Below are positions 1 through 20,000 of a DNA stretch of 20,000 nt, one piece after another. The translations under genes were made by a program, and so were the position numbers. Source of the DNA: Candidatus Freyarchaeum deiterrae. GTDB taxonomy: Archaea; Asgardarchaeota; Jordiarchaeia; Jordiarchaeales; Jordiarchaeaceae. Position 1 is the stretch's first letter. Every line of letters begins with the position of its first letter. The notes under the pieces were generated by a model. That model had not been told where the DNA came from. It saw nothing but the letters and a program-made list of their open reading frames with translations, and ran no database searches. The stretch spans positions 1,418,138 to 1,438,137 of the forward strand of contig CP147778.1 in NCBI GenBank assembly GCA_037305845.1. The letters are read 5' to 3'.

Positions 1-500
1 AGGCGTACTATGGTACTGGAAAAGGTAAAACCACAGCTTCGCTAGGACTAGCCTTTCGTGCCACAGGGCACGGGTTTAAGGTACACATGATACAATTCAT
101 GAAAGGAGAAGTGAATTACGGAGAGATAAAAGCCTCTAAAAATTATCCCAACATTAAAATAACACAGTTCGGAAGACCGGAAATAATCGCAGAACCAGAA
201 AAAGTTGACATAGAACAGGCAAAAGAAGCATTAGAACTAGCCAAAAAAACAATCGAAGAAGACGAGTACGACGTTCTTATCCTAGACGAGGTGGGAGTAG
301 CCATTGAAATGGGATTAATAAACGTCAAAGACGTTATTGAAATATTGAAAAAAAAGCCCCCACAGATGGAAATTGTTCTTACCGGCAGATACATGCATCC
401 CAAACTACTAGAAATTGCTGACCTAGTAACAGAGATGAGAATGGTAAAACACCCCTTCGTCACCCAAGGATTACAAGCCAGAAAAGGCATCGACTTCTAG
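1..500 (+). CDS. cobO: Cob(I)yrinic acid a,c-diamide adenosyltransferase (CobO/BtuR family), 5'-truncated by window start
   Basis: The open frame extends to the window edge (AYYGTGKGKTTASLGLAFRATGHGFKVHMIQFMKG...). It has a P-loop GTGKGKTT, YDVLILDEVGVAIEMGLI and EIVLTGRYMHPKLLEIADLVTEM, all typical of CobO/BtuR. Confidence 0.9.
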   Translation, partial: AYYGTGKGKTTASLGLAFRATGHGFKVHMIQFMKGEVNYGEIKASKNYPNIKITQFGRPEIIAEPEKVDIEQAKEALELAKKTIEEDEYDVLILDEVGVAIEMGLINVKDVIEILKKKPPQMEIVLTGRYMHPKLLEIADLVTEMRMVKHPFVTQGLQARKGIDF

Positions 501-531
501 GAAAAATGGGTGAAGAGAAAACTTGTACTAA

Positions 532-1302
532 TTAGACGTGACTAACAAGCCAATCCACTATAGTCTTGAAGACTCTTTTTCTAACGGAAGGCGGAGTAAG
601 ATTGTGGTCCGCGTCAAGAATTATTAGTTCTTTTGGTTCCTTAGCCTTCTCGTACAAGGCTTTCACACCTTCTAGGGGTATTAATTCATCTTGAGCTCCT
701 GCTACAATAAGAAGAGGCTTCGGAGAAATCTTATGCACGAGTTTTATAGGATTGTATTCTTTAGCTTCCTCTCTAAGAAGAGAGAGTAAGTTAGGATAAT
801 TTAGACCTACAACTTCTCCTGGAAGAAAGTATTCCATAGAGTTGATAGTCATTTCGAATAAAGGGTTACTAAACATCAGCTCTGTATCAAAAACAGGAGC
901 TCTTACTGCAACCGCTTTAACATGATTATCCTCAGCTGCAAAACATATAGCCACCCCACCACCCATGCTTTCCCCGTAGAGACCTATACGGGATTTATCG
1001 ACAAAATCGAGTTTGGTAAGATAATTTATAGCATTTCTGCAATCAGTTATCTCCCCCTTAAAACTGAATGGACCCTCGAAATCAGGAGATGTACTTTCTC
1101 GATGCCCACGGAAATCAAAGCACAGGTAAACATAGCCCATTCTCGCTAGGCTCAAACCAATTTCGGTCTTGTTCGCGTCTCCTGGGAATCCGTGAAGATA
1201 GCAGACAGCGGGGAAAGGAGATTCATGGGGCGAGGAGGGTATCAATATATCACCAACAATATTTATCCCATCACTTACAAAACTTATTCGTTGGTGTTTC
1301 AA
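532..1302 (-). CDS. alpha/beta hydrolase (dienelactone hydrolase / S9-like)
   Basis: ORF with the nucleophile elbow GLYGESMGG, a DFRGHRES segment, and late acid/His motifs (GAQDELIP...DADHNL). Confidence 0.85.
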   Translation of the reverse strand: MKHQRISFVSDGINIVGDILIPSSPHESPFPAVCYLHGFPGDANKTEIGLSLARMGYVYLCFDFRGHRESTSPDFEGPFSFKGEITDCRNAINYLTKLDFVDKSRIGLYGESMGGGVAICFAAEDNHVKAVAVRAPVFDTELMFSNPLFEMTINSMEYFLPGEVVGLNYPNLLSLLREEAKEYNPIKLVHKISPKPLLIVAGAQDELIPLEGVKALYEKAKEPKELIILDADHNLTPPSVRKRVFKTIVDWLVSHV

Positions 1303-1476
1303 TTTATTCGCCTGTTGATTTGGTAAATCCGAATTTGATTTTGATGTTGTGGAATATTGGCGGGTAATTTCTTAAATTTATTGTTTGGCGTAGGTTGATG
1401 AAAATAGAAATTTAAGAAAGAGGCGTTTAGGATTTATTAGTGTCTTGTGTAAAGCTTGTTGAGGATTTGGGTAGGA

Positions 1477-2007
1477 ATGGAAAACTTATCAGCTTTGGAG
1501 AGTGAGTGGTATATTCTTAACGAGATGCTTGGCGATCTGAAATCTAGGAAGATGCAAGTCCCTGTGAATGTCGTGGAGAATTTAAGGTATACTCGTTTCA
1601 TAATTACGCATTACACGGAGTCCACGGAGGGAGAAACACACTCACATGAGGATTATCTTATGGATTTAGAAGTAGCTCTAAATAATGTAAAGGCGGCACT
1701 GTTTGCTACAGCTCAGGAATTGGGTGAGGACTATGTTGCTCTATGGAAGAAGAAAATTGATGAGGCCCCACTGAATCCTCCGCCACAGCGTAAAAAGACT
1801 TTTGTTAAGGGAGTGCCTAGAGACAGCGGATTAGACTTTGTGCGTATTAGGTTTGATAGGGTTATACCAGAATCGGAATTGACACATGTCGCCAAAAAGT
1901 ATAAAGTCAGCATAGAGTTAGAGGAGAAAGAAAAAATGGCCGTTGTGTCGGGCGCTCGAGAGAATGTTAAGGAAGCAATTCAAGAGATAGCAAAAAAATA
2001 TTTATAG
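1477..2007 (+). CDS. Conserved archaeal hypothetical protein (resembles DUF2096 family)
   Basis: ORF 1456..2007. ATG at 1477 is a more likely start than TTG at 1456. The family name is from memory of N-terminal/C-terminal features, not a search. Confidence 0.6.
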   Translation: MENLSALESEWYILNEMLGDLKSRKMQVPVNVVENLRYTRFIITHYTESTEGETHSHEDYLMDLEVALNNVKAALFATAQELGEDYVALWKKKIDEAPLNPPPQRKKTFVKGVPRDSGLDFVRIRFDRVIPESELTHVAKKYKVSIELEEKEKMAVVSGARENVKEAIQEIAKKYL

Positions 2008-2037
2008 ATTGTTATTGGTTTCTAAATTAGATTGGTT

Positions 2038-2835
2038 TTAGGGTAATTCCTTCTCTAGTCTTTCTTTTATTTTTATGATTTGTTTTATGGATGCAGATTC
2101 GGGGGAGCTATCTAACGGTGCTTCATCGTGCAAATCCGCTTTGATTATTTCACGATCGTAGGGAATCACGGCGATAAGTTCTAGCCCCAATTCCTTGCTA
2201 GCCTTCTGCAAAAATTTAGCTTCTTCATCATCAGCAACTTTATTTCCAACTATGAAGAGTTTCTGGACGCCTAATCCTTCTGCAAGCTCTTTGATCCTTT
2301 TAGCGAGATCCAGGGAACGTGATCCAGGCTCCACAACTATTAACATGGCGTCTACTGCTTTCGCTGTTCCCCGTCCTAAGTGCTCTATCCCAGCCTCCAT
2401 GTCCATAACTACTATTTCGTCTCTTTTAAGCACTATATGAGACAATAGAGCTCTTATGAGGGCGTTGCCCGGACACATACATCCTCCGCTTGGTTGTGTA
2501 ACTGTACCCATTACCAGCAGCTGGACTCCATCTGGGCCTATAACCTTGAAGCGGTCTGGAATATCAGCTACCTTAGGGTTGATTATGAAGACGCCCCCCG
2601 AAGAACCAGGCTTCGCACCTGTACGTTCCTCCACAAGTTCATTCATCTCAGAGATAGGGGTTACTTTCTCCATGGTTTCGCGGGCAATACCCAGCGCCTT
2701 GTAAAGATTCATACTGGGATCCGCATCAATTGCAAAAACTTTTAATCCTTCTCTTCCAAAAAGGCGTGCTAAACTTCCAGCCACAGTGGTTTTTCCTACT
2801 CCTCCTTTGCCGGCTACTGCGATTTTAAGACCCAA
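2038..2835 (-). CDS. CooC-like nickel/CODH maturation ATPase (ParA/MinD superfamily)
   Basis: N-terminal deviant Walker A KGGVGKTT, DADPSMNLYKALGI, CMCPGNALIR, and VVMDMEAGIEHLGRGT. Confidence 0.8.
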   Translation of the reverse strand: MGLKIAVAGKGGVGKTTVAGSLARLFGREGLKVFAIDADPSMNLYKALGIARETMEKVTPISEMNELVEERTGAKPGSSGGVFIINPKVADIPDRFKVIGPDGVQLLVMGTVTQPSGGCMCPGNALIRALLSHIVLKRDEIVVMDMEAGIEHLGRGTAKAVDAMLIVVEPGSRSLDLAKRIKELAEGLGVQKLFIVGNKVADDEEAKFLQKASKELGLELIAVIPYDREIIKADLHDEAPLDSSPESASIKQIIKIKERLEKELP

Positions 2836-3005
2836 GCAATGACCTCCGGGTTGATGTTTTTCTCTTTTTGTTTTTACCAGAAGGTGGGTTTTGCTTAATA
2901 ACTTTTTGAGGTTTAGGATAGGAGTGGTTAATCCTTAAGTCCGTTAAATTATTTTAGTAGAGTAGTGTTAGGATTTATGGCTTTTATGCATAGAAATGAA
3001 ATTAA

Positions 3006-3473
3006 TTGTATGGTGGTCTTATGGGTCAGGAACATGGTTTTTTGAGTAGGGAGATTAGAGCAGGGATTGAAGATTTTTTGAAGGGAGATTTGAGGTTATC
3101 TGAAAGTATGAAGTTTAAACAGAAAAAAAATGAAAATGCTGTTATTGTTACCACCAATATTTATTTAAAAGAGAAATCTGAGCTCCAAGAATTTTTTTTA
3201 CATATTTCTGCTGCTGTAGAATCTATTATTAAGAAACATTTGGCGCTTAATGGTGAAATAATAAAATTAAGCGCCGAGAAGGGAACGGTTAGCGACAGGG
3301 GAGAAATTTGGTTTGAGATAGTTGAAGGAGTGGTGTTTGAGGTTTATTGCTTCACCTGTAAGTCGATAAGCTTTGTAAGAGTCCTGCATGAAAAGCAGCT
3401 CTATGGAGAAAAAAATGAGTGGATAAGTTTAGACATAGACGAGTATTTGGATTCGCAATGGTTTGAAGAGTAG
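3006..3473 (+). CDS. Hypothetical protein
   Basis: 155-aa ORF with no overlapping better alternative. No family recognised. Confidence 0.5.
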   Translation: MYGGLMGQEHGFLSREIRAGIEDFLKGDLRLSESMKFKQKKNENAVIVTTNIYLKEKSELQEFFLHISAAVESIIKKHLALNGEIIKLSAEKGTVSDRGEIWFEIVEGVVFEVYCFTCKSISFVRVLHEKQLYGEKNEWISLDIDEYLDSQWFEE

Positions 3474-3568
3474 GGAGATTTTTACTATTGAAGTCACAAA
3501 AATTTTATTTCAAGCCCTACTCGTACGAGAATTATAATCTCTTTATTAGGAGAGGATGATATTGCTAA

Positions 3569-4576
3569 CTATTTTCTTTTCGAAGTTTTCGGTGCAGTTT
3601 TAGGTGTTACTTTCGGCTCAGGCTTGGGTGCAGTTCCGGGTTTTGGTTTTTGTTCTGTTTTCGGTATTGCTTTTGGTTCTGGCTTTGCGAGTTCATCTCC
3701 ACCTAGCTCAAAGAAGAATATTCTTTCTGGTTTAAATTGTGATGGACTTGGGGCTTTTTCTACTTTAATTTGTCCCTTGATGAGTTCTATGTCTCCTGTA
3801 AGAGGATTCATTATGAATTCTTTCTCTTCGGTTTTCCCATCATGGGATGGAATTTTTACTTTTATTAGTCCATCTTCGAATTGCCATTCGAAAGTTATTA
3901 GTGGTTTCCATTGTCCTTGTTTTCCCATTACGTATAGTTTGGGTATCGCTTTTGGATTTTCATGCACATCCTCCATCAACGAGCTGAGTTTCGAGAAGGT
4001 TTTTTCTGTCCCATCGGGATAGGTGGCTTTAAATGGAGGAATGTACTCTACCAGGAAAAAATTTTGTTTTTCATCAATCATGGGATAAGACATATTGGTG
4101 GCTGTGATAAGAGATGTTCCCAGTTCTAACTCGAAGTTTATGAGAAACGTTGTTTCCGCTACTTCGTACAGCTCTTCGGTAAGTTTCTGAGCGTTAAATT
4201 TGATTTCGCTCCAGCTTAGTCCAAGCTTGAAGGAAGGGGCGCCCCCCTGTTCTTCGGCTTCGGATAAAGTTTGAATAAAGTTTTTCTCAGGTTTATTTTT
4301 GGAAACTGTTTTTTTATAAAAATCCTCTAGTTTTTTCTCATGCTCCTCATCACAGTAGAGTTCAACCATGATGTCGAGACGTTTTAATTCACCTTTTTTA
4401 CCGCTCAACATATCTTGTATATCAGCTGCTTTTAACGTGTCTCTGAGCCTCTTCACCGCGCCTCCGGTGAGGGCGAGTTTTCTGTAAAGTTTTCTATGCG
4501 CGGCTATTGTGTTGTATAAGGAATCGGAAATTGGGGGACGCGTTTCCTCCAAATATAATCGTTGGGTCTTTTCCAT
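3569..4576 (-). CDS. Hypothetical protein with Lys/Pro-rich low-complexity C-terminus
   Basis: 335-aa ORF. The tail KPEPKAIPKTEQKPKPGTAPKPEPKVTPKTAPKTSKRK looks disordered. Confidence 0.65.
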   Translation of the reverse strand: MEKTQRLYLEETRPPISDSLYNTIAAHRKLYRKLALTGGAVKRLRDTLKAADIQDMLSGKKGELKRLDIMVELYCDEEHEKKLEDFYKKTVSKNKPEKNFIQTLSEAEEQGGAPSFKLGLSWSEIKFNAQKLTEELYEVAETTFLINFELELGTSLITATNMSYPMIDEKQNFFLVEYIPPFKATYPDGTEKTFSKLSSLMEDVHENPKAIPKLYVMGKQGQWKPLITFEWQFEDGLIKVKIPSHDGKTEEKEFIMNPLTGDIELIKGQIKVEKAPSPSQFKPERIFFFELGGDELAKPEPKAIPKTEQKPKPGTAPKPEPKVTPKTAPKTSKRK

Positions 4577-4666
4577 TTATAATCTTCTCCTGAACGGATT
4601 CTGAATCAGAAGTGTGTGTTATTAATATTATATTATGTAAGCACAAATACAAAAGTATTCTCCAAC

Positions 4667-5452
4667 TTACGCTAAAATAGACCCATAAATTACTAGGAAG
4701 ATTAACATAATAGCATATGACGAAATGAACGCAGCAGTCGTAGATAGCTCGTTTACCTGCCGGATCCCTAGCGCTATTATAAATGCCGCCCAGAGCCAGC
4801 AAGCGAACTCTATAATTGCAACAACATTCCAAACCGCGGACATGAAAACAAGGGTTATAGATATTCCTGCCTGGAGGAGATTAGCGCCAACTGGAATAAC
4901 TGTTGAAGGCAGGCTTGTAAAGAGAATTATAACGGATATAGCTCTACCTATGAGTACCGGCGTGTAAGCATAGCCGATTATTGATAAATCCCTTTTGTAG
5001 CTGCTCTTTTTTCCCACTAATTTGAACGGAAGCCAGTAGAGGAAACCAATAAACAGAAACTGAATGAAGACCAACACAGCATTTGAGAATATTCTGCCTA
5101 AAATGGCTCCATTGCCCAAAGCACTAAGAATCCAATAATCCCCGAAAGGAAAAATATGATTCCACCCTGCGGCATAGTAGAGGGCAAGGCCAAGGACGTT
5201 AAGCAAATATATTATAAAAGGTCCTGCAGCGTCAGGAGCTCTTGAAATATCGTAAAAGGCTTGGCTAGGGGCAATTATGGCTTTAGCTATTCGAACCGGA
5301 AAGGGCATTGCACTAATTGGTTCTTTTTCAGGCCTTTTGAGTAAAGGAAGCAGTCTCTCTAGAGTTTCTTCAGCTAACCGGTAATTACAATCCGGACAAA
5401 CTTCTTCATCTGCTGCAACAAGTGCACCACACCTCGGACAACTCATGGTCAT
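4667..5452 (-). CDS. Zinc-ribbon plus Yip1-domain membrane protein
   Basis: CPRCGA...CPDCNYRL at the N-terminus followed by several hydrophobic segments typical of archaeal Yip1-domain proteins. Confidence 0.7.
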   Translation of the reverse strand: MTMSCPRCGALVAADEEVCPDCNYRLAEETLERLLPLLKRPEKEPISAMPFPVRIAKAIIAPSQAFYDISRAPDAAGPFIIYLLNVLGLALYYAAGWNHIFPFGDYWILSALGNGAILGRIFSNAVLVFIQFLFIGFLYWLPFKLVGKKSSYKRDLSIIGYAYTPVLIGRAISVIILFTSLPSTVIPVGANLLQAGISITLVFMSAVWNVVAIIEFACWLWAAFIIALGIRQVNELSTTAAFISSYAIMLIFLVIYGSILA

Positions 5453-5707
5453 ATGAACTTCTCCATTGTTTAATGGAATATTTCGCTTTGGCTTCCCTAA
5501 TCAGACTTGATGAGTTGAATTACCCTTAGATGGAAAATTTCGTTCCCAATTTAAATGAACACTGGAATCGCAGGTTTTCGGTATTTAGCCTTGAAACCAA
5601 GAGTACAAGTACTCACCATTTGTGGAGAACTTTAGTGAATTAATAGACGAGAGTGAATATATTTTTTCTGTTTATTATAAATTGGCGCCAAAACACATCT
5701 AACAGAC

Positions 5708-6355
5708 TTATTTCAAAATTTTTCCGGTTTTCATGAACCATAAGTATAGGTCTAATTCCCCAAGAGATAGACCCACCCTTTCACTCAACATTTCCAATTT
5801 TTGCTCTATTTCAAGGTATTTTTTTCTGGTCAATGTTTTAGGAATTTCACTAATTAACCCATATTCAAGCATAACTCTTAGGATGTGCCTATCGAGTATG
5901 GCAACATTCTTAAAGCCAACATTTCTAAGAAAGTGGCTAGCCTCTTTGTAGCCTAAACCCATAACATTCTTGACCAACCATTCTCTAGCTACCCTTTCAT
6001 CAGAAAAACTAGTAATAATTTCTTTGATATTGAGAAAATCTCTTGCACAAACAATAAAATCAGCTCTTCTCTCTGAAAATCTATGACCCTCTTCCCTAAG
6101 TTTGCAACAAAGATTTTCTTGGGGCAGTCTTAAGAAATCCTCACAGTTTAGATCTCTTTGAATTTTTAAACCAAGCTCAGCGCTAGAATACGCCGTTAAA
6201 ATACAAAAACAAAGCTCCGAAAACCACTCTTCATTTCCCTTATCATGAAGCCCCTTAAAATCACTCATCCGCTTGGAAATTTGTCCACTTACTGAACCAG
6301 CTTTCAGCACATTTACTTTCTTAACCAAATCGTCTATTCCCAAGAGGGACACCAT
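5708..6355 (-). CDS. ogg: N-glycosylase/DNA lyase (archaeal Ogg2-type 8-oxoguanine DNA glycosylase)
   Basis: HhH-glycosylase signature VMGLGYKEASHFLRNVGFKNVAILDRHIL and the C-terminal YLWFMKTGKILK. Confidence 0.88.
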   Translation of the reverse strand: MVSLLGIDDLVKKVNVLKAGSVSGQISKRMSDFKGLHDKGNEEWFSELCFCILTAYSSAELGLKIQRDLNCEDFLRLPQENLCCKLREEGHRFSERRADFIVCARDFLNIKEIITSFSDERVAREWLVKNVMGLGYKEASHFLRNVGFKNVAILDRHILRVMLEYGLISEIPKTLTRKKYLEIEQKLEMLSERVGLSLGELDLYLWFMKTGKILK

Positions 6356-6444
6356 TACTAGATTATAAAAAAGGAAACCCCACTTTCATCTAAAATTAAT
6401 AGAAACGAACAAGTACCAAATATAATTATTTTTTGAAAATTTTT

Positions 6445-6711
6445 CTAGAATATACCAATTTCGGTTGCCACATCAATCGCATTGTTTTCTGATGAAAGTT
6501 TTACGAAGGCCTTTTTCTTACCCCCGGGAAGAATCAGGGTAGTCACTTTATCAACCTTCACATTGTAGAGCTCTTCTACAGCCCTCTTTATACTCGTCTT
6601 ATTAGCGGTTCGATACACTAGAAAAACTATCTTATTTTGGGATTCTATCAGTTCCAACGCAGATTCCGTGGTTACAGGCCTTATTATAACCTTGTAAGGA
6701 TTAAAACCCAT
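6445..6711 (-). CDS. rpl23: 50S ribosomal protein L23
   Basis: PYKVIIRPVTTESALELIE...NKIVFLVYRTANKTSIKRAVEELYNVKVDKVTTLILPGGKKKAFVKL. Confidence 0.93.
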   Translation of the reverse strand: MGFNPYKVIIRPVTTESALELIESQNKIVFLVYRTANKTSIKRAVEELYNVKVDKVTTLILPGGKKKAFVKLSSENNAIDVATEIGIF

Positions 6712-6924
6712 TTGACTTGTCTCCTACATTATAACAATGCTCTGTAAAGCAAGAGCAGAGCCCTTAATTAAATTTTTCTTATCGAAAAGCCTTCGAACCA
6801 AATTAACCATCTACCCAAGAACACAAAAAGCCACATCTTCATATGTAGAATTACAAATTTTAGATGTTCACCTTAACAAATAAAGACTGAAACATAAAAA
6901 GAATCGGTAGAGCATAATAGCCTC

Positions 6925-7806
6925 TTATTTTGAAGTGTTTTCGCGATACATATTCAAGACAGCTAATGCTGCTGATACTGCTTCCTCAGTTCTGACAGTT
7001 CGGGTTGCCTGGTTAGGTATAAAGTTTACCAAGAAATCCCCGATCTCCTGTGGGCTCTTTTTCTCCCTCTCAAGGAGTTCCTTTAATCCCTGATAAGGCC
7101 CGCCAAAAACTAAAATAAGTTTCCACGCATCTTTCCATCTTTCTAAAATCTTCTCCGAAACATCCCTGAAAGCAGTACCATATTTAGAGGTTAAAATAAT
7201 CAACGCCGGACGAAGCTTTTGAAGAGTCGAACCCAGAGAATCTCTAGAAATCGTAACCGAGTACCCCCAATAATCCCGAATCTCATCCGGATTCGCCTCC
7301 TCTAAGTACAGCTCAGTATTTTTCACAACCACCTTAACGGTAACCCGGCTGTTCATTGGTAAATTCGCCCCTATGAGTCTCTGAGGTTGCTCCACCCCAA
7401 TATCCACCAAAGTCCCTTCTGAATCATTCACAACAACCACACCCTCTCTAAACTCTCCATTACGCAAATCCGTTTTCCTACTCTGAAGAGGGTGATGAGG
7501 AGATGCAAGGGGGGGAAGAACCCCCGCGTACTTCAAAAGAGGTGACGGAGGAAAAAGACGTTTCTTTAAATACTGAGGCGCCTCCATATAATCCAAAATC
7601 TTCTTAATCAGAATCAAATCCTCTCTCTGCTCACTATAACTATGATCCGCATAAAGCAAAATCTCAGATACCCTAAAAATAGCAGCCAAACGCCCCACCT
7701 GCCCCACCTTCAGAGTTTTAAGCCTCAAATTCGGCGCATCCGAAATCAAAGAACCGGGAAGAACAAGTTTAATATCCAAATATTTCAATCTAGGCAACTC
7801 TAACAC
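6925..7806 (-). CDS. Putative SPOUT-class RNA methyltransferase (COG2106 family)
   Basis: KVGQVGRLAAIFRVSEILLYAD near the N-terminus, VGVEQPQRLIGANLPMNSRVTVKV, and the C-terminal LVFGGPYQGLKELL plus VNFIPNQATRTVRTEEAVSAALAVLN. Confidence 0.85.
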   Translation of the reverse strand: MLELPRLKYLDIKLVLPGSLISDAPNLRLKTLKVGQVGRLAAIFRVSEILLYADHSYSEQREDLILIKKILDYMEAPQYLKKRLFPPSPLLKYAGVLPPLASPHHPLQSRKTDLRNGEFREGVVVVNDSEGTLVDIGVEQPQRLIGANLPMNSRVTVKVVVKNTELYLEEANPDEIRDYWGYSVTISRDSLGSTLQKLRPALIILTSKYGTAFRDVSEKILERWKDAWKLILVFGGPYQGLKELLEREKKSPQEIGDFLVNFIPNQATRTVRTEEAVSAALAVLNMYRENTSK

Positions 7807-7942
7807 ACCAAAAACTTTTCATCAACACATTATATTCTCCACTAACAAAAAGTTATATGCTTGACTCAAGCTAAGCCGAACTAAACAAAAGAAAAGCAAA
7901 AGCCCTACTTTCACACTCAGAAGTTGAAAATTACAGAAAAAT

Positions 7943-8157
7943 GGTGGGGACGGAGAGATTTCCAAGGAGAAACAGAGTTTCCCATTTTGAACTCCCGACT
8001 AACAGGTTTCTTCAGCTCACTGCTCCAGAAGTTCATCATCTTCTGGTCAGCAAACCTGATTATTATCATTGCCTCTGGAGCCTGCCGTGCTTCTTAGCCG
8101 AGTTCAGAACAACCAAACTATTGTCCCGAACAACTCTGACTACACTACGTCCCCACC
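7943..8157 (-). ncRNA. Candidate structured RNA of about 215 nt, unassigned
   Basis: Inside AT-rich non-coding DNA, GGTGGGGACG (7943-7952) is perfectly complementary to CGTCCCCACC (8148-8157). Nested within are 8105-8094/8002-7989 (12 bp, 2-nt bulge), CAGGTTT/AAACCTG (8058-8052/8009-8003) and CCAGAAG/CTTCTGG (8046-8040/8031-8025). A T-run follows on the minus strand (about 7940-7936). Strand is preferred, not proven. Confidence 0.45.
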
Positions 8158-8380
8158 GAAATGGGTTAGGCAGCAACACACCAAACATGGTGCGTGTAAA
8201 AATGATAAGTGCAAGAATTACATAAAGTTTTTGTTTCCCTCCTCTTTTGCCTCTCAAACCCCGCACACCTAATTTCAGAACACAAAACCATTACAATAAA
8301 CCATAAAACATCAAACCAGTAAGCAATAAAAAGCCACAAAAATCAAAAAAGTCCAAAAATAAACAAACACACAAAACCGC

Positions 8381-8388
8381 AAAAAAAA
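8381..8388 (-). terminator. Oligo-T terminator for the permuted 5S transcript
   Basis: Run of eight T on the minus strand about 20 nt after the end of the BHB outer stem. Confidence 0.55.
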
Positions 8389-8407
8389 CACGAAATTAGG
8401 AATGCGG

Positions 8408-8552
8408 CGTCGCTGTTCCGTGTTCGGTAAGAGAACGGGTGATCCCCATGCACTATGACCGGCACCGAGGCGCCAGCATTCGGTTTTTCCGCTCCCTCGC
8501 GGAGAGCAGTACTCACAGAATCGTACATGAGCTTAACTTTCACGCAGCGACG
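8408..8552 (-). other. BHB (bulge-helix-bulge) processing motif enclosing the permuted 5S
   Basis: Outer helix CGUCGCUG (8552-8545) / CAGCGACG (8415-8408), 8 bp perfect. Central helix CGUG (8544-8541) / CACG (8422-8419), 4 bp. 3-nt bulges AAA (8540-8538) and GAA (8418-8416) have the correct BHB polarity (each bulge 3' of the central helix). The inner helix is weak. Confidence 0.75.
8417..8538 (-). rRNA. 5S rRNA, circularly permuted gene (predicted 122-nt circular product)
   Basis: Minus strand order is A-GUUAAGCUCAUGUACGAUUCUGUGAGUACUGCUCUCC...GGAAAAACCGAAUGCUGGCGC-CUCG-GUGCCGGUCAUAGUGCAUGGGGAUCACCCGUUCUCUUACCGAACACGGA. All five 5S helices form: I 8477-8470/8465-8458, II 8453-8445/8531-8523, III 8438-8435/8421-8418, IV 8509-8502/8496-8489, V 8521-8518/8481-8478. 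Loop A (CAUAG), loop C (CCGAAC) and loop E (GAGUAC) consensus are present. Confidence 0.87.
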
Positions 8553-8575
8553 TCTATCTCTCACATAACAAACGG

Positions 8576-8583
8576 AAATATAA
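8576..8583 (-). promoter_or_regulatory. TATA box of the permuted 5S gene
   Basis: TTTATATT on the minus strand, about 25 nt before the predicted leader (TSS about 8555-8552). Confidence 0.5.
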
Positions 8584-8819
8584 ACATTTCTAAGCAATAA
8601 CAAACAATATACACACCCTCAAACTACAGGCATAAACACAAAAACATCATCATAAAAACACGTTAAATTACAAAGAAAAAAAACAAGTATGGCCGGTTGA
8701 AAACAATAATGATATTCTTATGAAAGTAGTAGCCTTGCAGATACAAATACGACTTAATCCACACATCCTCCGCAAAAATTAACCAACTAGAGACAGCGTT
8801 CAACAAATGAACAGAAAAA

Positions 8820-8829
8820 TTTATATTTT
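8820..8829 (+). promoter_or_regulatory. TATA box of tRNA-Asp
   Basis: TTTATATTTT about 31-40 nt upstream of the tRNA 5' end. Confidence 0.5.
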
Positions 8830-8908
8830 AAAGTTAATTCTAATCAAACACACAGAATGCGCCCAAGTGGTGTAGCCCGGTCTATCATCGCGGCCTGTCA
8901 CGTCGTGG

Positions 8909-8936
8909 ACACAAAAACGATGGTTTAGTGGCGGGA
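8909..8936 (+). other. tRNA-Asp intron 1 (28 nt, variable loop about 45/46)
   Basis: Central helix 8903-8906/8931-8934 (with G-U pairs), bulges GG^A and GA^A, inner helix CAC/GTG (8910-8912/8928-8930). The outer helix is weak. Confidence 0.7.
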
Positions 8937-8943
8937 ACCCGAG

Positions 8944-8972
8944 GCCAAAAAACAAAGGTTTTATGGCGGGAA
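8944..8972 (+). other. tRNA-Asp intron 2 (29 nt, T-arm 53/54)
   Basis: Central helix CCCG/CGGG (8938-8941/8967-8970), bulges AG^G and AA^T, inner helix CCA/TGG extended by AAAAC/GTTTT. Confidence 0.85.
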
Positions 8973-9149
8973 TTCAAATCTCGGCTTGGGCGCCAACACT
9001 TCTTCTATAAAGCAGTTTCCAATTATTGAGGATTTTTTAGGTTTTCCATTTTTAGATATGAAATAGCTCTGCTGTGATTTTTAAAAAAATAATTATGTGA
9101 TCTATGAATGAGTAGAGGAGGTTAAGCTCGGAACTCAGAAAGGGAAAAA

Positions 9150-9158
9150 AAATATAAA
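9150..9158 (+). promoter_or_regulatory. TATA-like box of tRNA-Lys
   Basis: AAATATAAA about 37-45 nt upstream of the tRNA 5' end. Confidence 0.35.
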
Positions 9159-9209
9159 TCTCCATAGGCTATCTTAGGATGCTCTGAAAAATGTGGGCCG
9201 TTAGCTCAG

Positions 9210-9238
9210 GGGCGCAACGAAACCGTTGAACCGAGAAA
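9210..9238 (+). other. tRNA-Lys intron 1 (29 nt, D-loop about 15/16)
   Basis: Relaxed BHB: central GCTC/GAGA (3 of 4 pairs), bulges AG^G and AA^T, inner GG/CC plus CAACG/CGTTG hairpin, outer TTA/TAG. Confidence 0.75.
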
Positions 9239-9254
9239 TTAGGTAGAGCGTCTG

Positions 9255-9284
9255 ACTTCGGTGGACTTCCCCCCGAAGGGTGAA
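9255..9284 (+). other. tRNA-Lys intron 2 (30 nt, anticodon stem about 30/31)
   Basis: BHB: outer AGAG/CTTT, central CGTC/GGTG (9249-9252/9279-9282), bulges TG^A and AA^G, inner CTTCGG/CCGAAG (9256-9261/9273-9278). Confidence 0.88.
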
Positions 9285-9307
9285 GCTTTTAACCAGGCGG
9301 TCGCGGG

Positions 9308-9337
9308 AAGCTTCTGAAACTTATCGGGGCTCGCGAA
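9308..9337 (+). other. tRNA-Lys intron 3 (30 nt, T-arm 53/54)
   Basis: Central CGCG/CGCG (9302-9305/9332-9335), bulges GG^A and AA^T, inner AGCTTC/GGGGCT (9309-9314/9326-9331). Confidence 0.85.
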
Positions 9338-9553
9338 TTCAAATCCTGCACGGCCCGCCAAAACTCATTCAGATTTTCTGTATTGAAAATTGAATGTTTT
9401 AGGTTGAAAAATTTGAGAGTTGTATGATAGAATAAGAATATAAAGTGCTTTGTTTTAGTTTTTCATTGTTGTTAGTTTCTTGTAGTCGCGTGGGATGGTT
9501 TAAAACAGATTTATAGTTTGTTTGTGATTGGTTGATTCCTAGAAGTGGTTGTT

Positions 9554-12500
9554 ATGTCTAATGGTGAACAGTTGGATAATTGGCGTATTGTGGAAGCTTT
9601 CATCGAGGAAAATGGTCTGGTTCGGCAGCACCTAGATTCTTATGACGAGTTTATTAGACATGGACTGCAGCAGGTAGTAGACGAGATTGCAGCCATTGAG
9701 CCGGAAGGAGAGAATTACTACGTTAGGCTGGGTAAAATTGAGATAGGGAAGCCTACAGTGAAAGAGGCTGACGGCTCAACCATGCCGGTTTTTCCCAACG
9801 AGGCCCGCATCCGTAACCTGACATATGCCTCAAACCTTCACTTGGAGATGGCTATAGTTTATAGTGACGAACGGGGAGGAGATACTGAAGAAGCCCCAGT
9901 TGAGGTTTACATAGGCAGAATTCCAATCATGTTAAAATCCGAAAAGTGTCCCCTTTCCCAGTTGAGCAGGGAGGAACTCATAACTCTGGGAGAGGATCCC
10001 GATGACCCGGGAGGCTACTTTATTATAAATGGAAGTGAGAGGGTTCTGGTCACTCAGGAAGACCTCGCCCCTAACCGTATCCTTATTGAGGAGGCTAATA
10101 AGAGCAGTTCATCCACCCACGTTGCTAAAGTTTTTAGCACAGCTCAAGGTTTCCGAGCCCCAGTAACTATGGAGCGACGACGAGACGGCTCCCTCAGGAT
10201 TTCTTTCCCCTCGGTTCCCGGAAAGATTCCGCTAGTAGTTTTAATGCGCGCCCTCGGGCTGGAGAGTGATAAACAGATCGCCGAGGCGATTTCCGATGAG
10301 GATGAGATTGTCCGCGAATTAATTCCCTCAATTGAGGCGGCGTCTACAATTATCTCCCGTGACGAGTCACTTGACTACGTTGGCAAGCGTGTCGCCGTGG
10401 GTCAGACCAGAGACTACCGCCTGAAGAGAGCGGAACAGGTTCTGGACCGGTACCTTCTCCCACACATCGGTACTGACGCTAAGGACCGGTTAAGAAAAGC
10501 GTTCTACCTGGGCCAGATGGCTTCGCATATTATTGAGTTGGCTCTCGGCAAGAGAACCGAGGATGATAAGGACCATTACGCTAATAAGAGATTGAAGCTC
10601 GCCGGTGACCTGCTGATGAGCTTGTTCCGGGTGGCTTTCCTCAGCCTCTGCAGAGACATTAAATACCAGCTTGAGAGAAACGCCGTCAGAGGCAGACGGA
10701 GAAACATCAAGACTGCAGTTCGTGCAGACGTAATTACAGACCGCTTACATCACGCGCTCGCAACAGGAAACTGGGTAGGCGGCAAAGCCGGAGTAAGCCA
10801 GCTTCTAGACAGAACCAATTATATGTCCGCCCTCAGCCACCTCAGAAGAGTCGTTTCTCCCTTGAGCAGAAGCCAGCCTCACTTCGAAGCTCGAGACCTG
10901 CACCCCACCCACTGGGGCAAAATCTGCCCTAACGAGACACCAGAAGGACCTAACTGTGGACTAGTTAAAAACCTAGCGCTCCTAGCTTACATATCCGTAG
11001 GCGCAGACGAAAAGGAGATTGAAAGCGTCTTCGTGGATCTAGGTGTGCAACCCATAGAAGAGATAAAGAGAGAGAAGGGAGCCAAAGGCGCCCAAGTCTA
11101 CGTCAACGGTCGACTGATAGGAGTACACATGCAACCTCTAGTCCTCGTAGCGGAAGTAAAGAAGCGGAGGAGAAGCGGCCAAATAAACAATGAGGTAAAC
11201 ATCGCCTACTACTCCGACACTAACGAGATACAGACCAACTGCGACCAAGGACGAGCAAGACGCCCCCTAATAATAGTGGAAAACAAGACCACCAAATACA
11301 CCACAGAACACGCGACAAAACTCAGAAGCAAGGAATGGAAGTTCAGCGACCTAATACGCAGAGGAATAGTGGAATTCCTAGACGCAGAAGAAGAAGAAAA
11401 CACCCACATAGCAATGACCCCACCGGACATAAACGAGAAAACCACCCACATAGAAATCGCGCCCACTTCAATCCTTGGAATATCTGCATCCATAATACCC
11501 TACCCCGAACACAACCAAAGCCCAAGAAACACTTATGAAGCTGGAATGGTAAAACAAGCCCTCGGATTATTCGCAGCCAACTACCGAACAAGAGCAGACA
11601 CACGCGCCCATCTACTCCACTACCCACAAACCCCAATGGTGAACACAAAATCAACCACACCCACAGGATTCGACAAAAGACCTGCAGGACAAAACTTCAT
11701 AGTAGCAGTAATATCCTACGAAGGATACAACATAGAAGACGCCATAATAATAAACCAAGCCTCCATACAACGCGGACTAGGAAGATCAACCTTCTTCAGA
11801 AGCTACGAAGCTGAAGAAAGGAAATACCCCGGAGGACAAGAAGATAAATTCGAAATACCCGACCGCAGCGTCAGAGGATACCGCGCCGCAGAAGCCTACC
11901 GCCACCTATCCGACGACGGAATAATCGAACCCGAAGTCGAAGTCCTAGGCGGAGAAATAATAATAGGAAGAACAAGCCCCCCAAGATTCCTAGAAGAAAA
12001 CGCAGGCTTCGAACTACCCACCCAAACCCGAAGAGAAACCTCAACCAGCATGCGACACGGAGAACTAGGAACCGTAGACACAGTAAGCGTAACCGAAACC
12101 ATAGACGGAAACAGACTAGTCAAAGTCAAAATCAGAGACCTAAGAATACCCGAACTAGGCGATAAATTCGCAACACGCCACGGACAAAAAGGAATAATCG
12201 GACTAATAGTACCCCAAGAAGACCTACCCTTCACAGAAGACGGCGTAGTCCCAGACCTCATAGTCAACCCACATGCAGTACCATCACGAATGACCATAGG
12301 ACAAATAATAGAATCCATAGCCGGAAAAGTAGGCGCACTCAGCGGAAGAAGAATAGACGGCACAGCGTTCAGCGGCGAACCACTAAAAGACCTATACAAA
12401 GAACTGACCAGCAGAGGCTTCAAACACAACGGTAGAGAAGTAATGTACAACGGAATAACCGGAAGAAAATACGAAGCAGACATATTCATAGGAGTCGTAT

Positions 12501-12895
12501 ACTACCAAAAACTACACCACATGGTATCAGACAAAATCCACGCCAGAGCCAGAGGACCAGTACAAATACTAACAAGACAACCGACAGAAGGACGAGCCAG
12601 AGAAGGCGGACTCAGATTCGGAGAAATGGAAAGAGACTGCCTCATAGGCCACGGAAGTGCGCTAATTTTGAAGGAGAAGCTTGTCGATGAGAGTGATAAG
12701 ACTACTTCTCTTGTTTGTGAGGATTGTGGTATGCTCGCCGTGTACGATAAGAATAAGGGTCGTTACTATTGTCCGCTTTGTGGTGAGGATATTCGGGTTT
12801 CCAAGGTTAACATGAGCTACGCCTTCAAACTGTTGTTGCAGGAGCTTATGGCTTTGGGTATTGCTCCGCGTCTTAAGCTTGCGGAGAAAACTTGA
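9554..12895 (+). CDS. rpoB: DNA-directed RNA polymerase subunit B (undivided RpoB)
   Basis: ORF 9545..12895; ATG at 9554 is an alternative start to GTG at 9545. LHPTHWGKICPNETPEGPNCGL, GYNIEDAIIIN, KFATRHGQKG and the C-terminal zinc ribbon CEDCGMLAVYDKNKGRYYCPLCG are present. Confidence 0.97.
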   Translation: MSNGEQLDNWRIVEAFIEENGLVRQHLDSYDEFIRHGLQQVVDEIAAIEPEGENYYVRLGKIEIGKPTVKEADGSTMPVFPNEARIRNLTYASNLHLEMAIVYSDERGGDTEEAPVEVYIGRIPIMLKSEKCPLSQLSREELITLGEDPDDPGGYFIINGSERVLVTQEDLAPNRILIEEANKSSSSTHVAKVFSTAQGFRAPVTMERRRDGSLRISFPSVPGKIPLVVLMRALGLESDKQIAEAISDEDEIVRELIPSIEAASTIISRDESLDYVGKRVAVGQTRDYRLKRAEQVLDRYLLPHIGTDAKDRLRKAFYLGQMASHIIELALGKRTEDDKDHYANKRLKLAGDLLMSLFRVAFLSLCRDIKYQLERNAVRGRRRNIKTAVRADVITDRLHHALATGNWVGGKAGVSQLLDRTNYMSALSHLRRVVSPLSRSQPHFEARDLHPTHWGKICPNETPEGPNCGLVKNLALLAYISVGADEKEIESVFVDLGVQPIEEIKREKGAKGAQVYVNGRLIGVHMQPLVLVAEVKKRRRSGQINNEVNIAYYSDTNEIQTNCDQGRARRPLIIVENKTTKYTTEHATKLRSKEWKFSDLIRRGIVEFLDAEEEENTHIAMTPPDINEKTTHIEIAPTSILGISASIIPYPEHNQSPRNTYEAGMVKQALGLFAANYRTRADTRAHLLHYPQTPMVNTKSTTPTGFDKRPAGQNFIVAVISYEGYNIEDAIIINQASIQRGLGRSTFFRSYEAEERKYPGGQEDKFEIPDRSVRGYRAAEAYRHLSDDGIIEPEVEVLGGEIIIGRTSPPRFLEENAGFELPTQTRRETSTSMRHGELGTVDTVSVTETIDGNRLVKVKIRDLRIPELGDKFATRHGQKGIIGLIVPQEDLPFTEDGVVPDLIVNPHAVPSRMTIGQIIESIAGKVGALSGRRIDGTAFSGEPLKDLYKELTSRGFKHNGREVMYNGITGRKYEADIFIGVVYYQKLHHMVSDKIHARARGPVQILTRQPTEGRAREGGLRFGEMERDCLIGHGSALILKEKLVDESDKTTSLVCEDCGMLAVYDKNKGRYYCPLCGEDIRVSKVNMSYAFKLLLQELMALGIAPRLKLAEKT

Positions 12896-12940
12896 GCGAG
12901 GGTTTTCTCCTATAAAAAAATTTTAATTTATTTTTCTTAT

Positions 12941-13375
12941 TTAGCCGAATTGGTCGGTTATCATTAGGTCTTTCATTTTTTCTATTTCGGGTAGTTGGTC
13001 GACTTTTTTTTGTTTGAAGAGGGAGTAGCTTTCCATGTTTTTGCTTTTTACCATTGCTATGATGTCGTAGACTCCGCTTGTGCAGATGTACACTTTGATG
13101 ACTTCTGGGTATTTGGCTATTTTTTTTGCAGTTTCTTGTGTTTTTTGGTGGTTGGTTTCGATTAAAAGTATTGCTAGTATATCGTAGCCTAGTTTTCTCC
13201 AGTCTATGGATATTGTGAATTTTTTGATTGTTTCTAGGTCTAGTAGTTTTTTTATTCTGTTTGTAACTGTACCAGCGCTTACTCCGGTTTTTAGTGATAT
13301 TTCTTTCACTTGTGAGCGAGAGTCATTCTCTAGTATGTCTAGGATTTTTCGGTCTAGTTTGTCGAGGATTTTCAA
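12941..13375 (-). CDS. Lrp/AsnC-family transcriptional regulator
   Basis: LDKLDRKILDILENDSRSQVKEISLKTGVSAGTVTNRIKKL (HTH) followed by a RAM-like domain. Confidence 0.85.
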   Translation of the reverse strand: MKILDKLDRKILDILENDSRSQVKEISLKTGVSAGTVTNRIKKLLDLETIKKFTISIDWRKLGYDILAILLIETNHQKTQETAKKIAKYPEVIKVYICTSGVYDIIAMVKSKNMESYSLFKQKKVDQLPEIEKMKDLMITDQFG

Positions 13376-13573
13376 GGCTTGGCCCCTCGGTTTGATTAAC
13401 CAAGAATGGTTAAAGGAAGGATATAAGTATGCTGGTAATTTTTTTAATGAAATTTTTCGAAAGCGTAAAAAATATGTTTAATTATTATAGAGAAACGAAA
13501 ATCGGATTAAATTGAAGTTGGGTAAGTTAGAAATGTGGTTTTTTTGGGATTTGAATTATGATGTGGTGGAGTG

Positions 13574-13990
13574 TTAGAGTAGCTTGTTGATCAGGCCTTT
13601 CTCGATAGCGGGGGAATAGTTATTTTTTTGGGTGGTCAACACTCCTTCAGCTTTCTTTAAACTTGTGACTGAAAGGACGAAGGCTTCTTCCACACCGACG
13701 GAATATGAGTTCATGATTTGTCCTGCGTCGGTAGCGATTCCTATATCGCATACTACTATGATTACATTCAGGGTTTGCCTTAAAACTGCGAGCATTAAAT
13801 CTATGTACTCGCCTTTTCCCTCTTGGAGGCTTTTTGAAGCAAAAAAGGCGATGGAAATCGTGGAGACGAAGATTCGATTCCCCTCAGCTTTTGCTTTTCC
13901 CCAAATTTCAGTGGTTTCTTCGTTTCCCTCAATAAGGCTTAAGAGGAAGGACGAATCCGCAACAAGAATCAAGTTAATATCACCCAACAA
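13574..13990 (-). CDS. PIN-domain-like protein
   Basis: VADSSFLLSLIEGNEET near the N-terminus and spaced acidic residues (CDIGIATDAGQI..., VEEAFVLSV). Confidence 0.55.
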   Translation of the reverse strand: MLGDINLILVADSSFLLSLIEGNEETTEIWGKAKAEGNRIFVSTISIAFFASKSLQEGKGEYIDLMLAVLRQTLNVIIVVCDIGIATDAGQIMNSYSVGVEEAFVLSVTSLKKAEGVLTTQKNNYSPAIEKGLINKLL

Positions 13991-14149
13991 CTCGTACTGT
14001 CGAAGATTGCAGTCGGCTGAACATTAATTATAACTCATTAACTGAAAAACAATAAAAACATTGCTACGGAAACAGAAAATAGTTGGAAAACTTGTGTGTT
14101 TCTCAATAAAAAAGGCGTAATTATGAGTGGGGCAAAACAGAGAAGTGTG

Positions 14150-14902
14150 TTATAAGTTGTCTCCGCAGCTGCAGAAGATTTCGTGGAGGAGGTCGAAGAG
14201 TTCTTCATATCCTTCTCGGTTTATTATTGATGTTGCGATTACTCTCACGGAGGGGTGTACTTTTTTTATGATTTTGAGCGCGTCTAGTGCTAGATCCGTG
14301 ATTACTCCTCTCTGCTCCATGGTGGTTATTTTCTCTCTGAGCAATTCGGGGTCGTTGAGCATTTCTATAAACTCTTTGGACTTCAGCATGTCTGATTTGT
14401 GCAGGACAGTTATCAGACTAACCCCTAGTTGAATCTGGATGGCTATGCTCATTAGAAGAGCAACGACGAATCCGGTGGTGGTGGGGGAGGTGTCTGCGCC
14501 TAGTAAGAAGATTCCGCATACCCGCATATCGCGAAGTTTTTCCATGAACAGGCTTCCGGTAGGTTTGAACGCAAAGACTTCTAACTGGCCCGGGGTATCA
14601 ATTAATACGTAGTCAGCTTCGGTTTTTTTCATCCGTTCTATGATTTGATCTGACGACTCGTATATCATTTGGCTGGCTCTTATTATGGAGGCATTCGGAC
14701 CTATGTGCTCTTTTTTCATTATTTCTGAAACTCGAAAAAAGTTCCTTATATCGAAATCCGGAACGTAGGGCAGATACTCTGCCCCGGCGTCTAGATTAAA
14801 AAATTTTACTTTGTAACCTTTTTCGGCTAGGAACCCGCCGAAGCTTCCTGCCAGTGAGGTCTTTCCTGATCCCGCTGGTCCCAAAAAGGGAATTGCGAAC
14901 AT
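14150..14902 (-). CDS. GPN-loop GTPase
   Basis: FLGPAGSGKTSL P-loop, FFNLDAGAEYLPYVPDFDIR, GPN tripeptide (EHIGPNASI), VLIDTPGQLEVF, and LHKSD. Confidence 0.93.
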   Translation of the reverse strand: MFAIPFLGPAGSGKTSLAGSFGGFLAEKGYKVKFFNLDAGAEYLPYVPDFDIRNFFRVSEIMKKEHIGPNASIIRASQMIYESSDQIIERMKKTEADYVLIDTPGQLEVFAFKPTGSLFMEKLRDMRVCGIFLLGADTSPTTTGFVVALLMSIAIQIQLGVSLITVLHKSDMLKSKEFIEMLNDPELLREKITTMEQRGVITDLALDALKIIKKVHPSVRVIATSIINREGYEELFDLLHEIFCSCGDNL

Positions 14903-15129
14903 TTGTATTATCCCTACCTATCAATTTAAAATGAGAATTTAAAAATTAATTTTTATTTAGACGCGTGGTAATTTTGTTACTTTTTATACACTATGATTGG
15001 AGTATTGAAGAATTTTTAATCTTTTTTCTGAGATTTACTGTTAAGAATTGAAAAATCGTTTGTGTCAGTAATAAAACATGTGTCATATGGTGGAAATAAC
15101 TAAAAAGAGAGGTTTATGAGTGGTTCCGC

Positions 15130-15426
15130 TTAAGCTAATTTTATTTCGGTTCCAATAGCTTGTCCTGGTAGACCGTGTTTGAAGTGGGCGCTTACTACGC
15201 CGTTTTTACCGTGAATCTTCGTGATTTTTCCTCTCATCTCTTTCCCTGAAGTGGTTTTCCATATTACTGTTTTACCAATAAATTTGGCGGCTTCTTTGTC
15301 AGAATCGATTCCCTGTATCTTGATTAGCATGTATTTGTTTCTTTGGGTTCGTATTCCGTGGACGTAATTTAAGATGGAACATTTTCTTCCGATAACTGTC
15401 TTGTCAGACATTTTTAGCACCTTCAC
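15130..15426 (-). CDS. rpl35ae: 50S ribosomal protein L35Ae
   Basis: QRNKYMLIKIQGIDSDKEAAKFIGKTVIWKTTSGKEMRGKITKIHGKNGVVSAHFKHGLPGQAIGTEIKL. Confidence 0.92.
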   Translation of the reverse strand: MKVLKMSDKTVIGRKCSILNYVHGIRTQRNKYMLIKIQGIDSDKEAAKFIGKTVIWKTTSGKEMRGKITKIHGKNGVVSAHFKHGLPGQAIGTEIKLA

Positions 15427-15624
15427 ACGATGGTTTCTAGGGTAAATTAGCAGCGTCCTCTAAAAAGGATTATGGTTAATTCTGTACATGCGTCACATAA
15501 ATATGTATTATTTTTTGAATTAGAATTTTTAAATATTTGGTTTGAGTTACAATCAAAATTAAAACAAGTGGCAAATCGGTAATCATAGTTTATTTTTGCT
15601 TTGAGTTAGTGTATTTGCGAAACA

Positions 15625-15631
15625 TTTAATA
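15625..15631 (+). promoter_or_regulatory. TATA-like box for candidate small RNA
   Basis: TTTAATA about 20 nt upstream of the candidate RNA 5' end. Confidence 0.3.
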
Positions 15632-15645
15632 CCATGTTTATGTTA

Positions 15646-15778
15646 ATGGTGGAATACTATTGTAAGGTGGTTTGGATTTGGTGATGCCCTGCCAATATCT
15701 AATGACTGGACTTGGATGTGGTGGTTCGGTGATGCCCTGCCAAACATGCTTTTAAGTCTACACCATATTGCTTTTTTT
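15646..15778 (+). ncRNA. Candidate small RNA with two identical-loop hairpins (H/ACA-like second half)
   Basis: ATGGTG (15646-15651) pairs with CACCAT (15761-15766), followed by a T-run at 15772-15778. The 16-nt direct repeat GGTGATGCCCTGCCAA occurs at 15680-15695 and 15728-15743, each forming a short stem with loop TGATGCCCTG. Lower stem GGACTT/AAGTCT (15708-15713/15754-15759) is directly followed by ACA. Confidence 0.4.
15680..15743 (+). repeat. Two direct copies of GGTGATGCCCTGCCAA
   Basis: Exact 16-nt copies at 15680-15695 and 15728-15743, 48 nt apart. Confidence 0.95.
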
Positions 15779-15913
15779 AGTTTGAATTCGATTTTCAGAG
15801 AGTGCAAAATTAAAATGCTGCTTTTAGAGGGAATGAACTGTGAATGCAGATGAGGGTATAGTAGTTAAATTTGGAGTTTGTGTCTGAATTAAAAAGAAAC
15901 TGGAGGTTAAAGA

Positions 15914-16990
15914 TTGAAGAAGATAGACGTGTCAATTTTGGGTTGCACCGGTACGGTCGGTCAAAGATTAATAGAGATGCTTTCTAACCATCCCTGGTTC
16001 AACATTGTCTCTATCGCGGCTTCGGAGAGATCATCTGGTAAAACTTACAGAGATGCTGCGGTAAACTGGTATTTGCCAGAGGATATTCCTAAAGATTTGG
16101 GAGATATGATGGTGGTTAATACTGATCCAAGTGAGGCCGCAGCTCCTCTTGTTATTTCTGCTCTGCCTTCGGATGTAGCTAAAGACGTGGAAAGGAAATT
16201 CGCTGAGTCGGGTTGTGTGGTTGAGAGTAAGGCTAGTGCCTATAGGATGGAAAAGGACGTCCCCCTGATTATCCCTGAGGTAAACCCGGATCATGTTAAA
16301 CTATTAGACGTTCAAAAAGAGAATCGGGAATGGGACGGATGCATAGTTACCGATCCCAATTGTACGGCTATGGGTTTGATTATGGTTCTCAAGCCCATTC
16401 ACGACCGTTTCAAACTTGATACAGTATACGTAAGCACGATGCAAGCTATTTCTGGAGCGGGTCTTCCCGGTGTACCCGGACTACTGATCACTGATAACGT
16501 GATACCGTTCATTAAAGACGAAGAGCAAAAAGTGATGAATGAAACTCGTAAAGTTTTAGGCAAAATTGAGAATAAGCAGGTTAAGTTAGCAGATTTCAAA
16601 ATAGCGGCTTCATGTAACAGAGTCCCAGTGGTTGAGGGACACACTGAAACCGTTTTCATTAAAACCAAAGAACCCGCGAACGTTGAAGAAGTTAAAAAAT
16701 TGCTCAGAGAGTTTAAAGGCGAACCCGCAAAACTGGGTTTACCTAATGCGCCCAAAAACCCGATAATAGTTAGAGATGAAATAGATAGACCTCAGCCACG
16801 TTTAGACCGTGATGCAGGCACTGTTCCAGGGATGAGCGTGACTGTTGGAAGAATAAGACCGGGTTTCGACGAGAATTCATTACTCTTGACGCTTGTTAGT
16901 CACAATACCATTAGAGGCGCGGCGGGAAACGCGGTGCTTAACGCGGAACTCCTTTACGCGAAAAATCTTCTGGGAGGCTCAAGAAATTGA
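15914..16990 (+). CDS. asd: Aspartate-semialdehyde dehydrogenase
   Basis: [32 protein letters not shown] and [10 protein letters not shown]. Confidence 0.95.
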
Positions 16991-17769
16991 GAGGAAAAGA
17001 AGTTAGGTTGAAACGAATAATAAAAAACGGCAAATCTGTTGTAGTTCCCATGGATCATGGAGTTACTAATGGTCCCATAAAGGGTTTAGAGAACATAAGG
17101 GAAATGGTTGAACTGGTTACACGAGGTGGAGCAACTGCAGTTTTACTTCACAAGGGTATACTAAGACAGCTAGAAAAGGTACCAGACTGCGGATTAATAA
17201 TGCATCTCTCAGGAAGCACCGCTTTAGGCCCAGATCCCAATTGGAAAGTTATTGTTGGAACGGTAGAAGAAGCAGTTAAACTGGGTGTGGATGCGGTTTC
17301 CGTACACATTAACGTAGGTAGCGAAAAAGAAAATGAAATGTTAAGGGACCTCGGTCATATATCAGAAGACTGCGAGAATTGGGGAATGCCTCTAATCGCT
17401 ATGATGTATCCCCGTGGAAAAAACATCGATGCGTTGGATCCCAAAGCAATTGCTCATATTTCAAGACTAGGTGCAGAACTCGGAGCAGACATAATAAAAA
17501 CTCCATTTACTGGAAACGTCAGCACTTTCGAGAAAGTGGTTGAGGGGTGTCCGGTGCCCATTATTATTGCTGGAGGTCCTAAGACAGAGACAGACCGCGA
17601 AGCTTTACAGATGGTTAAAGATTCTATGGATGCAGGAGCCGTAGGTGTGGCGATGGGAAGAAACGCGTTTCAACATGAAAAACCAATGGCTATTGTGAGG
17701 GCAGTTTCAGAAATAGTGAAAAATGGAATTTCCGTTGAGGAAGCCTTAGAAATTTTGGAGTCTACATAG
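16987..17769 (+). CDS. 2-amino-3,7-dideoxy-D-threo-hept-6-ulosonate synthase (ADH synthase, AroA')
   Basis: FBA class I-like: [46 protein letters not shown]. Overlaps the asd stop by 4 nt. Confidence 0.93.
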
Positions 17770-17771
17770 CA

Positions 17772-18854
17772 ATGAAGAGAATAATAATAAGTTTAAAGGA
17801 TAATTGGGAAGAAGCAAAGGAGTTAGCGGTAACCTCAATGACTTGTGGAATAAACACTTTCATAGCGGATGAATCAATCATACCTCAACTCAGGGAATTA
17901 GGCTCTGTGACCGTTTTCTCTTTTTCAAAGAATGCTAAACCCGATGTGCTACTTACCACCGAAATAAGCCCTGAAAAAATTTCCAAAGTTATGGAATATG
18001 AAAAAAGCGTCTCATGCTGGGTAAAAATTAAAACAAAGAAGGACGAGCAAACGGTGTTAGAACTCTCAAAAAGAGGTGTTCCATACATTATTGTAGAAGC
18101 TGAGGATTGGAAGATAATACCCCTAGAAAACTTGATAGCAGAACTTCACAAATCTGAAACAGAATTATACGCTGAAGCGGAAAGTAGCGAGGAAGTGAAG
18201 ACCCTCTTTCAAACTCTAGAACTTGGTGTAGATGGAGTAGTTTTTACACCACAAACGGCAAGTGAAATATCTGAACTAGGGAAAATAATTGAGATGCCTA
18301 CAAAACTTGATTTGGTTCCAGCAAGAGTCATCGAAGTAAGTGAAGTGGGTTCGGGAGATCGGGTCTGCATAGATACCTGTTCACTCCTAAGGAAAGGCGA
18401 AGGGATGCTAGTAGGCAGTCAATCACAGGGGTTGTTTCTTATCCATAGTGAAACCCTTGAAACAGAATTTGCCTCCTCCAGACCATTCAGAGTAAACGCG
18501 GGAGCTGTCCACGCTTATGTATTGATGGTGGACAGGAAAACAAAATATCTCTCGGAGCTGGAGGCCGGAGATAATGTACTTGCAGTTGATTATCTGGGTG
18601 TTTGCAGAGAAGTCGTAGTTGGTCGTGTAAAAATAGAAAAAAGGCCTTTACTTCTCATAAAGGCAAAAATAGATGAGGGAAAAATAGTCCTAAAAACTTT
18701 GGTTCAAAACGCTGAAACGGTGAATATAGTAAACAAGGAGGGAAAGCCAGTTTCAGTAGCGAAGTTGAAACCAGGAGACGAAATACTAGTTTATACTATT
18801 ACTGGTGGTCGACATTTTGGAAAAACCGTGGAGGAAACAATAATAGAACGATAA
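17772..18854 (+). CDS. 3-dehydroquinate synthase II (archaeal AroB')
   Basis: LELGVDGVVFTP, GDRVCIDTCSLLRKGEGMLVGSQSQGLFLIHSET and FRVNAGAVHAYV. Confidence 0.94.
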   Translation: MKRIIISLKDNWEEAKELAVTSMTCGINTFIADESIIPQLRELGSVTVFSFSKNAKPDVLLTTEISPEKISKVMEYEKSVSCWVKIKTKKDEQTVLELSKRGVPYIIVEAEDWKIIPLENLIAELHKSETELYAEAESSEEVKTLFQTLELGVDGVVFTPQTASEISELGKIIEMPTKLDLVPARVIEVSEVGSGDRVCIDTCSLLRKGEGMLVGSQSQGLFLIHSETLETEFASSRPFRVNAGAVHAYVLMVDRKTKYLSELEAGDNVLAVDYLGVCREVVVGRVKIEKRPLLLIKAKIDEGKIVLKTLVQNAETVNIVNKEGKPVSVAKLKPGDEILVYTITGGRHFGKTVEETIIER

Positions 18855-18903
18855 AAGTTGACTAAAGGTAAAGAGTTACCCAGATCTTTTAAGTTAAGAG
18901 TTA

Positions 18904-19392
18904 TTATCTTTTGTCTTTAAGGTTCAATATAATAGGTTTAAGTTCAAGTTTTTTGTATGCTTCTTTAATGAACTCTAAATTTTCACTGGGTTTTTTGCCT
19001 AGGTAAAGTAAATGGCTCACGCAGTCTCTTTCGCAGTCACTGGCACCAAATTTTCTGCATACCACTTTTGCATTTTCTTTAAGCTCTCTCACCACATCAT
19101 GCTCCTTATTTTCAGCAGCTTTCGCAAAAACTACACCTAAAACTTTGGAGAACTCATGTGAGAGGAGGTAGTCAATATGCCAGAATTTCTTCTTTTTATT
19201 AGAAAGATGCCTCGTTATTCTACCCATTAGACCGCTAGCGCCCTTTCCCATAGCGGAACCGGTGTATACATAAAATCCAGCGGGAAAGGTAATTTTCCCA
19301 AGTTTACCTATCTGAATCAGCGTCTCAGTCTCAAGCTCTATTAGTAGGGAGTAAACACCTTTCTGGTCAGCTCTAGTAAACATTGTTGTCAC
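18904..19392 (-). CDS. DUF123 GIY-YIG-like nuclease family protein
   Basis: GVYSLLIELE...FPAGFYVYTGSAMGKGASGLMGRITRHL...KFWHIDYLL...SDCERDCVSHLLYLG. Confidence 0.85.
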   Translation of the reverse strand: MTTMFTRADQKGVYSLLIELETETLIQIGKLGKITFPAGFYVYTGSAMGKGASGLMGRITRHLSNKKKKFWHIDYLLSHEFSKVLGVVFAKAAENKEHDVVRELKENAKVVCRKFGASDCERDCVSHLLYLGKKPSENLEFIKEAYKKLELKPIILNLKDKR

Positions 19393-19741
19393 TAATCTTT
19401 AATTAATAGGAGAAGAGGGAGTATTTTGAAGCGTGTTGAGAGATTTCCCGTCTCAGCGTAACTATAATCAATCATCCCTAAAGGTCATTCTTGCCGGTTT
19501 GCTTCATCGATTTCGGGTATTCTCAAAATTACTGTTTTTTCTATAATAGAGTATCTTAAAGCTGATTAAATCTTTTCTGACTAGGATTCAATTTGGTAAA
19601 CAGTTTTTTATGAAAAATATTTAACGGGGTTCAGTCTTTAAAGTTAGATATAACTTCTGATTTCTCTATTTTTTTGTAAAACTTTAAATGTTTTAATGTT
19701 CTTATTCTTAACTTAGCAGAAGTTTTTTAGGAGATATTGGG

Positions 19742-20000
19742 ATGCAAAAGGAAAATCGTTCTGGAGCAAATAACACAGAATCTGCTAGTTTCTTCTCTAT
19801 TGACCTGCTACGTAGAGGTCTTAGTAGTTTAGAGTCTAATGTGGAAGATGTTAGACTCGGATTGGACGCCTCCATTTCGGGTAGTTTGGAAAATTTGAAA
19901 GAGAATGTTCTCAATATGGGAGACGAAGTGAGTCAACGTGTTGTTTCCAAGATTCATATTCAATTTGCTTCAGAACTAATTAAGAACACCTTTGTTGACA
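19742..20000 (+). CDS. Hypothetical protein, 3'-truncated by window end
   Basis: ATG 19742 after a GGAG-like site, open to the window edge: MQKENRSGANNTESASFFSIDLLRRGLSSLESNVEDVRLGLDASISGSLENLKENVLNMGDEVSQRVV... Confidence 0.55.
   Translation, partial: MQKENRSGANNTESASFFSIDLLRRGLSSLESNVEDVRLGLDASISGSLENLKENVLNMGDEVSQRVVSKIHIQFASELIKNTFVD

Follow-up and report, generated by a model that had tools for sequence, protein, structure and literature searches.

A circularly permuted 5S rRNA gene with a conserved BHB-type processing motif at its termini in Asgard archaea

Structure of the locus and its genomic context

The analysed stretch of DNA (20,000 nt, in the following called the window) carries a complete 5S rRNA of 122 nt on its minus strand, at 8538..8417, whose parts stand in circularly permuted order. 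All coordinates agree with the sequence. The locus consists of the following features:

8576..8593, minus strand: putative archaeal promoter, TTAGAAAUG with the TATA-like TTTATATT (8584-8577), about 24 nt 5' of the outer helix
8545..8552, minus strand: outer processing helix, 5' strand CGUCGCUG, preceded by GA; 8 perfect Watson-Crick pairs with 8415-8408
8541..8544, minus strand: 4-bp BHB central helix, 5' strand CGUG; the partner is CACG at 8422-8419
8538..8540, minus strand: 5' bulge or loop AAA; predicted cut 8539/8538
8417..8538, minus strand: permuted 5S body, 122 nt, made of the 3' part (AGUUAAGC...helix I 3' strand), CUCG and the 5' part (helix I 5' strand...CCGAACACGGA)
8458..8477, minus strand: helix I closed as the hairpin GCUGGCGC-CUCG-GUGCCGGU; the tetraloop at 8469-8466 bridges the native 3' and 5' ends
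8419..8422, minus strand: BHB central helix, 3' strand CACG, overlapping the 3' strand of 5S helix III
8416..8418, minus strand: 3' bulge GAA; predicted cut 8417/8416
8408..8415, minus strand: outer processing helix, 3' strand CAGCGACG, pairing with 8552-8545
8381..8388, minus strand: oligo-T tract (T8), a likely archaeal transcription terminator 19 nt past the outer helix

The letter order of the body on the minus strand is GUUAAGC...GCUGGCGC-CUCG-GUGCCGGUCAUAG...CCGAA, followed by CACG. Once the 122-nt core (8538..8417) is rotated, it gives a colinear 5S sequence. The sequence-only reading had proposed a permuted 5S order on this strand, native ends fused by a tetraloop, and a small unit framed by TATA and oligo-T signals. 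These elements were all found again, the loop being the CUCG at 8469-8466 that closes helix I and the framing signals being TTTATATT at 8584-8577 and T8 at 8388-8381. That reading let the gene start inside internal loop B; the permuted order stands, but the break is better assigned to GGAAGU on the 3' side of helix III/loop B, where it falls at the AA.

The host of the window was assigned by means of the adjacent fused RpoB (9545-12895), which shows 91% identity to Ca. Freyrarchaeum guaymaensis and 90% to Ca. Jordarchaeum sp. More distant matches are found in Helarchaeota, Njordarchaeota, Atabeyarchaeum, Lokiarchaeota and Thorarchaeota. From these identities, the host is an Asgard archaeon of the Jordarchaeia/Freyrarchaeia group. 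An assembly rearrangement, which had been named as a possible source of the unusual gene order, was checked with contigs found via the neighbouring protein. The 136-nt locus is identical in two independent Logan assemblies (SRR29366194 and SRR29366192) and is thus not an assembly artefact. ARAGORN detected no tRNA in the window and none beside the orthologous gene of Ca. F. guaymaensis.

The RNA is a 5S homologue with a rotated gene order

A search of the 20-kb window with the linear 5S model of Rfam gave no match at the gathering level (38 bits). With permissive thresholds, two partial matches were obtained, one at 8466-8385 (17.3 bits), in which model positions 1-50 aligned well, and one at 8576-8468 (12.6 bits), which covers model positions of about 47-120. 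This is the split signature expected for a permuted gene, and two sub-threshold fragments in the RF00001 search are also what the sequence-only reading had predicted for the linear gene. None of 8 permuted loci tested reached the Rfam 5S gathering score, whereas the controls scored 54-97 bits. The locus is homologous to 5S, but its order sets it apart from the colinear members of RF00001. A colinear 5S was found neither in the 20-kb window nor in the fetched flanks.

For a search that respects the rotated order, a covariance model (R1) was built from seven conventional 5S rRNAs permuted in silico and contains no Asgard sequence. The sources, five archaeal or likely archaeal and two bacterial, were located by Rfam in fetched loci. 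Each sequence was trimmed to helix I, cut after CGG-N of CGAACNCGGN (GGA/AG) and closed at helix I with GAAA; the resulting alignment is A3. R1 matched the window at 8417-8538 (minus strand) over its full length (model positions 1-121) with 76.0 bits and an E value of about 8e-17, and related permuted loci scored 53.5-93.4 bits. At its own conventional source genes the model scored lower (37-47 bits; 56-66 bits for tandem copies). Shuffled versions of the window give a chance expectation of 0.00 occurrences for the permuted motif order.

The MFE fold of the rotated window RNA is the 5S three-way junction with helices I-V (z -2.6). Rotated sequences and conventional 5S rRNAs align end to end (alignment A1), and RNAalifold on A1 returned the canonical helices I-V with compensatory changes in 26 of 34 pairs. 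The window satisfies 29 of the 34 consensus pairs, compared with 29-34 for the rotated Asgard RNAs and 21-32 for seven bona fide controls; these counts were taken from A1, since the helix I 3' strands were misaligned by MAFFT in the permuted-only alignment A2. The conserved loops are all present (loop A CAUAG, loop C CCGAAC, GGAAGUUAAGC and loop E GUACUG), and among the 11 rotated plus 7 conventional sequences 26 columns do not vary, those of ACCCG, CGAAC and CGG among them. With the full-length match of R1 and the colinear 5S obtained by rotation, the earlier description of a permuted gene with five intact helices and intact conserved loops was borne out.

Permuted 5S loci in other Asgard genomes

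Pattern scans and synteny walks revealed 12 distinct permuted 5S loci, including the window, in at least three Asgard lineages plus one outlier:

Jordarchaeia: the window; L028; L092 (Ca. F. guaymaensis, GCA_030587405.2), with the same gene in L091 and L093
Heimdallarchaeia/Hodarchaeales: L006; L101-L103 (CP070665, CP070695 and CP070760, chromosome-scale Heimdallarchaeota records); L107
Third lineage (L003 group): L003, L104 and L106
Outlier: L066

The rpoB synteny gave orthologues only in the closest genus (L091-L093). In Jordarchaeales with 74% RpoB identity no 5S was found near rpoB, and the contigs of other close relatives stop just upstream of rpoB. In the Heimdallarchaeia/Hodarchaeales group the 5S is always located between a DRMBL gene and an MptE-like gene, and for L107 a neighbouring gene product is labelled Hodarchaeales. 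The 5S sequences of the L003 group are GC-rich. This group has the MutS-DRMBL synteny in common with the Heimdall loci, and for its DRMBL neighbour the closest homologues with a name come from Hodarchaeales, at only 37-38% identity. Most of the pattern matches in metagenomes were ordinary 5S genes, situated downstream of 23S or in tandem. The first genome-wide pattern, which required GTTAAGC and GTACTG, missed variants such as GTCAAGT and GTTAAGT.

The loop that bridges the native ends differs between the relatives. UUCG occurs in L028 and L066; L092 and the L003 group have CUCG, L006 has AAUUA, and L101-L103 as well as L107 have UAUUG. A comparison of the window with L028 shows 5 differences among the 122 core positions; the surrounding 150 nt are only about 79% identical. 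Two of the differences are G-C to G.U swaps in helix II (in either direction), one is a change from G.U to A-U in helix I, one lies at a pre-existing mismatch and one converts the loop from CUCG to UUCG. Four of the five changes keep or improve pairing and the fifth is in the tetraloop. Judging from this substitution pattern, the permuted 5S core is under purifying selection.

Signals for transcription were assessed by eye and by conservation. The promoter-like TTAGAAAYRTTTATATTT is common to all three Jordarchaeial loci, and the element TTAGAAA(Y)(R)TTTATATTT keeps the same distance in L028 and L092 as in the window. The Heimdall loci share a different conserved TATA-like element, ATATTTAAAGRCTCTTGAA. 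T-rich tracts stand 3' of all these genes, including L028, L006, L101-L103 and L107. A scan for sigma-70 promoters and intrinsic terminators returned nothing; the scanner is of the bacterial type and not applicable to archaea.

A processing motif at the new termini

The sequences at the new termini of the gene can pair with each other. The MFE fold of the window precursor contains the outer 8-bp helix, as does its centroid fold, and this helix covaries across lineages. The outer helix sequences are unrelated between the groups (CGUCGCUG, GAUCCUG, GAGACUCUG, GGGUG and GGCG). A 4-bp central helix with 3-nt triplets, directly abutting an outer helix of 4-11 bp, is present in 10 of the 11 tabulated loci, and L107 fits this scheme as well. 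The exception is L066, where the motif is degenerate and no convincing BHB was found in any register. Several loci have an additional distal stem between leader and trailer, for example GAGACGCGUG/CACGCGUCUC in L003. Pairing in the central helix, which is CGUG/CACG in the window, amounts to 95.5% over 11 loci, and compensatory exchanges (GC/UA and CG/GC) are seen; one A.C mismatch occurs in L102.

The polarity of a BHB is given by the tRNA 37/38 geometry. The loci show the same polarity, with a triplet located 3' of each strand of the central helix (AAA at 8540-8538 and GAA at 8418-8416 in the window). In a register-anchored mini-alignment (A4), 90.1% of the cells are paired compared with 64.8% in shuffles, and the covariation score is 0.613 compared with 0.168 (in both cases 0 of 500 shuffles were as high); because the two BHB registers were assigned by hand, these statistics favour the structure. 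When the partners in A4 are slid against each other, pairing falls to 30-40%.

Two registers of the motif can be distinguished. In Jordarchaeia (register 1), the 3' strand of the central helix is CACG and the junction is GGA/AGUU. Elsewhere (register 2) the 3' strand is CCGG, the motif is shifted by 1 nt and the junction is GGAA/GUU. Both registers restore the same mature sequence, CNCGGAAGUUAAG. In the window, a cut after the second bulge base on both sides restores CCGAACACGGA joined to AGUUAAGC, but the A-rich triplets of the window do not discriminate the cut position within the triplet. The position can be told from the L003 group (AGG/AAA), L104 (AGG/AAU) and the intron of L092 described below, where no cut other than one behind the second base brings back the invariant sequence. 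As expected for a base that is removed, position three of the 3' bulge is variable (GAA in the window, GAU in L028, AAU in L104).

At the sequence level these results agree with the polarity, the cut sites (8539/8538 and 8417/8416) and the restored canonical junction given by the sequence-only reading. Its description of a perfect stem followed by a 4-bp helix with two 3-nt bulges has to be modified in one part. The 8-bp stem, the 4-bp helix and the 3' bulge stand, the latter being a true bulge. The 5' triplet is not closed in the same way, as the inner helix that could close it lacks conservation and, in the window, consists of a weak UAAG/CUUA pairing. This makes the motif a relaxed hBH/BHL, as opposed to a strict hBHBh'. 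Relaxed motifs are cut only by EndAs of the (alpha-beta)2 and epsilon2 types, and the Asgard EndA is an (alpha-beta)2 enzyme with an L1 specificity loop (PMC5829648).

The central helix uses the 3' strand of helix III, so that an RNA in the BHB conformer cannot form the mature helix III at the same time. The BHB-constrained fold lies 0.2-3.8 kcal/mol above the MFE across the loci (0.9 in the window), and unconstrained MFE folding of the precursors did not return the BHB. Two other pairings were considered and rejected, namely a GUGA/UCAC pairing, which is 0.9 kcal/mol better in the window, and, for the loci of the CCGG register, pairing of the leader with the other CCGG of helix III. Such pairings are not conserved or yield no 5S.

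An intron in the orthologue of Ca. F. guaymaensis

The termini of L092 match those of the window (GGCGUCGCUG-CGUG-AAA ... CACG-GAA-CAGCGGCGCC). In addition, the loop C region of this gene is enlarged by an insertion of 32 nt, AUAGUGCUGGAUGCCGCCCAGCAAUAGUAGAA. The insertion is embedded in a textbook hBHBh' with H1 GGGAA/UUCUC, central helix CUAC/GUAG, the bulges CCA and AAG, and H2 UAGUGCUGG/CCAGCAAUA. Excision after the second base of each bulge gives ...CUACCC joined to GUUCUCAUUCCGAAC, which aligns without gaps to the window. It rebuilds ACCCG followed by UUCUC, and ACCCG is invariant in all 18 aligned sequences. This candidate BHB intron would independently tie the maturation of 5S in this lineage to the splicing endonuclease. 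No description of 5S rRNA introns was found in open-access full texts.

Proposed maturation of the permuted 5S rRNA

We consider it probable that the permuted 5S is expressed from a transcription unit of its own (8593..8381, minus strand), cut by EndA and circularised by RtcB, and that the circle enters the 50S subunit. The steps of cleavage, ligation and persistence of the circle we infer from established archaeal RNA processing. In a primary transcript of about 170 nt, leader and trailer would form the 8-bp helix, followed by the 4-bp helix flanked by the 3-nt triplets. EndA would cut after the second base of each triplet, at 8539/8538 and 8417/8416, leaving a 2',3'-cyclic phosphate and a 5'-OH. 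Joining of these ends by RtcB would rebuild the universally conserved CCGAACACGGA-AGUUAAGC, and helix III could then replace the BHB helix. At the junction of the predicted circle, ...CUCUUACCGAACACGGA would be joined to AGUUAAGCUCAUGUACG..., two sequences that are 122 nt apart and reversed in the genome. The product would be a covalently closed 5S of 122 nt with its native ends bridged by CUCG, which most likely would enter 50S unchanged. As with the SRP RNA of Thermoproteus, the circle is probably the mature form, since the loops at the native ends have 3-5 nt and no second processing signal. For the most far-reaching reading, in which the 5S present in the ribosome is itself a covalently closed circle made by the tRNA-splicing machinery, we see an even chance.

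It can also be assumed that the circle is an intermediate only and that a nuclease re-opens the linker to give an ordinary linear 5S. Re-opening of circular pre-rRNA intermediates is the textbook route for archaeal 16S and 23S (PMC12918454), and according to the passage in PMC4267664 that cites the work on Cyanidioschyzon merolae, permuted tRNA precursors are re-opened there by RNase P and tRNase Z. The linker of the permuted 5S, however, is merely a loop of 3-5 nt capping helix I, with no second BHB and no recognisable processing signal, and the UUCG and CUCG loops look selected for stability. Moreover, the Thermoproteus SRP RNA stays circular (PMC4731332) and circular 23S has been reported within ribosomes (PMC12918454), so that we regard a re-opened circle as unlikely. 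A linear permuted 5S as mature product, trimmed and unligated, nicked at GGA/AG and capped at helix I, would resemble the form known from brown-algal mitochondria (PMC4267664), and helices II and III could keep such a nicked molecule together. Its break would lie inside helix III, beside a conserved loop. The cut sites restore the invariant sequence exactly in two registers, a precision that matters only if the ends are joined. The products of EndA are natural substrates of RtcB, and excised archaeal BHB RNAs are generally circularised (PMC4731332). This makes an unligated product quite improbable.

Readings of the locus as a pseudogene, an artefact or a split gene were rejected because of its conservation, its presence in two assemblies and the compensatory changes. 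A relic without function or a misassembly, the genuine 5S being located at another place of the genome, would fit the 5S gene listed for one Jordarchaeum MAG (PMC9723677), but we regard it as highly improbable. Apart from its identity in both assemblies, the permuted gene occurs at 12 distinct loci of at least three lineages, with compensatory changes in the 5S helices as well as in the processing helices. Signals resembling a promoter and a terminator are conserved, the flanks are less conserved than the core, and circular Heimdallarchaeum genomes lack a detectable linear 5S (PMC8813620).

Archaeal 5S rRNA in the literature

Wu et al. (2022, PMC8813620) reported that gene prediction yielded no 5S in circularized Heimdallarchaeum genomes. 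Permuted genes related to the one described here probably explain why 5S is missing from these published genomes; a link between the records CP070665, CP070695 and CP070760 and this paper was sought but not found. For Promethearchaeum syntrophicum MK-D1 (Lokiarchaeia) one annotated 5S gene has been reported (PMC11316595), thus the permuted 5S is not a pan-Asgard trait. For the MAG of Ca. Jordarchaeum madagascariense, the listing gives "a 5S rRNA gene" and no more than 6 tRNAs (PMC9723677). The listed gene could be a partial match to a permuted gene or a true linear copy. In Freyarchaeia and Atabeyarchaeia, introns were found in 92-95% of the tRNA genes, often at non-canonical positions (PMC11291895), which fits a heavy reliance on a broad-specificity EndA.

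Circularisation of archaeal rRNA was described in a 2026 Genome Biology paper for 16S and 23S "but not 5S rRNAs" (PMC12918454). Low-level 5S circles without BHB motifs were observed in Sulfolobus and Pyrococcus (bioRxiv 10.64898/2026.03.23.713588). The sequence-only reading knew of no described archaeal 5S that is permuted and circularised through a BHB. In line with this, no description of a permuted, circular or intron-containing archaeal 5S was found in open-access papers and preprints.

Comparison with known permuted and circular RNAs

Permuted tRNA genes, which have also been reported in Thermofilum pendens, and the permuted SRP RNA gene depend on EndA, and the permuted 5S appears to be kin to both; what would be new is that the RNA is an rRNA and that several Asgard lineages share it. 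In the permuted tRNA genes of Cyanidioschyzon merolae (Soma et al., 2007), as in the 5S, the 3' half lies upstream and a short linker connects the native ends. In both, leader and trailer form a BHB/BHL at a position equivalent to an intron site, and maturation passes through a circular intermediate, a step predicted in the case of the 5S. RNase P and tRNase Z open the tRNA circles again at the linker, which gives linear tRNA, whereas the 5S linker has 3-5 nt without an evident processing signal.

The permuted SRP RNA of Thermoproteus tenax (Plagens et al., 2015, eLife; PMC4731332) is likewise a universal structured ncRNA in permuted order. As in the 5S, its new termini form a motif for the tRNA-splicing endonuclease, and standard covariance models missed the gene. 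Ligation to a functional circle was demonstrated there by RNA-seq and EndA assays, while the 5S circle is predicted from sequence. The SRP RNA case is confined to one genus of Thermoproteales, in contrast to the permuted 5S with its several class-level Asgard lineages.

In pre-16S and pre-23S processing, EndA cuts a leader-trailer BHB and RtcB circularises the rRNA (PMC7758197; bioRxiv 10.64898/2026.03.23.713588; PMC12918454). The permuted 23S of Pyrococcus/Thermococcus and the circular 23S in ribosomes demonstrate that mature rRNA can be circular or permuted. The genes in these cases are colinear, and any permutation comes about in the RNA. In the Asgard locus it is the gene that is permuted, and the RNA would become continuous only through circularisation. 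The permuted 5S of brown-algal mitochondria (Valach et al., 2014, PMC4267664) is similar in that helix I is a closed hairpin and the termini are moved. It is an organellar RNA, its termini lie at the junction of the alpha and gamma domains, and it is linear without BHB or ligation, unlike the product predicted for the Asgard 5S.

The 5S is universal and normally trivial to annotate, and a permuted covariance model allows its annotation in Asgard MAGs. If the proposed maturation is correct, the "moonlighting" of EndA and RtcB would reach ribosomal RNA, beyond tRNA and SRP RNA, and the current statement that archaeal 5S escapes circularisation would be contradicted. The permuted 5S would then be the first cellular (non-organellar) rRNA that needs RNA ligation to repair its gene order, and ribosome biogenesis in these lineages would depend on EndA and RtcB. 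A circular RNA would be predicted as a stoichiometric component of the ribosome in lineages that are central to the debate on eukaryogenesis. Whether a genome has the permutation, which of the two BHB registers it uses and whether it carries the intron together form a rare genomic character that could be mapped on the contested Asgard phylogeny.

The permuted gene may plausibly have arisen by a route already proposed for permuted tRNAs. A 5S gene with an intron may have been duplicated in tandem, followed by loss of the outer halves, and the two halves of the intron would have been left as leader and trailer. The ingredients of such a route occur in the present data: tandem 5S genes with 13-nt spacers are found at L004, and a 5S intron is found in L092.

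Intron in the permuted 5S rRNA gene of Ca. Freyrarchaeum guaymaensis

The permuted 5S rRNA gene of Ca. F. guaymaensis is itself interrupted by an intron, which was identified in the region of loop C:

L092 (assembly GCA_030587405.2), 10053-10084: canonical hBHBh' intron of 32 nt within the permuted 5S rRNA gene

The same intron is present in L091 and L093, which contain this same gene, whereas the permuted genes of the window and of the second Jordarchaeia locus, L028, lack it. An open-access full-text search of the published literature found no 5S rRNA intron.

Deviating putative processing motifs and precursor folding

Two permuted loci deviate in the motif predicted for processing. One of them is the outlier L066:

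L066 (contig Ga0326728_10000123), 1476-1596, minus strand: permuted 5S rRNA with a UUCG-capped helix I, scoring 61 bits with R1, the covariance model built from conventional 5S rRNAs permuted in silico

Its flanks are degenerate. The central helix CCUG/CACG contains a C.C mismatch, a contiguous outer helix is absent and the only pairing between leader and trailer is a distal GGAAAA/UUUUCC. This locus may be processed differently or may be in decay. The other case is the Heimdallarchaeia/Hodarchaeales locus L102 (CP070695, approx. 3870-3720, minus strand), where an A.C mismatch adjoins the 5' triplet in the BHB central helix CCGA/CCGG. Its outer helix of 9 bp is the longest in its group. L102 suggests that a BHB central helix of 3 bp is tolerated.

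In the precursors of the Heimdallarchaeia/Hodarchaeales loci (L006, L101-L103) and of the third lineage (L003, L104, L106), the self-complementary CCGG is present on both strands of helix III, and therefore the CCGG of the leader is able to pair with either copy. MFE folding of these precursors favours the non-productive CCGG pairing by 0.6-3.8 kcal/mol. The dual pairing may act as a folding switch or may require protein-assisted folding.

Gene neighbourhood of the permuted 5S rRNA gene

The neighbours of rpoB are conserved between the window and Ca. F. guaymaensis, with a gene for an AsnC-type regulator on one side and the 5S rRNA, methyltransferase, L23 and Ogg genes on the other. The rpoB gene itself (9545-12895 in the window, 6001-9348 in L091-L093) is inverted relative to them between the two organisms. 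The arrangement of the window is borne out by locus L001. In both organisms rpoB is located apart from rpoA'/A'', unlike in locus L097, which has the usual operon rpoB-rpoA'-rpoA''-L30e-NusA-S12. Three independent contigs of close relatives, Ca. Jordarchaeum sp. among them (L098-L100), all stop 135-535 nt upstream of rpoB, short of the position matching the 5S rRNA gene of the window. These ends might stem from repetitive sequence or interrupted coverage close to the 5S locus.

Two further features were located on this side of rpoB in the window:

6445-6711, minus strand: ribosomal protein L23 gene, between the genes for an Ogg-type glycosylase and a PF02598 RNA methyltransferase
8015-8073, minus strand: C/D box sRNA candidate matching Rfam sR3, between the 5S rRNA and RNA methyltransferase genes

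The L23 gene is solitary and not part of the usual L3-L4-L23-L2 cluster, as is likewise the case in Ca. F. guaymaensis. The match to sR3 (37.4 bits, E-value 2e-7) is below the gathering threshold of 41; boxes C (AUGAUAA), D' (CUGA), C' (UGAUGA) and D (CUGA) are discernible, and from its sequence the element is likely a C/D box sRNA. It is overlapped in antisense by an ORF of 94 aa (7941-8225), which had no match in a Pfam search and is probably not a real gene.

The approximately 900 nt separating the 5S rRNA gene from rpoB contain no ORF of at least 80 aa. The intergenic DNA flanking the 5S rRNA gene (8230-8400 and 8600-8750, minus strand) shows a strong enrichment of T and G on its transcribed strand, where stretches like TTTTTGG and GTTTTG occur. 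The AT skew of the plus strand is +0.25 over positions 8001-9000.
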